From the IMG/VR virus record IMGVR_UViG_3300002052_000634, positions 1 to 64,000 of that record: a DNA stretch of 64,000 bases; one strand, given 5' to 3'. The notes below the pieces were generated by a model. It had not been told where the DNA came from, searched no databases, and worked only from the letters and a program-made list of their open reading frames with translations. Every line of letters begins with the position of its first letter. Positions within the stretch are counted from its first letter, which is position 1. Source of the DNA: a virus. This document shows positions 1-64,000 of this stretch, one piece after another. Both the position numbers and the translations under genes were made by a program.

Positions 1-18
1 AGTAGAGTTTATTATAGA

Positions 19-456
19 ATGATAAGATTTTTCGAAGATATTCCACTCAATATAAAAACTTTTATTCAAAGAGGAAAAAGAGGATGGGCTAATAGCGATA
101 CGTGGGACTTTCATAGTTATCTGTCAGAAATAATATGCGAAGGCGTAAAACACTTAAAAAAAATTCAACATGGTTTATTTACTTGGACTCCAGGTAAAAC
201 AGAATTAGAAGCAGAAAACGAACAGGATTGTATTTTAAATACAATTATTAACACCTTTGAATTAGCTAAAGAAATTTCAAATGGAGATGTTCTTTATTTG
301 CCTTCTAAAGAATGGTCAGATAAAGAATATAAAAAATTAAAAAAATGGAAAGAAGAACATAAATATAAAAATAAAATCCTAAACAAAAAGGAAGTAGAAG
401 AATTCGAAAGAGGCTTTGACTTATTTAAAGAATATTTCTTTTCTTTGTGGGATTAA
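19..456 (+). CDS. Hypothetical phage protein
   Basis: 145-aa ORF; RGKRGWANSDTWD...GFDLFKEYFFSLWD pattern typical of phage hypotheticals. Confidence 0.6.
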   Translation: MIRFFEDIPLNIKTFIQRGKRGWANSDTWDFHSYLSEIICEGVKHLKKIQHGLFTWTPGKTELEAENEQDCILNTIINTFELAKEISNGDVLYLPSKEWSDKEYKKLKKWKEEHKYKNKILNKKEVEEFERGFDLFKEYFFSLWD

Positions 457-468
457 AAGGAGTATAAT

Positions 469-987
469 ATGAAAAAATTAGTATTGGTGATATTAGGGAT
501 TATAGGAGGATTATTAGGAGCTTATGGAGGAGCTTCTGAAACAGATAAAAACTGGCGAAGATTAGGAATTCCTATTTCAATTACTTTAATAGCTTTATTA
601 GTTTTACATCACTGGTTAGTTTTATCTATTCTATTTTTAATTGGAATTTTATGTCTTGGTTATGGTATTCCAGATAATACGGATTCTGGTTCTCCTTTAG
701 GGAAATTTTTTTATAATTTGTTTTCTGGTAATAATTTATTAGTCAATATATTTACAAGAGGTACTATAGGAATTTTAGCTTCTTTATCTTTAATAAGTAT
801 ACCTATAATAAAAGGTTGTTGGATTCTCTATATTTTAGGAAGTCTATTAATTATTGCTGTTTATTCATTTTTAAGTTGGAAAAATTTTGGTTTATTTACT
901 TTTTTTAGGAAATTATTAGCAAAATCAGAATTCGTAACTTATTTTACTTTAACTCTAGGAGCTATGCTTCTTATATTTATAGGATAA
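469..987 (+). CDS. Multi-pass membrane protein, paralog of 45736..46245
   Basis: Several hydrophobic helices; AAGGAG RBS. Confidence 0.7.
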   Translation: MKKLVLVILGIIGGLLGAYGGASETDKNWRRLGIPISITLIALLVLHHWLVLSILFLIGILCLGYGIPDNTDSGSPLGKFFYNLFSGNNLLVNIFTRGTIGILASLSLISIPIIKGCWILYILGSLLIIAVYSFLSWKNFGLFTFFRKLLAKSEFVTYFTLTLGAMLLIFIG

Positions 988-1040
988 TATGAAAAAAAAT
1001 TTTAATAAAATAAAAAAAAAAAATAATAACTAAAACATTT

Positions 1041-1670
1041 TTGATTAAAGAATATAATAGAAAACAAAAATCTGTTCCAATAATTGCTAAAGAAGTAGGC
1101 TACAGTCGTAGTACTATCAGAAGATATTTGAAGAAATTTAAGATTAAAATTCGAAATTATAGCGAAGCTCAAACAGGAAAATTAAATCATAGTTATATTG
1201 ATGGTAGAACTAATAAAAAGTATTATTGTGTAGATTGTGGTAAAAAATTATCTTGTTATACTTCAACTTATTGCAATACTTGTAAATATAAACATAAAAA
1301 ATCTTTAACAACTAAAGCCAAAATGAATATAAGTAAAGCATTAAAAGGAAAATACAAAGGCGAAAAAGCACATAATTATAAAAATGGAAAATGCAAGAGT
1401 AGAGGATATATTTTAATATTTTCCCCTACTCATCCTTATAGAGCTACAAATAATTATGTTATGGAACATCGTTTAGTTATGGAAAAATATTTAGGTAGAT
1501 ATTTAAGAACAGAAGAAATAGTTCATCATACTAATGGAATTAAAGATGATAATAGAATAGAAAATTTATCCATCGCAAATCTTAAAACTCACGAACATAA
1601 TACTTTGTTAAAAATAGCTCAACAAAAAATAAGAAAATTGGAGAAAATAATTGAGGGATTTAAAAAATAA
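1041..1670 (+). CDS. HNH homing endonuclease with N-terminal HTH and Zn finger; true start probably ATG 989 across an A12 frameshift
   Basis: [33 protein letters not shown] motif; [19 protein letters not shown]. Confidence 0.85.
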
Positions 1671-2367
1671 ACCTACTCAATGTATAATCATAGGAGGAGG
1701 TTTTTCTATAAAAGAGGGGATTAAAAAAGGATTATGGCAAAAAATTAATAATTATTTTGTCATAGGGTTAAATTATAGTTTTTATCATTTTCCTAATCCT
1801 ACGTTTCAATCCTTTGTAGATAATGATTTTTATGACAAAAATATTGAAAGATTAAAGGAATTGCCTCTTATTATAGGTAATAAAAAAAAGTTAGAAAAAC
1901 AATTATCAAATACTTTACTTTTACCTTCTATTACAACTTATTATAGAGATATTAAACATGGAGTATATAAGGCTTCTTTGGTCGGTATGTGGGCATTATC
2001 TATGGCAATTTACCTGGCAAATTCAGGAGATGAAATATATTTATTAGGATATGACTACGGAGAATTGAAAAAACCTCAAGAAAAGAAGTCTCTTACTCAT
2101 TATTATCAAGGAGAGATAAATCATCGGGGTATTAATAAGGTAAATTATTATAATTCTAATGGACGAGCAGAAAGAGACTTTGGAGTGTATAGAAATATAA
2201 AAGATATTAAAATTTATAATGTGTCGCAAATAAGTAGAATTCCTTGCGACATCTTCCCAAAGTTAAGTTACGACGAATTCTTTAACCGTCTCAATGGGGA
2301 CGTGTATGACCAAGAAAAACTTCGAAATGACATCCGTAAAAAGCTAAATTGGGTCAAAAACGCCTAA
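1651..2367 (+). CDS. MptE-like / sialyltransferase-fold (DUF115-type) protein
   Basis: [13 protein letters not shown] and IYLLGYD motifs plus a downstream HYY. Confidence 0.6.
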
Positions 2368-2591
2368 AATAGCCTATTTAAAGCCTATTAGGGCTTGCCA
2401 GGATTGAATATGAGAGGATTTTATGCGGAAATGGATATACGTCTTTACTAAAAAATTCACTGTCTATATAGAGACTCTCAACGATAAAATTGTAGAAACT
2501 GCCCCTATAAATAAGTGGGTTAAAGGAAAATCAGCTAAATGGTATAAACAATATTTACAAGATAAAAGAATGTTAAAGGAGTGGAAAGAGT

Positions 2592-2822
2592 ATGAAGTGT
2601 AATATTTGCGGAATAGAAACTAATAGTTTATTTAACGGTAAATGTATGGAATGTTATGGTAAATATAATATTTACCCCATTACTACTCAAATAGAATTTA
2701 ATTACGAATGTCCCACTTGTAAAGGACGTTTTAATTATCCAGCTTATAGTAGCTATCCAGGAACTATTCGAAGTGCTTATTGTCCCTTTTGTGGATACCA
2801 AATGGTAGGGTTAAGTCAATAA
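2592..2822 (+). CDS. Small zinc-finger protein
   Basis: Four CxxC pairs. Confidence 0.55.
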   Translation: MKCNICGIETNSLFNGKCMECYGKYNIYPITTQIEFNYECPTCKGRFNYPAYSSYPGTIRSAYCPFCGYQMVGLSQ

Positions 2823-3514
2823 TGAAAAAACTTACATTTAAATCAGAAGTAAAACTAGCAGAAAAGGTTATAGAATATCTTCAAGATTTAAAATGGGAAG
2901 TTTATCAAGAAGTTACAATACATGGACAAATAGCTGATATTGTAGCTATCCAAAATGGATTAATTTGGATAATTGAATGTAAGAAATCATTAAGCCTCGA
3001 TGTCATTGCTCAAGCAGAACGTTGGACTCATTACGCTAATTATGTCTCCGTTGCAGTTCCTAAAACTTATCGAAACAATAATGGGAGACAATTTGCTTAT
3101 AAAGTTTTAAAACAATATGGTATTGGATGTTTAGAACTTGAACCAGAAATGCTTTTAAGTTCTGTGTCTTATATATCTCCTCAACTTCATAGAAAAGTAA
3201 TTAGCCAATATATAAAAGAAAGATTATGTGAAGAACATAAAAAGTGGGCTAAAGCTGGAAATTCTAAGGGAGAACGTTATACTCCCTTCCAAGACACTGT
3301 TCGACAAATTCACAGAGTTGTCAAAGATAAACCAGGTATAACTTTCAAAGAACTTATGACTGAGATAAATCATCATTATTCTTCCGATACTTGTGCCAGA
3401 AGTTCTATTGTTCAATGGATACATAGAGGTGTAATAAAGAATATATCTTTAAAACCAAAGGGGCGGTCTTACGCCTTATATTATGAGGAAAATAAAAAAG
3501 AAAGGAAAATTTAA
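2822..3514 (+). CDS. PD-(D/E)XK restriction-endonuclease-fold protein with possible C-terminal winged helix
   Basis: QEV..IADIVA..IIECK..QA motif; ATG at 2822 preferred over 2780. Confidence 0.7.
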   Translation: MKKLTFKSEVKLAEKVIEYLQDLKWEVYQEVTIHGQIADIVAIQNGLIWIIECKKSLSLDVIAQAERWTHYANYVSVAVPKTYRNNNGRQFAYKVLKQYGIGCLELEPEMLLSSVSYISPQLHRKVISQYIKERLCEEHKKWAKAGNSKGERYTPFQDTVRQIHRVVKDKPGITFKELMTEINHHYSSDTCARSSIVQWIHRGVIKNISLKPKGRSYALYYEENKKERKI

Positions 3515-3700
3515 ATGATACTATTAATATTTTTAACAGTATTTATTTTATATTGGGTAATCTTTATAAAAATAATTACAAATAAAAGAAAGTTTAATAA
3601 ACCAAAATATTATAAGAGAAACGCCGAATTTAACCGTATAAACGAAGAATTAAAGAAGTTTGACGATAGTATAGAGGCAAAGGAACAAGATAATAGCTAA
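3515..3700 (+). CDS. Small single-TM protein
   Basis: N-terminal hydrophobic helix. Confidence 0.5.
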   Translation: MILLIFLTVFILYWVIFIKIITNKRKFNKPKYYKRNAEFNRINEELKKFDDSIEAKEQDNS

Positions 3701-4278
3701 TAGTTTATATAAAGAGCTACGTGGGACGTTTTTATACTCTATATTATGAGGAATAATGGAAGAAAGAACTCTATGCCCTCATTGTTGTAATATAACTAAA
3801 ACTGTTAAAGGAATGTGGAATAAATGTTATAAAAAGAAAAGGAAAATATGGAAAAAAGAGAAATAAGATGTGATAATTGCGATAAACTTTTAAATATCGA
3901 AAATAATTATAATAAATATGAATTGAGTCGTAAAAATATATATTTACAAAGTACGACTTCTAAATGGGATTTTTGTAATATTGATTGTTTATTAGAATAT
4001 ATACAAAAACATTATAACGAATTTTAAGGAGAAAAAAATGCCAAAGTATAGAATTTATTTCTCACGTCTCTATACAGTAGATATAGAAGCAGAAGATGAC
4101 ATTGAAGCTGAAAATATGTTTACTGGAGGTAATTATAAACAGTATGAAGAAATATATCACGATACCGAAATTACTGATATAGAGGAATAAATACCCCTTA
4201 ATAGGTCACTGGTGAAGCTAGGATAAGCGTAGCGAGGCGTAAAACCGTAAATAGGGGTAAGTGTCGTATATAAAAAAT

Positions 4279-4298
4279 AAGCCCCTTATAGGGGCTTT
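4279..4298. terminator. Hairpin near the convergence of + and - gene blocks, possible bidirectional terminator
   Basis: AAGCCCCT-TAT-AGGGGCTT flanked by an A-run and TTT. Confidence 0.5.
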
Positions 4299-4318
4299 AA
4301 ACAACGTTTAGAGGTAAT

Positions 4319-4480
4319 ATGGACTGGAATTATATATGTTTAGATTGTAAAAAGACGTATTTAGCGTGTCATGAGGAATGTTTACGTTGTGGCGGTATAA
4401 TCGTTAATAGGAAAGAATACGAAAAGACGTGGAACGTTGATATTAGAGGACGTAGACGGAACGAGCCGAGAGGCGAGTGA
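4319..4480 (+). CDS. 53-aa zinc-ribbon protein (not in ORF track)
   Basis: GAGG RBS; MDWNYICLDC..ECLRCGG. Confidence 0.5.
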   Translation: MDWNYICLDCKKTYLACHEECLRCGGIIVNRKEYEKTWNVDIRGRRRNEPRGE

Positions 4481-4500
4481 AGCGTCTGAATGGGAAGAAA

Positions 4501-5682
4501 TTAATCCCACTTGGGAACTCCGATTTCCTTACTTAAAGCACCTGTCAATTTCATCACAGCATAATCATATCCATAATAATCTATATAACTATCAACTAAA
4601 GACCAATGTAAATGAACAATTATTTCATATTCAGAAATATCTCCATAATCTGTTTGAACTATTGTACCATCAGTAGCGTAATCGGGATAATCTGGAGATT
4701 GATAATAATCTATCCTATATCCATTAATACCTCCCCTAGTAATAGTTCCATAACTACCTTCGTATTCTTTAGTATTAATTCTTTCTTGTTCAGATGATTT
4801 AGTATAACTAATAATATCAGAAGGAGGAGTTAAATTGGGTATAGATTTAGAAAAAGAAAAATTAGCTTCTGGATATTGATTTTGAAAATTTTCAGTTACA
4901 GAATGAATATAATGGTCGGTATCTATTCTAGTTCCATCGTATATTGTTCCAGATTGTGCATGATATGACAATCCCCAATGATAGTAAGGATTTTCAGGGT
5001 CGTCATCGTTATATCCTATATCTAAAGGCCAAGTAGTAGAATTACTCCAATACCAGGGAGGAACAGTACCTTCAACAAAAGTAGAATTACTATCAGATTC
5101 TATATCTTCTTGAAGTGTTGGATGAGGTACAGGATTAGCACCCATTACTTTATAATGATGTCTAAAATCTTCTATATGAACATTTTTAATCCGTCCTTTA
5201 TAATTATCTAAATCGGGGTCATGCCAATTGGTCTGATATGTGCCCATCCATTTTAAAATAGCATAATTAAAAAAACCAGCCCATCCTATAGCAAATTTTG
5301 CTAGAACTTTTGTAACAACATTTCTCAAATCTCTAATATGCTTTTTATTAAATCTATCTATAATATCTTCTTCTACTATATCTAATTCAATTCGTTCTGC
5401 TTCAACTATATAAATCTGTTGAACGGAATTCCATTCTTCTTGTATTTCTATAATATGATTATTTTGAAGACGTTCTAGTCCTTGAAAATTAGGAATAAAA
5501 TTTTCATCGTTTTCATGATTAATCCAATTCCAAGTTACTCCTCCGTCTTCTGATTCTAAAGTATATTTAGTACCAGATTTGGTAAGTATAGGGTCATGTT
5601 CAAAGGAAGAGCTTTCTATTTCTCCCTCTTCATTTATGGTATAATTATTATAACAAAAAGGACATCTGTAAATAGTTGCCAT
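4501..5682 (-). CDS. Putative virion (tail tip) protein
   Basis: 393 aa, last gene of the structural operon; acidic and aromatic-rich. Confidence 0.5.
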   Translation of the reverse strand: MATIYRCPFCYNNYTINEEGEIESSSFEHDPILTKSGTKYTLESEDGGVTWNWINHENDENFIPNFQGLERLQNNHIIEIQEEWNSVQQIYIVEAERIELDIVEEDIIDRFNKKHIRDLRNVVTKVLAKFAIGWAGFFNYAILKWMGTYQTNWHDPDLDNYKGRIKNVHIEDFRHHYKVMGANPVPHPTLQEDIESDSNSTFVEGTVPPWYWSNSTTWPLDIGYNDDDPENPYYHWGLSYHAQSGTIYDGTRIDTDHYIHSVTENFQNQYPEANFSFSKSIPNLTPPSDIISYTKSSEQERINTKEYEGSYGTITRGGINGYRIDYYQSPDYPDYATDGTIVQTDYGDISEYEIIVHLHWSLVDSYIDYYGYDYAVMKLTGALSKEIGVPKWD

Positions 5683-5685
5683 AAT

Positions 5686-6408
5686 TTACTCCTGTGCAGG
5701 GTCTTCAGCGAATACCGCATAGAATCTCCAAACATTAGCTTCATCATCCCATACCACGCTACTTTTACTATCATCTGAAGTATCAAGTAACGGTGATTTC
5801 ATTTCTACTTCATCTTCACCTGTAGTCATAATCTCTCCAGTTTCGGGGTCTTTACGAACTAAATAAGTATTTTCAACATCTATATATTTACCTCCAGCTA
5901 CCCATTTTTGTGTTGATACATCAAACTCAATGTCTAAATTACCTATTTTAGGAATAAATTCACTTTGTCCATCTTCTGTCTTTTTTTCAACGGTTTTAAC
6001 CTTTCCATTTCTTGACCAAAATTGCTGAGTATGTTTATTTAAAATTTCTCCTTCTTCATCTAATAAATTACCGTTGTCATCAGTTTCATATTCTACTAAT
6101 TCTAAAGTTGATATATCTAAAGCTCCACCAGCGTATCTAGAATGTCCATGTTTATTATATCCTTTACTAGGTTCTTCTGGTTGAGCATTAGAAGGAGGTT
6201 TTATTATTTCAGCATCATTCCAGGGTAAAATACCTAATCCAAATCCTACTTTAGGGTCTACAGGCATAACTTGACTCATATCTATATTTTTTACTTTAGA
6301 ATAAGGAACGATAGATTTATTTTCTAAATTTTTAGATAAATCATTTACTTTAGATTGTAGAGAGGCTATCTGTTGTTTTAATTGTTTTATTTCTTCGTTA
6401 ATAGTCAT
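5686..6408 (-). CDS. Putative tail tip protein
   Basis: N-terminal coiled coil; position after hub-like gene. Confidence 0.45.
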   Translation of the reverse strand: MTINEEIKQLKQQIASLQSKVNDLSKNLENKSIVPYSKVKNIDMSQVMPVDPKVGFGLGILPWNDAEIIKPPSNAQPEEPSKGYNKHGHSRYAGGALDISTLELVEYETDDNGNLLDEEGEILNKHTQQFWSRNGKVKTVEKKTEDGQSEFIPKIGNLDIEFDVSTQKWVAGGKYIDVENTYLVRKDPETGEIMTTGEDEVEMKSPLLDTSDDSKSSVVWDDEANVWRFYAVFAEDPAQE

Positions 6409-6427
6409 TTATTAAACCTTTCTAAGG

Positions 6428-9400
6428 CTACGTTGTAAAACGAAACCTTGCCCTATTATCAGGAACGAAATGATTAGGAATAGACATTTTTCTTCTATAA
6501 TATTGCCCATTTTGTAATTGGATAGTTACTTGGAAATTCGACATATTATATGTCATAGAAATTATATTCAAAGGATTCTCAGTAACTCCATCTATTTGAA
6601 TTCTATTAGATAATTCTATCCCATAAGTTACTGCACTATCTAAAGTTACATCGATAGACCCTCTGATAGATTTATAAGCACTATTACTTAATTGCCAATA
6701 TGCCAAATCTTCAGCGAAATCTGTATCATCCCAAGAAGGTACAATTATCCTATTTCCATCGGCATCTAAATAAGAACCTCCGATTTGAATAGATAAATTT
6801 GTTAGTTGTAATAAATCTATAATAGTTTCTGAATATGTGCCTACTTTATCAGTTATAAATAATAAGGGATTAGAAATATCAATTTCGGGGTCTTCAGATT
6901 CGTCATCAGTATTAGAATAATACTTTTTTTTCCATAATTTCAATCTAATCATAGGTGCTCTTATTTCTTCAATTTCTCCATAATCGTTTTTTATAAAAAG
7001 ATAAATAGGTTCATTAAATATTAATTTTTGATTGTCATAGTCTATAGTGAATCCTTCCGTTAAAACTCCTTCATTTAAAGAACATTCCCACCACAAACTG
7101 TAAGGTAATATTACTTCTACTTGAGGAGGATAACGGTCTGTCCATGATTCTGATTCTGGATTTAAAAAAGGAAGTTCATATTTAGTAAAAACTGTTTTGT
7201 ATTTTTCATTATCTTCTGTTTTATGCCAATCCCATCCGTAACCATTATCGGAATTTTTAGATAAAACTTCATAATCTTCATCCCAATCTGGATTAACAGC
7301 AGTATTGATATTTTCGTACATAAAAGACGGATATTCTTTGGTTTCTCCCGTATCATTAAAATTACGAATAACTTTATCGCCCATTTGTACTCTTAATTTG
7401 TTTACTATAGTAGATATATCTTCAGTGAATTGATGCCTTAATACTTGATATAATCCTAAATTTTTTCCAATTTCTTGACGTTCTAAATCTATAATCGAAC
7501 CTCTTCCTGCTGTCCATAATTTTTTATTTTCATCCTTATCATAATACCACCCATAATTCCCACAATTCGTAATTAAATCGGTAGTTACTTCGGATTTTCC
7601 AATTCCGAATAAATTCATTGTCTGTGGAATAAAATTTCCTATTCCAGGAGACCATCCTAGTTCGTTTGTTAATGCTGTTGAAATATTATAATAATACTTT
7701 TCCTTATTATCCACTGGTTCATGTCCGACAAAAAAGTAAAGTTTTTCTCTATTTTCTTTCCAATATAGATTATTGCAATTTATTCTAATTGCCTCTGGAG
7801 TGCTCGCAGGGGTAATAGAAGTAATATATCCTTTATATAATAGCCAGTTATGATAATAAATCGTGACAACAGATTCTACTGATGGTTTTGTGGAATCGTA
7901 AGCTCTTCCTAATTCAAAAGTCGCTGTATGTGCTCCATTTACAATCTTAGTAATACTTATACTGTCTACATTCAAATCTGTTTGTTCGCTTCCTCCTATA
8001 TATACTTTAACATACTCTTTTCCTAAAGATTGAAATCCTGTATCTCCAGGTACTTGATAATCTGCTAATACCCTTACGTCGTTATCTACATTATTAGTGC
8101 TTTCTGCGAGAGTACGAATATCATTATCAAAATCGGAAATATCTCCATTAACCGCAGACATTAAATTAACAAAATAAGAAGTAGACCTGACAGCAGTATT
8201 GAACTTTTGGTCTATATCAATTTCTTCTTCTTTTACTGTTCGAATTTTTTGACTAATATCTTTCCTAACAGTGGCTAAGAATTCAAATTCATCTCCTATT
8301 GTTATAGTAGCTTCATCTTCTTCTTGACTAGTTACAGAATCATCTCTTAATAGAGTGATTTGGTCATCTAAAAATACAGGAACGAAGTTGATGTCATATC
8401 CTATATAATGGTCATAAGTTTCATTACCGCTAAATGCACAAGGAGACGAAGTACGAATAAGATAATTATCCTCTGAGATATTAATAAATTCAGGGTCACT
8501 TGTAATAGAATTAGTTCCTGCACTTACTCCATCTACGTTAGTGTTACAGCTATAATAATCATTATAATCCACGTCAAATGAAATATTGGAATCGGTTTCT
8601 TTTATTCCAGTATCCCAATCATATATAATATTATTATGTACATAAGCAGTTCCAATACCATCGGCATCGTTGAAAAATATTCCTTCATCAGAACCAGAGC
8701 CAACTAATGTGTTATTAATAATATTTATATTTCCATTGTAATCTTGACTTCCTCCTATTTCAATAGCTTCTGTAACAGTATCGTAAATTAAATTGTATTG
8801 AATATCTATTGTAGAATTTAATCCCCAACCACAATAAATTCCAAGATTAACATCGTAAATAATATTATTTTCTATGTAAATATCAGTATTATTATAAGGT
8901 TCAATCCCCGCTCCATTACAATGCCTAATAATACAATTTTTTACTTCTGGAATATGTCGTATTGCAGTTACTGAACCCTGACCTGCATATTCTACTATGG
9001 CATAATGTACATAAGAAGTTTTTGGAGTCGTTACATTCCCATCGTTAATATATTCCCAATCTCCTTTTGCAGGATTGCCTCCATATAATGGTAATTTATT
9101 AGCGGAAGTAAATAAAATAGGATTTTCTTCTGTTCCATCTACTTTTATGGCAGTTCCGTTGGACATTATAGTAATTCTAGTCCCTGCCTCAAAATATATC
9201 TCACATCCAGCTTCTATGGTTAATGTTGCTCCATTAGCAATTGACACATTACCAATTATTCCATGAGGATTATCTTCAGCTTTCCAAGTTTCATTAGAAT
9301 ATATAGTGCCTTCGTGATAAGTTCTAAAGAAAATAATTCTATCGTCTAAAGATATAGTGTCATCTACTCTTAAAATTTCTTTTGTCGGACTTACTAAAAT

Positions 9401-10036
9401 TTCATCAGATAATATTACAGTATCTGCCCCTTCAAAAGTTTCCTCTCCTGGTGCACCAGGGGTTAAATCCATATTTTCAACATAACCACTTTGAGTAGTA
9501 GCTCCTCCTACCCCATAAGGGTAACCACATTGAAGATACTTATATTTTGTGGTAGGACAACTATTATATGTATTAGAAAATATAGCATTAGTATCATTTT
9601 CTCTATCGTTAGCTGTTGGATAAATTCCATAATATATATCTGTCCCACTTCTTCCTACTTTAACATAATAAGTGGTATCTTGTGATAAACCACTCATTTC
9701 CATTGCTCCTTTAGATGTACTTGGAGCAGTGAAAATACCAAAAGTAAATCCTCCTCCATAAGCAAGAAAATACATACCATCTCCAGCCACTGTCATATCA
9801 TACCAAGTGCCAGGAGTATTACATAAAGCCCAATAACCTATAAGTGGAAATCCCCCATCGGTAGTATTAAAATCAAAATAATGTTCAAAATCTTCAAAAT
9901 AATCTACTCCTAAGTCTTTATATACATATGAAGAATCCGTATAGGGTAAATTAGTACCTGTATTTCTTACAGATGTTTGAGACCAATAATTATTAGGGTC
10001 AACTTCTATAAATGTTGTAAAATCTTGATAAGCCAT
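6428..10036 (-). CDS. Large tail protein: lectin-like N-terminus, right-handed beta-helix, C-terminal hub/late-control-like region
   Basis: Parallel beta-helix repeats (IENNIIYD, IQYNLIYD, VHNNIIYD, DVDYNDYY..SDPEF); C-terminal IVNKLRVQMG..RGSIDV..IQIDG..MTYN hub-like pattern. Confidence 0.65.
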   Translation of the reverse strand: MAYQDFTTFIEVDPNNYWSQTSVRNTGTNLPYTDSSYVYKDLGVDYFEDFEHYFDFNTTDGGFPLIGYWALCNTPGTWYDMTVAGDGMYFLAYGGGFTFGIFTAPSTSKGAMEMSGLSQDTTYYVKVGRSGTDIYYGIYPTANDRENDTNAIFSNTYNSCPTTKYKYLQCGYPYGVGGATTQSGYVENMDLTPGAPGEETFEGADTVILSDEILVSPTKEILRVDDTISLDDRIIFFRTYHEGTIYSNETWKAEDNPHGIIGNVSIANGATLTIEAGCEIYFEAGTRITIMSNGTAIKVDGTEENPILFTSANKLPLYGGNPAKGDWEYINDGNVTTPKTSYVHYAIVEYAGQGSVTAIRHIPEVKNCIIRHCNGAGIEPYNNTDIYIENNIIYDVNLGIYCGWGLNSTIDIQYNLIYDTVTEAIEIGGSQDYNGNINIINNTLVGSGSDEGIFFNDADGIGTAYVHNNIIYDWDTGIKETDSNISFDVDYNDYYSCNTNVDGVSAGTNSITSDPEFINISEDNYLIRTSSPCAFSGNETYDHYIGYDINFVPVFLDDQITLLRDDSVTSQEEDEATITIGDEFEFLATVRKDISQKIRTVKEEEIDIDQKFNTAVRSTSYFVNLMSAVNGDISDFDNDIRTLAESTNNVDNDVRVLADYQVPGDTGFQSLGKEYVKVYIGGSEQTDLNVDSISITKIVNGAHTATFELGRAYDSTKPSVESVVTIYYHNWLLYKGYITSITPASTPEAIRINCNNLYWKENREKLYFFVGHEPVDNKEKYYYNISTALTNELGWSPGIGNFIPQTMNLFGIGKSEVTTDLITNCGNYGWYYDKDENKKLWTAGRGSIIDLERQEIGKNLGLYQVLRHQFTEDISTIVNKLRVQMGDKVIRNFNDTGETKEYPSFMYENINTAVNPDWDEDYEVLSKNSDNGYGWDWHKTEDNEKYKTVFTKYELPFLNPESESWTDRYPPQVEVILPYSLWWECSLNEGVLTEGFTIDYDNQKLIFNEPIYLFIKNDYGEIEEIRAPMIRLKLWKKKYYSNTDDESEDPEIDISNPLLFITDKVGTYSETIIDLLQLTNLSIQIGGSYLDADGNRIIVPSWDDTDFAEDLAYWQLSNSAYKSIRGSIDVTLDSAVTYGIELSNRIQIDGVTENPLNIISMTYNMSNFQVTIQLQNGQYYRRKMSIPNHFVPDNRARFRFTT

Positions 10037-10061
10037 ACTTTAAAAAATCCTTTCACTAAGA

Positions 10062-10526
10062 TTATGAAGACACTGTAATCGTTATCTTAATATATAAATC
10101 TGTATCTGCATCTACTTCTTTCGCTGTGAATGTAAACCTATCAAGCATTGTAGAACCAGATTCCGTATTACTATCAAATAAACCAGCTTCGGTAATATTA
10201 TGAGTAACACCAGAACCGAAAGAAAAAGTATATTCGAATGTCGCTTTATAATCTGCTTCATAAGCTTTAGTAGCTAATGCTCTAGTTATTTCCGTTTCTA
10301 AAGATGTATCACTAGCACTTACTCCTGTAGTTCCTGTTCCAATCGCTATGGACTGAAATTCACTAATACCACTAACAAGACCTCCTATCAATTTTGCAAC
10401 ATGTTCTTTTCCAACATTAACAATGAGATTTTTCATATTTTCTCTGTCTATAACTTTACCATTTTTCTTTCTTCTTTCTATAACTACAGTTCCTGTTAAT
10501 TTTAGGAAATCTTTACTTGGATTCAT
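10062..10526 (-). CDS. Tail/baseplate protein
   Basis: NLIVNVG..IAIGTGTT..DTSLETEI..ITEAGLF motif; GGAGG RBS before ATG 10526. Confidence 0.7.
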   Translation of the reverse strand: MNPSKDFLKLTGTVVIERRKKNGKVIDRENMKNLIVNVGKEHVAKLIGGLVSGISEFQSIAIGTGTTGVSASDTSLETEITRALATKAYEADYKATFEYTFSFGSGVTHNITEAGLFDSNTESGSTMLDRFTFTAKEVDADTDLYIKITITVSS

Positions 10527-10539
10527 GTTTGTTCCTCCT

Positions 10540-10938
10540 TTATCCGACCCATCCAACAGGATTGAGTCCTTTAATTTTTTTGTCTGTTTCTTTATATATT
10601 TTTTTGGTAATATCTTTTATAGTAAAATTCTGTTTTATTATATTACATAAAGGAATTCTATAAACTGTAACCATTTTGTTCCTTTTACCCATAAGATACA
10701 CATATTGTAGTTGTACTTTACCTGCGTTTCTTCCATTTAAATCTGTTATAGCTTCTATCATATGATAATATTGTTCAAAATTTTTTATCGATAGATAACT
10801 TCCATTAGCCAATCTATACAAGATTCTTCTAATTTTTTTACGTGGAATCTCCGTCCATTTAGTTTTAAAATAGTCAGTACCGCCTAAAAATCTTGTCCCA
10901 TCTTCAAAGATTATAATAAAAATAGATTCTTTTTTCAT
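10540..10938 (-). CDS. Hypothetical protein
   Basis: 132-aa ORF in the operon. Confidence 0.55.
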   Translation of the reverse strand: MKKESIFIIIFEDGTRFLGGTDYFKTKWTEIPRKKIRRILYRLANGSYLSIKNFEQYYHMIEAITDLNGRNAGKVQLQYVYLMGKRNKMVTVYRIPLCNIIKQNFTIKDITKKIYKETDKKIKGLNPVGWVG

Positions 10939-11118
10939 CTATCTCTCCTTCGATAAATTAAGTCCAAACCACCCTGCTTTTATCCTAGACTTAATGTCAC
11001 ATTCTTTACGTCCACAAAGCATTTCATGTCTTCCATTAATTAATCTAAACGCAGTAGCTTGTTTGGAACAATAAGTACATTTTTTGTTAGAAAAAAAAGG
11101 TTTTCTTTTTTTATACAT
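10939..11118 (-). CDS. Small zinc-finger protein
   Basis: CTYC..CGRKEC; AGGA RBS before ATG 11118. Confidence 0.45.
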   Translation of the reverse strand: MYKKRKPFFSNKKCTYCSKQATAFRLINGRHEMLCGRKECDIKSRIKAGWFGLNLSKER

Positions 11119-11129
11119 AAATATCCTCT

Positions 11130-11798
11130 TTAATTCCAAGTATATCGGCATGTTAGCACAAATGTTTCTATGAACGGAATAGAATATGCTTGAGGTATAA
11201 CTATTTTAAGATTAGCATATAATTCCTGAGTCGTTTGTCCACTTGGTACATCGCCCAATGCACCATTTCCAGCATTTAATTGAATAACTCTTGCTGAAGC
11301 GTCTCCAGCTATGGGAGTTCCAGCCCAATCTTCTCCAGGTAAAGCGTCTGTAGTACATACCGCTTTTACCATAGAATCCGCAGGAGTTCCATCTCCTAAA
11401 ACGTTCTTAGCATAAGTATTATGATTTTCATCATCCCATGCCTCTAATTGAGGCTCAGAAGCAGTTGCTCCGTCAAAAGAAAATGCGTATACGTATCGTT
11501 TATTTTCTCCCATTCCTACAACTTCATGGGTGTAATAAGCCCCTCCTACATTGTGGCTATAATCCATAAGTAGGCATTTATTAACCTGTTTGTCATCATC
11601 ATTATCTATAATCGTAGAAGCTTCATTCAATTCAGCAGGTGTAGGTTCTGAGGTCATCAAATCCTTTACTGTAGCATTTCCTTCAGTCCAGATGAGATAA
11701 TCATTATCTAAGTCCATCGTGATATAGTCTGCTGGAGTTGTCTGATAATCAACGTCAGCATCCACATAATTCACTCTAACTGATAAATTAGTTGCCAT
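11130..11798 (-). CDS. Minor tail protein
   Basis: Position after tape measure; virion-like composition; AGGAG RBS. Confidence 0.55.
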   Translation of the reverse strand: MATNLSVRVNYVDADVDYQTTPADYITMDLDNDYLIWTEGNATVKDLMTSEPTPAELNEASTIIDNDDDKQVNKCLLMDYSHNVGGAYYTHEVVGMGENKRYVYAFSFDGATASEPQLEAWDDENHNTYAKNVLGDGTPADSMVKAVCTTDALPGEDWAGTPIAGDASARVIQLNAGNGALGDVPSGQTTQELYANLKIVIPQAYSIPFIETFVLTCRYTWN

Positions 11799-11832
11799 TG
11801 TATTTCTCCTTTACCGTTTTTAATTATTATCT

Positions 11833-12249
11833 TTAGTAAGCCAATACTAAAAATTCAGCTTGATATTCTTGTTTTCCAGTACGTAAACTTCGAGGAAAGC
11901 GTACTTCGTCTATCCTACAGACTGTATAAGTCCAATCTGTTATCCAACTAACCCCTTCTAAATGTTTCATTGTAAGGGTAGCTACGTCAGTGGTAATTTT
12001 GCTTTTTAGATTAACCATAGCAGTTGTTAAAGAAGCATATCCATCTCCTTCAAATAAATTACCTCTAACTGTAATTGTTTGGCTAGATTTACCTCCAGGG
12101 ATAACAATACTACCATCTCCTCTAGTTCCTTTAATGACTGTGGCTTTCATACCTTCTTTCGGGTCAGTTACATGAAAAACATGAGGTAAATCATAATCAT
12201 TAGTACCGTCATTAAAGTTTATTTTTACTGTGTAATTTTGATATGCCAT
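11833..12249 (-). CDS. Distal-tail (Dit)-like protein
   Basis: Immediately downstream of tape measure; IKGTRGDG..TITVRG pattern. Confidence 0.55.
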   Translation of the reverse strand: MAYQNYTVKINFNDGTNDYDLPHVFHVTDPKEGMKATVIKGTRGDGSIVIPGGKSSQTITVRGNLFEGDGYASLTTAMVNLKSKITTDVATLTMKHLEGVSWITDWTYTVCRIDEVRFPRSLRTGKQEYQAEFLVLAY

Positions 12250-12261
12250 ACTAGTTCTCCT

Positions 12262-14796
12262 TTATAACAATCTCCTGATACGGTCTATGAACTTTTTCTG
12301 GAATTCTTCATTACTAAGTAATGCTTCCTTGAGTTGTTCTCCAGCTTGTTCCGCAACATTATCTAAAGCATTTTCAGGTAGATTAACTTCTACGTTTTCT
12401 ATTTTAGTTCCTAAATCTACATTTTGGTCAATCGCAATCCTATCTTGTATGATTTGTCCTACGTTTCCTAATCCTCCACCGCCAGCAAAAACTCTTTCCC
12501 ATTCCTGTTTAAATTCGTTAAGTTTTTCTCTAGCTTGCACCATCCAGTTGTCCCAAAATGGAGTCGTAAGGTCAGGACTGCCTAACAAGTTTCTTAACTG
12601 GTCTGCAGGCAATTCTGCAAGTCCTCCCTGTGCAGGCATAGGCAAGTCAAACATTTGTCTTATAATTTCTCCTATTGCCTGTTGCCCTTGCTGTGAAAAA
12701 TGACTAAAATATTCATCTATAATCCTCTGGTCGAACATATTTTCTTTGTAACGTTTAGCCAATTCCTCTGGAGATAATTGTCTTAGTTCCATTAATCTGC
12801 GAAGTCGTGTACGTTCAAATTCGTCTGCTTGTTTATATTGTTGATATAAACTTGTTGCTGTTTGGAGTTCTTTCTGTTTTTCTTGTAATAAAGCCAATTG
12901 CTGTTGATGTCGTAATTTTGTAAGTTGTAGCATGAATTGGGCTTGTCCTATACTTTCTTTATCAAGTTGCAATTGTCTAATTTTAAGCTCTAATATTTGA
13001 GATTCTGAAGCTCCCATAACTTTTAATATATTTAACGCAGTATCTCTAACAGTATCTAACATATCCTGTCTATATCTAGTTTGTGTCTCTAAAAGAGCAT
13101 TTTGAAGTTTTAATCTTTCAACTTCTTCTTCTTCTAAAGTCATATATTCGGACAATATATCCAACTGTTCTAGTTTAAATTTAGCTATATCCTTTTCGTG
13201 TGCTCCCATAATTTTCATTATTTTGACTTGAGAATTTATAACTTCTTTTTGTTTAGCTAATTCATTAGTTCTAACTTTTTCTAACCCTTCTAAATCTTGA
13301 GTGGTTTTTGTTAATTTTTCTCTTTGTTTATTTTCTTCTTCTGCTTTTTCAACTGCTTTATCTTGTTGCTGTATATATTCTTCTAAAGTAAGATTACCTA
13401 CATTTTCTCGAATTTCTTTTATAGCGTCAAGAAGAGATTCTGCATTTCCTTTTTCATCTATTCTTGTTAATCCTCCCCAAAAATCTCTTTTTGCTAATTC
13501 TTCCGTAAAAACTGATAATTCTCCCATTTTAGCACTGGCAAATCCAATCATATCTCCCATTGCTCTTATATTAGGACGTAAAGTTACTAACCAATCATTT
13601 ATAATTCTTAAAGTTTCTACAAATCCTTGACCTCCTGTAATACCTGTCATAAATTCATTGCCTAAAACTGCTAATATGTTTTTAAATCTTTCAGCTTGGG
13701 CTGTAACTGTTCCCATTCTAATTTCTTCCATCCGTTTAGCAAAACCCTCCGCATTTTCCCCTGCGAATTCTAAAGCTTCATTCCATTCTTTAAAACTATC
13801 TAATAATAATTGAATAGAAATTGCCCCTCTAGTAGCAAAAACTTGTTGAATGGCTCTACTCTGTTTTTCTGTTAATTTAGTTCCTGTATTCATTGCACTA
13901 TGAATTTGTTTTAATGTTTGAACAAAATTTATAGGTTTTGTAGAGTCAAAAGTTATCCCAAAAATTTCTGCTAATTTTCCTGCATTTTTACTTAATTGCA
14001 CAATAGCACGACCTGTTAATCTTCCTGCTCTTCCTGCTTTTAATAAACGAGTATTTAAAAAACCCAAAGTTGTTACAACGTCTACAAAACTATCGTCTAG
14101 TCCTGAAACGTAAGGAGCAAATTTAGAATAACTAGCAATTAATTCTGATAACTGAACATCCTGTGTTGCATATGTAAAGGCTAGAACGTCTGCAATTCTA
14201 GTAAATGCTTCAGCATCTGTCATAGTTTCCGTTATAGATTTACCCATCGTATTAAAAATACCAGCTAAAGCTCTAGTAGTTTCTTTTAGAGAATTTCCTG
14301 TTCCTATGGCAAGATTAACAGCAGGTGTAAAAGCATCTAAGGCTTGCTTGGTACTTAAATTAGAGGTTCTTAAAAAGTAAAATCCTTCTGCTAGGTCTTT
14401 AAGACTTATTCTAGATTTTACTGCCATATCAAGTATAGCACTTTTAACTAAAATCATATCTCTATCTATTTCCTGAGATGTACCGTGCATAACTGTACGG
14501 ATTCGAGCCATTTGTTCTTCTAATTGTAGATTTGACCTTATTACATCACCTACGGTACGTATAAGTCCCATAAAAACGCTACGTAACAATAACCACACAG
14601 GAATTGTTAATAAGGCACGTTTAGTAAGATTTCCAATTACAGTACCAAAACTTTGTGTAGTTTTAGTAGTTACTCCCATAGTTTTTCTGGTTTTGCTTAT
14701 CTCTCTTTCCATACCACGTAAACCACTAATTACAGCCTTATCGCCTTTTAATGTGGCTAGGAAGCTAATAAGGTAAGACCTCGCCTCTGTTGCCAT
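12262..14796 (-). CDS. Tail tape measure protein (TP901-type core)
   Basis: Helical 844 aa; LAEGFYFL, IADVLA, LKAGRAGR, VFATRG core motifs; follows tail tube and chaperones. Confidence 0.9.
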   Translation of the reverse strand: MATEARSYLISFLATLKGDKAVISGLRGMEREISKTRKTMGVTTKTTQSFGTVIGNLTKRALLTIPVWLLLRSVFMGLIRTVGDVIRSNLQLEEQMARIRTVMHGTSQEIDRDMILVKSAILDMAVKSRISLKDLAEGFYFLRTSNLSTKQALDAFTPAVNLAIGTGNSLKETTRALAGIFNTMGKSITETMTDAEAFTRIADVLAFTYATQDVQLSELIASYSKFAPYVSGLDDSFVDVVTTLGFLNTRLLKAGRAGRLTGRAIVQLSKNAGKLAEIFGITFDSTKPINFVQTLKQIHSAMNTGTKLTEKQSRAIQQVFATRGAISIQLLLDSFKEWNEALEFAGENAEGFAKRMEEIRMGTVTAQAERFKNILAVLGNEFMTGITGGQGFVETLRIINDWLVTLRPNIRAMGDMIGFASAKMGELSVFTEELAKRDFWGGLTRIDEKGNAESLLDAIKEIRENVGNLTLEEYIQQQDKAVEKAEEENKQREKLTKTTQDLEGLEKVRTNELAKQKEVINSQVKIMKIMGAHEKDIAKFKLEQLDILSEYMTLEEEEVERLKLQNALLETQTRYRQDMLDTVRDTALNILKVMGASESQILELKIRQLQLDKESIGQAQFMLQLTKLRHQQQLALLQEKQKELQTATSLYQQYKQADEFERTRLRRLMELRQLSPEELAKRYKENMFDQRIIDEYFSHFSQQGQQAIGEIIRQMFDLPMPAQGGLAELPADQLRNLLGSPDLTTPFWDNWMVQAREKLNEFKQEWERVFAGGGGLGNVGQIIQDRIAIDQNVDLGTKIENVEVNLPENALDNVAEQAGEQLKEALLSNEEFQKKFIDRIRRLL

Positions 14797-14846
14797 TTAA
14801 ATCACTCCTATTCGTTCTAATCTTTTTTTATTAATATTTATTATTC

Positions 14847-16262
14847 TCATTTTTTCCTATGGAATACCATATGAGGAATATTAGTTTTAGTGTCTACTTT
14901 TCTACCTTTTCTTGATTTATTAGATTTTTCTTTTTCCTCTTTATATTTTTGTTTACTTCTCCAAAATATATAAGCATCGCAATTTCCTGACCATATTACT
15001 TTCCCATTTCGTCTAACTAATAAAATATGATATTTAGGAACTAATATATCATATACTCTTCCCTTATATTTTATCCATTGTGCTTTTTTGCCTTTGATTT
15101 TCCAATAGTTCTTATATTTTTTTAAAAAAGTAATACTCCAAGTATTATATCTCTTATTTTTACAAGAATGAACACAAAAACCTGCTTTTATACCAAGTTC
15201 CATCAAATCGTCTTTCATTCTTACTGAAGATGTGTCTATATAAAAACTATTTTTACTTTTTTTGCATCCGTCTCCTAGTTTATATGAATTTAAAAAAATT
15301 CTTATCATTTGAGGATTTAAATTTTTAATAAATTTAGGAACGAATTTATCCCTTGCTTTTCCAAATTGCTTAAGATATTTATATAATTGTTTAGAAGCTA
15401 AACAAAATTCTTTATCATAGCTCTGAAATTTCCAGGGTAATCGTGTCAATAAATTATAAATTATAATATATTTTTTAGGATTTGCTCTTTTTGATTGTGC
15501 AATTCTCAATCTATAATTGCCCTTTGAAGGGCACGAATAACTTCCTTCACTTAAATACCATCCTAAAAATTCTAACCAATCTTCCATTTTAATCTTAATA
15601 AAGTTTGTTTTTTTATCAAATTTAAACCATAAATTTTTATACCATCTATTAGGAACTAACAATTTTTTAGTCACACTATCTAAAGTAAAATATCTTTGAT
15701 ACTGTCCTTTCCATAATCCTGTATTCTTAAATACTAACCAAAAATTGTTAAAAATTTCAAAAGATTTTTTAAATGTCCATCTCAATTTTTTATCTACATT
15801 TATTCCTACAAAATGACTATGATTCGGAGTAGTTACTAAATCAAATTGTTTAGTTTTTAATTTGAACATTTCTCCATTATAACTATAATCAATATATTTA
15901 ATAGGTTTTTGATACTTTATAATATCGTTCTCAGGATTTAATGTAGCTACTTTTTCTGTTCTATCTAAATCTTTAAAATATTTCCAACCCTGGTCGGTAA
16001 GAATTTCTGTTTTTTCATCATAACATCTTATTTCATCATCAATAACCGCTTCACTGATATAAGGCTCATGCGAAGCTAAATCTCTATATAAACTAGAATA
16101 AAGTTCTAAATAATATAAAAATAATATTTGAGCTTTAGTTAAATCGCTATCATTATCAAATAATTTTATAGTACCTAGTTCCTTTGCTCTATTATAAATT
16201 ATTTGCCATCTATCTGACTTAGCTAGATTTCTCAGAATTCGTAGATTCATCAAATCCCCCAT
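14847..16262 (-). CDS. Putative tail assembly chaperone (gpT-like) interrupted by an intein
   Basis: Lies between chaperone-like gene and tape measure; 79-aa N-extein and 44-aa C-extein. Confidence 0.6.
   Translation of the reverse strand: MGDLMNLRILRNLAKSDRWQIIYNRAKELGTIKLFDNDSDLTKAQILFLYYLELYSSLYRDLASHEPYISEAVIDDEIRCYDEKTEILTDQGWKYFKDLDRTEKVATLNPENDIIKYQKPIKYIDYSYNGEMFKLKTKQFDLVTTPNHSHFVGINVDKKLRWTFKKSFEIFNNFWLVFKNTGLWKGQYQRYFTLDSVTKKLLVPNRWYKNLWFKFDKKTNFIKIKMEDWLEFLGWYLSEGSYSCPSKGNYRLRIAQSKRANPKKYIIIYNLLTRLPWKFQSYDKEFCLASKQLYKYLKQFGKARDKFVPKFIKNLNPQMIRIFLNSYKLGDGCKKSKNSFYIDTSSVRMKDDLMELGIKAGFCVHSCKNKRYNTWSITFLKKYKNYWKIKGKKAQWIKYKGRVYDILVPKYHILLVRRNGKVIWSGNCDAYIFWRSKQKYKEEKEKSNKSRKGRKVDTKTNIPHMVFHRKK
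14982..16025 (-). mobile_element. Intein (348 aa) with LAGLIDADG homing endonuclease
   Basis: Starts CYDEKTEILTDQGWK; block B TPNH; FLGWYLSEGS and FLNSYKLGDG; ends VRRNGKVIWSGN followed by Cys+1. Confidence 0.95.
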
Positions 16263-16878
16263 ATATTAAACTACTAATATAATTAAACGTTTTTGTCATT
16301 AAATCGTCATCAATACAGTTCTGGAAATCGTTATAATTTTCAAAATGCTTTTTCCAAGTATTTTTATCTTTAACTTCTAGAACCAAATAAGTAGTATAAC
16401 TATTAACTCTAAGTAATAATTGGTCTTCTATTGAATGTTGAAGCAAATCTGTTCTCTCTACATTAATATCCCACATCTTTCTACGTAAATCGATTATATC
16501 TTTACGGATATTTCCAATTACTTTTATATCTTCTATTTTTACAAGTTTCAGCAATAAGGCTTCAATCTCTGCTTGCATATTTTTCATTTCGGCTTCCATC
16601 TTAGCTATATCAATACCTTTTTTCTGGTAAAGGTCAACCCACTGTTTTCTAAAAAGCATAGTATCGTCTTTAATTAATTCTAGGTACATCTTTCTTTGAA
16701 AATCTAAGATATTTTGACGTTCTACAAAATTAGGTTTTCTAACTCTATATTGTTTCTCGCCAGATTTAAATTCAATAGTATTATTTTTAATTACATGCCC
16801 CATAGTCATATTTTGTTCTATCTCATTTAAAACTTCTAACTGTTTTTTTGCCAAGTTCTTACGTTCTTCTTTATTCAT
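16219..16878 (-). CDS. Putative tail assembly chaperone (gpG-like)
   Basis: Between tail tube and tape measure; overlaps next ORF by 44 nt. Confidence 0.5.
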   Translation of the reverse strand: MNKEERKNLAKKQLEVLNEIEQNMTMGHVIKNNTIEFKSGEKQYRVRKPNFVERQNILDFQRKMYLELIKDDTMLFRKQWVDLYQKKGIDIAKMEAEMKNMQAEIEALLLKLVKIEDIKVIGNIRKDIIDLRRKMWDINVERTDLLQHSIEDQLLLRVNSYTTYLVLEVKDKNTWKKHFENYNDFQNCIDDDLMTKTFNYISSLIYGGFDESTNSEKSS

Positions 16879-16912
16879 TTTATTCTCCTTACGTTAATAA
16901 AAAATAACCAGA

Positions 16913-17137
16913 CTACTCCTGCCTGGTTTTAAATTCAAGTTTAAATAATTGCGATTGTATATCTAAAAGATTTTTTAGATTACGACTATGCTCATATACA
17001 ATTTCTTTTGCCAAAGATTTATATAAATTGGGAGACAATACTCCTTCTTTATCTAAAACTTCTACACGTTTACACAATACCCCAACCAAGCGACGTGTCT
17101 CACTGTCTATAATATTATATATTTTTTCTTTATTCAT
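16913..17137 (-). CDS. Hypothetical protein
   Basis: 74-aa ORF in the operon. Confidence 0.5.
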   Translation of the reverse strand: MNKEKIYNIIDSETRRLVGVLCKRVEVLDKEGVLSPNLYKSLAKEIVYEHSRNLKNLLDIQSQLFKLEFKTRQE

Positions 17138-17162
17138 ATCTTACTTTTCCTTACTATATGGT

Positions 17163-17185
17163 AGGGGAGGGAGTTGCCCTCCCCT
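17163..17185 (-). terminator. GC-rich hairpin after the major tail gene
   Basis: AGGGGAGGG/CCCTCCCCT stem; U-tract weak. Confidence 0.5.
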
Positions 17186-17195
17186 TTATTTTAAC

Positions 17196-18437
17196 TTATA
17201 TACCAAGTTTGGACGTGTCAGCACTGATAATTAAATTCTCTCCTTCGAGAGTATCATCCGCAGTAGCATATTCCTGAACAGTTTGTCCAAGTCTAATTTC
17301 GTTTGGTGTTAACCCTGTAGCTTTGAACCCATATTTAAATGTGCCCTTCGTGTTGTCAGAGAATATCTTGACTATCAACGCAATATCATCTGAAAACTGC
17401 TCAACGTCTATCAATCCATAGTCAGCACTCTGTCCAGCCAGGACTTCCTCTATCGTGTGAGATTCGAGGATTCTTCCCAACGTGACCGTAACAGTGTTAT
17501 CCGTTACGCCTCTAGCAACAACGTCTTTGTTTCCTATTTCCCTAATATCCTCTCTATCAAAAGCCACGTCTATTGTTACGCTCTGTAACCTGTAGACGTA
17601 ATCACTTGAACCAGGTTTTCCACTGGCAGGAATATAGAGATATATTGAAACTGAGTCCCCTAACAATGCAGGGACATCCGAATCATTTTCTGAGAATATC
17701 GTATCAGGAGCGGTTGCAGACGTGTAATACGTCTTTATAACGTCACTAGTCTGTATACTGGTTATCGTGAGTACCTTAGTACCGTCACTGTAACTGAAAT
17801 CTGTACCATCTACTAATTCGGTAGATACTCCACTGCGAACTCTAATTACTCTCTCGATATACTTACCAGATTCATTAGGATTCTCAGCAGGAAGTTTAGC
17901 ACTAAGGTCTATTTCATTATCTCCACCAGAACCAGCTTCATGTCTATTATAAATGAAATATTTGTTAGTACCTTGCCAAATCTTTGCAGATTCTCCAACG
18001 AAATCAAAACTTCTCTCTATAATAGCCTGTGGGTCGGAAATAGTTATCGAAAATCCAGCAGTTCTAAGTGCAGGATACTGGACTGTGCCTTTGAAAGTAC
18101 CATCATCATCTTCAAGATAACCGCATATATCAAAATATGGAGTTTTGAAATCGCCAAGTGTGATTTCATCCTCTCCATTTGCACCCTTAGTTGTAGTATT
18201 TACTATCTTCTGCCAAAACTCGATTGAACCATATTCAAACTGAGTTAATCTGTAAGTAACTGTAGGGCTAGTTTGATTATAGCCTACCGCATCTTGTCTA
18301 CCAATCTCATTAATCTCTTCCCTATTTAGGGCAACTGTCGGGTCAATTGACTGTGCTCGGTCTATCTCCGCATCAGCCACATCTCCGTTAATCGGGAAAA
18401 TTCTAGGTTTATAACCTGAACTGTGTATTAAAGCCAT
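17196..18437 (-). CDS. Major tail tube protein
   Basis: 413 aa with duplicated tube-like domain (REEINEIGR / REDIREIGN); AAGGAGG RBS; downstream hairpin. Confidence 0.75.
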   Translation of the reverse strand: MALIHSSGYKPRIFPINGDVADAEIDRAQSIDPTVALNREEINEIGRQDAVGYNQTSPTVTYRLTQFEYGSIEFWQKIVNTTTKGANGEDEITLGDFKTPYFDICGYLEDDDGTFKGTVQYPALRTAGFSITISDPQAIIERSFDFVGESAKIWQGTNKYFIYNRHEAGSGGDNEIDLSAKLPAENPNESGKYIERVIRVRSGVSTELVDGTDFSYSDGTKVLTITSIQTSDVIKTYYTSATAPDTIFSENDSDVPALLGDSVSIYLYIPASGKPGSSDYVYRLQSVTIDVAFDREDIREIGNKDVVARGVTDNTVTVTLGRILESHTIEEVLAGQSADYGLIDVEQFSDDIALIVKIFSDNTKGTFKYGFKATGLTPNEIRLGQTVQEYATADDTLEGENLIISADTSKLGI

Positions 18438-18523
18438 TTTAGTTCCTCCTTTGAACTTTGTTCGTTAGTTTTCTCTCCTATAGAAAACTAATCTATCAAT
18501 TTTCCCTTACTATTGGGTCAACC

Positions 18524-18829
18524 TTACTTTTTATCTAGTTTATGACGCTCATCACATATAGCGTCTCTCTTGATTTGTTTCTTTTCGATACGTGAAATCC
18601 CTAATTTTATAGAGTGTATATCATCTTTTATTTCTTTCTTAAATTCCTTATCGCCTTCTTTGATTGCGTCCACGTCGTCAGTTAAATGTTTCAAGTCATT
18701 AGATACTATTTTGTTGGCAACTGCACGACCTACGATAAAATTAAAGACGCTCCATAGTAAAGAAATAGCTCCTATAATAGTAGGAATAAAGAAATACCAT
18801 TTTGTCATTAATTCTAATTGTACTTTCAT
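18524..18829 (-). CDS. Single-TM coiled-coil protein, possibly holin-like
   Basis: N-terminal TM followed by a charged coiled coil. Confidence 0.4.
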   Translation of the reverse strand: MKVQLELMTKWYFFIPTIIGAISLLWSVFNFIVGRAVANKIVSNDLKHLTDDVDAIKEGDKEFKKEIKDDIHSIKLGISRIEKKQIKRDAICDERHKLDKK

Positions 18830-19323
18830 TATGCTTCCACCTGTCCTATACTGACGGTAATTGTCAAGAGATGTCTGAACCTATCATGGACATCTAAAGC
18901 ATTTTTGTCTACATCAAAATTTATAGGTGCGTCTTCCATTGTCAAGACTGTAATTCTACCGTTTTGAGTTTTAGATTGTATCTCTCCGTTGGTTATCACA
19001 TATTCATAATATAGTAAACCTGATTTAAGCTTCTCAATGATGTAATCTTTTAGGTCTAAGCGTTGCCCATCATTGGAAGCAAATATGTCTATTAATACCT
19101 GTGCCTCTCGTCTGGTAGAATTGCCTCCGACTTCTACTCTTGTATGGTCAGTTGTTCCTACCCTTACACAAACACAGGCAGTTTTGTCTTTTTCACTGAA
19201 TTGGATTTGATATACTCTGGCAAAGGTTTTTTCTACCTCTATGTTGCCCCAATCCGTGTCTAAATGTCCTTCTAAAAATTCTATAATTGATGCCTCTATG
19301 TTACGTGTTCGTCTATATGACAT
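18829..19323 (-). CDS. Tail terminator/completion protein
   Basis: Position before tail tube; VLIDIFA..QRLDL pattern. Confidence 0.6.
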   Translation of the reverse strand: MSYRRTRNIEASIIEFLEGHLDTDWGNIEVEKTFARVYQIQFSEKDKTACVCVRVGTTDHTRVEVGGNSTRREAQVLIDIFASNDGQRLDLKDYIIEKLKSGLLYYEYVITNGEIQSKTQNGRITVLTMEDAPINFDVDKNALDVHDRFRHLLTITVSIGQVEA

Positions 19324-19324
19324 A

Positions 19325-19864
19325 TTATAGTCCCTTCTTTAGTCTCGTTATTATGGCTCGGATGCCTATATCCATACGTCTACGTCCTGCCTGGATGTAA
19401 TTTAGTGGACGAATCGGTGACTTGGGAAACATCCCAAAATTACTTCCATCACTATAATTAAACTTTTGTACTCCGCCTTTTAATGCAGGGTCGGCAGGTG
19501 TACCTTCAAATGAACCTGGTACATATCTTCCTCTATTCGGTACATAAGGCTGACCGCCTACCATAGCTCCATAGTTAACAACGTACCAATATTTAGCTTT
19601 TTGATTAAGTACATTTATATTTCCTATGCCCCATCCCACTTGAGCAGGAGCAGTTGAGAAAGATTCAAAACTGATTGAGCTGGCTAGATTACCACTGCCT
19701 CCTCTACGTCTGCGTCTGGTATTAATATAATTTTGTATATAGTCTCTTAGTTTTATTCCAAATTCGAATACCTCGTTTTGGAATATGAACCAATCTCGCT
19801 TTATAGTCTCATTAAAAATATTTCTAGCACTAAAACGAGGAGTAATTTTCATTTTTAATTCCAA
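19325..19864 (-). CDS. Neck / tail completion protein
   Basis: SGNLASSI, YWYVVNYG and IRPLNYI motifs. Confidence 0.6.
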   Translation of the reverse strand: MELKMKITPRFSARNIFNETIKRDWFIFQNEVFEFGIKLRDYIQNYINTRRRRRGGSGNLASSISFESFSTAPAQVGWGIGNINVLNQKAKYWYVVNYGAMVGGQPYVPNRGRYVPGSFEGTPADPALKGGVQKFNYSDGSNFGMFPKSPIRPLNYIQAGRRRMDIGIRAIITRLKKGL

Positions 19865-19867
19865 TTC

Positions 19868-20218
19868 TTACACCTTCTTTATGTAAACGTAAGCACGGAG
19901 GTATTCTCCCTCTATCCGATATTGTAGCTTCCCATTAATTTTCCAGCCTTCGTAGTCGTTTCCGTCAATCCGTATTTTATAGGAAAGTTTAAGGAAATTC
20001 TCGTACTTATTCTCTATTATAATTTCTTTTGCTCTATCCGTCTCGATTCCAGGCATTGCATATTGAACTTTAGCAAATGTTAGGTCAGATACTATTGCTT
20101 TTATAGGTAATCTATTCATTCTGGTAATAGTAACATTTTTCTCAAAAGGGTCTGAAATTTCTTCCAATGAAGGGTATATATAAATATTCTGTGCATGTTC
20201 TCTAAATAGAATATCCAT
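19868..20218 (-). CDS. Head closure (stopper)-like protein
   Basis: 116-aa beta-rich protein in the neck cluster. Confidence 0.5.
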   Translation of the reverse strand: MDILFREHAQNIYIYPSLEEISDPFEKNVTITRMNRLPIKAIVSDLTFAKVQYAMPGIETDRAKEIIIENKYENFLKLSYKIRIDGNDYEGWKINGKLQYRIEGEYLRAYVYIKKV

Positions 20219-20242
20219 TATTGTCCTTTCTACTAATATTAT

Positions 20243-21883
20243 TTATCTCCATGCCACTGATGTACCATGTATTTTACAGTTTTTGCTGTTATGGGTAGTA
20301 ATTTTATAAACTATATTAGTGCCACTTCCAATTCCAGATTGAGCTAAATCTACTTCTCCATATAATATTTTAATACTTGCTCCATAATCTCCCACATCTG
20401 TTAAAGTTATTTGTGCAAATGTACTTCCATCATCTTTAGATAACCAAGCTTTTAAATCAGTATTGAGAGTTATACTACTGACTTCTTCCATAAGAATTAC
20501 AATTCTTGCTTCATCAGGCTCAGATTCTGCTACTTGATTTTCTGAAATTAAAGTATAACCCGATGGGTTAGCATAAGCATATAATTCATCTATATAAATA
20601 GTATTGGCAGAATCTGCATTTATTATTTCAAAAGCTATTCCTTCAATATCCTCTTTTTCTGCACTATCATAAGAGCTAATATCAATTTCTTTAGTTTCCC
20701 AAGTATTAGCAGAATATATTTCTATATTGGACGCAAAATAAGCATTAGGAATAAATGAAGAAGTATAACGAGCAGTGTTGGAAATTCTAACTCCATCAAA
20801 ATAAATATCATAAGAACCATTTTGTCCAGCACCTAAATATATATCATCACTATAACTATGATTTTGAGTATCGCTTGCAATAGTAGAACCCTCTTGTTTT
20901 CCATTTACCCACATTTTAATTTGCCCACTATTTCTTACAATTGCAATATGAGACCACTGGTCTAGAGGAACAGATTGATTACTAGCATCGGTAATATTAT
21001 TACCTTCAGATACCCCATACCAATTTATTTTTTCATTTGCTGAACTATAATTCAAACACCATTTTCTAGTAGTATAATTAGAATTATAAGCTGTATTTCT
21101 TCCAAAAAAGAAAGAACTTCCACTAGCCCCTGTAATTGGACGTATCCAACATTCAATAGTAAAATCTCCAGTCCCAAAATCCCAATCAGCATGGTCGGGA
21201 ATATTCACATAATCGGCACTGTCATCTGTTTCTAAACAAGTAGTTCCAAACTTATTCTGGTCTTCTTCTATATGAGCAGAACCGTTAAAACTAGGAGTAT
21301 GTCCAGAATCACTTTCGTCAGTTGTGGAAGTATCGCCATCTGTTCCATTGAAATTTAACAAAAGTTTAGTATTAGAATCAGGTTCAAATTCTTTTATAAA
21401 ATGTATTTTAAAATTAGTTCCAATTCTAGTAGCTCTAGCTTGAAATTTTATAGTATCCCTATTAGTTAAATCTATAGCAGAAAAATCTTTCGTTAAACTA
21501 TCATTTAGAGAATCTGTTTGGGTAGCTACCATCTTTAAAGAATAAGAACCTTGTTGCTTTATAGTGTCCTCAGAATAAGACTGAAAATTTGTACTATCAT
21601 TTGCTACATAAGCGGTTTGTGCATCTCCATCTGTTGCATATTCCATATTATCAATAGTTGTAGTATCTCCTTCTCCCATAGAATAATAATCATCTATAGC
21701 GTCATATTGTATATTTATACTATTTCCACTATCTATCCCAGTTTCGTCTTCATATTCATCCACAAACATATCTACCATATCTTGAAGAGATATATTATCG
21801 CCTACAGCTATCCTAAAAGCATTGACAGCTATATTCATTATTAAATTGTTATAATCATTTCCTTCAAGTTTTCCAAATTCCAT
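20243..21883 (-). CDS. LamG/concanavalin-A-like lectin domain virion protein
   Basis: TKLLLNFNG, FGTGDFTIECWIRP, WSHIAIVR, FDGVRISNTARY. Confidence 0.85.
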   Translation of the reverse strand: MEFGKLEGNDYNNLIMNIAVNAFRIAVGDNISLQDMVDMFVDEYEDETGIDSGNSINIQYDAIDDYYSMGEGDTTTIDNMEYATDGDAQTAYVANDSTNFQSYSEDTIKQQGSYSLKMVATQTDSLNDSLTKDFSAIDLTNRDTIKFQARATRIGTNFKIHFIKEFEPDSNTKLLLNFNGTDGDTSTTDESDSGHTPSFNGSAHIEEDQNKFGTTCLETDDSADYVNIPDHADWDFGTGDFTIECWIRPITGASGSSFFFGRNTAYNSNYTTRKWCLNYSSANEKINWYGVSEGNNITDASNQSVPLDQWSHIAIVRNSGQIKMWVNGKQEGSTIASDTQNHSYSDDIYLGAGQNGSYDIYFDGVRISNTARYTSSFIPNAYFASNIEIYSANTWETKEIDISSYDSAEKEDIEGIAFEIINADSANTIYIDELYAYANPSGYTLISENQVAESEPDEARIVILMEEVSSITLNTDLKAWLSKDDGSTFAQITLTDVGDYGASIKILYGEVDLAQSGIGSGTNIVYKITTHNSKNCKIHGTSVAWR

Positions 21884-21895
21884 TTATATACTCCT

Positions 21896-24799
21896 TTATG
21901 CAACTACTATTACATGCCATGTACCAGAAATAGTTCCAAATCCAGATAAATCTATTTCCAAAGAGTTTGTTGTTTTTAATTCTATATCATCTGGTATTAT
22001 CATTTTTTCATTATTATTATAAATTTGAACAAATACATATTGTTGACTTAAATTATGAGTTACAGTTAAAATACCGCTTGATAAATCTCCATTATTGAAA
22101 CTGGTTCTATATGAATTAGCACTTCCAGAAACAGCTATAGTTATCTTCTTTGGCATTGTTCCAGAGTTAGTTGTTATATCAATTCCACTACCAGCTTCAA
22201 ATTCTAAACTTTCTACTCCATCAGGTATTAAAGTGCTCTGCCCATCTACTACTAAATTTTTCCAGTGACTTCCTATTGATATTTTTGCTATCCCACCACT
22301 TAGTTCTGTTAAAACTAATCCAGAATCTTGGTCTATTTGAATTTCAGATACATTATTTATAGTGGGATTCCCATCAACTTCTTTTACAGTTAAAGAACCT
22401 CCGCTACCAATATCAAGAAATGTAGAACCATCGTTAGAATATCTCCATTTATTTAAAGCAGAATCATATTTTATTTTAGGTTCATTAACATCTCCATTAT
22501 CTACGGTTATAGTTTTATCTGTATCAGTTCCATCTCCAATTGCAAAGTCATCACTATCAGTTCCCACATCGGTATTTTGACTGTGTTTCTTTGTGACCGC
22601 ATCAGATACATCACTGACTGCTAACCCTGAGTCATCAGGAAGACCATTAGCATCCGCATTAATTAAATTATTTTCTGTTATACTTGAAGTATGGTCTGCA
22701 CTAGAATCTATAGCGTGTTGTCTTGTATGTTTTTTTGTTACTGCATCTGCTAAATCTACTTCTATTTGTGTATAAGTATCTAATAATGCCTTATTTGAAT
22801 GTATATGACTATCATCCACAGCCCCTTTAATTTCTGAAGCTGTTGCCGAATTTCCTACTCCATCATCTATAGATTCCGCTTTATCTACTATTCCATCTTC
22901 ATCTGTATCATATGTACTTTTAAGCATATCTCCAGAACCTGTACCTGCTTCTATATCATTCCATGTACTTCCATCATTAGAAATCTGCCAAGTATCTGTA
23001 TCTTTGTTGTATCGAATTCCTGGTTGAGTGCCAGACTGCCCTATATTTGCTTCTATTAATTTATGAGCACCTTCTGTACCGTTTCCTATGGAAAAGGTGT
23101 CTTGATTTGTTCCTGTGTCAGTATTCTGTGCATGTTTTTTAATGACAGCATCTGAAACATCTGCAACTGCTAATCCACTATCATTAGGCAATCCATTAGC
23201 ATCAGCGTCTATTAAATTGTTCTGTGTGATACTAGAGGTATGGTCTGAAGTAGAATCTATAGCATGTTGCCTATCGTGTTTTTTATCTACTGCATCACTC
23301 AAGTCTGCGTTTGTCTGGTCGTAGATATCCAGAAGAGCTTTATTTGAGTGCGTATGGCTATCATCTACTGCTCCTCTAATTTCAGAGGCTGTTGACCTAT
23401 TGACTTCTCCACTAGTACCATCATCTACCGCTTCTGCATAATCTACTATCCCATTATCATTTGTATCATATGTAGACTTAAACATATCTCCAAATCCTCC
23501 ACCCACTAGAGCATCATCTACATATTTTTTCGTTGCAGGTTCATAATCAGCATCTGGTGTAAAGGGAGTTATATTATCAAGTGCTAAATATTCTGTATCA
23601 TGATTATGCCCTGAAAGAGCATAATCAGAATGTTTATGTCCAGAATCTTTTATATTTCCTACATTGTCTATAGAAACGAAATTATCTTCAACTCCCTCAC
23701 TAATTTTATCAGCTTTTCCAGAAATAGTAGTATCTAATGCAGTTCTTAATTCAGAAGCAGAGGTCTCATTTGCTCCTCCAGAATCTAAAGAAGTGTCTGT
23801 ATTCTGCGAATGTTTTTTATCTACTGCATCTTTAACATCTCCAGCAGATACTTGGTCAACTGTTCCAAAAGCTAAATAAGTATCTTTATTTTGTTCATGG
23901 ATATTAGTATGATTATAAGTATCAGTATGGTCTGAATTTAATATTTCTTTACTATCAGTTCCATCAAAATGATATAATTTACTATCATTACTATCTATCC
24001 AGATACCCTCTTGACCAGAACCCATTGGATTAATTGCTTGGGAATTTAATACTATTCCTGTCGGGTCTATTAACCCATCTACAGTTAATTTACCAGCAAA
24101 ATATCCATCTTTAAATTTTTTAGAAGAACTTCCTAAGTCTATATCATTATCAGTTGTGGGTAATATAACCCCATCTTCTATTATAAATTGTTCAGCACCT
24201 GCTATATCAAATCTAATTTTATCTTCATCAGCAGATTCTTCCACTTGAATTTTTGTATCGTTATCAGCATCTTTAAGTTCGTCTCCACCTGGCACGTCTT
24301 GAGCTTTCCATTTACTACTTCCAGAATCATATATTAAAGCTTGACCATCAGTAGGAGTACCACTATCAAAATCCACATCTCCTAAATCTTCAATATTAGA
24401 AACTGAACTTCCACCAGAATTTACTCTAATATGCCAAGTACCAGAAATGGGAGCAAATGAAGATAAATCTATTTCTATTTGGTTAGCTGTTTTATATTCT
24501 ATTTCATCTGGTTCAATTACTAAATTATTATTATCATATATAATTACTAAAGGATATGTAGAATTTAAATTATGATTAACAATTAATATTCCTGCACTAG
24601 AAAGGTCATTATTATCAAAAGAAGTAGTGTATCCTTCAGAACCTGCTCCTCCAGCCGATTGTGCTACCCATGTAAATTTCCCTGTTGCTTGGTCATATGA
24701 AGGGATATAAGTATCAGTTAAACCATTTGTAGCGTCTAAATCATCTGGTCTTACTGAAGCTATTTGAGAATAACGAATACGAGTATTTCTTTCAGTCAT
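21896..24799 (-). CDS. Fibre protein with internal repeats
   Basis: 967 aa; 186-aa tandem duplication; HxH fibre motifs; PATKKYVD. Confidence 0.75.
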   Translation of the reverse strand: MTERNTRIRYSQIASVRPDDLDATNGLTDTYIPSYDQATGKFTWVAQSAGGAGSEGYTTSFDNNDLSSAGILIVNHNLNSTYPLVIIYDNNNLVIEPDEIEYKTANQIEIDLSSFAPISGTWHIRVNSGGSSVSNIEDLGDVDFDSGTPTDGQALIYDSGSSKWKAQDVPGGDELKDADNDTKIQVEESADEDKIRFDIAGAEQFIIEDGVILPTTDNDIDLGSSSKKFKDGYFAGKLTVDGLIDPTGIVLNSQAINPMGSGQEGIWIDSNDSKLYHFDGTDSKEILNSDHTDTYNHTNIHEQNKDTYLAFGTVDQVSAGDVKDAVDKKHSQNTDTSLDSGGANETSASELRTALDTTISGKADKISEGVEDNFVSIDNVGNIKDSGHKHSDYALSGHNHDTEYLALDNITPFTPDADYEPATKKYVDDALVGGGFGDMFKSTYDTNDNGIVDYAEAVDDGTSGEVNRSTASEIRGAVDDSHTHSNKALLDIYDQTNADLSDAVDKKHDRQHAIDSTSDHTSSITQNNLIDADANGLPNDSGLAVADVSDAVIKKHAQNTDTGTNQDTFSIGNGTEGAHKLIEANIGQSGTQPGIRYNKDTDTWQISNDGSTWNDIEAGTGSGDMLKSTYDTDEDGIVDKAESIDDGVGNSATASEIKGAVDDSHIHSNKALLDTYTQIEVDLADAVTKKHTRQHAIDSSADHTSSITENNLINADANGLPDDSGLAVSDVSDAVTKKHSQNTDVGTDSDDFAIGDGTDTDKTITVDNGDVNEPKIKYDSALNKWRYSNDGSTFLDIGSGGSLTVKEVDGNPTINNVSEIQIDQDSGLVLTELSGGIAKISIGSHWKNLVVDGQSTLIPDGVESLEFEAGSGIDITTNSGTMPKKITIAVSGSANSYRTSFNNGDLSSGILTVTHNLSQQYVFVQIYNNNEKMIIPDDIELKTTNSLEIDLSGFGTISGTWHVIVVA

Positions 24800-24815
24800 T
24801 GATTTATCCTTACAT

Positions 24816-25073
24816 TTATTCTATATTTTCTAAATCATTTTCATTTAAATCATTTATATTATCTTTAAAATCTGACTCTTGAGGATTTTCTTTTTTCCAT
24901 TTTTTTATTCCAATATTTTCTATTGATAAACCATTATTATTTGCACATCTATCTTTAGAAAAAGGATTTAATAATTTCTCGCTTTCATCATATACGAACC
25001 TGTACCTAACATAACTTAATATAGTACCATCTAATATTTTATAAAATATAATATAATAATTTTCTGTAGTCAT
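24816..25073 (-). CDS. Hypothetical protein, possibly fibre-associated
   Basis: 85-aa ORF between fibre genes. Confidence 0.45.
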   Translation of the reverse strand: MTTENYYIIFYKILDGTILSYVRYRFVYDESEKLLNPFSKDRCANNNGLSIENIGIKKWKKENPQESDFKDNINDLNENDLENIE

Positions 25074-25085
25074 TTATATTTCCTT

Positions 25086-26156
25086 TTATTCATGAGCTTT
25101 TATATGAAATTTAGCTTTGAAACCATATATTCTTATATCTGTTAAAGTACTGTCTGTAATTGTTTTAATTCTTAACCAATGAGGAGCGTCATGCAATTCA
25201 GTCGAATTATCAATTAAATTATGATTAGAATCTATATTATAAGAATCGTCTCCTATATTATCAGTATGAGTAACTTCTGTACTATCTCCACTAGCTAAAT
25301 CACTGTAATATAAATAAATATAATCAATATAATCCCCACTATTATTTGTATTAGAATCATCATCTCTAATTCCATAGTATACAATTAATTCATCTAAAAC
25401 GACAGTTTTTCCTTTTATTTTAGTAGGTAAAGGACATGGAATCCATATAACCGCATTGGTAAATGATGGAGTTAAATACCATCCAGTTATATTATGATTT
25501 GCGTTAATAGCTTCATCAGGAGCAATCCAAATTGTTTGCTGTCTATATAGATAATCTTTAGGATGAACAGAATATCCAAAAGGCATAGCTCCTGCAACTA
25601 AAGTAATAGCATCATAATATACCGTAGAAGTAATATCTGCTTTTAACCTTATATCAAGAACTGTTGCAGATTCGCTTATAGTCTTTGTTACTGTCAATAA
25701 TTCCCAATCTCCTCCTCCAGTATGATAAGAAGAATTAGAATTAGAAACTCCATCTCCTATTAATATTCTAGCAGAATTTGCTGTTGAAGTTTTTACCCAT
25801 GCAGATAGAGTAATTGATTTTCCTTTATAAGGAGCAAACCAATTAGAAATATTATAATTAGCATTACGTAAATACATTTGAGCAGTGGCTGTGAGTTTAG
25901 CTGAATATGATTCTATTTTAACTTCTGTAGACTCTTTATCTATAGAACCATTTACTAATAACCATCCATCAGGAGCTACCGAGTTTCCAGAATACCAATA
26001 TTCAAAATTTCCATTAAAAAGTAAATTACTCGGATTAATATCCTTACTTAATGCTTCATTTGATAAAGTCAGATTTGTAATATTTCCAATTAGAAATTTA
26101 ATCAAATTTCCTTTGGACTTTAAATTACCTAATATATTACTATTTCCTTTACGCAT
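25086..26156 (-). CDS. Carbohydrate-binding (galactose-binding-like) domain protein
   Basis: NLLFNGNFE..PDGW, ITLSAWVK, WELLTVT, YYDAITL. Confidence 0.7.
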   Translation of the reverse strand: MRKGNSNILGNLKSKGNLIKFLIGNITNLTLSNEALSKDINPSNLLFNGNFEYWYSGNSVAPDGWLLVNGSIDKESTEVKIESYSAKLTATAQMYLRNANYNISNWFAPYKGKSITLSAWVKTSTANSARILIGDGVSNSNSSYHTGGGDWELLTVTKTISESATVLDIRLKADITSTVYYDAITLVAGAMPFGYSVHPKDYLYRQQTIWIAPDEAINANHNITGWYLTPSFTNAVIWIPCPLPTKIKGKTVVLDELIVYYGIRDDDSNTNNSGDYIDYIYLYYSDLASGDSTEVTHTDNIGDDSYNIDSNHNLIDNSTELHDAPHWLRIKTITDSTLTDIRIYGFKAKFHIKAHE

Positions 26157-26167
26157 ATTAATCCTTT

Positions 26168-26347
26168 TTATATAGCTCTAATATTAAATCGAAGGATATA
26201 ATTCTTTCCGCAATGTTTACACTGTAAATTATATTTATCTATTGAATTTATAAAGTCGTTGTTTACCTTCTTTTTCAGAGGCATAATATAGAAATTTTTC
26301 CCATTGCACATTTTGCACTTAAAATCAATTGTTGCTTTTATCGCCAT
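26168..26347 (-). CDS. 59-aa zinc-ribbon protein (not in ORF track)
   Basis: MAIKATIDFKCKMC..QCKHCGKNY. Confidence 0.5.
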   Translation of the reverse strand: MAIKATIDFKCKMCNGKNFYIMPLKKKVNNDFINSIDKYNLQCKHCGKNYILRFNIRAI

Positions 26348-26645
26348 TTAATTCTTCCTTTTTAGTTGAGGCATTTAAAATTCCCTGTATAGTAATAATA
26401 GCCCCTTCTAATTTTAAAACTTGCTCTTTAAGAAGGTCTATTTTGTTTCTATGAATTTCTATAGCCTGCAATCCTTTTGCTCTTTCTGCTACCGCAAATT
26501 TTAATTTAGTTTGTAATAAATCTCGTAATAAAATATTATCGTCTTCTCTAATTTTATCCATTTTTGCTAAAGTTTTTTCCATTTTATCCTTCTTATTTTT
26601 AGGAAGTCTATTAACATTTACTCCTTTTAATTTACGTTTTGTCAT
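26325..26645 (-). CDS. Coiled-coil hypothetical protein
   Basis: 106-aa ORF. Confidence 0.5.
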   Translation of the reverse strand: MTKRKLKGVNVNRLPKNKKDKMEKTLAKMDKIREDDNILLRDLLQTKLKFAVAERAKGLQAIEIHRNKIDLLKEQVLKLEGAIITIQGILNASTKKEELNGDKSNN

Positions 26646-26697
26646 CTTATTTTCCTTTGATTCAAGTTTTAGCTTATATGTATTTAGGTTTATTTAA

Positions 26698-27555
26698 TTA
26701 ATCGTTAAGAATATAATGAGCAATTATAATATCTCCGCTTTCAGGTTCGGTAGTAAACTGTATCGTGCTACCAGTAAGAGTATAATCTTTTCCAGACCCT
26801 TCTTCTTGCAATAAACCGTTTAAGAAAAGCTGAAGAGAATTTGCAATAGGAGTATTAGCTAATGTATGTTCACCAGAATATCCTGAAGCATCTACATCAG
26901 CAGAAAGATTTTCCATCTTTATATCGCCTTCAACTATATTATCAGCTATAGTATCTACAGACAATACGCCATCAGTAGCAGTAAGTCCAGTACCAGCTAT
27001 AGCAGAAACTATATCTGCAAATTTTTCTTTCTTAGTATCGCCATTATCAGAAGCATCTAAAAGAGCAATATAATCATTAGCAACATCTATAGCTACTTCT
27101 CCGACTTCATCTAAATCGACAGCAAGAACACCAGCCGAAGCCACTAAACCAACACCTGCTAAACCACTAGCAACATCATCATTCAACATAGCATCTGTAA
27201 CCTTAGTAGCTCCTATAGCAGTTACACCAGCGTTAGTGATTGTTATATCACCACTTACTGCAACCGAATTTATATCAGTGCCATCACCTATAAGAATATA
27301 TCCGTCAGTTTTAGCATCCAAATCAGTAGGAGCATCAGACGCTCCACCAACTTTAACACTACCTCTAGATATATTCGCTAATTTATCATTAGTAACACCA
27401 TCATCTTTTACTCTTAAAGCATCGGAATTAATTTCTATCGTGCTATCATCAACTTGAACATCCATGATGTCGCCATCAGCACCATTACGTGCCAAGCCAG
27501 CACCAAAGAAAGCATCTCTAATCTGCAATCCACGAATACTTGTATTTAACGCCAT
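26698..27555 (-). CDS. Head fibre/decoration-like protein
   Basis: Gly/Ala/Asp fibre repeats (AGVGL, AGTGL); C-terminal FLNGLLQEEG..DYTL domain; strong RBS. Confidence 0.6.
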   Translation of the reverse strand: MALNTSIRGLQIRDAFFGAGLARNGADGDIMDVQVDDSTIEINSDALRVKDDGVTNDKLANISRGSVKVGGASDAPTDLDAKTDGYILIGDGTDINSVAVSGDITITNAGVTAIGATKVTDAMLNDDVASGLAGVGLVASAGVLAVDLDEVGEVAIDVANDYIALLDASDNGDTKKEKFADIVSAIAGTGLTATDGVLSVDTIADNIVEGDIKMENLSADVDASGYSGEHTLANTPIANSLQLFLNGLLQEEGSGKDYTLTGSTIQFTTEPESGDIIIAHYILND

Positions 27556-27689
27556 AAATTTTTATTCCTCCTTTTTACTCGAATTTTCAAGTTCAGGAGT
27601 CATTTTAATTGTCAGCCCTACAAGGCATTTTCTCGCATTTGACCCTGCGAGACATATAAGCTAATCATTTCAATAACATACGTGTCATT

Positions 27690-27962
27690 TTATATTTTAT
27701 TTAGGTATCCACTCCCACCGCATTCGCAATCGGAGTAGCCTTGTCTCATTTTACATTTTTTAGGACATTTTATTATAGTTTTTTCATCGTATAATTGTTT
27801 AAATATCTTAGTTAGTCCTTTATAAGAGTAGTCAAAAACTTGTTTTTTAAAATATTTATAATCGTCAGATTTCTTGCCAAGTTTAAATTCCCCTAAATCT
27901 AATATTCGTTTAGTTACATCTAAAAATTCTAGAAAAATAATCTTGGCAATTTGTATTTTCAT
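27690..27962 (-). CDS. Hypothetical protein with C-terminal Zn site
   Basis: CPKKC..CECGGSG. Confidence 0.5.
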   Translation of the reverse strand: MKIQIAKIIFLEFLDVTKRILDLGEFKLGKKSDDYKYFKKQVFDYSYKGLTKIFKQLYDEKTIIKCPKKCKMRQGYSDCECGGSGYLNKI

Positions 27963-27972
27963 CTTTGACTCC

Positions 27973-28317
27973 TTATAGTTTTATATAATTTATTTCAATG
28001 TAGTCTGATACAACAGTATCTATTGGAAGAGAAAAATCTGTAGTTGAATGTATAGTTATATTTTTTTCTTTAATGCCATTTAAAAATACTTGCAAAGAAG
28101 TTTCGACATATTCATTATCTGCTCTAAATTTCTTAGAAGTTAATTTTGTTGGAACTTCATTAAAAATAAAATTATCTTTTACAGTTTGAACTACCCATGC
28201 TCTATTTTTAGCTATTTCTACTGTATTAAAATTTACAGTGATTATTCCTTCTTCTATGAATTCTACTTCTATTATTTCCGACTCTGTTATAGTCGCTTCT
28301 AAATATTCTTGTATCAT
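27973..28317 (-). CDS. Virion accessory protein
   Basis: SLQVFLNGIK domain similar to the C-terminus of 26698..27555. Confidence 0.5.
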   Translation of the reverse strand: MIQEYLEATITESEIIEVEFIEEGIITVNFNTVEIAKNRAWVVQTVKDNFIFNEVPTKLTSKKFRADNEYVETSLQVFLNGIKEKNITIHSTTDFSLPIDTVVSDYIEINYIKL

Positions 28318-28318
28318 G

Positions 28319-28681
28319 TTAATCTCTTAATTTACGTACAATGTCTTCAAATTCAATTCTACCATATAAAAGCACTCCTTCATTATCTTCATCGTCTTTA
28401 TAATCCACAGAAAAATAATAAGTACCTACTAAATCAGTTTCGGACGCTGTAAATTCTATTAAAGATTCTCCATTGGTAGCATCACTATGAGCAGTTATTT
28501 TTTTGTCAATTATAGCTTGATTATCGTTATCATTCATTGAGGTCTTCAAAGTAAAATAAATTGTCCATCCTGTTATATCTTCTGCTATTCCATCTTTCTT
28601 AACTTTAATTTTATATGGTTGGGTACTTCTACGATGCCTTCTTATATCTTTCCACTTAGGGTCTGTTCTGAATTTTGGCAT
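28319..28681 (-). CDS. BppU-N-like beta-sandwich protein
   Basis: DITGWTIYFTLK..DATNG..FTASET..GTYYFSV pattern. Confidence 0.55.
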   Translation of the reverse strand: MPKFRTDPKWKDIRRHRRSTQPYKIKVKKDGIAEDITGWTIYFTLKTSMNDNDNQAIIDKKITAHSDATNGESLIEFTASETDLVGTYYFSVDYKDDEDNEGVLLYGRIEFEDIVRKLRD

Positions 28682-28691
28682 ATCTTTCTCC

Positions 28692-29273
28692 TTAATCTTC
28701 CGTATAAGTTATAATTTCTGATACTCCAAGTCCCATCTGAAATCTTGATACTATTTTTTCTATACGCTCTTCTTTAGGCATTGTTTTAGGGTATCTAACA
28801 GTAATATTAGGAAGTCTATATTCTGAATAGTTGGGTCTAATTAATATGCTGGCTATAATAGATATTAAGTCCTCTGTTTTATTATCTGGATTTGGACGAA
28901 TATTATCATCATCTTCATCTACTTCATAATCATCTTCTCCATATGAAAAAAGACTCATCCAAGTTATAGCTCCAATTATATATTTTGTTAATTCAGTATC
29001 GGAATATTTATTAAAAGTATAATCTACCTCTATTTTATCGCCTGATGATAAGCTATTACCAGAAGACAGATTAATAGTAATTTTATTAGTGGTAGAATCA
29101 TAAGAATATTCTCCTGAAGTTAGTTCTGTTCCATTCCATAAAACGGAATCTATAGCGGTAATATTAGATTCTGCAAGAGTAAAAATATTAGATTGTTCAT
29201 ATTCTTGTATTTCGAAATCTGTTTCTCCAAAATCTTCTACCAAAGCTCTAACCTTTGTGCGTATCGTGTCCAT
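28692..29273 (-). CDS. Head-tail adaptor protein
   Basis: IRTKVRALVED..YSDTEL pattern; downstream of capsid. Confidence 0.55.
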   Translation of the reverse strand: MDTIRTKVRALVEDFGETDFEIQEYEQSNIFTLAESNITAIDSVLWNGTELTSGEYSYDSTTNKITINLSSGNSLSSGDKIEVDYTFNKYSDTELTKYIIGAITWMSLFSYGEDDYEVDEDDDNIRPNPDNKTEDLISIIASILIRPNYSEYRLPNITVRYPKTMPKEERIEKIVSRFQMGLGVSEIITYTED

Positions 29274-29709
29274 TATTATCTCCTCTATACTTTTTTACAA
29301 AAAGCATTTCTTTGCCTCTATTACCTTTAAATATAAAATAATTTCGCTTTAATATTTCAATTATTGGATTTGTCTTTTTTATTTTTATGTATAAATCCTC
29401 TTTTACGTTCCACAATAAAACCTTTAACAATCTATTTGCAGAATCGTTATCTTCCGCTAATATTTTTAAATATTTTCTAGGAGATTTGTCTGACCATCCA
29501 GTTATAAAAGCTATTCCTTTTCCTTCCTCAAAAACAATTTTATCTCCTCTTTGTAAAGCTTCAAATAATAAATGTTCGTTTTCTTTAATAAAAAGTCTAA
29601 AATTAGATTTAGTGATATAAAAATCCCTATATTCATCTGTAAGTTCATCTAAAATAGATTTTACCACTTTACATTGTTTTTTGGAAATTTGAGTTCCAAA
29701 TTGAATCAT
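29248..29709 (-). CDS. Hypothetical protein
   Basis: 153-aa ORF. Confidence 0.5.
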   Translation of the reverse strand: MIQFGTQISKKQCKVVKSILDELTDEYRDFYITKSNFRLFIKENEHLLFEALQRGDKIVFEEGKGIAFITGWSDKSPRKYLKILAEDNDSANRLLKVLLWNVKEDLYIKIKKTNPIIEILKRNYFIFKGNRGKEMLFVKKYRGDNNGHDTHKG

Positions 29710-29738
29710 TGGTTTTCCTTTATTTTTATTTTATTGGA

Positions 29739-29776
29739 TTAGGGAGAGCTATCGACCTAGTCAACGCCCTCCCTAA
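29739..29776 (-). terminator. Hairpin after the capsid gene
   Basis: TTAGGGAG..CTCCCTAA stem immediately after the stop codon. Confidence 0.45.
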
Positions 29777-29786
29777 TTTATCTATG

Positions 29787-30752
29787 TTAAAGTATCGAAG
29801 TAGCGTCACACTTAACAATCATCTTCGGATTAGGAATAGCAAAAATCACGCTCTCATAACCAACAACCGAGAACCCTAACACGTTGGCTGATGTACCACT
29901 GAAGTCTACGACTTCAGGAGTCTGACCAACCATGAGTGCTCTCTGAGCCTGGTCAACATCTGCACCCATCAATCTTGCGATTTCAGGGGAGATTTTCCTT
30001 CTCACGAACCATATCGGCTTACCTTCAGCTACTCTAGAATTCCTCGCTAACAAAATCATATGCTTAGTGTTAAGGAGAACTGCTTCTCCACCACCATCTG
30101 TACTCTCAACTTTACCAAATATCTTCATCGGCGTTATGCCAAGCTCTTTAAGCTTTGCTATAAGCGTAACGTTATAATTAAAAGTACCAGCATTATCTTT
30201 ATCATACATATCAATGGCTTCTTTCACAGCAGAACCACAAAGAAGTACATAATCATCACCATAATCCTCAACCAAATGCTTCATAGCCATAATAGCATCA
30301 TAAAGGTCATCACCAGAAGCTATAGTATATTCCTGAACATTAGCATTACCTGGAGTATTAGTATCAGCTTCCAGACCATCCAGCACGAGTTTCAACTCTC
30401 TCTTATCCATACCACGTGTAATAGCTTCTTTCTTCCGACCAAGCACTTTAGTATCTGGACTAGAAAGTACCGCATCAACAAGTACATATTCCTTCTTCGA
30501 ATTAAGACCCTGGAAAGATATTTCAGTATCTCCCAACGGACTTCTCTTTACCTGCACCAATTTTCCATCTGTAGTATCCACGACTAAGATTGTATCCAAA
30601 TCTGAATCAACATTAGTGTATCTCCACAGCTTTTCGCCTGGCTCAACAGTATCTAGGTTACAAATCTCACGAAGCTCAACAGGAACTGGTAACTGATAGT
30701 TAATAGGCTCGCCTATCAACTTCGAAATTTCCAAATCAACTCTACGTTCCAT
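29787..30752 (-). CDS. Major capsid protein
   Basis: 321 aa directly after protease/scaffold; higher GC, GAGG RBS, downstream hairpin; call mainly from gene order. Confidence 0.75.
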   Translation of the reverse strand: MERRVDLEISKLIGEPINYQLPVPVELREICNLDTVEPGEKLWRYTNVDSDLDTILVVDTTDGKLVQVKRSPLGDTEISFQGLNSKKEYVLVDAVLSSPDTKVLGRKKEAITRGMDKRELKLVLDGLEADTNTPGNANVQEYTIASGDDLYDAIMAMKHLVEDYGDDYVLLCGSAVKEAIDMYDKDNAGTFNYNVTLIAKLKELGITPMKIFGKVESTDGGGEAVLLNTKHMILLARNSRVAEGKPIWFVRRKISPEIARLMGADVDQAQRALMVGQTPEVVDFSGTSANVLGFSVVGYESVIFAIPNPKMIVKCDATSIL

Positions 30753-30849
30753 TGTATTTACCTCTCTATAATTTTTTTGAACAAATTTACACTATTATAA
30801 TATCTTTTCGTGTCGGCATTATCTTTGCCATATATTAATTTATCTTTTT

Positions 30850-33090
30850 TTATTTATTACGACCAAAAGCTACATCGTCAATTTGCTTCTTTATTTTTCT
30901 ATAATAACCATCATCATTAATTTTAGAACCGACTATTTCAGAAGCAGTATCTTTGTTTGTTTTGGCTCTTGCCTTTTCTAATGATAATCTAGCTCTTTCG
31001 AACTTATCATCATTAACTATTTCTTCGTCTGTTAAGTAATCTTTACCAATTATCTCTTGTCTCTCAAGAATTTTCTTCGCATTTTCTTGATAGAATTTTA
31101 TTTTCTTATCAGTATTTTTCTTAACCTTTGCAAGTTCTGCCTCTAACTTTTTTTGAGTATTATTACTCTTTTTTGATTCATCAAGATGTTGCTTTATAGC
31201 TTTTCTAACACCAGCTTTAAATATCTCTTCTCTTTTAGAAGTCTCAGTTATAATTGTTTTCATATCTTTACGAGCTTTTCTTAGTTTTCTCTGATGTTTC
31301 TTCATAGCTTTCTGGTAACGTTTCAAAAGAGTAGTCATCTTTAATTCTCTTGCTCTTTTAAGAATTTTATTTCTAACTGAATCAGCACTTACGCCTAATT
31401 TTTTCAAGGTTTCCTTAACTTTAGTTTGAGCTAATCTTGCTAAAGCATTACGAACATGAACTTGGTCATTTATAGGAAACATTCGAATTTTACGAGGTTC
31501 TCCTGTTCTCTTATTTTTTACTGTCTTAACAATAGCAAATAAACTATCAGGAAGTGCTTTTCGTGTCTTAGTAGTCATTTGTTCAGACTTACCTGGCTGT
31601 CCTGCTCCTGGACGTTCTTTTCTTCTCATCTGACCGCCACATTTGGGACATTTCAAATCTTTACAGTGAGAATCTGAAGCTTTAGAAAAACCGCATTTAA
31701 TACATTCGCAATTAAACTTAGCACTTTTTTCTATTTCATCATCACCTTCTATTTCCTTTACTGTAACATCAATATCTTCAACCTCTATTAAGTCTTCGGA
31801 GACAGGAGCTTCTGGCTTCTTCTCCTCTTTAGCTTTAACTTTTTCCAGTCTTTCGGAAATTACTTTCTTATTATCTTCCTCTGTAGATTCGAGAAAATCA
31901 TGAATCTTTTCTGCCATATTTTTTCCTCCTTTTTCCGAAGCTTTTGTAGGCTCATTTGCCTTATCTTTAGTTTCATTTATTGTTGCAATTCTTTTGCTAG
32001 TTTCTTTATAACTATCCGTATAAAACTTCAATCCGCATTTAGGACATGCCACTTGTCTAACATTTACATCCGATATTCCTTCTATATTTATTTTAGCGTT
32101 ACACTGAGGACAATTAATATGTCCAGAATATATGAATCTAGATTTAAATAAAGGATTAGTTTTACTATTTTTAGCAAAAGTAATATTATATTCTTTAGAA
32201 CAATTCATACATTTTAATTTGGCTTTTTCATCATCTCTTGATATAATTAACCAATTATTTACTTTACAGGAAGGGCAAAGTATTTTAAAATCTTTAACTT
32301 GAGGGGGATATTTCATATTTCCAGTATTATCAAGAATAGCAAAACATTTGGGACATTTAATACTAACTTGACCTTCACCTACTTCAAACTCTTCTCCACA
32401 ATTTGAACATTTTACCTTTATGAGAGTTGCGGTAGTAGATTGTCCAGCCATTAATATTTCATCTTCTTTATATTTGGAAGCATAAACAAGTTCAGGTAAA
32501 GCAGTATCATCATTAGCCATCATCAAAACTTTAGCATTTTTAAAAGCAGGAGCGTTGTCTTTGTCTTCGTATATTAAAGCTCCTCCTGCGATTTCCATGT
32601 TGTGAAGTTCATAAGTTCCGTCTTTATAATATTTGCGTTTATCCTTTGGAGACCATATTTCGAATGAAGAAGAAAGTTTCTTCTTCTTAAATAGTTCTTG
32701 AGCCTTTTTCCATAGTTCTATATAGTAAGTTTTGTAATAAACACCATAAGCAATTGCTTCATTTTCCTTTTGACGATAACGAAAATCTATATAATGCCCA
32801 ACTACTTTATCTCTATCGTGATTTATATTTATAGGTTTTCCTATAATTTGCGGAAGAACCTTTATTAACTCATTTTTTGGTAATATAGCTCCATTAGCAT
32901 TGGGTTCGTTTATAAAAGCATATACCGTTTTAAAAAATCCTAAATCCCTAGCTGTTATGTCCATACCTCTTGCTTTAGCTATTTTTTCTAGCTCACTTTT
33001 TTCCTTACCTTCTTCTAATAGAATCGTTTCTGAATTTTCTGTATAATCATTCAAAAATTCTTCTATTATAACATTATTTAATCTTTCCAT
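30850..33090 (-). CDS. Prohead protease-scaffold fusion with multiple zinc ribbons
   Basis: NANG..KPININH..VVGH..SSFE..PAF protease-like N-terminus; many CxxC; LPDSLFA..FPINDQVHVRNALAR; coiled-coil C-terminus. Confidence 0.7.
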   Translation of the reverse strand: MERLNNVIIEEFLNDYTENSETILLEEGKEKSELEKIAKARGMDITARDLGFFKTVYAFINEPNANGAILPKNELIKVLPQIIGKPININHDRDKVVGHYIDFRYRQKENEAIAYGVYYKTYYIELWKKAQELFKKKKLSSSFEIWSPKDKRKYYKDGTYELHNMEIAGGALIYEDKDNAPAFKNAKVLMMANDDTALPELVYASKYKEDEILMAGQSTTATLIKVKCSNCGEEFEVGEGQVSIKCPKCFAILDNTGNMKYPPQVKDFKILCPSCKVNNWLIISRDDEKAKLKCMNCSKEYNITFAKNSKTNPLFKSRFIYSGHINCPQCNAKINIEGISDVNVRQVACPKCGLKFYTDSYKETSKRIATINETKDKANEPTKASEKGGKNMAEKIHDFLESTEEDNKKVISERLEKVKAKEEKKPEAPVSEDLIEVEDIDVTVKEIEGDDEIEKSAKFNCECIKCGFSKASDSHCKDLKCPKCGGQMRRKERPGAGQPGKSEQMTTKTRKALPDSLFAIVKTVKNKRTGEPRKIRMFPINDQVHVRNALARLAQTKVKETLKKLGVSADSVRNKILKRARELKMTTLLKRYQKAMKKHQRKLRKARKDMKTIITETSKREEIFKAGVRKAIKQHLDESKKSNNTQKKLEAELAKVKKNTDKKIKFYQENAKKILERQEIIGKDYLTDEEIVNDDKFERARLSLEKARAKTNKDTASEIVGSKINDDGYYRKIKKQIDDVAFGRNK

Positions 33091-33114
33091 TGTTTCGTCT
33101 CCTTTATAAGTATA

Positions 33115-34206
33115 TTAAGTGATAGCGGTTATTTGACCATCTACAACTGTTATCGTTTTTCCATCAGTTGTTGTAAATGTTCCATTTATTCCGTTTTTCT
33201 CTGTTAGATTATTTAAAGCATCTTTTACGGTATCTCCAGTTACAGAAGAATCGTTTTTTGTTCCTGACGCTCTTTCTATCAAAACTGGATTATCTGGAGT
33301 TGTAAATGTCGGAGTTCCTGAAATTATACAAGAACTTGTCAGAAAACAAGCATCTATTGTTTCTGAAGCTAAATAGACACCTGCTCTATCAAATAAATGT
33401 AGAACTAAAGTTGCAGGGTTGGAAAAAGCTATCCAACCTAATTCTTCGGCTCCTATTAGAGTAACTCCTCTCGAAATAAGATGAGCTTCTTTTCCATTAC
33501 AATTAAAAACAGAAGGAGAGTTAGTAGGTGCACCAAGACCTATACAAGATGTATAGTTAAGAGTTACATCTTGATAATTTTCAGTATATCTAAATATTTC
33601 ATTAGCTCCAGTATCGAATAATCTATAAAACCATATATTTTTAAAAATTACATCTTTTCCATACCAATAACCGCCATTTACAGTTTTACTTATTTTTCTT
33701 GTTCCAGAATAAAATAAATCTCCTTCAAACTCAATATGACTTATATCTTTTATAGCTGTTGAAGTTATTGTCATATCAGTAATAACAATAATTTTTCCTC
33801 CATTTAAAATTCTTAAATAATCGATAGCATCGTCAAAATTATCATAATCTGCTCCTGATGTGCCTACTGTGATTATAACACGACTTAGACCGATAGCATC
33901 TTTGGTTTTCCATTTTCCAGAAACAGAATCATATATAAGCGTTTGACAGTCTGTAGGAGTGCCAGATTCAAACTCTACATCATCAAGTTCAGATAAATTA
34001 GAAACTCCTCCTTCTGAAGGGCCTTTTGCCTGCCATGTTCCAGAAGCATTATCATAAGTTAAAATTTGCCCATCAGTAGGAGTTCCGCTAAGAAATTCTA
34101 CATCATTTAAATCTTCTAAATTTTCTACAGTAGATAAACTAGAATCATCTAATACTTTTTGAAGCTTGCCCGTAAAGGGATTTAATTTATGTTTAAAATT
34201 TGCCAT
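33115..34206 (-). CDS. Virion accessory/fibre protein
   Basis: LNPFTG N-terminus; two LxDLxDV..PTDGQxLxYD modules; ITVVDGQIT C-terminus. Confidence 0.55.
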   Translation of the reverse strand: MANFKHKLNPFTGKLQKVLDDSSLSTVENLEDLNDVEFLSGTPTDGQILTYDNASGTWQAKGPSEGGVSNLSELDDVEFESGTPTDCQTLIYDSVSGKWKTKDAIGLSRVIITVGTSGADYDNFDDAIDYLRILNGGKIIVITDMTITSTAIKDISHIEFEGDLFYSGTRKISKTVNGGYWYGKDVIFKNIWFYRLFDTGANEIFRYTENYQDVTLNYTSCIGLGAPTNSPSVFNCNGKEAHLISRGVTLIGAEELGWIAFSNPATLVLHLFDRAGVYLASETIDACFLTSSCIISGTPTFTTPDNPVLIERASGTKNDSSVTGDTVKDALNNLTEKNGINGTFTTTDGKTITVVDGQITAIT

Positions 34207-34217
34207 TATATTTCTCC

Positions 34218-34466
34218 TTATGCTAATTCATCGTATGTTATATAAGTCAAAGAAGTTCTATTAGCCCATTTATTATCTCCTCTACCTGCATTGGCATATC
34301 TATATTCAGTTTCATCTGATTTTTCTCTCATTATAATTGCCTGACCTCTCGGATGAATATATAAATAATAATTATAAAGAGTACCGCTTTCTTCTCCTGA
34401 TTCGTTCTCAGCTATATTATGAATCATAAATTCTGAAATATCTGAGTCTCTAAATTTTGTTCCCAT
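34218..34466 (-). CDS. Small virion-associated hypothetical protein
   Basis: YRYA..WANRTSLTY motif. Confidence 0.5.
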   Translation of the reverse strand: MGTKFRDSDISEFMIHNIAENESGEESGTLYNYYLYIHPRGQAIIMREKSDETEYRYANAGRGDNKWANRTSLTYITYDELA

Positions 34467-36136
34467 TATTCTTCCTCCATTAATTCTAATATTTCGTTTA
34501 TTTGAGATTTAGTTAGACTTGCCTTTCTTATCCATTTTTTTCCACGTTTCTTATATTTTAATTTAACATTTCTCCAAGCACTTTGTCTAGCTTGAGTTTC
34601 ATTCTGAGTTTCTTCGTATACAGCATTAAAGGTTTTTATCCATATTGTTCTTGCTCCTGCTGGTAAATTTTTTAATTGTGCTGGATAATTGGTCTTCGTA
34701 TAAGGAGCAATTTCTAAATCTTTATTTTTACTCATATCAAACTTTTCATTATCGTCAACTTTATCTCTTGGAATGGGTCTTCCATTTGTATCCACTTCTT
34801 CTCTTTCTTCTTCCTGTGGAGAAATATCCGATTCTCTGTTATCTGTTATGTGAGGGTACATTAAAATTTCAGTACCATCTTTAGCTTCTTTTTCACGTCT
34901 ACTTTTCTCAGTATCAAAATCTGTTTCTCCAACCAATTCACAATATGTCTTATTCGATAATTGCCCATGTTTCCATAGTAATCTAAGTTCCTGCTTAAAT
35001 CTATCGTTAATAAAACCCCTAACTGGAGAGGACGTGATATGAAATTCTGAATTTTTATATTTTATGGAAGTAGAATTTTTTTCTAAAGCTAAAAGTAGTA
35101 TTTGATAAAGTAAGAGTTTAAAATCTTCCACTCCAGCCCTTATTTCTTCTATAAAAGCTTTAGGATTAATAATAGCTTCTCTTCGAGTCTCAGATACACT
35201 TTGAACAATATCCACAAATCCTAATCCACTAAGAATATTCTTTTCAGCTTGTTCGAAAAGTTTAGGAGCGAAAGCTGTTGCTAAATCGGGAATTAAATGT
35301 CTTATTTCCTCAGCATAATCAGTAACTCTCATTTTTGTCTGAGAATCTCTACTGCCAAAATTGTCTTTATACTCTCTTAATAATGCTTGAATATCTTCAT
35401 AAATAGCCTTAAATTCGGCATCTGTATAAGTTTTACCTGCTGTAGTTAAAGTATCGCTACCTTTCTTAACTAACATCATATAAGGAATTATTTCTTCAAC
35501 AACTTTACTTCCAAATTGTTTAAGAGATTCTATTATTTTATAATTATGATATACTCCTCGTTTTATTAAGAAAGGAACTGGATACTTATCAAACCATCTA
35601 CCATAAGGACGAGAAAAAATAACTCCAGCATCTAATTTTGCTCTATCATTATCAGTATCTCCTAAATAATAATCATAACTATCTAAAGTTAATACTTCAT
35701 CATCATCCTTTGGTTTAGCGAGTATTTCTTTACCATCTATAAAGAACATTCGAGAAGGTAGTTGGAATCCTCCAAAATTATCCCATTTAGTAATTTTAAG
35801 AACGGGAAAAGAAGAACCTTTCCATCTTTCCTTAAAATATTCTTTCGCAAGGGATTTTATTCCAGGAGGTATTTTACCGTTATAATCCTTATTTACTTGT
35901 AATGCCCATTTTCGTAAAATTTTAGTAAGATTATTATTGCTCGTTTCTATTCCATATTCTACTGTTGCACTTTCAACCGCAAAGTCAGTTAAACTATCTA
36001 TAATACCACTAACATCATCTCTAAGCATAACTTCGATAGCTTGAGCTTGTTCTTTGAAAGTATCTGGTATAATTATTTTCTTTAAAAATAATGAAAACAA
36101 ATTATGTAAAAAAACCGTAGAATCTATCGTACTCAT
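34466..36136 (-). CDS. Portal protein with C-terminal ChaB-like domain
   Basis: Follows terminase; C-terminal LPAGARTIWIKTFNAVY..AWRNVKLKY..KW. Confidence 0.75.
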   Translation of the reverse strand: MSTIDSTVFLHNLFSLFLKKIIIPDTFKEQAQAIEVMLRDDVSGIIDSLTDFAVESATVEYGIETSNNNLTKILRKWALQVNKDYNGKIPPGIKSLAKEYFKERWKGSSFPVLKITKWDNFGGFQLPSRMFFIDGKEILAKPKDDDEVLTLDSYDYYLGDTDNDRAKLDAGVIFSRPYGRWFDKYPVPFLIKRGVYHNYKIIESLKQFGSKVVEEIIPYMMLVKKGSDTLTTAGKTYTDAEFKAIYEDIQALLREYKDNFGSRDSQTKMRVTDYAEEIRHLIPDLATAFAPKLFEQAEKNILSGLGFVDIVQSVSETRREAIINPKAFIEEIRAGVEDFKLLLYQILLLALEKNSTSIKYKNSEFHITSSPVRGFINDRFKQELRLLWKHGQLSNKTYCELVGETDFDTEKSRREKEAKDGTEILMYPHITDNRESDISPQEEEREEVDTNGRPIPRDKVDDNEKFDMSKNKDLEIAPYTKTNYPAQLKNLPAGARTIWIKTFNAVYEETQNETQARQSAWRNVKLKYKKRGKKWIRKASLTKSQINEILELMEEE

Positions 36137-36137
36137 C

Positions 36138-37988
36138 TTATTCTCCTTTTATAGTTTCAAATTTCTTAGTTAAGCGTTTTAGTTCAGAGACCGCTATACT
36201 TGCTCTTGTAGTATCTCCTCTAAATGTATAATAATTAGCTCTTTCTAATAGCAAGGTTCTCACATATTTGTCAAACTGGCTTTTATCACAATTAACTAAT
36301 TTGCCTTGATGAATTTTATTTATTATTTCTTCTTTAGTTTCTTTAATATCTTCTATTTTTTTCCTAAGAGAACTAATACCTAATCCAATTTCAGAAGTCA
36401 TGTTAGGAGTAGTATTAAAATCTTTTTTTAACCATTGAGCAATGGAAAATACCCGAAAAGCTGACCAGTAATGGTCTCCTGTTTCACTAATGCACTCATA
36501 CGTTGTACGAGTATCTGATTTCGTAGAAATTACCGAACTAAACTGATTATCAAATTTATAATCTTTTTCGGGTATAAATAATCGAGGTTCATAAAGTAAT
36601 ATTTTAAGTCTTTTTATTACCCATTCCGACATAAATTCTTCTCGAACTATGGGCTTACCTTTTTTATCTAATTTGATAGATTTATTAGCATCTTGTTCAA
36701 AACCAGAAATCACTTTATCATTTCCTCTATACCATACTAAATTCTTCTTATATCCTGCTTTTTCAAATTTATCATATAATCCTCTTCCACATGCTTCTCC
36801 ACAATCAAAACCTAAAACATTAGCTTGAGTTTGTTCAACTAAATATTTAAAAATTTCATATTGTTCTTGTTCGGTCATATTATATAAAATAATATTATAT
36901 AATAAATAATATTTATCTCCGATTTCTGATAAAATAATTATATCAGAACCTCCCGCACCGTCGCCTACATCAGAACAAATAAAAATACGGTCTATATTCT
37001 TAGGTCTTTCTACTATAATTAAATTTTTAAAATTTTCAAATTGTTCTTTTTTTAATTCGAATCTTTTAATTTCTCGATTTTTTAAATATGCAAATTTAAC
37101 TCTTTCCATATCAAAAGTAGAAAAAGCGTCTTCAGCAACTTCGCCCTCAAAATATATTCTGAAATTTAAACTTTCTTTTCCACCGTAATCTTTTTCCGCT
37201 TCTAAAATATCTTTATCTGAACAAGTGGGATTAACATATCGAGGTAAATTTAAAATTTTGTCTTTATTTATAGGGTCAAAAAATATTTTACCTATTGGAG
37301 AATGTTTAAGAAAATTAGTCATCCCTGCTAATCGAAATATAGACCCTAACTCTGAACAACTATCACGACGTTTCTTATATATTTCTTCATTTTCGAATGA
37401 AATTTCGTCCCCCCACATCTTATCCACATGAAGCTGATAAAAAGCACTTCCAGGAGATTTTCCAGATAAATGCATATTAACGCCATGAAGAGTCCAATTA
37501 TTTTTTCTACCGTAAAATTTAATAGCAGGTTTATATCTACAAATAAAATAGAAAATCTTAAAAATAGGATGATATTTCATTGCTTTTTCTACAGCAGTTA
37601 GAATACCTCGTAATCTTTTTTCATCTATAGAATAGAGCAAAGCTTTCAGATTTTTCTCATAAAGAGCAGAAAGGGCGATGTCTATAATAAGAGATATTAA
37701 TGACTTCCCAAAAAGCCTCGCTCCAAGATTATATAAATCTCCTATATTTTTTCTTAAATCGAAAGTTTGTTTATCGCTTAATTCATGATATTTTTGCATG
37801 GCTTTAAAATCATAAATAGATTCATATGATAACATAGGCAATTGGTATTTTCGAATTTTACCATAAGCTTTTTTATCAAAGTGCCCTAAATTATCAAAAT
37901 CGTCAAATAAACATTCCGCTAAAGTTACTGGATTATACCATGAAGTTATAAAGTCTAATTCTTTTTTTGAGATTTTTTCTATAAGCAT
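36138..37988 (-). CDS. terL: Terminase large subunit
   Basis: Walker A-like GARLFGKS, Walker B MWGDE, RNase-H-like ICSDVG / GFDCG / GDH. Confidence 0.8.
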   Translation of the reverse strand: MLIEKISKKELDFITSWYNPVTLAECLFDDFDNLGHFDKKAYGKIRKYQLPMLSYESIYDFKAMQKYHELSDKQTFDLRKNIGDLYNLGARLFGKSLISLIIDIALSALYEKNLKALLYSIDEKRLRGILTAVEKAMKYHPIFKIFYFICRYKPAIKFYGRKNNWTLHGVNMHLSGKSPGSAFYQLHVDKMWGDEISFENEEIYKKRRDSCSELGSIFRLAGMTNFLKHSPIGKIFFDPINKDKILNLPRYVNPTCSDKDILEAEKDYGGKESLNFRIYFEGEVAEDAFSTFDMERVKFAYLKNREIKRFELKKEQFENFKNLIIVERPKNIDRIFICSDVGDGAGGSDIIILSEIGDKYYLLYNIILYNMTEQEQYEIFKYLVEQTQANVLGFDCGEACGRGLYDKFEKAGYKKNLVWYRGNDKVISGFEQDANKSIKLDKKGKPIVREEFMSEWVIKRLKILLYEPRLFIPEKDYKFDNQFSSVISTKSDTRTTYECISETGDHYWSAFRVFSIAQWLKKDFNTTPNMTSEIGLGISSLRKKIEDIKETKEEIINKIHQGKLVNCDKSQFDKYVRTLLLERANYYTFRGDTTRASIAVSELKRLTKKFETIKGE

Positions 37989-38044
37989 ACTATTTTAATT
38001 AAATGAGCTAAATAGAAGAAGGTAGCGACAAACAAGGAAGGAAA

Positions 38045-38659
38045 TTATGAAGCACTGTAGAAACGTTTTTCTAGAAAATCTATATATCGAACTCTAGTGT
38101 CATAGATTTTAGCTAAGTCTTCTTTTGTTATTTTTTTGTCTGTTTTATATAATTTCCATAAATAGTCGTTAGTCAAAAATTTACCTTTAAAAAAAGGGTG
38201 TTTATTTAAATCATAATTTTTTACTTTAAATATAAAAAATATTAATTTTTGACAAAAAGGACAAGGTGCAGTATAATCGGCTTGATTTTCTTCTCTATGT
38301 TTTTCAAATTTTTTGTCTACTTCTTCAAATATTTGATAAGGGTCTTTAGCTTTTTTATCCTCAAATAATCCTAATTTTTCCCGAAGTGTAAGAGTCTGAG
38401 TTTCTATATCATTTAAACGTTCTAACCATATTTTAGGAACAACTTCGGCATCTGTTACTGTTTTACTTTTAGTTAAATCTTCGATTTTATTTTTTATTCG
38501 AAGAATTAAGATTTCATGGAATACTAAAGATTCTAACAGTTCTAAGTCGTTTATTTTCTCATAGTTATAAATCTTACAGTATTTGTCAAATTTCCGTTTG
38601 GCTCTCTTACGTTCCGCAGAAGATAAACCTGCTCCCTGGAACTTATAAGCTTTTGACAT
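38045..38659 (-). CDS. Putative terminase small subunit
   Basis: Directly upstream of terL; helical, LREKLGL; gene order. Confidence 0.5.
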   Translation of the reverse strand: MSKAYKFQGAGLSSAERKRAKRKFDKYCKIYNYEKINDLELLESLVFHEILILRIKNKIEDLTKSKTVTDAEVVPKIWLERLNDIETQTLTLREKLGLFEDKKAKDPYQIFEEVDKKFEKHREENQADYTAPCPFCQKLIFFIFKVKNYDLNKHPFFKGKFLTNDYLWKLYKTDKKITKEDLAKIYDTRVRYIDFLEKRFYSAS

Positions 38660-38694
38660 ATTTACCTTACTTGTTAATATTCAATAAGTTACAA

Positions 38695-38722
38695 ATAAAA
38701 GCACCGCCCTAAAATGGGCGGT
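38695..38722 (-). terminator. Intrinsic terminator in the leader of the packaging operon
   Basis: ACCGCCC-ATTTTA-GGGCGGT followed by GCTTTTATTT. Confidence 0.65.
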
Positions 38723-38729
38723 TTATTAT

Positions 38730-38798
38730 TTATATATAAAGAGAAGATATAATTGTAATAAAATATGATAATATATAATAAGATATAAAAATAGACAT
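38730..38798 (-). CDS. Putative 22-aa hydrophobic leader peptide MSIFISYYILSYFITIISSLYI
   Basis: AGGAGAGGG RBS, between promoter and terminator. Confidence 0.35.
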   Translation of the reverse strand: MSIFISYYILSYFITIISSLYI

Positions 38799-38821
38799 AC
38801 TTTTACCCTCTCCTACTATAT

Positions 38822-38850
38822 ATTATATCATATAAATAGCTTGGTGTCAA
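38822..38850 (-). promoter_or_regulatory. sigma70-type promoter
   Basis: TTGACA-17-TATAAT with extended TG. Confidence 0.85.
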
Positions 38851-38964
38851 GGGTAGCGAAACAATTATTTTTTATCGTCCTCTTTAAGCATTTGTTCTTT
38901 TATTTGTCTAAAAAATTTAATAGCTTTCTTCGTCTCTTTATCTAATTTAAGATTTCGATAAAAT

Positions 38965-39630
38965 TTATTTAGAGTTCTTCTTATGTTTATTTTGCTCGCC
39001 ATGTTCTTGTTTCCTTTTCCATTTATAATATCTTTTCATAATTTCTTCGAAGCTTACAGGATAGAAATTCCAACAATCTACACCAACATTGATAGCATCG
39101 GTAAAACCAAAGGAGGTTTTTATCCGTTTAATTTGCCATGCTAAATGAACATGCCCTACTAGATTTATTTTATAGTTAGGGTCGACGTGAGCAGGATTGT
39201 GTACTATATTTATTCTTTTACCTCCATATCGAATTACTAATCTTTCGATAGGAGTTTTTACTCCATTATTTCCGTCATGATTTCCTTTACAAAACAAAAT
39301 TTTTCCATTCAATTTCTTCTCTATTTCTGTAGGTTTAATCGGAAGTCCTTCTCCTTTTTTTCCACCTGGAGAATTCTTAAAAATGAAATCGCCAACAAAA
39401 ATAACTAAATCTTCTGGTTTTACTCTTTCATTCCAACGTCTAATTAATTCTTTATTCATTTTATCTAGAGATTCGAAACTAATAGCGAATTTTCGTTGTT
39501 CTTCTTGGGATTTATTTTTATAAATTTCATATAACTCTTTATCTTCTTTAGTCATAAATTCAGTACGACCTACATATTTTAAAATATTAGCATGGTTAAA
39601 GTGAGTATCTGCTGAAAACCAAAGTTTCAT
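38965..39630 (-). CDS. Calcineurin-like metallophosphoesterase
   Basis: ADTHFNH, VGDF, KGNHD, GHVH, INVGVD. Confidence 0.9.
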   Translation of the reverse strand: MKLWFSADTHFNHANILKYVGRTEFMTKEDKELYEIYKNKSQEEQRKFAISFESLDKMNKELIRRWNERVKPEDLVIFVGDFIFKNSPGGKKGEGLPIKPTEIEKKLNGKILFCKGNHDGNNGVKTPIERLVIRYGGKRINIVHNPAHVDPNYKINLVGHVHLAWQIKRIKTSFGFTDAINVGVDCWNFYPVSFEEIMKRYYKWKRKQEHGEQNKHKKNSK

Positions 39631-40622
39631 TTCTTTCCTTTCTCATCTGCTTCTTTCAAAGGACTATCTTGTTCTAAGTGATGTAAGACTAAATTTTTTA
39701 CAATTTCTCTTCTGTCATTAGACCACTTTAAATACAAAGCTAATCTGGTCACAAATTCTACTGCTAACAATTCATGCTTTATATAATTACTTCTATCTTC
39801 TCTATCAGTTCTCACGAAAGGTTTACCAATATCATGTAACAGTCCTGCCCATCTAAGATTTATTTCTTTAGGAGTATTAAGAACTACTCTCTTTGTATGT
39901 TCCCACAAAGTAAAGTTATGATGAGGGCTGTTTTGTTCATAAGCTATTTGCAAAGATAATTCTGGAAGTATAAAATTCAATAATTTTGTTTTTGCCAAAA
40001 ATTCTAATCCTACTTCTGGATGGTCTGCCAATAGTAATTTATCGAGTTCGGCTACCCATCTTTCCTTACTAATCTGTAATATTTTATAATTCATAGAATT
40101 TACAGCATGATAAATAGAAGGATGTATTTCAAATTCTAACTGAGAAGCGAATCTAGCTACTCTAAGCATCCTCAAGGGGTCTTCTTTGAATCTCTCATTT
40201 GGCTTTCCAACACATCTAATAATTTTATCTTGAATATCTTTTCTTCCACCAAAAGGGTCAATGTATCTATCTCCTGTTTTAGCAATAGCGTTAATGGTAA
40301 AATCTCTTCTGCTTAAATCAGCAGTGATGTCTTTGACAAAAGTAACTTCAGGTTTTCTACTTCCAGATTTATATTTTTCATTTCTAAATGTAGTTATCTC
40401 AATTAGATTACCGTTTATTTTTACTCCTAAAGTCCCGAATCTTTTTCCTGTCAAATAAGGTCTTCTACCTGCTTTTCTAATAGAAGCTTCAATTTCATCT
40501 GGAGTTAAAGGAGTAGTAAAATCAAAATCTTTAGGAACGTTCCCTAAAATTTTATCTCTAACTGCTCCTCCTACCATATAGAGAGGACTAACTATTTTTT
40601 TGACTTCTTCGTATATAGTCAT
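39627..40622 (-). CDS. cca: Class II CCA tRNA nucleotidyltransferase with HD domain
   Basis: VGGAVRD, DFDF, EITTFR, RRDFTINA, EDPLRMLR, LLHDIGKP. Confidence 0.9.
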   Translation of the reverse strand: MTIYEEVKKIVSPLYMVGGAVRDKILGNVPKDFDFTTPLTPDEIEASIRKAGRRPYLTGKRFGTLGVKINGNLIEITTFRNEKYKSGSRKPEVTFVKDITADLSRRDFTINAIAKTGDRYIDPFGGRKDIQDKIIRCVGKPNERFKEDPLRMLRVARFASQLEFEIHPSIYHAVNSMNYKILQISKERWVAELDKLLLADHPEVGLEFLAKTKLLNFILPELSLQIAYEQNSPHHNFTLWEHTKRVVLNTPKEINLRWAGLLHDIGKPFVRTDREDRSNYIKHELLAVEFVTRLALYLKWSNDRREIVKNLVLHHLEQDSPLKEADEKGKK

Positions 40623-41565
40623 ATAAAATCCCTATTGTAAATTTTTCGATTTCTTCAGTTCTCGGTTTAGCAGGTAGCGTACTCGATATTGTCAAAGATT
40701 CCATTTCTCTTTCTAGTTGCTCAGAAAATTCCAAGACTTGTTCTACAGTCCATTTGCCTTCTCTAATATCTAGAAGTAATTGTCTTTCTTTCAAAGGGAA
40801 TTCTAATTTGCCAGTTTTCAATAATTCTATTCCTTCTAACATTAATCTTATTAAATGACTCGCAAATTTTACATCGAATCCATATCTATTTAACAACCCT
40901 CTCCTATTTCCTACTTTTGATATTCTTTCTTCTAAACTCTTTATAACTTTCTTAATTGGTAACGATGGAGAAAAATTTATATCTCCGATTGAAACAAACT
41001 TTACATTATTATATCCCGATTTTCTTAATTTAATAAAATGAGGACAAGTAGATAAAGTAATAACTTCTATTAGAAATTTATTTTTATCTATTTTCGAAAG
41101 ATAATTAACTCCATTAATCAAGTCAAAATAACAATCTTTCTTTATTATCATTTTGTGTTTTTGAGAAAAAGCATATCCTAAAAATTTTTGTTTTAATCCT
41201 TTATGTGGAAAAAGATGTTTAATATCTAATAATTTCTGTCCTAATTCATTTTTGAATACTATATTTTTTTCGTTTACAAATAATATCTCCAAAATATTAG
41301 GGTTATTTGAAAGAGCGAGTTGGATAAATTTTCTAAATTCGTAGAGTTTTCTATCTATAGCTTTATCAGTATTTTTTCCGTTTTCGTCTTTGGCTTTTAT
41401 AGAAAGATTAACTTCTTCACATTTTTTAAATCCCAATATATATTCTATAGGAGATAAGAAAATCCCTATATAATCTTTGTCAGAATTTTCAGTGTTAGTT
41501 CCATACAAATGAGACCCTGATATTATTTCTAAAATTTTATTTTTATCGGCAATTAAAGGATTCAT
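40588..41565 (-). CDS. Pol-beta superfamily nucleotidyltransferase (RlaP/YcgL-like)
   Basis: GSHLYGTNTENSDKDYIG, NPNILEILF, YGFDVKFASHLIRL. Confidence 0.85.
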   Translation of the reverse strand: MNPLIADKNKILEIISGSHLYGTNTENSDKDYIGIFLSPIEYILGFKKCEEVNLSIKAKDENGKNTDKAIDRKLYEFRKFIQLALSNNPNILEILFVNEKNIVFKNELGQKLLDIKHLFPHKGLKQKFLGYAFSQKHKMIIKKDCYFDLINGVNYLSKIDKNKFLIEVITLSTCPHFIKLRKSGYNNVKFVSIGDINFSPSLPIKKVIKSLEERISKVGNRRGLLNRYGFDVKFASHLIRLMLEGIELLKTGKLEFPLKERQLLLDIREGKWTVEQVLEFSEQLEREMESLTISSTLPAKPRTEEIEKFTIGILYDYIRRSQKNS

Positions 41566-41709
41566 TTATCCTTCCCCATCAACTCATCGAGTTCCTCATT
41601 ATTAGTACATTCTTCAAATACGTGAGGATAGCATTTTTGGATTCTTGCTAGTATAGTAAATGCAAGAACTAATTGCTTGAGAGTGTGTTCATATTTTTGT
41701 ATTATTTTT

Positions 41710-42105
41710 TCAAATGACATTTATCTTTTTAATCTTTCTCTTTAAATTTAAAAATAGATTAACCTCTTTAGAAGGTCTATCATAATAGTAATTATTAGAC
41801 GTTGCCACCCAATAAGGATTAATATAAAATATTTCTTTAATTTCTGCCCACGCAATCGCAGTTAAACACATAGGACAAGGTTCTCCAGAACAATATATTT
41901 TAGCTGTTGTTAAAAATTCGGTTTTTTCTTTTTTACATACTTTTCTAATAACTTGAATTTCTGCATGGGCAGTTGGGTCATGTTTTAAGGTCACTTCATT
42001 AACTGCAAAATACTGTTTACCTTTATATTCTATACAAGCCGAAAAAGGATAGCCTTTTCTATTTCTATTTGCTAATCTAATTAATTGTTTAGCTATTTTT
42101 TGCAT
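41710..42105 (-). CDS. Zn-dependent nucleoside/nucleobase deaminase (TadA/GuaD-like)
   Basis: PF, DPTAHAE, EPCPMC; likely start ATG 42105. Confidence 0.9.
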   Translation of the reverse strand: MQKIAKQLIRLANRNRKGYPFSACIEYKGKQYFAVNEVTLKHDPTAHAEIQVIRKVCKKEKTEFLTTAKIYCSGEPCPMCLTAIAWAEIKEIFYINPYWVATSNNYYYDRPSKEVNLFLNLKRKIKKINVI

Positions 42106-42106
42106 T

Positions 42107-42340
42107 TTAATCCCATTCATACCAATGTTTGTCACGTTTTTCTAAACAGCACCTTATCGCTAATTCTACATCCCACTTATAATATCCACATTCTCCATTA
42201 GATAAGATTGGGCAAGTGTTTATTCCGAATTTTTCGTTAAATACTTTTTCGGAGATATTATAAATTTTAATAATTTTAGAAATTTCTTCTTTAGTATATC
42301 CTAATGAGTCTTTAGGTTCTGGTAAATTAAGTTTTTTCAT
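42107..42340 (-). CDS. Hypothetical protein
   Basis: 77-aa ORF with RBS. Confidence 0.5.
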   Translation of the reverse strand: MKKLNLPEPKDSLGYTKEEISKIIKIYNISEKVFNEKFGINTCPILSNGECGYYKWDVELAIRCCLEKRDKHWYEWD

Positions 42341-42469
42341 TTTTATTCCTCTCTATATGCCAATATTTCATATTCGTCATATCGTACATACCAAACTTTA
42401 TAAATTGTATATCTTTGAGAAGAAAGAGAATTTAATTCTTTTTCTAATGTTATAGCATGTAGTTTAATT

Positions 42470-42769
42470 TTATGTATCCATTTTTTCATAATATCTCCTT
42501 TTATATTCTCTTGCTTTTGAAGGCAATAAAGAACACATCAGATTTTCTTCCAACATTCTATCTCTAACAATTTGATATTTTTCTACTATACTTATAGCAT
42601 AAAGGTCTGTATATCCAAATTGTATATTAAATTCTTTCAATAAAAAATTATAATAATCTACTAATTTATCTTTTTCACAATAATGACATTGTGCTAAAGT
42701 AGGTATATTATGCCATTTTTCAGGATTGCAATATTCTATTAATATCCTAGCCCAAGATTTTTTATACAT
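42470..42769 (-). CDS. Hypothetical protein
   Basis: 99-aa ORF. Confidence 0.5.
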   Translation of the reverse strand: MYKKSWARILIEYCNPEKWHNIPTLAQCHYCEKDKLVDYYNFLLKEFNIQFGYTDLYAISIVEKYQIVRDRMLEENLMCSLLPSKAREYKRRYYEKMDT

Positions 42770-43113
42770 TATTATAATCCTATTTTCAATCTTTGCATTG
42801 TTTCGTATATTTCTAATTTTTCTTCATAGGTATAATTACAAATTCCAGAACTATCCAAATGTCCACAGCCTTCACAAAATCTCTCGCTAATATTTTCTTT
42901 TTCCCATTCGGGGCAAAAGTTTTCTAAAATTTCAAATTTCATTTCTCTTCCTCCAATGTAAATAATCCTTGATGACCACAAGGTAAACAACTTGCTCTAA
43001 TTTTATCCTCATCTTTTTTAGTAACAACTTTCCAATAAGTTTTCTCTCCACAAATCATACATTTTTGAACTAAAATTCTAACTTTCATTATATTATGCCT
43101 TTCGTTCATTATA

Positions 43114-43308
43114 TTATTTATTGTCAGCTACTGTAATTTCTAAATGACTATGTAAAGGAACTAAATAACCATCAGAAGCCCATTTAATAATTTCACTTAC
43201 TGGAGTATCAGGGTCAAATATTTTAGTTTCTCTCCACATATCTCCTACAGTAGTGTTTCCAGCCGAGCAGTGTTTTATAGCTATGATTTTTGGAAAAGTA
43301 TTATTCAT
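43114..43308 (-). CDS. Hypothetical protein
   Basis: 64-aa ORF with AAGGAG RBS. Confidence 0.5.
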   Translation of the reverse strand: MNNTFPKIIAIKHCSAGNTTVGDMWRETKIFDPDTPVSEIIKWASDGYLVPLHSHLEITVADNK

Positions 43309-43513
43309 ATTTCTCCTTTAGTTCGATTTCATCTACTTCTTTTACTTCTCTAATTATATTGTCTTTTGTAATTGCTATTTTAGGTAAACATGAGTCACAA
43401 CATAGAAAAACCCTATCTGTAGTGTCATTCATAGAAAATAGGAAATATTTTTCTTTAATTTTAAGCCCACAAAAATAACAATACCAATTTTTTTTATTAA
43501 ATATTATTTTCAT
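43301..43513 (-). CDS. Zn-finger protein, paralog of 44650..44820
   Basis: WYCYFCG..TDRVFLCC..C. Confidence 0.65.
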   Translation of the reverse strand: MKIIFNKKNWYCYFCGLKIKEKYFLFSMNDTTDRVFLCCDSCLPKIAITKDNIIREVKEVDEIELKEKYE

Positions 43514-43526
43514 ATTATTCTTTTTA

Positions 43527-43589
43527 TGGTGAGGGACAGTCGAGCAGGAATCCCTACTCCTTGATTATTCCATTAGGAAACTGCCCCTC
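43527..43589 (-). ncRNA. 63-nt tRNA-like RNA ending in ACCA
   Basis: GAGGGGCAGT/ACTGTCCCTC 10-bp stem, two internal hairpins, 3' ACCA; exactly intergenic. Confidence 0.55.
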
Positions 43590-43748
43590 TTATTTTTCTA
43601 ATTTCGTTAATTCATCATCAGTAATGGTACAACATACAACATTCTCATCTTCATTATAATAAACAGCATAACCTTGTCTAACTAGAGCAGTTATAAGTTG
43701 GTCTGTATAATTTTTGTCTAATATTTGGATTTTAAGTTCGTATTTCAT
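43590..43748 (-). CDS. 52-aa hypothetical protein (not in ORF track)
   Basis: MKYELKIQILDKNYTDQLITALVRQGYAVYY...; overlaps the end of the Mom-like gene. Confidence 0.5.
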   Translation of the reverse strand: MKYELKIQILDKNYTDQLITALVRQGYAVYYNEDENVVCCTITDDELTKLEK

Positions 43749-44337
43749 TTAGAATTTTCTTTCTGGTTTTTTTATTCAATATTTTTATAAATCTTTTTTT
43801 TAAAGGTTTTTTCTTTAATTCTAATCTATTGCCATAAATTTCTTTCATTTTCCCAACTGCTTGTATTCCATGTTTATCATACAAGGTTCTCGGTGAAATT
43901 CTTTTACCATCAATAAAAAATAAAGGATGACCGTCCTTTCCAATAATTCCATCAAATATCCATCCACTTGCTTTATATACCATTCCATTATGACCAGCAA
44001 AAGGGTCTGAATATGTAACAATCAAATCATAATTATATGATTTTTTGATTTTTTTTATTACTTCTGCTGTTAAACTACTCATACTCCATTTGTGGTTATC
44101 TTTACCGACCATTCTTGCTAATTCAATAACTTTTATATTTTTTTGACTGTATTTTTTTTCATAAATCCTCGACCTACAATTTGTAAATACCAAACAACCT
44201 TCTTCGTGTCCATAAGCAAATAAAATCCCTTTTACTTCTCCAAGATAATGCCATTTATTTAACATAGTATTTGCTATTTTTTTATCCAATTTGATAATTG
44301 GTGGAGTTTTCTGTAATCCGCTTAATTTGTAATTCAT
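43732..44337 (-). CDS. mom: Mom-family adenine-modifying GNAT (copy 2)
   Basis: WHYL, IELARM, IVTYSDPFAGHNGMVYKASGWIFDG, KKRFIK. Confidence 0.8.
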   Translation of the reverse strand: MNYKLSGLQKTPPIIKLDKKIANTMLNKWHYLGEVKGILFAYGHEEGCLVFTNCRSRIYEKKYSQKNIKVIELARMVGKDNHKWSMSSLTAEVIKKIKKSYNYDLIVTYSDPFAGHNGMVYKASGWIFDGIIGKDGHPLFFIDGKRISPRTLYDKHGIQAVGKMKEIYGNRLELKKKPLKKRFIKILNKKTRKKILNEIRT

Positions 44338-44338
44338 C

Positions 44339-44653
44339 TTAAATTCCCATAGAATTACATAAATCTTCTAAATATTGTTGTTGTTTTTCGTTTAGATTTA
44401 ATCTTTGTTGAACTTTATATAATCTATCTTTTTGCCAACCTGACCCTGTTCTAAGATAATAATTTTCAGCATGTCTCCATAATAGTGCTAATCTATTTAA
44501 AACATTAAATCTTGAATATTTTAATTGTATATTAATAGGAATTGGGCAATTATATTTTTCAGCTAACATCGTCAAATCATGTAATGAATAAGCTACATTA
44601 TTTTTATCCCATTCCTCTTGATGTAGACAAAATCCTTTATAATCTGCTTTCAT
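44339..44653 (-). CDS. Hypothetical protein
   Basis: 104-aa ORF, AGGAGG RBS. Confidence 0.5.
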   Translation of the reverse strand: MKADYKGFCLHQEEWDKNNVAYSLHDLTMLAEKYNCPIPINIQLKYSRFNVLNRLALLWRHAENYYLRTGSGWQKDRLYKVQQRLNLNEKQQQYLEDLCNSMGI

Positions 44654-44820
44654 TTTTCCTCCTTAACCTTATTAATAACACAATCTCCTTCTATATTTAT
44701 TTGACTTATACATTTAGAACAACATAAAAAAACTCTATCGGTACTTTTTCTCATAGACCATAAATAATAATTATTCTTTAAAATTTTTCCACATAAATAA
44801 CAATACCACTCTTTTTTCAT
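44650..44820 (-). CDS. Zn-finger protein, paralog of 43301..43513
   Basis: WYCYLCG..TDRVFLCC..C; start at ATG 44820. Confidence 0.6.
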   Translation of the reverse strand: MKKEWYCYLCGKILKNNYYLWSMRKSTDRVFLCCSKCISQINIEGDCVINKVKEEK

Positions 44821-44821
44821 A

Positions 44822-45070
44822 TTAAGCCTTTTCTGTATAACCACAATTCCAACATTTCTTATCATCTCCAAGTATATAATCTATTTCTTGTTTACATTCA
44901 GGACAAACCCATATGTTCTCTTTTCTTCCCCAATCATCTTCATCAACCATTACAATTTTAGTTCCTTTACATGCAGGACAAGTTATTGTTGAAGCACTGC
45001 TAACAGGCTCAGGATTATCTATTAATCCTCTTCCTCTACAACTAGGACATACTATTGGGTATCTTCTCAT
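44822..45070 (-). CDS. DnaJ-type zinc-finger protein
   Basis: CPSCRGRG, CPACKGTK plus two more CxxC. Confidence 0.6.
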   Translation of the reverse strand: MRRYPIVCPSCRGRGLIDNPEPVSSASTITCPACKGTKIVMVDEDDWGRKENIWVCPECKQEIDYILGDDKKCWNCGYTEKA

Positions 45071-45411
45071 ATTTTTCTTGATACCTCCAGTCTATAGGAG
45101 TCAGAATCAGAGTGAGGAGTAGAAACTTCTAAAATAACAGATTTAGGAGTTAGAGAACGAAATCTATGGTAGACTCCTGGTTTAATTCTTATTTGCTTTC
45201 CTTCTCTTAATTTAATAACAAAAGTATAATCGTTTATTTTTATATCTAATTCTACAGTTCCACCTAGTATATAAAAAGTTTCGTCTTTCTTTTTGTGCAT
45301 ATGTAAACTACATTGATACCCTTGAATCAAATTGAGACGTTTTGCACAATACTTATCCGTATTGACTAACCATTCTTCACTGCCCCATAATTTAGGAACG
45401 TATTTTATCAT
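45067..45411 (-). CDS. Cupin-domain protein (sugar isomerase-like)
   Basis: PKLWGSE, SLHMHKKKDETF, IKPGVYHRF, LEVST. Confidence 0.85.
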   Translation of the reverse strand: MIKYVPKLWGSEEWLVNTDKYCAKRLNLIQGYQCSLHMHKKKDETFYILGGTVELDIKINDYTFVIKLREGKQIRIKPGVYHRFRSLTPKSVILEVSTPHSDSDSYRLEVSRKI

Positions 45412-45620
45412 ATTTGCCTTAAATTTTTCAGTTTTATTTCCATAATTTTAATTGGTTTATCACTTTCCCATCCGATAAAAACGTCAAAAATAGCTTCTTT
45501 CTTCTTTTCATTCCAAGTTCTAAAAACAACATTTTTAGCAAATACTTTAGTTTCTAAAAATCTTAAAGGAGATAAATAACTGGCTATTAAATTGTCAAAT
45601 TCTGCATTACACTTTATCAT
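45408..45620 (-). CDS. Hypothetical protein
   Basis: 70 aa, AGGAGG RBS. Confidence 0.5.
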   Translation of the reverse strand: MIKCNAEFDNLIASYLSPLRFLETKVFAKNVVFRTWNEKKKEAIFDVFIGWESDKPIKIMEIKLKNLRQI

Positions 45621-45735
45621 ATATTCCTCCTACATTATCATGCTAAAAAATCAGTTATCCAATAATTACCGAAACGCCATCGTCCTTTTTTATCAATATG
45701 CCAATAAAAAGGACTTTTCATTATTTATGCCTCCT

Positions 45736-46245
45736 TTATAATAAAGCAATTATTCCTGCTATTCCTACTCCTAATCCTGTCATAAATTCAGTCATATTAA
45801 TATAAAATCCAAAAATAAATAAAAGAGGCAAAGGCTTATAAATACAATTCCAATAAATATTATTAATAGTTGCCATAATTATTGAAATAGGAAACAGCCA
45901 CCAATGACCCATTAAAAAACAAAATAAACCTACACTACCTCCATATAATAATCCCAATGTGGCACGTGTTAAAAGATTAGCTATTTGATGTTCATAAAAT
46001 TTTGTCCAAAAAAGATAAACTGGAGCAGTTTTACCATATCCCGTTGCTATTGCTCCCCATATCAATAAAAAAATTATTGTAATATAGAAAATATTCGTTA
46101 GAGTTAATGGGATTTTAAATAAAGCAAAAATAGTTAATGGAACTGCAACACACATCCATCTCCATTGACCCCCAATATTGCCTCCGATAGCCCAACCAAA
46201 AGCACTAATTAAAATTATTATAAGAGCTATGATTAAATTTACCAT
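45736..46245 (-). CDS. Multi-pass membrane protein, paralog of 469..987
   Basis: Hydrophobic; shared GG..WR, GYG and NxxTRxTxG motifs. Confidence 0.65.
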   Translation of the reverse strand: MVNLIIALIIILISAFGWAIGGNIGGQWRWMCVAVPLTIFALFKIPLTLTNIFYITIIFLLIWGAIATGYGKTAPVYLFWTKFYEHQIANLLTRATLGLLYGGSVGLFCFLMGHWWLFPISIIMATINNIYWNCIYKPLPLLFIFGFYINMTEFMTGLGVGIAGIIALL

Positions 46246-46272
46246 TTTTCTATTTCTCCAGATATTAGGATA

Positions 46273-46296
46273 GAGGGAGAATATATATTCTCCCTC
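46273..46296. terminator. Perfect 24-bp palindrome/hairpin
   Basis: GAGGGAGAATATATATTCTCCCTC, about 30 nt after the small membrane ORF. Confidence 0.5.
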
Positions 46297-46325
46297 GTAT
46301 TCTATACTTTCCTTATAAATCTAAA

Positions 46326-46481
46326 TTACCCTTTAATAAAATGACCAACTACAACAGCACCTATTCCTACTAATGCCAATATAGCTACTATAGGATTAAT
46401 TTTAGCTACCATAATCCCTGCTACTGCTACCGCAGTAACTCCACTACCCTGAACTATAAGACCTATTTCTTTTCGGTTCAT
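46326..46481 (-). CDS. 51-aa two-TM membrane protein (not in ORF track)
   Basis: MNRKEIGLIVQGSGVTAVAVAGIMVAKINPIVAILALVGIGAVVVGHFIKG; GGAGG RBS; own promoter. Confidence 0.7.
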   Translation of the reverse strand: MNRKEIGLIVQGSGVTAVAVAGIMVAKINPIVAILALVGIGAVVVGHFIKG

Positions 46482-46534
46482 AATTTCCTCCATGTAAACA
46501 TTACTGTATATAATAATTTGTTTCTAGTACCTAT

Positions 46535-46563
46535 ATTATATCATATAATATGTTTGGTGTCAA
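46535..46563 (-). promoter_or_regulatory. sigma70-type promoter
   Basis: TTGACA-17-TATAAT with extended TG; close match to the 38850 promoter. Confidence 0.85.
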
Positions 46564-46573
46564 GGTTTTAAAT

Positions 46574-47193
46574 CTATTTATTTTTGTTTAGTAAATCAAA
46601 ATTTATCTTATATCTTTGATTTTTTCCTTTTGGGTAAGGTAATACTTTATATCTTAAATTATGTCTAAATACTGTTTTGTCTGCCTTATTGCCAAGAAAT
46701 AAGATATACCTGTGTTTTGGAAACCAGGCTACTCTTTCTGTAAAATCTCCTACATAATGTCTAGGATGTTTTCCTCCTTTTCCTTTTATATGAGTTCTTT
46801 TTTTTTCCCACATCCAGTATATATAAAATTTAATGCTTGATATATATATCCAAAATGATTCATTTTTGTGTCACTATAACTAACAATTATTTTCGTTTTT
46901 TCAATTTGTTTTAAACATCTAGAAACAAAAAAAGAAAAGCTATTTTTAGGTAAGTTTTCTTTTATAACTAATCTATTAAGTTCTAATACGAATTTTTTAA
47001 AAGGTTCTCCGCAAATGCCTTTGCATACATTAGGACTTGCAAGTTGTCCAAAGGTACATACTCCTATCATTTCTTCTTTATCAAATAACCCAAAAGCTAC
47101 TGATATAGAAGGTATCCTTTTAGCGTAATGAATATTTAATAACCATTTTTTAGTATCTTTATATTCTATTCTTCTAACTTCATATTGTATCAT
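46574..47193 (-). CDS. mom: Mom-family adenine-modifying GNAT (copy 1), split by a -1 frameshift at GGG-A9 (ORFs 46786..47193 and 46574..46813)
   Basis: IHYAKR, FGLF..IGVCTFG, LELNRL, IVSYSD..HFGYIYQALNFIYTG; second frame has KHRYILFL..LPYPK. Confidence 0.8.
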
Positions 47194-47207
47194 ATTTTGC
47201 CTTATTT

Positions 47208-47277
47208 TGGAGCGAAGAGGTCGATTTTACGCCATCTTAACTCTGGAAGAGTTATGTTTTAATTAAACTATCTTCGC
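47208..47277 (-). tRNA. Non-canonical tRNA-Gly(UCC), 70 nt, CCA encoded
   Basis: GCGAAGA/TCTTCGC acceptor, U73, CCA; D stem GTTT/AAAC; anticodon arm TAACT-CTTCCAG-AGTTA; degenerate T arm. Confidence 0.85.
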
Positions 47278-47283
47278 AATTCT

Positions 47284-47312
47284 ATTATATCATATATTAC
47301 TGTTCGTGTCAA
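47284..47312 (-). promoter_or_regulatory. sigma70-type promoter with predicted +1 at tRNA G1
   Basis: TTGACA-17-TATAAT with extended TG; G1 is 7 nt after the -10 box. Confidence 0.85.
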
Positions 47313-47319
47313 GGGTACG

Positions 47320-48690
47320 TATCCTTTTTTTTTTTTCTACTATGTCACATCTCCACTCCGTTCCGTTCCGTCATTTCACTAATCCTTACCCTTCCAGGGG
47401 GCTACTTTGTCAGAAAAACTATACATCTTTTGTGACAACTATACCTTTACTTTCTGACCATAATACAAACTGCTAATGTTTACCCTACCTCAATGTTCAC
47501 TAAATAGTGAACTATAATAATCCAGTGAACCTTAATGTCTCATATATAATGGACATTTTGCGACAATGGACTTTTCTAAATAGGGTATTCTAACAGTTAT
47601 ATTACCCCATTTATGCTAAACGTTACCCCATTAATTACCTAACGAACTGCCGAATTCCGTACCTTGTTAGGTAAGCCCTCTTACGTAGATATAACTAAGT
47701 AACGTGGCGTATATACGTGTATATACAGGCTTATATAGGTTTATATAAGTTTATGTACGTTTCCGTATAATTTCGCTTTTAGCGTTTCGCTTAATGTGAA
47801 ATGGGTATTTAAACGTACCGCTAGGGGGCGAGTGTAGCTCTAGGAGCATTATTTAAGGCTTTTAAGGGTAGGGTGACGGTAGTAATTTTAGGAGCGTATG
47901 GAACGTAATTGTGTCATTTTTTGAGGCGATATGAACCAATTTTAGGGCGTTACAGATGCGATTAGCCGAAGGAACGGAGCGAAGTGGAATCGGGGTATTT
48001 GTTATTGTTCGGAGCGATAGCGGTCAGAAACGGTTCGTTATGGTTCGTTTTGGAACGTTATTGGCGTGAAATGGGGTGATAGTAGGGGTTTAAAGTATCA
48101 AAAAACTAGCTTTTGCTAATCTTAACCCCTATGGTCTTATATTTATAACTTATTGATATATAAAGACTTATATATATTTACTTTAGGCTATAATTTATTA
48201 TTATAACCTTTATTACTTTAAATTCCCATAAAAATATATTTTATATAGATTTGCCTATGTTTGTATATGTTTACCTAGCTTTATATACATTTTAATTATT
48301 ACCTATTTATTATTTTAACTAATTGATACATAAAACTTTATAAAGATATTTAATAACTAACTATTATTTATATTAAAGTGACTTTTACATCTACATAACT
48401 AGCTATTTATTATACTAATTACTTATTATAGATATTTAATAAATGGACATTTATTATCAGGCTTTTTTAAAGGATTAAATAAGTTAGAGGTATTATCTGA
48501 CTATTTATTTACTTAACATGAGATAGAATTATTAAAAAAGTTTAAGAAGTAGGGGTTTTATAAAGATATTTAATAAGATAGGTTATTATCTAGCTTTTTA
48601 TACTGTTAATAGCAGATATCCAAGGAATAAACTGACTTTTTATTTTTTTAATTGTAGGGATAATGTTAAGATAGACAATAGCTTAATTTA
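47320..48690. other. Non-coding divergence region with hairpins and repeats (origin or packaging/terminus candidate)
   Basis: About 1.4 kb without ORFs; several inverted repeats; C-rich to G-rich switch. Confidence 0.45.
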
Positions 48691-48694
48691 TTAT

Positions 48695-48723
48695 TTGCCT
48701 TTTCGCTTGACATAGTGTATACT
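48695..48723 (+). promoter_or_regulatory. Early promoter
   Basis: TTGCCT-17-TATACT. Confidence 0.65.
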
Positions 48724-48772
48724 TAATTTGTATTTGAAAAATAAAAACAAGGTAACAAAGGGGTAAAAAATC

Positions 48773-48988
48773 ATGGTATACGATACGGAAAAGAGCTTAC
48801 AACATCAGGCAATTAAAAAGCTGGAAAGTCAAGGCATAAGTACTAATGACTTTTACAAATGGAAATTGTATCACTCCGAAGCCTTTGACAAGTTTATAAA
48901 ACAAACGGAGATAAGCCTTGACATTGCTATTGACAGATACAAGGGAAGTATAAAAAAGCATAGATACATAGTACATACAAGAGGATAA
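48773..48988 (+). CDS. Hypothetical early protein
   Basis: 71 aa after promoter; AGGGG RBS. Confidence 0.5.
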   Translation: MVYDTEKSLQHQAIKKLESQGISTNDFYKWKLYHSEAFDKFIKQTEISLDIAIDRYKGSIKKHRYIVHTRG

Positions 48989-49176
48989 AACTTTATTAAA
49001 AGGTTAAAAAAGGGGGTTAAAGTATGGAAAAGTTTATTTTGTACCTAATAGTAAAAGGCAAATTGTCAAGGTCACAAAGTAAGCACAAGGGAAGAATTAA
49101 GCGGATAATAAAAAACAATCCGCAAATAGTAAGCGAATTTTTGAACAGGAAAAAGGCTTACTGTTAGGGAAGATTA

Positions 49177-49231
49177 AAAGGCACAAAAGGCAGGTTTTAT
49201 ACTTGCCTTTTGTGTTTTTATCAGGTATACT
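49177..49231 (+). promoter_or_regulatory. Hairpin overlapping an early promoter
   Basis: GCACAAAAGGCAGGT/ACTTGCCTTTTGTGT stem containing -35 TTGCCT; TATACT 17 nt downstream. Confidence 0.7.
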
Positions 49232-49266
49232 TATATTAGATTATGATAAAATAGGAGTAAAAGAAA

Positions 49267-49494
49267 ATGACAAAAATAAACAAAAAACATATTAAAAAAT
49301 TAGATTATTTTCAATTATCCGCATATATTACGGAATACAAGGAAAGGCTATCTATAATGACTAACGGAGAATTAAAAGAGGCAAAAAAGATATATAATAG
49401 GCTTTTACGATATCAAAAAAGACTAGCTAAAAGAGATAAAATCGAAACGTTAATACAGATGGAAAATAGAAAATTGGATAAACATATAAAATAG
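49267..49494 (+). CDS. Hypothetical early protein
   Basis: 75 aa, AGGAG RBS. Confidence 0.5.
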   Translation: MTKINKKHIKKLDYFQLSAYITEYKERLSIMTNGELKEAKKIYNRLLRYQKRLAKRDKIETLIQMENRKLDKHIK

Positions 49495-49584
49495 GGAGTA
49501 TGTAAAAAAGACTAGCGTATACCTTATAAAGAGGCTAGAGACTACGATATAAGGCATACTCCCCTATATAATAAAGGATAAAAA

Positions 49585-49956
49585 ATGTATACCTTGTATA
49601 TAGTAAACAATAGCAAAAAATCGGATATACTAGGTTTATGGTATAATAAAGGTAAATTATATCGGGATTATATACATATAAAGGCATACAGGACTAAAAA
49701 AGACTTGCAAGGGGATATTGATAAGCTTTTTTTGCAAGGTGAAAATGCCATTTTTTATACTGAAAAAAATCTAGTTGACAAGGAAAGTATGGCATATATA
49801 ATCAATAGGCAAGAGGATATTACTACGTTATACAATAGGCAAGTGTTAAAGCGATATAAATTAAGTATAACAGAGATTAAAAGCTTATTAGAGCAATACG
49901 GAGGCTTGACTATATATAAGTATGACAAGAGATATATTATAGAGATTTACAATTAA
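49585..49956 (+). CDS. Hypothetical early protein
   Basis: 123 aa, AAGGA RBS. Confidence 0.55.
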   Translation: MYTLYIVNNSKKSDILGLWYNKGKLYRDYIHIKAYRTKKDLQGDIDKLFLQGENAIFYTEKNLVDKESMAYIINRQEDITTLYNRQVLKRYKLSITEIKSLLEQYGGLTIYKYDKRYIIEIYN

Positions 49957-50374
49957 AAAGGGGAATAAAAAACGATTAAAAAAACTTATGTATCAATAAA
50001 AAGTAAGCCCTGTAAATTCTGCCAAGCTCCAATAGGATTTATTAGAAGTAAAAGCGGTAAATGGTTTATAGTAGAGGTATATTCTATCAATGGCGAAGAA
50101 GTGACCTATTATCACAGTAAAGGCATATATCCTTTGCATCATTGTAATAAAAATCCTTTATAATACGCTATTATAGACACGATAATTGACAAGGCTATAC
50201 CTAGACAAGGGGATAACATGAAGATAACAAAAAAGCTTATAAAAGAGATAATACAATTACATAATTCTACATTGCAAGATATAGAAGTATTAAAAGATTA
50301 TATATCTTTATGCCTTCATAGCAAGTATGATGATAAACTTTATTATGAAGCTATAAAAAAGTATAATCTATGGA

Positions 50375-50755
50375 GTGATAGACATGAATAAAAACAAAGT
50401 CACATTATATCATTATAGCAATAAAGATTTAAAGGTTATAAATCCTTTATACTTCGGAGATAATAACTATACTTTTAATGATGTAAAGGCTTGTGACATA
50501 AAACGGACTTTTTTTTATCTTAACAATGAGCCTTTGGAATATATTTTTAAAAAAGCGAAATACCTTTACAAGGTGACAATAGATAAAAAAAATCTTTATG
50601 ACTTGAAGCTTGACAAGCTAGGACTAAAAGCAAAATATAACGGAGATATTAAAGGCTTATTATCTTACTGTAAGAGGCATTATAAAGGTATTATTTATAA
50701 TGTAGGCTTTGACATAGCAAGCTTATTTTATAACGTAAAGGCTAGCAAAGTATAA
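50375..50755 (+). CDS. Hypothetical protein with weak ADP-ribosyltransferase-like pattern
   Basis: TLYHYS..TFFY..YKGIIY; function uncertain. Confidence 0.35.
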   Translation: MIDMNKNKVTLYHYSNKDLKVINPLYFGDNNYTFNDVKACDIKRTFFYLNNEPLEYIFKKAKYLYKVTIDKKNLYDLKLDKLGLKAKYNGDIKGLLSYCKRHYKGIIYNVGFDIASLFYNVKASKV

Positions 50756-50992
50756 AAAAATACCTTCTATAATGCGATTACAGAGGCGATAATTGACAAG
50801 GCATACCATAGCATAGGCAAGCGGTAAACGTGCCTATAAACGCAAATAAAAGCGATTTTTTCAAGAGGTATAGAGATATACAAGGCGATAATTGACAAGC
50901 TATATATAGGTATATAGTATATAACATAGTATAGTATATATTATATATAGGTATAGTTTAAAATAAATAAAAGGCAGATTTTTTGATAATAG

Positions 50993-51125
50993 AAAAGTTA
51001 TTAAAAGACTTTAAAAAGTGGTAAAAAAAGTTTACGGATAAAAAAGTTATTAAAAGACTTTATAAAGATGTTAAGAAAATAAAAAGGAAGATAACTTATT
51101 AAAAGACTTAATAAAGTGGTAAAAT
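50993..51125 (+). repeat. Three direct repeats with core TTATTAAAAGACTT, about 48-50 nt apart
   Basis: Copies near 50998, 51046 and 51096. Confidence 0.75.
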
Positions 51126-51290
51126 AAGAAAAATAAAAGTTAGATTTGACAATATGGCAATATGGAAAACTCCGAAGTTAATAATATGCAAAAGTCAGAA
51201 ACTCCGAGATATAATATAGAGGTATATTATAATATGGCTTTACAAAAAACTGCTGAGATTTTAAGAGTGACAAAATTTAGTTTTTGCCTA

Positions 51291-51318
51291 TTGACAAAGT
51301 TAAAAAAATCCGTATACT
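51291..51318 (+). promoter_or_regulatory. Early promoter
   Basis: TTGACA-16-TATACT. Confidence 0.7.
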
Positions 51319-51338
51319 TTAAAGTGGAGGGGTAAAAA

Positions 51339-51437
51339 ATGAATAAACTTTGTAAAAAATGTATAGGAAAATGTAAGCAAAAAATGGCTATTGTTATAAT
51401 AGCTTGTCCGAATTACCGAAAACAAAAAAAGGGATAA
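51339..51437 (+). CDS. 32-aa Cys-rich peptide, paralog of 53440..53538
   Basis: MNKLCKKCIGKCKQKMAIVIIACPNYRKQKKG; GGAGG RBS. Confidence 0.6.
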   Translation: MNKLCKKCIGKCKQKMAIVIIACPNYRKQKKG

Positions 51438-51438
51438 C

Positions 51439-51975
51439 ATGAAAATAGAAAATGGAAAAATAAAATATGAATATAGGACTTGTTGGGATTGCGAAGGCAA
51501 AAAGACAGTTGTCCGAAATAGGCTTTGTCCGAATTGGGGCAAAAAAACATATCGAAAAAAATGTCCAGTATGCGGAGGTATAGGAAAAAATGGACATAAA
51601 ACTATAGGACAATATACAAAAGTATGCGACACTTGTAACGGGGAAGGCGTAAGACTAGAAAATAGTTGTGACAGTATGACAAAAGCTGAACGGATAAACT
51701 GGCTTGAAAATGTAACTTTCAAATTTGTAGAAAATCAAAAAAAGACTTTCAACGACAGTTATATAGGTATAGGGAATTTATGCGGTATAACAGATTATAC
51801 CGACCATAGACACGACAAAGGTATAGTTGAGAAAATTAAAAGTCAGTTATTAAATGATACTACGTTGCAATATACCAAAATAATAAAAAACGGTAAACTT
51901 TGTAACGTGGTATATTGTAAAGGGCAATATGGCGGTTATACTGCAGTTGCAGGTTACGAAAGTGTGGGGGGTTAA
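51439..51975 (+). CDS. DnaJ-type zinc-finger-containing protein
   Basis: CWDCEG, CPVCGGIG, CDTCNGEG. Confidence 0.6.
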   Translation: MKIENGKIKYEYRTCWDCEGKKTVVRNRLCPNWGKKTYRKKCPVCGGIGKNGHKTIGQYTKVCDTCNGEGVRLENSCDSMTKAERINWLENVTFKFVENQKKTFNDSYIGIGNLCGITDYTDHRHDKGIVEKIKSQLLNDTTLQYTKIIKNGKLCNVVYCKGQYGGYTAVAGYESVGG

Positions 51976-51976
51976 T

Positions 51977-52915
51977 ATGAAAAGAGTATTTTCGAGTAAC
52001 GCTAAAACGGTTGCAAAATGGGCAGAGAGAAGTCAAGACTATGGCAGAAATTCCAGAGGTAATATCTTTTTCGAAGGCGATATGATATACTCTTATGGCA
52101 GACATTATCCTATAGCAAGGTTTTATCGAAATTTTGTATTGGTAAACTCTCGAACATATAGCGTAACTACTCAACAGCATAAGAGATTAGTATATTATGC
52201 AGTAAGACAGGATTACAATATAACTTTGATACCAGATATAGACAATATTGATAATCCTTTAAATTTGCAATATTTAAAATCGGAATATAAGAAATTTTAT
52301 AAATTGACATTGCGAAGTAAACGCTTTGGCAGGTATTATTATGAAAGTTATATCGAAGCATTAAACAGTTACAGGCGATTTTGTAACCTATTATATAATA
52401 AAAATATACCTTTAATATCTGGTAGAAGCGATATATTGAATGAGTTAGAACAGAGACAAAAAGACTTTGAGGCTGACAGAGAAAAAAGGACTATTGACAA
52501 CGTATTAATGCCGAAGCCGATTTTTAAAAAGATAGAAAAAAAGACTTTAAAGCCTATTGATATATTTAAGGAGAGAAATGCACAGAGGCGGAGTGTATTA
52601 TTGAAAATATATACTTATGAGAGACTTTTAAAAGACAGCAACGCAAAATTAATCCATAAAGACGGGGATTACGAATTGTTACTAGTGCCTACTCCAAAAA
52701 CTAAACAGGTTACAAATAGATTTTGGGAAAATGGAGAAATGAAAATCAGGACAATCAAATTACCAGAAGATATTATGTTATTGAAAGTCAAATGCCCCTC
52801 AACAGGCGTATATTACGTTTTAAGAGTGCCTCCGACAATGACAAGGTGTAAAGAGGCTTTAGCGTGGACTTTTGACATGACAGAATTGGAATACAAGTTA
52901 GAAATGGAAACGTAA
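51977..52915 (+). CDS. DUF6745-like domain protein
   Basis: C-terminal LKVKCPSTG..YVLRVPP..CKEALAWTF; N-terminal YSYGRHYPIA..YSVTTQQH; start ATG 51977. Confidence 0.6.
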   Translation: MKRVFSSNAKTVAKWAERSQDYGRNSRGNIFFEGDMIYSYGRHYPIARFYRNFVLVNSRTYSVTTQQHKRLVYYAVRQDYNITLIPDIDNIDNPLNLQYLKSEYKKFYKLTLRSKRFGRYYYESYIEALNSYRRFCNLLYNKNIPLISGRSDILNELEQRQKDFEADREKRTIDNVLMPKPIFKKIEKKTLKPIDIFKERNAQRRSVLLKIYTYERLLKDSNAKLIHKDGDYELLLVPTPKTKQVTNRFWENGEMKIRTIKLPEDIMLLKVKCPSTGVYYVLRVPPTMTRCKEALAWTFDMTELEYKLEMET

Positions 52916-52930
52916 AAAAAGGAGGATAAA

Positions 52931-53239
52931 ATGAAAAGACAAGGAGAGTTATTAATAATAAAAGTGGACAGCTTTGAAGGGTTAGAACTGAACAAAATAG
53001 AGCATAGAATATTAGCCGAAGGCGAAACGACAGGACATAAGCACGAATTAAACACAGGAGTATTATATCGCAGGGTTTATTCGTGGAAAAATAGGGAATT
53101 ATTTTTTGAAGTGCCCGAAAATAAGGTTGCGATATTAAGTCATCCTGAACATAGGGAATTGACTTTTGAGACAGGCAAATATAAAGTCATTACACAAAGG
53201 GAATATGAAGAACGGGGTAACAGATGGGTTAGAGATTAA
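52931..53239 (+). CDS. Conserved small phage protein commonly paired with DUF6745
   Basis: RQGE..LAEGETTGHKH..HPEH..QREYE. Confidence 0.65.
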   Translation: MKRQGELLIIKVDSFEGLELNKIEHRILAEGETTGHKHELNTGVLYRRVYSWKNRELFFEVPENKVAILSHPEHRELTFETGKYKVITQREYEERGNRWVRD

Positions 53240-53242
53240 GAA

Positions 53243-53394
53243 AGCGAGGTCAATATGAGATTTGATAAAAAGACGAGAGAAATAGTCCGATTTGTCCGAG
53301 ATATGCAAGGCACAAGGCGATACAAAATCAATATCTGGAAAGTAAAGCCAGTTAAAGTTAAGATAGCCAATAGGAAGATTTTTACTCTTGACAA
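53243..53394 (+). repeat. About 150-bp direct repeat, copy 1 (small ORF ending in a promoter)
   Basis: Long identical core CCGAGATATGCAAGG...AGGAAGATTTT shared with 54513..54664. Confidence 0.9.
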
Positions 53395-53415
53395 AGTTAA
53401 AAAATATGATATACT
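53388..53415 (+). promoter_or_regulatory. Early promoter
   Basis: TTGACA-16-TATACT with extended TG. Confidence 0.7.
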
Positions 53416-53439
53416 TTAAATAACAAAGGAAAAAATAAA

Positions 53440-53538
53440 ATGAATAAACTTTGCAAAAAATGCACAAAAAAATGTAAGCAAAAAAAGACTATAATTATTA
53501 TCCGTTGCCCAAATTATGAAAAAATAAAAGAGAGGTAA
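53440..53538 (+). CDS. 32-aa Cys-rich peptide, paralog of 51339..51437
   Basis: MNKLCKKCTKKCKQKKTIIIIRCPNYEKIKER. Confidence 0.6.
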   Translation: MNKLCKKCTKKCKQKKTIIIIRCPNYEKIKER

Positions 53539-53542
53539 TATC

Positions 53543-53866
53543 ATGGAAAAAATATTTGACTATGAAAAATTACAAGCGGAAAAAGAAAATATTTACAATG
53601 CTATAAAAGCGGAATATAAATATATACAAGTCTCTACACTAGGAGGTAAGGAAAATGTAACTTTACTTATTAGATTATCACTTGACAAAAAAGAAACTTG
53701 GCAATATGGAATATTTGAAAATAGCAGATATTATCATTTTCATATTGATAATAATGGAACGGTTGAAAATTTTTCGAAAAGTTATAGGCTAGAAAAAATC
53801 AGGAAAAAAAGAGTTAAAAGCTTAACTGAGGCAATAGAATATATCAATAAAAAAATAGGAGGATAA
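53543..53866 (+). CDS. Hypothetical early protein
   Basis: 107 aa; STLGG..WQYGIFENSRY. Confidence 0.55.
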   Translation: MEKIFDYEKLQAEKENIYNAIKAEYKYIQVSTLGGKENVTLLIRLSLDKKETWQYGIFENSRYYHFHIDNNGTVENFSKSYRLEKIRKKRVKSLTEAIEYINKKIGG

Positions 53867-54016
53867 AATAATATGAAATGCGAAAAAATTATAAACGGTA
53901 AAAAGTGCGATAGAGAAGCCACGAAAAAATTGTTGATAGGGTTATTACCATTGCGGTTGTGTGACGAATGTTTTGAAAAAACATGGAGTAAAAAATTAAA
54001 AAGAAAGTGAGGTTGT

Positions 54017-54238
54017 ATGTTTTGTTTAAGTAAATTTGACGGAATACCGACAAAAAACGAAATAGCTTATAAACAATTTTATGATTATATAAACGATAAT
54101 AAAAAAAGAAGCGATTTTCTATTAAAAGGTTATCTTGTATTAAAAAGACATGAAACAGGAATATATAAAGGTTTATTATCAACATTTTATTATGTAAATA
54201 AGCCTAAAAAAGCAATAGTTATTTATAAAATAAAATAA
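54017..54238 (+). CDS. Hypothetical protein
   Basis: 73 aa, GAGG RBS. Confidence 0.45.
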   Translation: MFCLSKFDGIPTKNEIAYKQFYDYINDNKKRSDFLLKGYLVLKRHETGIYKGLLSTFYYVNKPKKAIVIYKIK

Positions 54239-54248
54239 AGGGCAATAT

Positions 54249-54506
54249 ATGACAAATTATATTAAATTAGGTAAATGTAAAATAAAGGGTTGTAATAATT
54301 TTATATCTTGGCATTGGCAAATGACTATTGATAGCGAAAATCCGCTTGTGTTTATACCTCTAGGGTATTTTTATCGGAGTTTTACAGCGATAAATATATG
54401 CAATAAGTGTAAAAATAAAATAAAACAAGGCGAAAGTGTGAAATTTAGTTATAAAAAGAGACAATTTATATTTAAAAATTTCAAATTGATAGAATACAAA
54501 ATATAA
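54249..54506 (+). CDS. Hypothetical Zn-binding protein
   Basis: CxxxxC..CxxC. Confidence 0.45.
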   Translation: MTNYIKLGKCKIKGCNNFISWHWQMTIDSENPLVFIPLGYFYRSFTAINICNKCKNKIKQGESVKFSYKKRQFIFKNFKLIEYKI

Positions 54507-54512
54507 AACGAA

Positions 54513-54664
54513 AGTGAGGGCAATATGAGATTTGACAAAAAGACACAGGAGATAATAAAATTTATCCGAGATATGCAAGGCACAAGGCGATACAAAATCA
54601 ATATCTGGAAAGTAAAGCCAGTTAAAGTTAAGATAGCCAATAGGAAGATTTTGGCTCTTGACAA
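54513..54664 (+). repeat. About 150-bp direct repeat, copy 2
   Basis: See 53243..53394. Confidence 0.9.
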
Positions 54665-54685
54665 TATCCGATAATATGGTATACT
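54658..54685 (+). promoter_or_regulatory. Early promoter
   Basis: TTGACA-16-TATACT with extended TG. Confidence 0.7.
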
Positions 54686-54713
54686 TGAATTAAGGAAAGG
54701 AAAAGGTGATAAT

Positions 54714-54938
54714 ATGACATTACGAGATAAATTGATAAACGAAATAATAGATAACGATTTTACACAGATGACAAAAGAAGATTTGGAAAGTCAAGGTTAC
54801 GACTCTACAAAATTTGAGGCAGAAGGGTCAATCTGGATTGTGTATATTTACGATTGCATGAGGAATTATTACCAGAAAAATAAAACAGAAATTGATAACA
54901 GAGTGAATGAAATTTTGAAAGAGAATATAATAGAATAA
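54714..54938 (+). CDS. Hypothetical protein
   Basis: 74 aa after promoter. Confidence 0.5.
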   Translation: MTLRDKLINEIIDNDFTQMTKEDLESQGYDSTKFEAEGSIWIVYIYDCMRNYYQKNKTEIDNRVNEILKENIIE

Positions 54939-54953
54939 CAAAAGGAAAATAAA

Positions 54954-55142
54954 ATGAAAATTAAAGCAATATCACAAGTTAAAACAAAAAACGAAGCAAG
55001 GACAATAGCTATAAACTGGCAAATATGGCAAAGTAAAAAATCGTTAAGTTATAAGGAAATAATAAACTGGTATAATTATTTTATATCATTAGCCGAGAAA
55101 TTTAATTTAAAAAAGGAATTTAGAGAAAACGCTATAATATAA
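54954..55142 (+). CDS. Hypothetical protein
   Basis: 62 aa with RBS. Confidence 0.5.
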   Translation: MKIKAISQVKTKNEARTIAINWQIWQSKKSLSYKEIINWYNYFISLAEKFNLKKEFRENAII

Positions 55143-55157
55143 CAAGGAGATGAAAAA

Positions 55158-55703
55158 ATGAAAACTATTGACGAAATAAAAAAAGAATATGCAGAAAAAT
55201 ATAGACTAGAGTTAAGCGATTATCAGGCAAAAATTGCCCAGAAGCATGAAGTTATTGATAATGACATAAAATTAAATGGTTGTGACGTTGTTAGAATTAG
55301 CTTTTATTCTGACGAAGCAAAAAAAGCTATAAAAGAATATATCACTAATAACGAAATACCTGTTATAAGAGACGGAAAAGTAAATGCTGGTTGGTATTTT
55401 GGCAATTATTGTCTCTGTTTTTTAAGAATAAAAGACGCCGATAGGCTCATAGAGGTATTAAAAGACCATAAAATAGTAAAGGACTTGACAAGGCATTATA
55501 TAGGCAAAAATGACGTTAAGGACTTCAAAATAGGCGATAAAGTGTATTGTTACGCTGAAAACTTTTTCGGCGGTATATCGCAAAGTAAAGGCACAGTTTA
55601 CAATATTACAGATAATAATATCACTATACGGAAATATAGAAGTAAAAGCAAAGGGTGGATATTAAATTTTGGAGATGTAGGTAAAATAGAAAAAAGAAAG
55701 TGA
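55158..55703 (+). CDS. Hypothetical protein
   Basis: 181 aa, AAGGAG RBS. Confidence 0.55.
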   Translation: MKTIDEIKKEYAEKYRLELSDYQAKIAQKHEVIDNDIKLNGCDVVRISFYSDEAKKAIKEYITNNEIPVIRDGKVNAGWYFGNYCLCFLRIKDADRLIEVLKDHKIVKDLTRHYIGKNDVKDFKIGDKVYCYAENFFGGISQSKGTVYNITDNNITIRKYRSKSKGWILNFGDVGKIEKRK

Positions 55704-55710
55704 GGACAAT

Positions 55711-56130
55711 ATGACCACTAAAGAATTGAAAAACATTATAACAGACTTGAAACAGAATTTTGATAAAGATGAACGAAAAGAGATAATCGAAAATATGCAA
55801 AATGAGGAAACTGACTTTGAAGTTGCAGATTATCGCTTTATTCACAAAGATAATATTGACGAAATTTTAAAAGATGAGTTGTTAAGTGATGAGTATATGT
55901 TAGGGTGTTTTTCGGCATGTTTTATAGCTGATATTACAGGACTTGACTATAATATCGTTGAGAAGGCACAGAAAGCCGAGAATTTTGAGTTATTAGGGGC
56001 TTTAATGGCTCAAAAAATAGATGATGTAGTTGACGGATTTATTTCAAATGACGGATACGGACATCATTTTGGACATTATGACGGTACGGAATATGAAACG
56101 GGAGAATATTATTATTTTCGTATTAACTAA
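55711..56130 (+). CDS. Acidic hypothetical phage protein
   Basis: DGYGHHFGHYDG..E..YYYFRIN C-terminus. Confidence 0.55.
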   Translation: MTTKELKNIITDLKQNFDKDERKEIIENMQNEETDFEVADYRFIHKDNIDEILKDELLSDEYMLGCFSACFIADITGLDYNIVEKAQKAENFELLGALMAQKIDDVVDGFISNDGYGHHFGHYDGTEYETGEYYYFRIN

Positions 56131-56141
56131 TAGGGGCATAT

Positions 56142-56486
56142 ATGGAGATTAAAAAATTATATAAATTTAGAGATTGCATATCTGAAAGTCAACGAGTATA
56201 TCATTATTTAAAAAATAAAGGATATAATCCTTATATGATAGAGGGATATGTAGAAGTAAATAATCCTCTTGACATTTTACCAGATAAAGAATTTTTATTT
56301 TTCTTTTATCCCGACGAACTCAAAAAAGTTGAACAGGATATATATTATGAAGATTATCCGAAAGTATTAAAACATACTTGGATAGAAGTTAATAATCATA
56401 AAATAGATATTACAAAAAATCAATTTGATATTTATAATGGAATATCAAAATATTATTCATTAGAAAAATATAATATAGAGGTATAA
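56142..56486 (+). CDS. Hypothetical protein with possible transglutaminase-like triad
   Basis: DC..S, HTWIEV, IDITxxQF. Confidence 0.4.
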   Translation: MEIKKLYKFRDCISESQRVYHYLKNKGYNPYMIEGYVEVNNPLDILPDKEFLFFFYPDELKKVEQDIYYEDYPKVLKHTWIEVNNHKIDITKNQFDIYNGISKYYSLEKYNIEV

Positions 56487-56837
56487 TATTATGAAGTGTA
56501 AATATTGCGATGGAGAAGTAAACGAAAAAATTTGTATTAAATGTTTAATGCCCCAAGATATACCAGAAAAAGAAAAGGAAAAAAATAATGAATAATATGA
56601 CTTTATTTTCATTAGCATATTTACAGTTAAAAAGAGAGGGTAAACTTGACGCTGATAATTTTATGGAATTGCTTTTTGATAGAACCGAAACTATTGGCAA
56701 ATATATGAGCAAACAAAGGTGGAGTGAAGGGTTAAGAAAAAGAAAAGTTGGCTTAAAAAACTAACTTTTGAGAACAAGTTGTCCGTTAAAATAGACAATA
56801 GATAGTTTTTTCGACGAAAGAAAAATTTTGTGAGGAC

Positions 56838-56866
56838 TTGACAAGTTAGGAATATTCAAGTATACT
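56838..56866 (+). promoter_or_regulatory. Early promoter
   Basis: TTGACA-17-TATACT. Confidence 0.75.
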
Positions 56867-57021
56867 ACAATTAGAGGTGATAAAAATGAAAGTAAAATAT
56901 GAAACTATAAAATTATACTCCGAAAGAGATTTTGAAAGAGCCGAAAATCTAAAACATAGAGGATATAAAATAATATCAGTAGGATTTGAAACTGTAACTT
57001 TAATGAAAAAAGGAATACAAT

Positions 57022-57288
57022 ATGACTATAAAAGAAATTAAAAAAAGTATAAGACAGCTTAATAAGCTAAAAAAGAATACACAAGTAGGCACAGAAGCTA
57101 GGCGAGATATTAACCGCCATATACGGAAATTAAAGAATAAACTTGACAATATAATACATTGTGACAATCCTGAAAAATTAGAGTTAATACAAAAAATAAA
57201 TACTATAAGACCGTATTTTACAGATTTAAGGAAGTTTACAGTTAAGCAGTTGCAATATCACTATAATAAAATAAAGGAGGAAAAATAA
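57022..57288 (+). CDS. Basic hypothetical protein
   Basis: 88 aa with RBS. Confidence 0.5.
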   Translation: MTIKEIKKSIRQLNKLKKNTQVGTEARRDINRHIRKLKNKLDNIIHCDNPEKLELIQKINTIRPYFTDLRKFTVKQLQYHYNKIKEEK

Positions 57289-57467
57289 AATGACAAAAGA
57301 AGAATTGTTACATGGTATTTATGAAATTGGGGAATGGATTTATGGTGTTAGTGACGTAGCAGATGAAGATATTGAAACAGAAGAAAACGCCCATATATTG
57401 TATTTTTATAAAATATTAAATGAATTAGAACAAAAATTAAGAAAAAACTAAAAAAGGAGAAAAAATA

Positions 57468-58064
57468 ATGAAAGCCACAAAAAAAGTAACTTATCAAGTA
57501 GAAGATTTTGAAACGACCTTTGAGCCGATTGAAGATAGTATCACGATAGAAAAAACAAAAGAAGGTTATACTATGAAATATCTTGTTAGAGATGATATAC
57601 CATTAAGCCCTAGAGAATGGGATAATCTTGGCACAATGGTATGTTTTCATAGGCGTTATGACTTAGGAGATAAACACGACTATACAGTTGAGGATATAAA
57701 GGAATTAGTAAAGAGAGAAGATATTATATCCTTACCTTTATATCTATATGACCATAGCGGTATCTCTATGAGGACATATCCTCATGGACACCACGTTGCA
57801 TGGGATTGCGGACAGGTGGGGTATATATTTGTTACTAAGGAACGGATAAAAAAAGAATATGGAAAAGTTACTAAAAAGACTATTGAAAAGGCAATAGAAG
57901 TATTGAAGGGAGAAGTTGAAAATTATGACCAGTATATTCAAGGTGACGTTTATTGTTGTGTAGTAGAGACATATGACAAGGAAAAAAATCATCTTGATTA
58001 TGACGTTGTAGGCGGTTATTATGGTGTAGATTATGCTTTACAGGCATTAAAAGAGGAATATTAA
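57468..58064 (+). CDS. Conserved phage hypothetical protein
   Basis: SPREWDNLG, LPLYLYDHSG, WDCGQVG, YDQYIQGDVY. Confidence 0.6.
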   Translation: MKATKKVTYQVEDFETTFEPIEDSITIEKTKEGYTMKYLVRDDIPLSPREWDNLGTMVCFHRRYDLGDKHDYTVEDIKELVKREDIISLPLYLYDHSGISMRTYPHGHHVAWDCGQVGYIFVTKERIKKEYGKVTKKTIEKAIEVLKGEVENYDQYIQGDVYCCVVETYDKEKNHLDYDVVGGYYGVDYALQALKEEY

Positions 58065-58079
58065 AAGGAGGATAACATT

Positions 58080-58268
58080 ATGGCTAACGATATTGATATG
58101 TGGAGAGATATTGAAGAATATGGGCAAGACCCTAACTCTACTCACGAATTTAATCAAGATTTGTTAGATTGTTATACAGCAAAGTATATTGAAGGGAATG
58201 AAGAAAACGCAGAGAAGTTTAAAGAAATGTTTATTGACAAGTATAAATTTTGGAATAATTGGTATTAA
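58080..58268 (+). CDS. Hypothetical protein
   Basis: 62 aa, AGGAGG RBS. Confidence 0.5.
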   Translation: MANDIDMWRDIEEYGQDPNSTHEFNQDLLDCYTAKYIEGNEENAEKFKEMFIDKYKFWNNWY

Positions 58269-58465
58269 AAAAAGGAGGGAACGCTATGAAAAAGTATCAG
58301 GTACGGATAACTTACAATGGAGATATTACTTTAGAAATTTTAGCTGATAGTAAAGAACAGGCTAGATTTTTTGCTGACGAAGAAATTAACAATATGAACG
58401 ATAAAGAATATCTTGAACATCTGAATTTAGAAATAGACAACGCAGAAATTACTGAAATATAATAC

Positions 58466-58496
58466 TTGACATAAACAAGTAAGAATATGGTATACT
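58466..58496 (+). promoter_or_regulatory. Probable promoter
   Basis: TTGACA-19-TATACT with extended TG. Confidence 0.55.
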
Positions 58497-58588
58497 TTAG
58501 ATATAGGAGAAGATGAAATGAATAATAACTATTCTTGTAAAAAATGTAAAAGAATATAACGATAGAGGATTAAACGAAAGAGAATAAA

Positions 58589-58912
58589 ATGAAAAAATTT
58601 AAATTTTATTGTCCTAATTGTGGTTGGGAAACAATGTTAGAAGAAGATTATTTAGAGCAGGGTGAACGTTGCTCTTTATGTGGAAAAATTTTAGTGTTAG
58701 ACGAAGATAGCCTTGATAATTTGATAGCAGAAGATATAGAAAGAGAACAATTAGAAACTATGCGAGAAAATATACAACGTAGAGGAAACGACGCAACGTG
58801 GTATGCTATTGAAAATAATATAGACAATCCTTATACCAGAATGATGTTAAGGGGGCAGTTTTTTAGGGCAAGGGGACATTGTCCAGAGAAAGAAAATTAT
58901 GAACAAATATAA
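58589..58912 (+). CDS. Zn-ribbon hypothetical protein
   Basis: CPNCG..CSLCG. Confidence 0.5.
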   Translation: MKKFKFYCPNCGWETMLEEDYLEQGERCSLCGKILVLDEDSLDNLIAEDIEREQLETMRENIQRRGNDATWYAIENNIDNPYTRMMLRGQFFRARGHCPEKENYEQI

Positions 58913-59471
58913 AATTTATCAAAAACAATATCGAGAAAATCATAAAGAATATTTTAAAGAATATCAAAAGGAATATCAGAGAAAGAATAAACAAATCCTA
59001 AAAAAGAAACAAAAAAGATATAGGCTTAAAAATAAAGAGAAAATTAAAATCAATAGAAAAGAATGGGTTAAAAATCATAAATATTATCAACATTATCATG
59101 GAGCAAAAAGACGTTGTAATAATATCAATAATAAAAACTATAAAAATTACGGAGGTAGAGGTATTAGATTTTTGATGACATTGACTGATTTCAAGTATTT
59201 ATGGTATAGAGATAAAGCATATAATATGAAACAAGCAAGTATTGACAGAATAGATAATAATGGAAATTATGAATTAAGTAATTGCAAGTTTATAGAATTT
59301 ACAGAAAATAATAGAAAAGATAAATGTAAATTAACTAAGTCACAAGTAAAAACGGTAAGAAGATTATATAAAAAAGGAAATATAACGCAAAAACAGCTAG
59401 AATTAAAATATAATGTAACTAGAGAGGCTATAAAAAATATAATAAATAGAAAGACGTGGAAACATATTTAG
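58899..59471 (+). CDS. HNH homing endonuclease with C-terminal HTH
   Basis: KRRCNN..YKNYGGRGI..SIDRIDNNGNYELSNCKF; TQKQLELKYNVTREAIKNII. Confidence 0.85.
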   Translation: MNKYKIYQKQYRENHKEYFKEYQKEYQRKNKQILKKKQKRYRLKNKEKIKINRKEWVKNHKYYQHYHGAKRRCNNINNKNYKNYGGRGIRFLMTLTDFKYLWYRDKAYNMKQASIDRIDNNGNYELSNCKFIEFTENNRKDKCKLTKSQVKTVRRLYKKGNITQKQLELKYNVTREAIKNIINRKTWKHI

Positions 59472-60161
59472 GAGACGTTATGAATAAATTTAGAGTAGCA
59501 ATTATGACAGACAAAAAAGTAATGAGCAAAAATTGTGATACGAGAGAAGAAGTTGACCAATTTATACTCGAAAATGACGCTAAACGGTTTAGGATATTAG
59601 ATAGAGATTTGAATAGAGTTATTGAAAGTGATAAGGGAATAATTATAAAGGAGGAAAAATAACATGGATAAAACTAAACAATTAGATTATATCATTAATA
59701 GTTACAAAGGAATAACTTTACTATTGGAACAAGTAAGAGATAAAAAAATTACACCTGAACAAGCATTAAAATATTCTGATAGATATTTAAGAGACGAAGT
59801 TTATAGTGCGTTAGATAATGCAGGGTATTTCGAGTAAAAATAAATTTGACATAGTAAAGTAGGAATATGGTATATTATAATTAAGGAGAAATTATGCAAA
59901 TAATTTTGTTGAGTTTTTTAGGATTAACTTTGCTTGTTTTTTGTGTAGTAGACTTATATCATCTAAAACAAATATTAAAAACTTTACGGAGTATAGAGTA
60001 TTATATAAGCAATATGGAAGAATTTGAAAGGATTAAATTAAATAATTGGAAATAATATGGGAATATTTCAAGATGTATGTAATTTAATAGAAATGATTTT
60101 TAAAAGTATATTTATATTTACAGCATGGTTGTGTATGATTAAATATTTAACAAAAGATGAC

Positions 60162-60191
60162 TTGACACAGTAAATAATAATATGATATAAT
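60162..60191 (+). promoter_or_regulatory. Promoter
   Basis: TTGACA-18-TATAAT with extended TG. Confidence 0.7.
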
Positions 60192-60210
60192 AAAAACAAA
60201 GGAGAATAAA

Positions 60211-60582
60211 ATGAAATATAAAGTAGCGGATTTACAAATTAATGGAAGATATTTCAATGACGGACACATATTTGACGGTATAGAAGAAGTAGCCGACCAC
60301 CTGATAGATTATCATAGCGTAGATTTTTCTGGTGCTGATGAAAACGATAATGAATTAGAAATTGAAGAATATTTAAAACATTATGGAATAATTACGCCAG
60401 AACAAAGACTTAATTGGGTATTAGAATATGGACAATGGGAGCTTGAAGAAGTGCCTGACTATGATAAAATAAGAGACATAATTGATAATTTCATAATATA
60501 TGTTACTAGCAATGATGAATATAGAGAAGAATTAAGAGAAGCATTGGATATGTATTTGGAAGAAGGAGAACCGTTTTTTTAA
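60211..60582 (+). CDS. Very acidic hypothetical protein
   Basis: 123 aa, Asp/Glu-rich; directly after promoter; AAGGAG RBS. Confidence 0.55.
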   Translation: MKYKVADLQINGRYFNDGHIFDGIEEVADHLIDYHSVDFSGADENDNELEIEEYLKHYGIITPEQRLNWVLEYGQWELEEVPDYDKIRDIIDNFIIYVTSNDEYREELREALDMYLEEGEPFF

Positions 60583-60596
60583 ATTAGGAGGATAAT

Positions 60597-60845
60597 ATGA
60601 AGAAAATTTTACTATTAACGTGGTTAATATTGTTGACTATTGTTGCATTAGCTTTTGCTAATCCTATTTGTGACAGATGTGGACACGAAATGACTAGAGT
60701 GCCATGTGAAATAGGAGACTTATATATTTGCAGGGATTGTGCGAAAGATATTATTGTTGACGTGGAAATTGAAGATGATACGAGAGAGAAAATAGATGAA
60801 AAGAATAAAGAAAGGAAAAATTATGAAAATATCGAGAAAAATTGA
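60597..60845 (+). CDS. Signal-peptide protein with Cys pairs
   Basis: MKKILLL..AFA; CDRC, CRDC. Confidence 0.5.
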   Translation: MKKILLLTWLILLTIVALAFANPICDRCGHEMTRVPCEIGDLYICRDCAKDIIVDVEIEDDTREKIDEKNKERKNYENIEKN

Positions 60846-61474
60846 TTGTCCTTATTGTGGAGTTGGAATAGTATATCATAATATAAACTTGGCGTATTTA
60901 GGCGAACAAGAAAAAGTTTTAACTTGCAATCTTGATGAGGAAGGTTGTGACAGGACTTTTGTGATAAAACTTAAACCTTCTTTAAATATCGAAGTAGGGA
61001 GAATAGAATATGACAGTCAGAAAACTACTTAAAAAATATCAGCGAATTCAAAAGGACGGATTTGAAATGGTTATTGTTCATCAAGTAGTAAATGACCTTT
61101 ATCAAATAGTTAGAGAATTAGATTATAAAAAGTATAAAAGGAGAGAAAGATATGGCAAATAGAAAGAAAAGAATAGGTTGGCAATTACTTCCTTTAAACA
61201 AAAGATTAACATTTGCACAAAAAAAGAAACGTATTAAAAAAATAAATAGACGTAAAGAAAAATACGAATATCAAGAAAAGAAAGGGGAATAATATGATTA
61301 AACATGAAATAATTAACAAAACAGAAGGGCATATAATAATTTATGCGAATGAACCTATCAGATTTGAAATATTAAAAGGGGCAGATAGTGGTTATTTAGT
61401 GTATGGATATAAAGGAACAAAAATTAATAAAGAACAAGAGCCAGATTTTATTTACGACACTTTGCAAGATTAAT

Positions 61475-61504
61475 TTGACATAGAAAAGAATAATAGGATA
61501 TAAT
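61475..61504 (+). promoter_or_regulatory. Promoter
   Basis: TTGACA-18-TATAAT. Confidence 0.65.
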
Positions 61505-61777
61505 ATAAATAGGAATAAAGAAATAAAAGAGGTAATAAATGCTAACAAAAGAAAAATTATTAAAAAAATTAGATAGATTTTTACCTGATACTGTTTTGGA
61601 ATTAGTAAATTCTGGCGGTCATCTTTGTCTAATTATATTAGAAAGTGGAAAAGTATTATATAACACGAAAACAGAAATTTTAGGGTATAAATGTCCAAAT
61701 AATTCAATGATATGTAATCAGCAATATGCGTGTGACGCTTGTCCATATAATGAAGATTTAAAAAAGGAGAAATAATT

Positions 61778-62026
61778 ATGAAATATCCAGAACATGAAAA
61801 ATTGCAAAAAATACAAGATAAATCTCAAACTATTGGAGAATTTTTAGATTGGTTAGGATATGAACATGAATATTTTATTTGTGAAAAATCTGGAAAATAT
61901 CAAGAATGGTATCCTATTTCACAAAATCATCAAAAATTACTGGCACAATATTTTGATATTAATTTAGATAAATTAGAACAAGAGAAAAAACAAATGTTAG
62001 AAGCATTAAAAAATGAGAGACGTTGA
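61778..62026 (+). CDS. Conserved phage hypothetical protein
   Basis: YPEHEKL..SQTIGEFLDWL..LLAQYFDI. Confidence 0.55.
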   Translation: MKYPEHEKLQKIQDKSQTIGEFLDWLGYEHEYFICEKSGKYQEWYPISQNHQKLLAQYFDINLDKLEQEKKQMLEALKNERR

Positions 62027-62369
62027 ATTATTAGAAATTTTATATGGATTGGGTTGTCAAGGGGATAAAATAGCCTCTAATTATTATAACAGTTTAATTA
62101 TGCCAAATTCACGATTTACTTATGAAGAATATAAAACATTGAGAAAAATGGCAGAAAGGTATATTAATGAGACTTAAAACTTATTTAATTTGGGATTACA
62201 AAAATAGTAAAGTTACTTTTCAAGATGATTTGCCAGTTACTCATGCGGGAATAGAAATAGGGAAAATAATTAATGTAAAATTTAGTAAATTAACTGGTGT
62301 AGCAAAAATAGAAATGAAAATTTATGATAATAACGTGAAAAGAGTTAAACAATTATTGGAAAAAAAATA

Positions 62370-62948
62370 ATGTTTACTTTTATTTATGCAAGACATAAAA
62401 TACACCCAAAAGTAGATAAATTACATGAACAATGGTATTTATTAATAGATTCAATACTCTCTTTTAATCAATTTATAGATAGAAGAAGTAAATTATTAGT
62501 CCAAAAATATTGGAATTTGAAAACCCGAAATAAAACTTTTGTTGGACATTTATCTGATACCGATGAAATACTTATCGAAACTGTTATGGAAAATAGACCT
62601 TTAAGAAAAACAATAGTAGATGACTGTACTACTTTAGATACTTTATTAGAAGGCTATTTTAATATATTTTTAAGAGAAGGTAGATTTGTGGTTAGTCCTA
62701 ATAACGCTTTTAGAAATATTGACAGTAGTTTTAAAATTTTAAATAAAATAGAAAGAGAAGAATTAATTTTCCCAATTACTTCTGAGAAAGATATTCGTAT
62801 ATTAAAATGGAACAATGGAATTCACTATTACGCAAAGATAGGAAATCAGGACGTTATTTGGAATAGAAAACAAAAATGGAATAGCCATGAGGAAGCTTAT
62901 GCCTGTGCTAATTTTTATCTAAATAATTTATTAAAGGAGAATAAATGA
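62370..62948 (+). CDS. Hypothetical protein
   Basis: 192-aa ORF. Confidence 0.5.
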   Translation: MFTFIYARHKIHPKVDKLHEQWYLLIDSILSFNQFIDRRSKLLVQKYWNLKTRNKTFVGHLSDTDEILIETVMENRPLRKTIVDDCTTLDTLLEGYFNIFLREGRFVVSPNNAFRNIDSSFKILNKIEREELIFPITSEKDIRILKWNNGIHYYAKIGNQDVIWNRKQKWNSHEEAYACANFYLNNLLKENK

Positions 62949-63313
62949 CAAAACCGAAACTAAATAAATGGAAAATTGAAATAGAAGTTATAGATAAAGG
63001 AGACCCTTTACTCTCTAATATTTTAACTAATAAAAGAGACCGATATTATATAACTAAACGAGATATAAAAAATGATTTAAACTATTTTTTTAGAAAGATG
63101 AACCCATATTACAAAATCAAGAACATCAGGAAAATAATATGAAATACGAGCTATATAAATATTTTGAAAGTAGATGTAATTACTTAGAAGCACAAAATCA
63201 AGCGTTAATTGATTTTATATGTGCTTTTATTAGAAACGACTTGCCTAAAGATTGGGTAGCTGATAATTGGATTAAAAAACGAACAGAACAATATCTAAAA
63301 AATAAATATTAAC

Positions 63314-63565
63314 ATGAACAAATGTAAAAAATGTAATAATCAATTAGTAATAATCCCTCCTACTGAACGATTGCAGGGGAAAGCTAAGGGGGATTTTTGG
63401 TGTAGAAATTGCCAGAAATACTTTGATAAAGACGAAATAAAAACAGAGCCAGATTATATAACTCTCTGTCCTTATTGTAAAAAATATTTGGCAGATTGCG
63501 GATATATTTTTTGTTATCATTGTGGAGAAAAATTAAAAAACCGATTAATAAAGGAGGTATTATGA
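63314..63565 (+). CDS. Double zinc-ribbon protein
   Basis: Four CxxC pairs. Confidence 0.55.
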   Translation: MNKCKKCNNQLVIIPPTERLQGKAKGDFWCRNCQKYFDKDEIKTEPDYITLCPYCKKYLADCGYIFCYHCGEKLKNRLIKEVL

Positions 63566-64000
63566 TTAGAGTATTTTTTATAGGAATAATTGTAGCAATT
63601 TGTCTCTTTTTTGTTTCTTTATTTGCTTATGGAGAAGATTATTTAGATAATTATGGATTTTATCAATTCACCGACGAGAAATCTGCAAAAGATTATTTAA
63701 TTGATAAAGAAATAGATTACATTTATGACTATGAATATCCGAGTAAAAATGCAGGAGGAGAATATATACCTAGAGGAGATTATTATATTCCTATAAGATA
63801 TTGGGATTGTAATGGAAGTAGAGTTGTTGATGAGGATTATATTGCAATAAAAGATTTTATGAATATTCCTTCTGACTATGATGAAAGACAAGATATTACT
63901 ATAAATAATAATACCTCTATATTAAACGACCATAACAACATACTAAATAATCATTCTTCAAGATTAGATAATCACGAAAATCGATTAGATAGCTTAGAGG
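63562..64000 (+). CDS. Partial exported protein with coiled-coil stalk (runs off the window)
   Basis: AAGGAGG RBS; MIRVFFIGIIVAICLFFVSLFAY; heptads ILNDHNN-ILNNHSS-RLDNHEN-RLDSLE. Confidence 0.6.
   Translation, partial: MIRVFFIGIIVAICLFFVSLFAYGEDYLDNYGFYQFTDEKSAKDYLIDKEIDYIYDYEYPSKNAGGEYIPRGDYYIPIRYWDCNGSRVVDEDYIAIKDFMNIPSDYDERQDITINNNTSILNDHNNILNNHSSRLDNHENRLDSLE

Follow-up and report, generated by a model that had tools for sequence, protein, structure and literature searches.

Does the short GC-rich stretch behind the second Mom-like gene of a marine phage encode a small tRNA, perhaps one serving that gene, or is it a structured RNA of another kind? The phage is uncultured, and the window analysed here (64,000 nucleotides) is the first 64 kb of its 100,617-bp IMG/VR record. 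A sequence-only reading had described this stretch as a CCA-ended mini-tRNA, had proposed that a CCA-ended RNA is paired with each of the two Mom genes, and had offered an aminoacyl carrier, a decoy or a processing signal as possible roles. In phage Mu, Mom moves glycine from Gly-tRNA-Gly onto adenine N6, and any of the three isoacceptors serves, Gly-tRNA-Ala does not, and it is probably the acceptor end that is recognised (Silva et al., 2026, PMC13219725). Given this dependence on Gly-tRNA-Gly, a private RNA for a Mom gene is a serious idea, and its linkage to Mom was therefore tested.

Position and composition of the element

The minus strand at 43527–43589 reads as a 63-nt sequence identical to the one quoted earlier. 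Its GC content of 0.51 compares with 0.295 for the genome on average. The first base of the element is the one directly 3′ of the TAA stop codon of orf52 (43592–43590), and its 3′ end lies 13 nt before the ATG of orf70 (43513), so that it fills the 76-nt gap between these ORFs. The distance from the end of mom2 to the element is 142 nt; the GC-rich island beginning after a stop codon, at this distance from mom2, had thus been correctly described. Beyond the ACCA the sequence is AU-rich, UAAAAAGAAUAAU, and is followed by the ATG. Coordinates are collected in Table 1.

Table 1. The element, its parts and the surrounding features (positions in the window; P, paired region; J, junction).
Feature	Position	Strand	Evidence or remark
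mom2, Mom-family gene copy 2	43732..44337	-	Pfam PF25680 E 2e-19; phrog_1384 3.5e-29
Promoter-like TAGACA-16-TATAAT, 11/12 matches	43653..43680	-	Consensus match only; total of such sites equals shuffled expectation
orf52, 52 aa, TAA abuts element position 1	43590..43748	-	Synonymous variants; no Pfam or PHROG family
Whole structured RNA element, three-way junction then ACCA	43527..43589	-	Fold MFE and z, genome-wide rank
P1 5′ strand, element positions 1–11, GAGGGGCAGUU	43579..43589	-	Pair probabilities 0.998–1.0 (pairs 1–10), 0.62 (U11-G49)
Hairpin P2, positions 12–21, UCC-UAAU-GGA	43569..43578	-	Pair probabilities 0.93–0.99; only 3–4 bp
Junction J2/3, single-stranded, positions 22–30, AUAAUCAAG	43560..43568	-	Fold and direct reading
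Hairpin P3, positions 31–48, 7-bp stem and GAUU loop	43542..43559	-	Pair probabilities >0.99; variant G36-C43 to G36-U43
P1 3′ strand, positions 49–59, GACUGUCCCUC	43531..43541	-	Fold; variant strain G6-U54 to A6-U54
Unpaired 3′ tail ACCA (discriminator-like A and CCA)	43527..43530	-	Read from sequence
orf70, 70 aa, CxxC...CCxxC, zinc-ribbon-type	43301..43513	-	Starts 13 nt past ACCA, no Shine-Dalgarno sequence
Phage CCA-adding enzyme	39627-40622		
11–12-bp hairpin and (U)CCA, after 321-aa (capsid-like) ORF	29735-29777	sense	
9-bp hairpin and ACCA, after 413-aa (sheath-like) ORF	17159-17185	sense	

Folding of the element

RNAfold predicts a three-way junction of 21 pairs, in which positions 1–11 pair with 49–59 (P1), 12–14 with 19–21 (P2) and 31–37 with 42–48 (P3). 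Nine unpaired bases separate P2 from P3 and lead into AAGGAG, a Shine-Dalgarno-like word. With a minimum free energy (MFE) of −31.4/−31.6 kcal/mol the fold has a z-score of −5.56, none of 200 shuffled sequences being as stable, and the MFE structure makes up 52% of the ensemble. Pair probabilities exceed 0.99 for pairs 1–10 of P1 and throughout P3. When 70-nt windows of the whole genome were folded on both strands (mean −6.8 kcal/mol, sd 3.9), the element ranked second of 40,220 by stability, the first being a classical terminator at 94.9 kb. Moreover, within 261 nt of its natural context it still forms a separate folding domain.

The antisense strand of the element folds weakly (−20.3 kcal/mol, z = −1.46), because three G-U pairs turn into C-A. 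A fold with this strand preference (−31.4 kcal/mol sense against −20.3 antisense) belongs to the sense transcript and acts as RNA. In the leftward operon the element thus forms an RNA domain of its own on the sense strand, with strong structure, a terminal stem of 10–11 bp and a 3′ ACCA.

The acceptor-like stem of 10 bp with a 3′ ACCA that had been described earlier is borne out by the fold, where P1 comprises 10–11 bp followed by the unpaired ACCA. The hairpin called D-arm-like exists as P2, but has only 3–4 bp. Likewise, the one called T-stem-like exists as P3, with 7 bp and a 4-nt loop, but its description as a T-loop with ‘TTC removed’ is conjecture.

The element is not a tRNA

ARAGORN in standard mode found no tRNA genes in the window or in the genome, and in mitochondrial mode it missed the element, though it picked up an RNA at 47208–47277, on the side of mom1. 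Rfam, searched over the whole window at the gathering score, returned no family. With the tRNA model RF00005 at E ≤ 10 and permissive filters, the region 43400–43720 gave no match, and nothing meaningful otherwise. The same permissive settings, applied to 47150–47350 as a positive control, recovered the mom1-side RNA at 47211–47277 with 38.4 bits against a gathering score of 29 (E 4.8e-7). This RNA (47208–47277), a reduced tRNA-Gly whose anticodon is UCC and whose CCA is encoded, ends 14 nt upstream of the mom1 ATG in the same operon. The label ‘mini-tRNA’ for the element is not supported by these searches, which were negative in both programs while the control tRNA-Gly was positive.

Counting the covariance-model and gene-finder results above, the element fails four of the five defining features of the tRNA family. 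The MFE fold has no anticodon arm with a 7-nt loop, an absence that the sequence-only reading had itself recorded. The alternative fold exposing AUUCCUG, proposed as a way to present a UCC anticodon, reaches −17.8 kcal/mol against −31.6, 13.8 worse, at a pair probability of about 0; furthermore, C43 is polymorphic, and its change to U in a variant strain alters the putative anticodon. A 7-nt T-loop and a D-loop/T-loop elbow are absent, the two loops of the element being UAAU and GAUU, of 4 nt each, and neither a UUCRA motif nor a GG in the 5′ loop is present. The feature that is present is the terminal acceptor-type helix with discriminator base and CCA, at 10–11 bp against the canonical 7.

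In bacterial tRNA-Gly the identity set consists of G1:C72, C2:G71, G3:C70, U73, C35 and C36, and alanine identity needs G3:U70. At the acceptor end of the element G1:C59 and G3:C57 fit the glycine set, A2:U58 and A60 do not, and a G3:U70 pair for AlaRS is absent; the end appears to fit no known anticodon-independent identity. We conclude that the element is not a tRNA.

Other RNA and DNA classes were considered and rejected. An attP site or a mimic of a tRNA 3′ half does not agree with the presence of both acceptor strands or with a position in the interior of the record; for a two-piece tmRNA, ARAGORN -m was negative and there is no tag frame; for a hammerhead or riboswitch, the junction lengths do not fit and Rfam was negative.

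The 3′ ACCA and other hairpins of the genome

No U-tract follows the stem of the element, whose tail is ACCAUAAAAAGAAUAAU, and the element is not in the list from the terminator scan. A U-rich run stands behind each of the terminator-like hairpins of this phage, at 94.9, 49.2 and 38.7 kb. The element is therefore not an intrinsic (Rho-independent) terminator.

On the element's strand CCA occurs at a frequency of 0.0102. A genome scan for GC-rich stems followed by NCCA on the sense strand found two besides the element and the tRNA-Gly, namely the hairpins after the sheath-like and capsid-like ORFs (Table 1). A further NCCA stem is the antisense of the true terminator at 94.9 kb, and a similar one in G001, the phage relative that carries a mom2 orthologue (see below), lies inside a DegT-like coding region. 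Among 24 strong stems, CCA stands at offset 0–1 in four, against 0.49 expected (p ~0.002, a post hoc figure).

Two related phage contigs, found through their terminase (L142 and L143; 56% and 43% identity), have hairpins at the orthologous places after their homologues of the 321-aa and 413-aa genes (56–59% protein identity). None of these hairpins carries a CCA, and one is a plain terminator with a U-tract. The hairpins at 17159–17185 and 29735–29777 are probably ordinary post-structural-gene hairpins that have their CCA by chance. An ‘NCCA hairpin class’ was accordingly discarded and its members treated as chance, since the orthologous hairpins lack the CCA, the G001 case is coding and the fourth is the antisense of a terminator. 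As the orthologous hairpins are without CCA, the ACCA of the element carries less weight and may be a coincidence.

Conservation and natural variants

No homologue of the element was found in IMG/VR, in the INPHARED phages, in two related MAG contigs or in 151 genomes of one phylum. The 14-mer ACTGTCCCTCACCA had 82 matches in IMG/VR, none accompanied by the 5′ complement; two 16-mers of the element had 18 and 24 matches, all due to chance when checked with R1, a covariance model built from the element; and a blastn search of 50,697 phage records with the element had no match. In the phage's own genome R1 detected the element itself and one weak plain hairpin. It had no match in the two terminase relatives, in their whole MAGs or in the 151 genomes of the phylum of one relative. 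With no homologue found, there is no covariation or conservation evidence for the element.

The public runs that contain this stretch are marine sediment and seawater DNA metagenomes, with no RNA run listed among them, and contigs of two runs contain a second, near-identical strain with two changes within the element. G6 to A turns G6-U54 into A-U, and C43 to U turns G36-C43 into G-U; both keep the pairs of the MFE fold. Of the 63 possible transitions in the element, 45 are non-disruptive, and two pair-keeping changes out of two are thus expected about half the time, so that the variants agree with the fold but do not count as evidence for it. Divergence in the flanking orf52 is about as high as in the element.

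Neighbouring ORFs and a promoter-like site

In the variant strain, the isolated changes in orf52 (43647, 43644 and 43707) are all three at synonymous third positions, for which reason orf52 looks like a real gene. The orf70 gene has a paralogue at 44650–44871, and relatives of its protein occur in ENA contigs (P0001, 93%; P0003 and P0004, ~50%); these homologues are stand-alone proteins of 55–70 aa with the same Met start. In IMG/VR no relatives of orf52 or orf70 were found, an apparent match (L150) being spurious. A genome scan for relatives of the flanking ORFs found none, and a metagenome scan only one distant GC-rich relative, which is without the element. The neighbouring zinc-ribbon ORFs and small proteins matched no RNA-binding or Mu Com-like family at E ≤ 10, and a Com-like control of mom was rejected on this ground.

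The promoter-like site lies inside orf52, ~55 nt upstream of the element, and could give the element and orf70 a transcript of their own. At 3 kb (3–4 kb) downstream, on the same strand, stand genes for a metallophosphoesterase, a CCA-adding enzyme with an HD domain and an RlaP nucleotidyltransferase.

Is the element linked to Mom?

An orthologue of Mom2 was found in one IMG/VR relative only (G001, 64.8 kb; 86% aa identity). The DNA shared between G001 and this phage is confined to 43748–44653 (81% identity), homology ending at the Mom2 stop, and a second Mom gene stands directly after Mom2, in the place where the element would be. G001 contained no tRNA and no match to R1. Furthermore, no tRNA, Rfam or R1 match lay within 1.5–3 kb of 12 further Mom loci, six from IMG/VR and six from cultured phages (Polaribacter, two Vibrio, Pantoea, Staphylococcus and Enterococcus); the R1 searches covered 6–7 IMG/VR and six cultured-phage Mom loci. 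In this phage, orf52, a separate gene, stands between mom2 and the element. A phmmer search of Mom2 against the PDB did not reach a Mom structure.

The idea of a CCA-ended RNA paired with each Mom gene is therefore not supported, as the element is absent at the Mom2 locus of G001 and near the 12 further Mom loci; the covariance search with a check of Mom linkage, suggested along with it, gave no R1 matches in relatives or at Mom loci. Taken together, the loci compared do not support a link between the element and Mom.

Discussion

On the reading that we tentatively favour, the element acts in cis to punctuate or stabilise the operon message and mimics the acceptor end of a tRNA. This reading starts from the observed structure, strand specificity, stability and placement of the element, to which it adds enzymatic steps that we infer throughout. 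In the leftward operon transcript the element would mark the boundary between the mom2-orf52 and orf70 messages, its long terminal helix and unpaired ACCA imitating a tRNA acceptor end. Through this imitation, host tRNA-maturation enzymes could treat it as a tRNA embedded in mRNA. RNase P would cut before G1, directly past the orf52 stop codon, and cleavage of the RNase E type with 3′ trimming would take place in the AU-rich trailer after the CCA, leaving the mRNA in separate segments, with a structured end or fragment that resists nucleases. The processing-signal or stabilising-hairpin option of the sequence-only reading coincides with this preference as to role, while the enzymes belong to our proposal.

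Precedents for such steps are described in Escherichia coli and other bacterial work. According to one source, a terminal stem with RCCA lets bacterial RNase P cut non-tRNA substrates (PMC12710915), and two others describe E. coli RNase E cutting 1–3 nt past the encoded CCA of precursors and E. coli RNase P processing mRNA-tRNA co-transcripts such as secG-leuU (PMC2190699, PMC2241853). A minimal RNase P substrate calls for ~7 bp or more of helix next to an unpaired 3′ RCCA, and by sequence and fold the element offers 11 bp and ACCA.

Several observations favour the tRNA-end mimic: the rank-two stability, the sense-strand specificity, the autonomous folding, the placement filling the gap and the lack of terminator character, together with the Y-shaped branching, which sets the element apart from the plain hairpins behind the capsid-like and sheath-like genes. 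Furthermore, the tRNA-Gly at mom1 offers an analogy, having the same layout of a CCA-ended RNA, 13–14 AU-rich nt and an ATG; the phage encodes a CCA-adding enzyme and RlaP 3 kb downstream; and both natural variants within the element keep their pairs. Against it stand the lack of a homologue and the expectation that pair-keeping variants arise by chance about half the time. The NCCA that follows two plain hairpins, and is missing in relatives, means that the ACCA may be coincidental. There is no T-loop or elbow for the specificity domain of RNase P, the stacked helices would measure 11+7 or 11+3 bp against 12 bp in a tRNA minihelix, and a cut past UAA would leave the orf52 stop codon at the very 3′ end of its mRNA.

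An ordinary stabiliser or pause hairpin is nearly as likely as this favoured reading. It would end the mom2-orf52 segment and block 3′-to-5′ exonucleases, and its ACCA would be coincidental. GC-rich hairpins without U-tracts do follow the capsid-like and sheath-like genes, at positions kept in relatives, and as both have NCCA here and not in the relatives, chance CCA after C-rich stems evidently occurs. The element, however, is branched and much larger than those hairpins and ranks second in fold strength genome-wide, its upstream neighbours are two small accessory genes and not an abundant structural gene, and the excess of CCA directly after strong stems (four of 24, post hoc) also speaks against coincidence. 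With its 3′ end 13 nt before an ATG that has no Shine-Dalgarno sequence, the element might instead be a translational operator or 5′ leader of orf70, acting either by binding a phage protein, perhaps zinc-ribbon ORF70, or by tuning initiation. The promoter-like site (11/12) upstream and the AAGGAG half-buried in the junction and P3 would suit such a leader, but the paralogue at 44650–44871 has none, the small proteins match no RNA-binding or Mu Com-like family at E ≤ 10, and the orf70 start codon lies outside the stable structure, so that we consider this role unlikely. Slightly less probable still is a free small RNA that, as decoy or sponge, would occupy proteins recognising tRNA acceptor ends, whether host toxins by which CCA ends are attacked or extended or the phage CCA-adding and RlaP enzymes. 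It is suggested by the terminal stem with ACCA, by a cluster of tRNA-repair type (metallophosphoesterase, HD-domain CCA-adding enzyme and RlaP; same strand, 3–4 kb downstream) and by the lack of a canonical tRNA in the phage; the idea is purely inferential, and the element is a single, unconserved copy with no defence or counter-defence gene adjacent.

Readings that tie the element to Mom2 in trans fare no better. As a private aminoacyl carrier it would be released, charged by an anticodon-independent synthetase and used as acyl donor for DNA modification, for which speak the use of Gly-tRNA-Gly by Mu Mom, with probable reading of the acceptor end only (PMC13219725), the real reduced tRNA-Gly(UCC) 14 nt upstream of mom1, and the ACCA end 142 nt past mom2. 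If this were true, two Mom enzymes of one phage would each have a private RNA cofactor. We hold it to be improbable, since A2:U71 and A73 (tRNA numbering) stand in the element where GlyRS needs C2:G71 and U73, and the G3:U70 that AlaRS would require is missing; exposure of UCC has a probability of about 0, with C43 polymorphic; the locus of the Mom2 orthologue in the sole relative is without the element; no tRNA-like RNA lies near twelve further Mom loci; and orf52 intervenes. A related proposal, put at scarcely better than that carrier, is an excised, free 63-nt RNA with its CCA upkept by the phage CCA-adding enzyme, which would serve Mom2 as a non-glycine or non-canonically charged carrier or as an uncharged acceptor-end mimic gating its activity. 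Should the element function in trans, it would suggest that RNAs other than tRNA can serve as cofactors in DNA modification or counter-defence.

A decayed tRNA gene without present function would account for the 7-bp acceptor-like start, 2-nt spacer and 4-bp mini hairpin that resemble the 5′ part of the tRNA-Gly at 47208–47277, and for UCGAC(C/U) just before the 3′ acceptor strand in both, with an internal UUCC in the element. Yet a neutral relic in a genome of 29.5% GC is not expected to be its second most stable fold at 51% GC, and tRNA models gave no signal even at E ≤ 10; such a remnant is very unlikely. The chances are slimmer again for a DNA-level site or a terminator of antisense (rightward) transcription, despite the plus-strand stem followed by the U-rich run UUAUUUUUCUAAUUU: folding of the plus strand is poor (−20.3 kcal/mol, z −1.46, three G-U pairs becoming C-A), and the run is the complement of the Lys/Glu-rich end of orf52. 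Least credible of all is a translational bypass like that of T4 gene 60, with take-off at the last AAA of orf52 and landing on an AAA past the element, in frame with orf70. A stop codon does stand directly after the first AAA, with strong structure from the next base, and an in-frame AAA lies 1 nt past the ACCA, but in this AT-rich genome no codon type is commoner than AAA, and the orf70 homologues are stand-alone 55–70-aa proteins with the same Met start.

Comparison with known systems

The element is best classed, on present evidence, as an intercistronic structured mRNA element with a tRNA-like end, and as a single orphan sequence. With tRNA, and with the phage's own tRNA-Gly(UCC), it shares a terminal helix of the G1:C72 type at the 5′ end, an unpaired purine and CCA at the 3′ end, and a mini hairpin 2–3 nt past the seventh pair; with the tRNA-Gly it also shares an AU-rich trailer and a gene start 13–14 nt on. 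It differs from tRNA in having no anticodon arm, 7-nt T-loop or D/T elbow, and a terminal helix of 10–11 bp instead of 7. In staphylococci, a non-proteinogenic tRNA-Gly supplies FemXAB, and the element resembles it in its encoded CCA and in the loss of decoding ability. The hairpins after the capsid and tail genes (29735–29777 and 17159–17185) share with the element a high GC content, the sense-strand location, the position immediately behind an ORF and the lack of a U-tract; they are, however, simple stems of 9–12 bp with positions kept in relatives, whereas the element is a junction of 21 pairs without a counterpart.

RNase P also acts on other non-tRNA substrates, among them 4.5S RNA, the C4 RNA of phages P1 and P7 and intercistronic sites in operons. 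With the model substrates and co-transcripts described in PMC12710915, PMC2241853 and PMC2190699 the element has in common a helix with unpaired RCCA in a polycistronic transcript and, with the E. coli tRNA precursors described there, an AU-rich sequence directly after the CCA, where RNase E cuts. It differs from the model substrates in being branched and not a minihelix.

Eukaryotes have tRNA-like 3′ elements of the mascRNA/MALAT1 type, in which a cloverleaf with T-loop yields a CCA-bearing by-product of ~60 nt. The parallel lies in a tRNA-like structure within a longer RNA that recruits tRNA-processing enzymes to set its ends, as is proposed for the element. The eukaryotic elements keep cloverleaf and T-loop, while the phage element has neither. 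If confirmed, it would provide a bacterial-virus example of mRNA processing through tRNA mimicry.

Hairpins with NCCA and relatives of the phage

The NCCA of the 63-nt structured RNA (any base plus CCA directly 3′ of the stem), raised as a possible tRNA-acceptor-like tail, also follows two other GC-rich hairpins in the window, each in turn followed by AU-rich sequence. Hairpins are present at the orthologous positions in L142 (JAEOSD010000030.1) and L143 (CAZUJQ010000042.1), but without CCA, and one of these is a canonical terminator. For terminase, capsid and sheath alike, the nearest relatives are carried by these two MAG contigs; their bins are assigned to Promethearchaeota in one case and Planctomycetales in the other, and at least one is likely to be a mis-binned phage contig.

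Features of the window, with strand and distinguishing properties
Feature	Position	Strand	Remarks
GC-rich hairpin	17159-17185	-	no U-tract; directly 3′ of 413-aa ORF
GC-rich hairpin	29735-29777	-	no U-tract; directly 3′ of 321-aa ORF
Promoter family, three copies	38821-38885, 46534-46598, 47283-47347	-	perfect TTGACA / TG-TATAAT
Metallophosphoesterase, CCA-adding enzyme, RlaP nucleotidyltransferase, cytidine/tRNA-type deaminase cluster	38965-42135	-	
CxxC...CCxxC small protein (orf70)	43301-43513	-	paralogue of 44650-44871
CxxC...CCxxC small protein	44650-44871	-	paralogue of 43301-43513
Reduced tRNA-Gly(UCC)	47208-47277	-	encoded CCA; Rfam RF00005 score
Three tandem 49-nt repeats	50989-51135	+	73-78% identity; rightward region

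Transcription units and the second Mom module

With flanks conserved among its three copies, the promoter family is predicted to drive the leftward units; a terminator-like hairpin (about 38690-38720) lies in the 5′ leader downstream of the 38.8 kb copy. Leftward and rightward transcription diverge at non-coding DNA (47350-48100 and 48100-48700), of which one part is relatively GC-rich, repeating CGTTCC/CGCTCC-type words, and after it comes an AT-rich segment in which ‘aataaatag...tattaaatatctttataa’ units recur. This stretch may be an origin or regulatory region.

Positions 43748-44653 share 81% nucleotide identity with 747-1649 of L002/G001, a 64.8-kb and otherwise almost unrelated phage contig. 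The common block, comprising the second Mom gene (mom2) and the 104-aa ORF upstream of it, is a mosaic block, and the homology stops exactly at the mom2 stop codon. L002/G001 carries two Mom paralogues side by side and no tRNA. Flanking the mom2 module on both sides are the CxxC...CCxxC paralogues (57% identity), which have a few metagenomic relatives and match no Pfam or PHROG family.

The reduced tRNA-Gly beside the first Mom gene

The RNA beside Mom copy 1 is a genuine though reduced tRNA-Gly(UCC), scoring 38.4 bits against the RF00005 gathering score of 29 (Rfam, permissive filters), with D- and T-loops of 4-5 nt each. It was undetected by standard ARAGORN and by Rfam run on the whole window. 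As a side observation, it is the sole tRNA of a phage that also encodes the tRNA-repair-type cluster, the CCA-adding enzyme of which is short (331 aa) and carries an HD domain. The tRNA begins ∼6 nt downstream of a perfect promoter (TTGACA-17-TATAAT), and its 3′ end lies 14 nt upstream of the ATG of Mom copy 1, a placement that is noteworthy because Gly-tRNA-Gly is the substrate used by Mu Mom (PMC13219725).

Follow-up and report, generated by a model that had tools for sequence, protein, structure and literature searches.

A phage tRNA-Gly(UCC)-like RNA linked to Mom DNA-modification genes: a candidate glycyl donor outside translation

Introduction

Why should a phage keep one atypical glycine tRNA gene joined to the gene of a predicted DNA-modifying enzyme? 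The question arises from a marine-sediment phage in which a tRNA-Gly(UCC)-like RNA lies directly ahead of a gene of the Mom family. [quoted passage not shown] This dependence was first published in 2026, and its authors consider that Mom scavenges the tRNA of the host. So far, Mu Mom and two metagenomic homologs are the only enzymes known to carry out Gly-tRNA-dependent N6-adenine modification of dsDNA (PMC13219725). A previous reading of the locus, made from the letters alone and called the sequence-only reading below, had stated that Mom uses Gly-tRNA-Gly, which the published work bears out, and had proposed that the phage supplies its own glycyl donor. Here we examine the structure of this RNA, its conservation and its linkage to Mom across phages, and weigh this proposal against other explanations.

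Results and Discussion

Layout of the locus

The window, by which we mean the whole 64,000-nt stretch analysed, belongs to a phage record of 100,617 bp (100.6 kb). The features discussed here are collected in Table 1. The sequence-only reading had described a promoter, a 70-nt tRNA, 14 nt of spacer and the ATG of Mom, and each of these sequence statements holds at its coordinates. Six nt separate the end of the -10 box from the first tRNA-like base, and transcription therefore probably starts at or beside G1; no terminator was found between the RNA and Mom-A. Near-copies of the promoter, which spans about 40 nt, occur at 46535-46563 and at record positions 69614-69654 and 94940-94978.

Table 1. 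Features of the tRNA-like RNA and Mom locus (positions in the window)
Feature	Position	Strand	Details
sigma-70-type promoter	47312-47284	-	TTGACA, 17 nt, TG-extended TATAAT; 12/12 matches
tRNA-Gly(UCC)-like RNA, 70 nt	47277-47208	-	cloverleaf, anticodon UCC, encoded CCA
spacer, 14 nt, A/U-rich	47194-47207	-	Shine-Dalgarno-like AAGG; then ATG of Mom-A at 47193
Mom-A 5' frame, 135 aa	47193-46786	-	PF25680, E 1.5e-31, 110 bits; profile positions 2-132 of 202
A9 run breaking the Mom-A frame	46798-46806	-	window GGG-A9-G, nearest relative GGT-A7-G
Mom-A 3' frame, 79 aa	46574-46797	-	aligns to C-terminal part of full-length relatives
second perfect promoter, same type	46535-46563	-	directly 3' of Mom-A; heads downstream genes on the - strand
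Mom-B, intact, 201 aa	44337-43732	-	PF25680, 2e-19, 70.5 bits; profile positions 6-193 of 202

An intact tRNA body without a canonical elbow

In the window RNA, 7 bp form the acceptor stem, 4 bp the D stem (loop AAUUA) and 5 bp the anticodon stem (loop CUUCCAG), all three free of any mismatch, and the variable region reads AGAU. The T arm is short, consisting of GGCG, the 6-nt loop UAAAAU and CGACC with a bulged A (2+2 pairs). The canonical tRNA elbow is absent: there is no G18G19, no T54-Psi55-C56 in a 7-nt T loop and no 5-bp T stem. Bacterial glycyl-tRNA synthetase (GlyRS) recognizes its tRNA by G1-C72, C2-G71, G3-C70, U73, C35 and C36, and this set is complete in the window RNA. The sequence-only reading was accurate on all of these points, having listed the identity elements as well as a D loop without GG and a shortened T arm, whose loop lacks UUC. 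Folded by itself, the RNA adopts the cloverleaf as its minimum-energy structure (-17.8 kcal/mol, z -3.2; 1 of 200 shuffles folds equally well), and stop codons close all three of its reading frames.

Detection of this RNA depends on the tool. Standard ARAGORN makes no tRNA call, whether for the window or for the full record, and filtered cmscan misses the RNA, while direct scoring with the Rfam tRNA model (RF00005) gives it 38.4 bits, above the gathering score of 29. It is the sole match to that model in the record, is present in a single copy and is the only tRNA of this phage. The permissive mitochondrial mode of ARAGORN also calls Gly(tcc) at this site, together with 10 likely false calls elsewhere. 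We rejected the idea of an attachment-site remnant, as the RNA is a full cloverleaf, single-copy and located mid-record, with no partial repeat.

Two Mom genes, one of them interrupted

The Mom-A 5' frame and Mom-B both exceed the PF25680 cut-off of 27.1 bits. The sequence-only reading had placed a Mom gene after the tRNA, which is right as to the family and the start codon; the gene is not one ORF, however, but is split at the A9 run. Mom-B, which lies 2.2 kb downstream on the same strand, was absent from that description. An alignment with Mu Mom shows that the equivalents of the catalytic Mu R111 and S124, two nearly invariant residues, are kept in both genes. In the Mom tree, Mom-B falls in a region where tRNA-linked genes abound, and it is possibly a second user of the tRNA. 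A single-protein search of viral contigs returned no close relatives of the window's Mom.

The break in Mom-A bears on whether the module, though real elsewhere, has decayed in this phage, with Mom-A a pseudogene and the tRNA-like RNA eroding. Compared with the nearest full-length relative the frameshift amounts to +2 nt, the length of the A9 run is identical in contigs from two sequencing runs, and the truncated 135-aa product is present on four contigs. The T arm of the window RNA is also one pair and one loop base short of the family hallmark, and the closest relative at the DNA level, L110 (73% identity), has already lost the RNA. The frameshift and the reduced T arm count against a donor role here, since the window copy could be decaying. 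Nevertheless, the promoter is perfect, the three other stems are undamaged, and the T arm has lost both partners of one pair, which keeps the helix. The break itself falls on a slippery run, where the frame would be regained if the ribosome slipped by -1 on A_AAA_AAA or if RNA polymerase inserted one extra A. Past the break, the 3' frame (KKRTHIKGKGGKHPRHY ... PYPKG) stays open and conserved over 79 codons, and Mom-B is intact. Given these observations, we regard decay of the module in this phage as very unlikely.

Conservation and covariation of the RNA family

The RNAs were compared in model-guided alignments. Among 24 distinct relatives, 97.9% of the stem cells pair, compared to 36-52% when the partners are slid, and 18 of the 20 pairs have been altered on both sides, a level of compensatory change equalled by none of 500 shuffles. 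The tRNA-like element is therefore more than a chance fold, and the covariation in relatives that the sequence-only reading had proposed to look for supports the cloverleaf. The marks read by GlyRS are also maintained, with C2-G71 in 24/24 relatives, G1-C72 in 22/24, G3-C70 in 21/24 and U73 in 22/24. The two relatives with A73 also carry an A1-U72 pair, a combination that suits a different synthetase type.

UCC-A is kept in the anticodon loop of nearly all 24 relatives, and UCC is constant from 30% to 62% G+C. It is retained even where the anticodon loop has 6, 8 or 9 nt, and in one copy that carries G33. GlyRS reads C35 and C36, and the retention of UCC thus points to real charging, for which a free 3' end is required. 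U34 is conserved in the family as well, which counts against a donor role, as GlyRS should not require this base.

Features that serve translation are relaxed, the unusual anticodon loops among them. In relatives L189, L186, L181 and L245 the T loop opens with TGC rather than TTC; as these RNAs were found via Mom, they had not been selected on their T loops. The D loop often lacks GG, though some copies keep it, and a bulged A sits in the T stem at the binding site of EF-Tu. The Rfam tRNA scores are low (38, 31, 22 and 20 bits, where an ordinary tRNA of the same record reaches 64); the model gave no match in two phage records of 77-86 kb, and several relatives fall below its threshold. About half of the class with the bulged T stem nevertheless has a normal TTC T loop, and a claim that these RNAs are unfit for translation therefore fails for the family as a whole.

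Recurrent linkage of the RNA to Mom

The pairing of a tRNA-like RNA with Mom is repeated in other phage contigs, well over a hundred in all. Starting from Mom (218 loci), tRNA-Gly(UCC)-like RNAs were found 6-47 nt 5' of the gene and on the same strand in L189, L186, L181, L185, L195 and L245. In L245 there are two of these RNAs, one 5' of each of two Mom paralogs; the window phage likewise has two paralogs, and relatives have up to four. Starting from the RNA, one pattern scan of all viral contigs recovered 12 tRNA-like families, 10 of which touch Mom or a DruA-type gene (the latter being the neighbour in L316). In a second scan, 70 of 80 distinct tRNA-like matches had Mom on their own strand at a distance of no more than 250 nt, while none of the 16 non-tRNA matches did. 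The search for tRNA-Gly-like elements beside Mom homologs, which the sequence-only reading had suggested, is thus positive in many phage lineages and from both directions. We found no description in the literature of a phage tRNA linked to Mom. Judged from these sequence patterns, the linkage suggests that many phages may supply the glycine-carrying tRNA needed by their Mom enzyme.

The association is not universal in either direction. L167 has two tandem tRNA-like copies before a non-Mom gene, and in the L255/L315 family tandem pairs occur with Mom absent from the surrounding few kb. Conversely, there is no such RNA at the L110 locus or at the 80 viral loci nearest to the window's Mom, and four cultured Mom phages (Bacillus Riggi, Listeria LP-114 and A511, and Staphylococcus Alsa_2) have no room for one beside the gene. 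Only two relatives came out of a scan of genome contigs, a Nanoarchaeota MAG and a Pedobacter MAG, and neither carries a Gly-type tRNA-like element beside Mom. Mom clearly works without a private tRNA in these cases, which counts against a donor role. A blastn search of cultured phages with a family member found nothing, and the 25 loci recovered from viral contigs by an exact 17-nt search with the window's anticodon arm were all chance matches.

These data can be set against the account of an ordinary phage-borne tRNA, that it serves translation, either by decoding GGA/GGN codons or by refilling a Gly-tRNA pool drained by Mom or by host toxins. Phages often carry tRNAs, as L199 illustrates, where Mom lies inside an array of nine ordinary tRNAs, and the window RNA does exceed the Rfam gathering score. 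The normal T loops in part of the family and the GG in some D loops would also fit, and C32 together with UCC is said to enable a tRNA-Gly without modifications to read all four glycine codons (PMC7826273). Against this, the adjacency to Mom is far too regular, the anticodon does not drift across the range of G+C, and copies with anticodon loops of 6, 8 or 9 nt or with G33 cannot decode normally. The window RNA itself has a T arm of only four pairs and a bulge and lacks the elbow bases, and its family scores well below a normal tRNA. We therefore consider a role in ordinary translation clearly unlikely. A decoy for tRNA-targeting host toxins was rejected because it leaves the Mom linkage unexplained.

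A tRNA-like fold within the Mom reading frame

In many relatives the element is not a separate gene but part of the Mom ORF. For the distinct members of the bulged-T-stem class with the RNA upstream of Mom, the Mom frame crosses the entire element without a stop in 46 of 46, with one common phase in 45 of 46. An in-frame start codon lies 4-19 nt before the element in 44 of the 46 (35 of them ATG), and in 25 of the 46 there is no start codon after it. Where the RNA lies downstream, the Mom ORF traverses it in 22 of 32 members. At the peptide level, the N-terminal extension of P0004 (...IFQFEDSGSNPTSSLQ) resembles a translated tRNA-like element of the family when set beside the L195 peptide (...GGSIPTSSLH). 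Such in-frame embedding is an unusual architecture, which annotation pipelines hide as “hypothetical” N- or C-terminal extensions.

Excision of the RNA would destroy the mRNA of this embedded class, and a cis-acting role therefore fits at least as well there. The fold would then be a tRNA mimic that stays in the mom message and controls the synthesis of Mom, as a 5' leader in the window and, in many relatives, as roughly codons 4-30 of the ORF. It could bind Mom itself, GlyRS or EF-Tu, or draw RNase P to cleave the message, with the consequence that the output of a potentially toxic enzyme would track the supply of tRNA-Gly. In addition to the open frames and the placement of start codons, the layout of the window is compatible with this, as the short distances from the -10 box to G1 and from the CCA to the Shine-Dalgarno sequence and ATG make the fold the leader of mom. 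In Mu, mom is described as toxic and as being under tight control. However, UCC is kept despite changes in the size of its loop, although it is the acceptor end that Mom is proposed to recognise (PMC13219725). The encoded CCA and U73 are also retained, A73 varies together with A1-U72, and some copies are free of any ORF (the window RNA, L167 and the L255/L315 family). The common phase may merely mean that one frame of a conserved sequence has no stops. On balance, control in cis strikes us as rather unlikely to be the main role, and it may coexist with that of a donor. The linkage, the covariation and the literature support the sequence-only reading in part; in that reading this cis-regulatory possibility had gone unconsidered.

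The donor and leader roles could be combined in a nested gene, whose transcript would either be translated into Mom or be cut by tRNA-processing enzymes to release a glycyl-donor tRNA. In the embedded class, ribosomes would read through the tRNA-like codons; in the window, they would begin at the ATG 14 nt past the CCA. We put this forward tentatively, as a possibility well short of even odds. If it is true, the enzyme and its cosubstrate would be made in a fixed, self-limiting ratio, and this would be a dual-coded RNA-and-protein gene and a new form of control over a toxic DNA modifier.

A proposed private glycyl donor for Mom

The RNA has the structure of a tRNA, is conserved, and is tightly and recurrently linked to Mom. 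From this we conclude, with a probability of roughly 0.6, that this phage-encoded, tRNA-Gly(UCC)-derived RNA forms a functional unit with the Mom DNA-modification genes, most likely as a glycyl donor. Its standing as the only tRNA of the phage, the requirement of Mu Mom for Gly-tRNA-Gly and the catalytic residues kept by both window paralogs also speak for this role. In the window, the consensus promoter would transcribe the RNA as the 5' part of the Mom-A transcript, and a cut after the CCA would free it. Host GlyRS would then charge the RNA with glycine, and the charged RNA may donate its glycyl group to the phage Mom enzymes, giving N6-carbamoylmethyl-adenine and shielding the phage DNA from restriction. 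The candidate users are the intact Mom-B, and Mom-A if its frameshift is read through. The abnormal D loop and T arm suggest that the RNA is probably a poor substrate for EF-Tu and the ribosome, so the supply of glycine would be kept apart from translation, as it is for the non-proteogenic tRNA-Gly on which staphylococcal Fem transferases draw. The finding that Mu Mom takes all three E. coli tRNA-Gly isoacceptors of its host counts against a donor role (PMC13219725).

Should the donor role hold, this would be the first viral tRNA kept for a use outside translation and the first such tRNA to serve DNA modification. The RNA would then also provide a genomic marker for tRNA-dependent DNA modifiers among the many uncharacterised Mom and DruA-like GNATs, as well as a natural, orthogonal-looking pair of tRNA and enzyme.

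Comparison with known systems

The closest counterpart on the side of the enzyme is Mu Mom, which belongs to the same family, shares the two residues noted above, and makes a product that protects DNA from restriction. Mu has no tRNA of its own, whereas the window phage has a tRNA-Gly-like gene joined to its predicted Mom. The window locus also differs in having two Mom paralogs and no Com-type regulator.

On the side of the RNA, the nearest parallel is found in Staphylococcus, where the tRNA-Gly(UCC) paralogs NP1-3 feed FmhB, FemA and FemB and are dedicated to GNAT-fold aminoacyl transferases outside translation (Rietmeyer et al. 2021, PMC7826273). The T loops of these non-proteogenic tRNAs have TGC or TGT instead of TTC and no pseudouridine, and the RNAs bind weakly to EF-Tu and the ribosome (PMC7826273), in agreement with what the sequence-only reading had said of them. 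Position 19 is not G in these RNAs or in the phage RNA; the TGC T loop is shared by L189, L186, L181 and L245, and several phage copies also lack the GG of the D loop. The window RNA has the UCC anticodon, a T loop without UUC and a D loop without GG, all of them features of non-proteogenic tRNA-Gly, though its T loop is UAAAAU rather than UGC. The staphylococcal genes, in contrast, are chromosomal, confined to one genus and not adjacent to fem genes, and the acceptor is a peptidoglycan precursor instead of DNA. The phage RNA is best likened to the staphylococcal group as an analogue and not as a member, a comparison of features and not of descent.

Folds that imitate tRNAs are also found within messages, examples being the E. 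coli thrS operator and, in plant viruses, tRNA-like structures at the 3' end. Like the class embedded in the Mom ORF, these are tRNA-shaped folds within a message that are bound by tRNA-binding enzymes, but they are partial tRNAs or stand at the 3' end of the RNA. We know of none among them that is a full cloverleaf read in frame as part of the coding sequence for an enzyme that itself uses the tRNA.

The tRNA genes of T4-like and jumbo phages are the most familiar of phage-borne tRNAs, and tRNA-Gly(UCC) is among those commonly carried. Such tRNAs are usually arrayed, have normal scores and follow codon usage, whereas the window RNA is single, atypical and tied to the gene of one enzyme.

A tRNA-like RNA at the head of a predicted Mom transcript

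The minus strand of the window holds the promoter, the tRNA parts, the spacer and the Mom-family gene start that the sequence-only reading had described; we refer to this gene as Mom-A. Six bases lie between the end of the promoter and the first base of the RNA, and transcription is predicted to begin at or beside G1. As all three frames through the RNA are closed and Mom-A has its own Shine-Dalgarno sequence and ATG, a start at this point would place the RNA in the mom message as its 5' leader. We searched the interval between the RNA and the Mom start for a terminator-like site and found none. The promoter is part of a module of about 40 nt (cTTGACAc..aac..ta.TATATGATATAAT) that is present in at least four copies in the phage genome; these look like strong promoters of a class specific to the phage. 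A terminator-like hairpin, readable on both strands, lies elsewhere in the window (GAGGGAGAAT/ATTCTCCCTC).

Coordinates of the features discussed (window positions unless a locus or the whole record is named)
Feature	Positions	Strand	Remarks
Promoter	47312-47284	-	TTGACA, 17 nt, TG-extended TATAAT; 12/12 matches
tRNA-like RNA	47277-47208	-	70 nt; cloverleaf
Spacer	between RNA and ATG	-	14 nt, A/U-rich, contains AAGG
Mom-A start (ATG)	47193	-	Pfam PF25680, E 1.5e-31
A9 run	46798-46806	-	frame break of Mom-A
Mom-B	44337-43732	-	intact paralog, 201 aa; same strand as Mom-A
Promoter module copies	window 46535-46563, 47284-47312; record 69614-69654, 94940-94978 (L002, L003)		
Run of 13 A	47325-47337		just upstream of promoter
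Palindromic hairpin	46273-46296		perfect, 10 bp; after 55-aa membrane-protein gene
RNA beside DruA-type gene	L316 6328-6400		overlaps 3' end of gene 6395-7171 (PF14236, DruA, 5.7e-19; not Mom)
RNA embedded in Mom ORF (examples)	L324-L440 (e.g. L337, L354, L195 675-1337); L181 2324-3163; L245 1306-2277, 2398-3294		
RNA after Mom (examples)	L248 4379-5083, L250, L265, L307, L272, L287, L293; L258, L309		
Multi-paralog Mom loci	window 43732-44337 and 46574-47193; L167 1809-4356; L245; L195; L258; L287		
Tandem tRNA-like RNAs	L255 5073-5229; L267, L285, L290, L306, L315; L298 11888-12042; L167 249-325, 345-427		L267 to L315: same pair as L255

The cloverleaf is the minimum-energy fold of the RNA alone (-17.8 kcal/mol, z -3.2), and 1 of 200 shuffles folded as well. 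Its acceptor stem has 7 bp, with G1-C72, C2-G71 and G3-C70 among them; the D stem has 4 bp and the loop AAUUA, and the anticodon stem 5 bp and the loop CUUCCAG. The variable region is AGAU. The T arm is short, its 2+2 pairs flanking a bulged A and its loop counting 6 nt, and U73 is followed by an encoded CCA. Standard ARAGORN reported zero tRNAs in the window and in the whole 100,617-bp record, and its permissive mitochondrial mode called Gly(tcc) at the RNA along with ten other doubtful calls. A filtered cmscan of positions 46400-47500 reported nothing for the tRNA model at E values up to 10; its speed filters can discard atypical A/T-rich tRNAs. Scored directly, the Rfam tRNA model gave the RNA 38.4 bits (gathering score 29), its only match in the record.

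Conservation of the RNA

Neither the 80 viral contigs with the Mom nearest that of the window (47-57% identity) nor L110, the closest relative with readable DNA, has such an RNA. A Nanoarchaeota MAG (L321) and a Pedobacter MAG (L322), the only species-representative genomes with a close relative of the window's Mom subgroup (46-50% identity), carry no Gly-type tRNA-like RNA beside Mom. The more distant metagenome loci L189, L186/L188, L181/L182 and L185 do carry a cloverleaf resembling tRNA-Gly(UCC), placed 6-47 nt ahead of Mom on the same strand. A covariance model built from the window sequence alone recovers these RNAs at 20-46 bits, and it also recovers L195 and two copies in L245. P0004, a relative (73% identity) read as peptide only, has an N-terminal extension that resembles a translated member of the family.

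Covariation of the stems, proposed earlier as a check, is present in these relatives. The final alignment comprises 24 distinct sequences and was guided by the model; being fitted to the structure, it favours pairing. Standard pairs occupy 97.9% of its cells, and sliding the 3' partners by 1-3 columns lowers this to 36-52%. Changes on both sides were seen for 18 of the 20 pairs, and none of 500 shuffles reached the observed values; anticodon stems such as UAACU, CUUUU, CGGAA, CCUUG and UCACU each have the matching complement. Given how far pairing exceeds the slid controls and how many stems are fully compensated, sequence comparison leaves little doubt that the family is a conserved structured RNA.

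The positions that are kept include C2-G71 (24/24 aligned sequences), G1-C72 (22/24), G3-C70 (21/24) and U73 (22/24), and both members with A73 also have A1-U72. Nearly all members have UCC followed by A in the loop, and most encode CCA. Together, G1-C72, C2-G71, G3-C70, U73 and UCC are the marks read by bacterial GlyRS. CC-A is retained even where the anticodon loop has 6, 8 or 9 nt (L195, L186, L167), where position 33 is G (one copy, L258) and where the arm is degenerate (one copy, L161).

Other positions are relaxed. Most members with a TGC T loop have no GG in the D loop. The T loop begins with TGC in L189, L186, L181 and L245; these four were reached by way of Mom, so this feature was not a selection criterion. 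The same change is reported for staphylococcal non-proteogenic tRNA-Gly, which has no pseudouridine and binds poorly to EF-Tu and ribosomes (PMC7826273); the altered T loop and weak EF-Tu binding named in the sequence-only reading are thus in print. About half of the class with a bulged T stem keeps a TTC T loop, among the matches listed, so being unfit for translation is a tendency and no rule. Three relatives scored 31, 22 and 20 bits with the Rfam tRNA model, two phage records of 77-86 kb gave no match to it, and an ordinary tRNA in one searched record scored 64 bits.

Linkage to Mom genes

Starting from the RNA, we scanned all IMG/VR contigs for CTTCCAG, 11-15 nt and GTGCAARTCC (a UCC loop combined with a T loop of TGC type), with no Mom criterion. 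This returned 71 loci, about 30 of which hold the cloverleaf by the model. They form 12 sequence families, counted by eye on the sequences, and 10 of the 12 touch a Mom-family gene, DruA-type included. In one of these ten (L300), Mom starts 17 nt after the RNA; in another (L316), the neighbour matches DruA rather than Mom, so the pairing is not confined to Mom but includes the DruA branch of the GNATs. The second pattern (TTCCAR, 9-13 nt, GGCGG, 7 nt, CCGACC) describes the bulged-A T arm that is shortened in the window. Among the matches listed, it gave 96 distinct sequences, 80 with an acceptor stem; a Mom domain lay within 250 nt on the same strand for 70 of these 80 (RNA before Mom in 39, after it in 31) and for 0 of the 16 lacking the stem, as counted with a profile built from 26 relatives that may miss divergent paralogs. 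Adjacency of tRNA-Gly-like elements to Mom homologs, which had been suggested for checking, is therefore recurrent. A plain translational tRNA fits neither this linkage nor the odd loops, and we consider it improbable.

On a tree of 218 Mom sequences, tRNA-linked genes require at least 10 state changes, of which well-supported branches force 6; shuffled labels require 26.7. The link is thus clustered yet spread over several parts of the family. In this tree, Mom-A falls beside tRNA-less L110, and Mom-B, on a long branch, within a set rich in tRNA-linked genes.

Related tRNA-like RNAs also occur in tandem. The L255-type pairs have the loops CUACCAG and CCUUCCAG, T loops of TGC type, and no Mom gene within a few kb; the phages that carry them are large and encode homing endonucleases and 2OG-Fe(II) oxygenases. 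In L167, two tandem members with the loop UUUUCCA precede a 455-aa non-Mom gene and then four Mom paralogs; read as 7 nt, this loop has the anticodon UUC (Glu) with C37, and read as 9 nt it keeps UCC-A.

A candidate glycyl donor for Mom

In phage Mu, Gly-tRNA-Gly is the source of the glycine that Mom attaches to N6 of adenine in double-stranded DNA (Silva et al., PMC13219725; bioRxiv 2023, Nat Commun 2026), which bears out the cosubstrate that the sequence-only reading had named. The enzyme requires the terminal riboadenosine; it works with each of the three E. coli isoacceptors and does not take Gly-tRNA-Ala (PMC13219725). Silva et al. describe Mom as scavenging host resources, and phage tRNAs and gene context go unmentioned in both versions (PMC13219725). 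Searches of a limited literature turned up no paper that links a phage tRNA to Mom, which is no proof of absence.

We favour, with a probability of roughly 0.6, a donor role in which the tRNA-like RNA would be released from the transcript, charged by host GlyRS and then used by Mom. This reading matches the sole biochemical fact known for the Mom family. The conserved anticodon CC and discriminator, the encoded CCA, and the free-standing or tandem copies point to a synthetase acting on the free RNA.

tRNA-like sequence within Mom reading frames

Among the matches listed, 46 distinct cases of the bulged-T-stem class have the RNA before Mom. The Mom frame is open through the entire tRNA-like sequence in all 46, and in 45 it keeps one shared phase, giving P-T-S-x-L-Q from the 3' strand. 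An in-frame start codon (ATG in 35) lies 4-19 nt before the first base of the RNA in 44 of them, most commonly at 10, 13 or 16 nt. In 25 of the 46, the stretch from the RNA to the conserved Mom domain contains no start codon; the domain starts no more than a few bases from CCA. The shared phase may merely reflect one stop-free frame of the tRNA-like sequence; the regular start codon ahead of the RNA is less easily dismissed. Where the RNA follows Mom, it begins directly behind the C-terminal PYPK motif, which marks the end of Mu Mom, and the ORF continues through it in 22 of 32 cases among the matches listed; in others it stops within the first acceptor-stem bases. In the example loci tabulated, the ORF either passes through the RNA or ends at a TGA made up of acceptor-stem bases 6-8. 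These open frames, upstream starts and run-through ORFs indicate that the tRNA-like sequence is Mom coding sequence in much of the family, and gene callers would list embedded RNAs as N-terminal extensions of Mom. The window differs from these relatives, as its RNA frames are closed and Mom-A starts after the RNA.

Embedding is best accounted for by a tRNA mimic acting in cis, which would suit an enzyme known in Mu for its toxicity and tight control. Such a mimic is compatible with a donor role, and we regard it as possible but rather unlikely.

Two Mom genes and a frameshift

The sequence-only reading had placed a Mom-like GNAT after the tRNA. The family assignment stands, but the gene is not one ORF. 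Its 5' frame runs for 135 codons to a stop at 46786, and the C-terminal part lies in a second frame reaching 46574; both parts align to full-length relatives of 203-233 aa. At the break, the window reads GGG-A9-G and the nearest relative GGT-A7-G, a difference of +2 nt. The break looks real at the DNA level, as Logan contigs from two marine-sediment DNA runs show zero differences over 46400-47336 and the truncated 135-aa product is recorded on four contigs. A -1 ribosomal slip on A_AAA_AAA, or polymerase slippage adding one A, would restore the frame. The stretch is found in marine-sediment metagenomes, and its assembly is least certain at the run of 13 A, where the Logan contigs of both runs break and one is without 2 bases.

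The frameshift and the short T arm suggest decay in this particular phage, but the promoter is perfect, the RNA stems have zero mismatches, a T-arm pair is gone on both sides with the helix kept, Mom-A retains an open and conserved 3' frame, and Mom-B is intact; we consider decay very improbable. Both Mom-A and Mom-B keep the equivalents of R111 and S124, which are essential residues of Mu Mom (PMC13219725). Mom paralogs are often tandem in phages: the window has two and L167 a row of four. Two sequence types recur, HYAKR/HYSxR...PYPK and QLHFGVF...GTQCGDGTIYRASGF.
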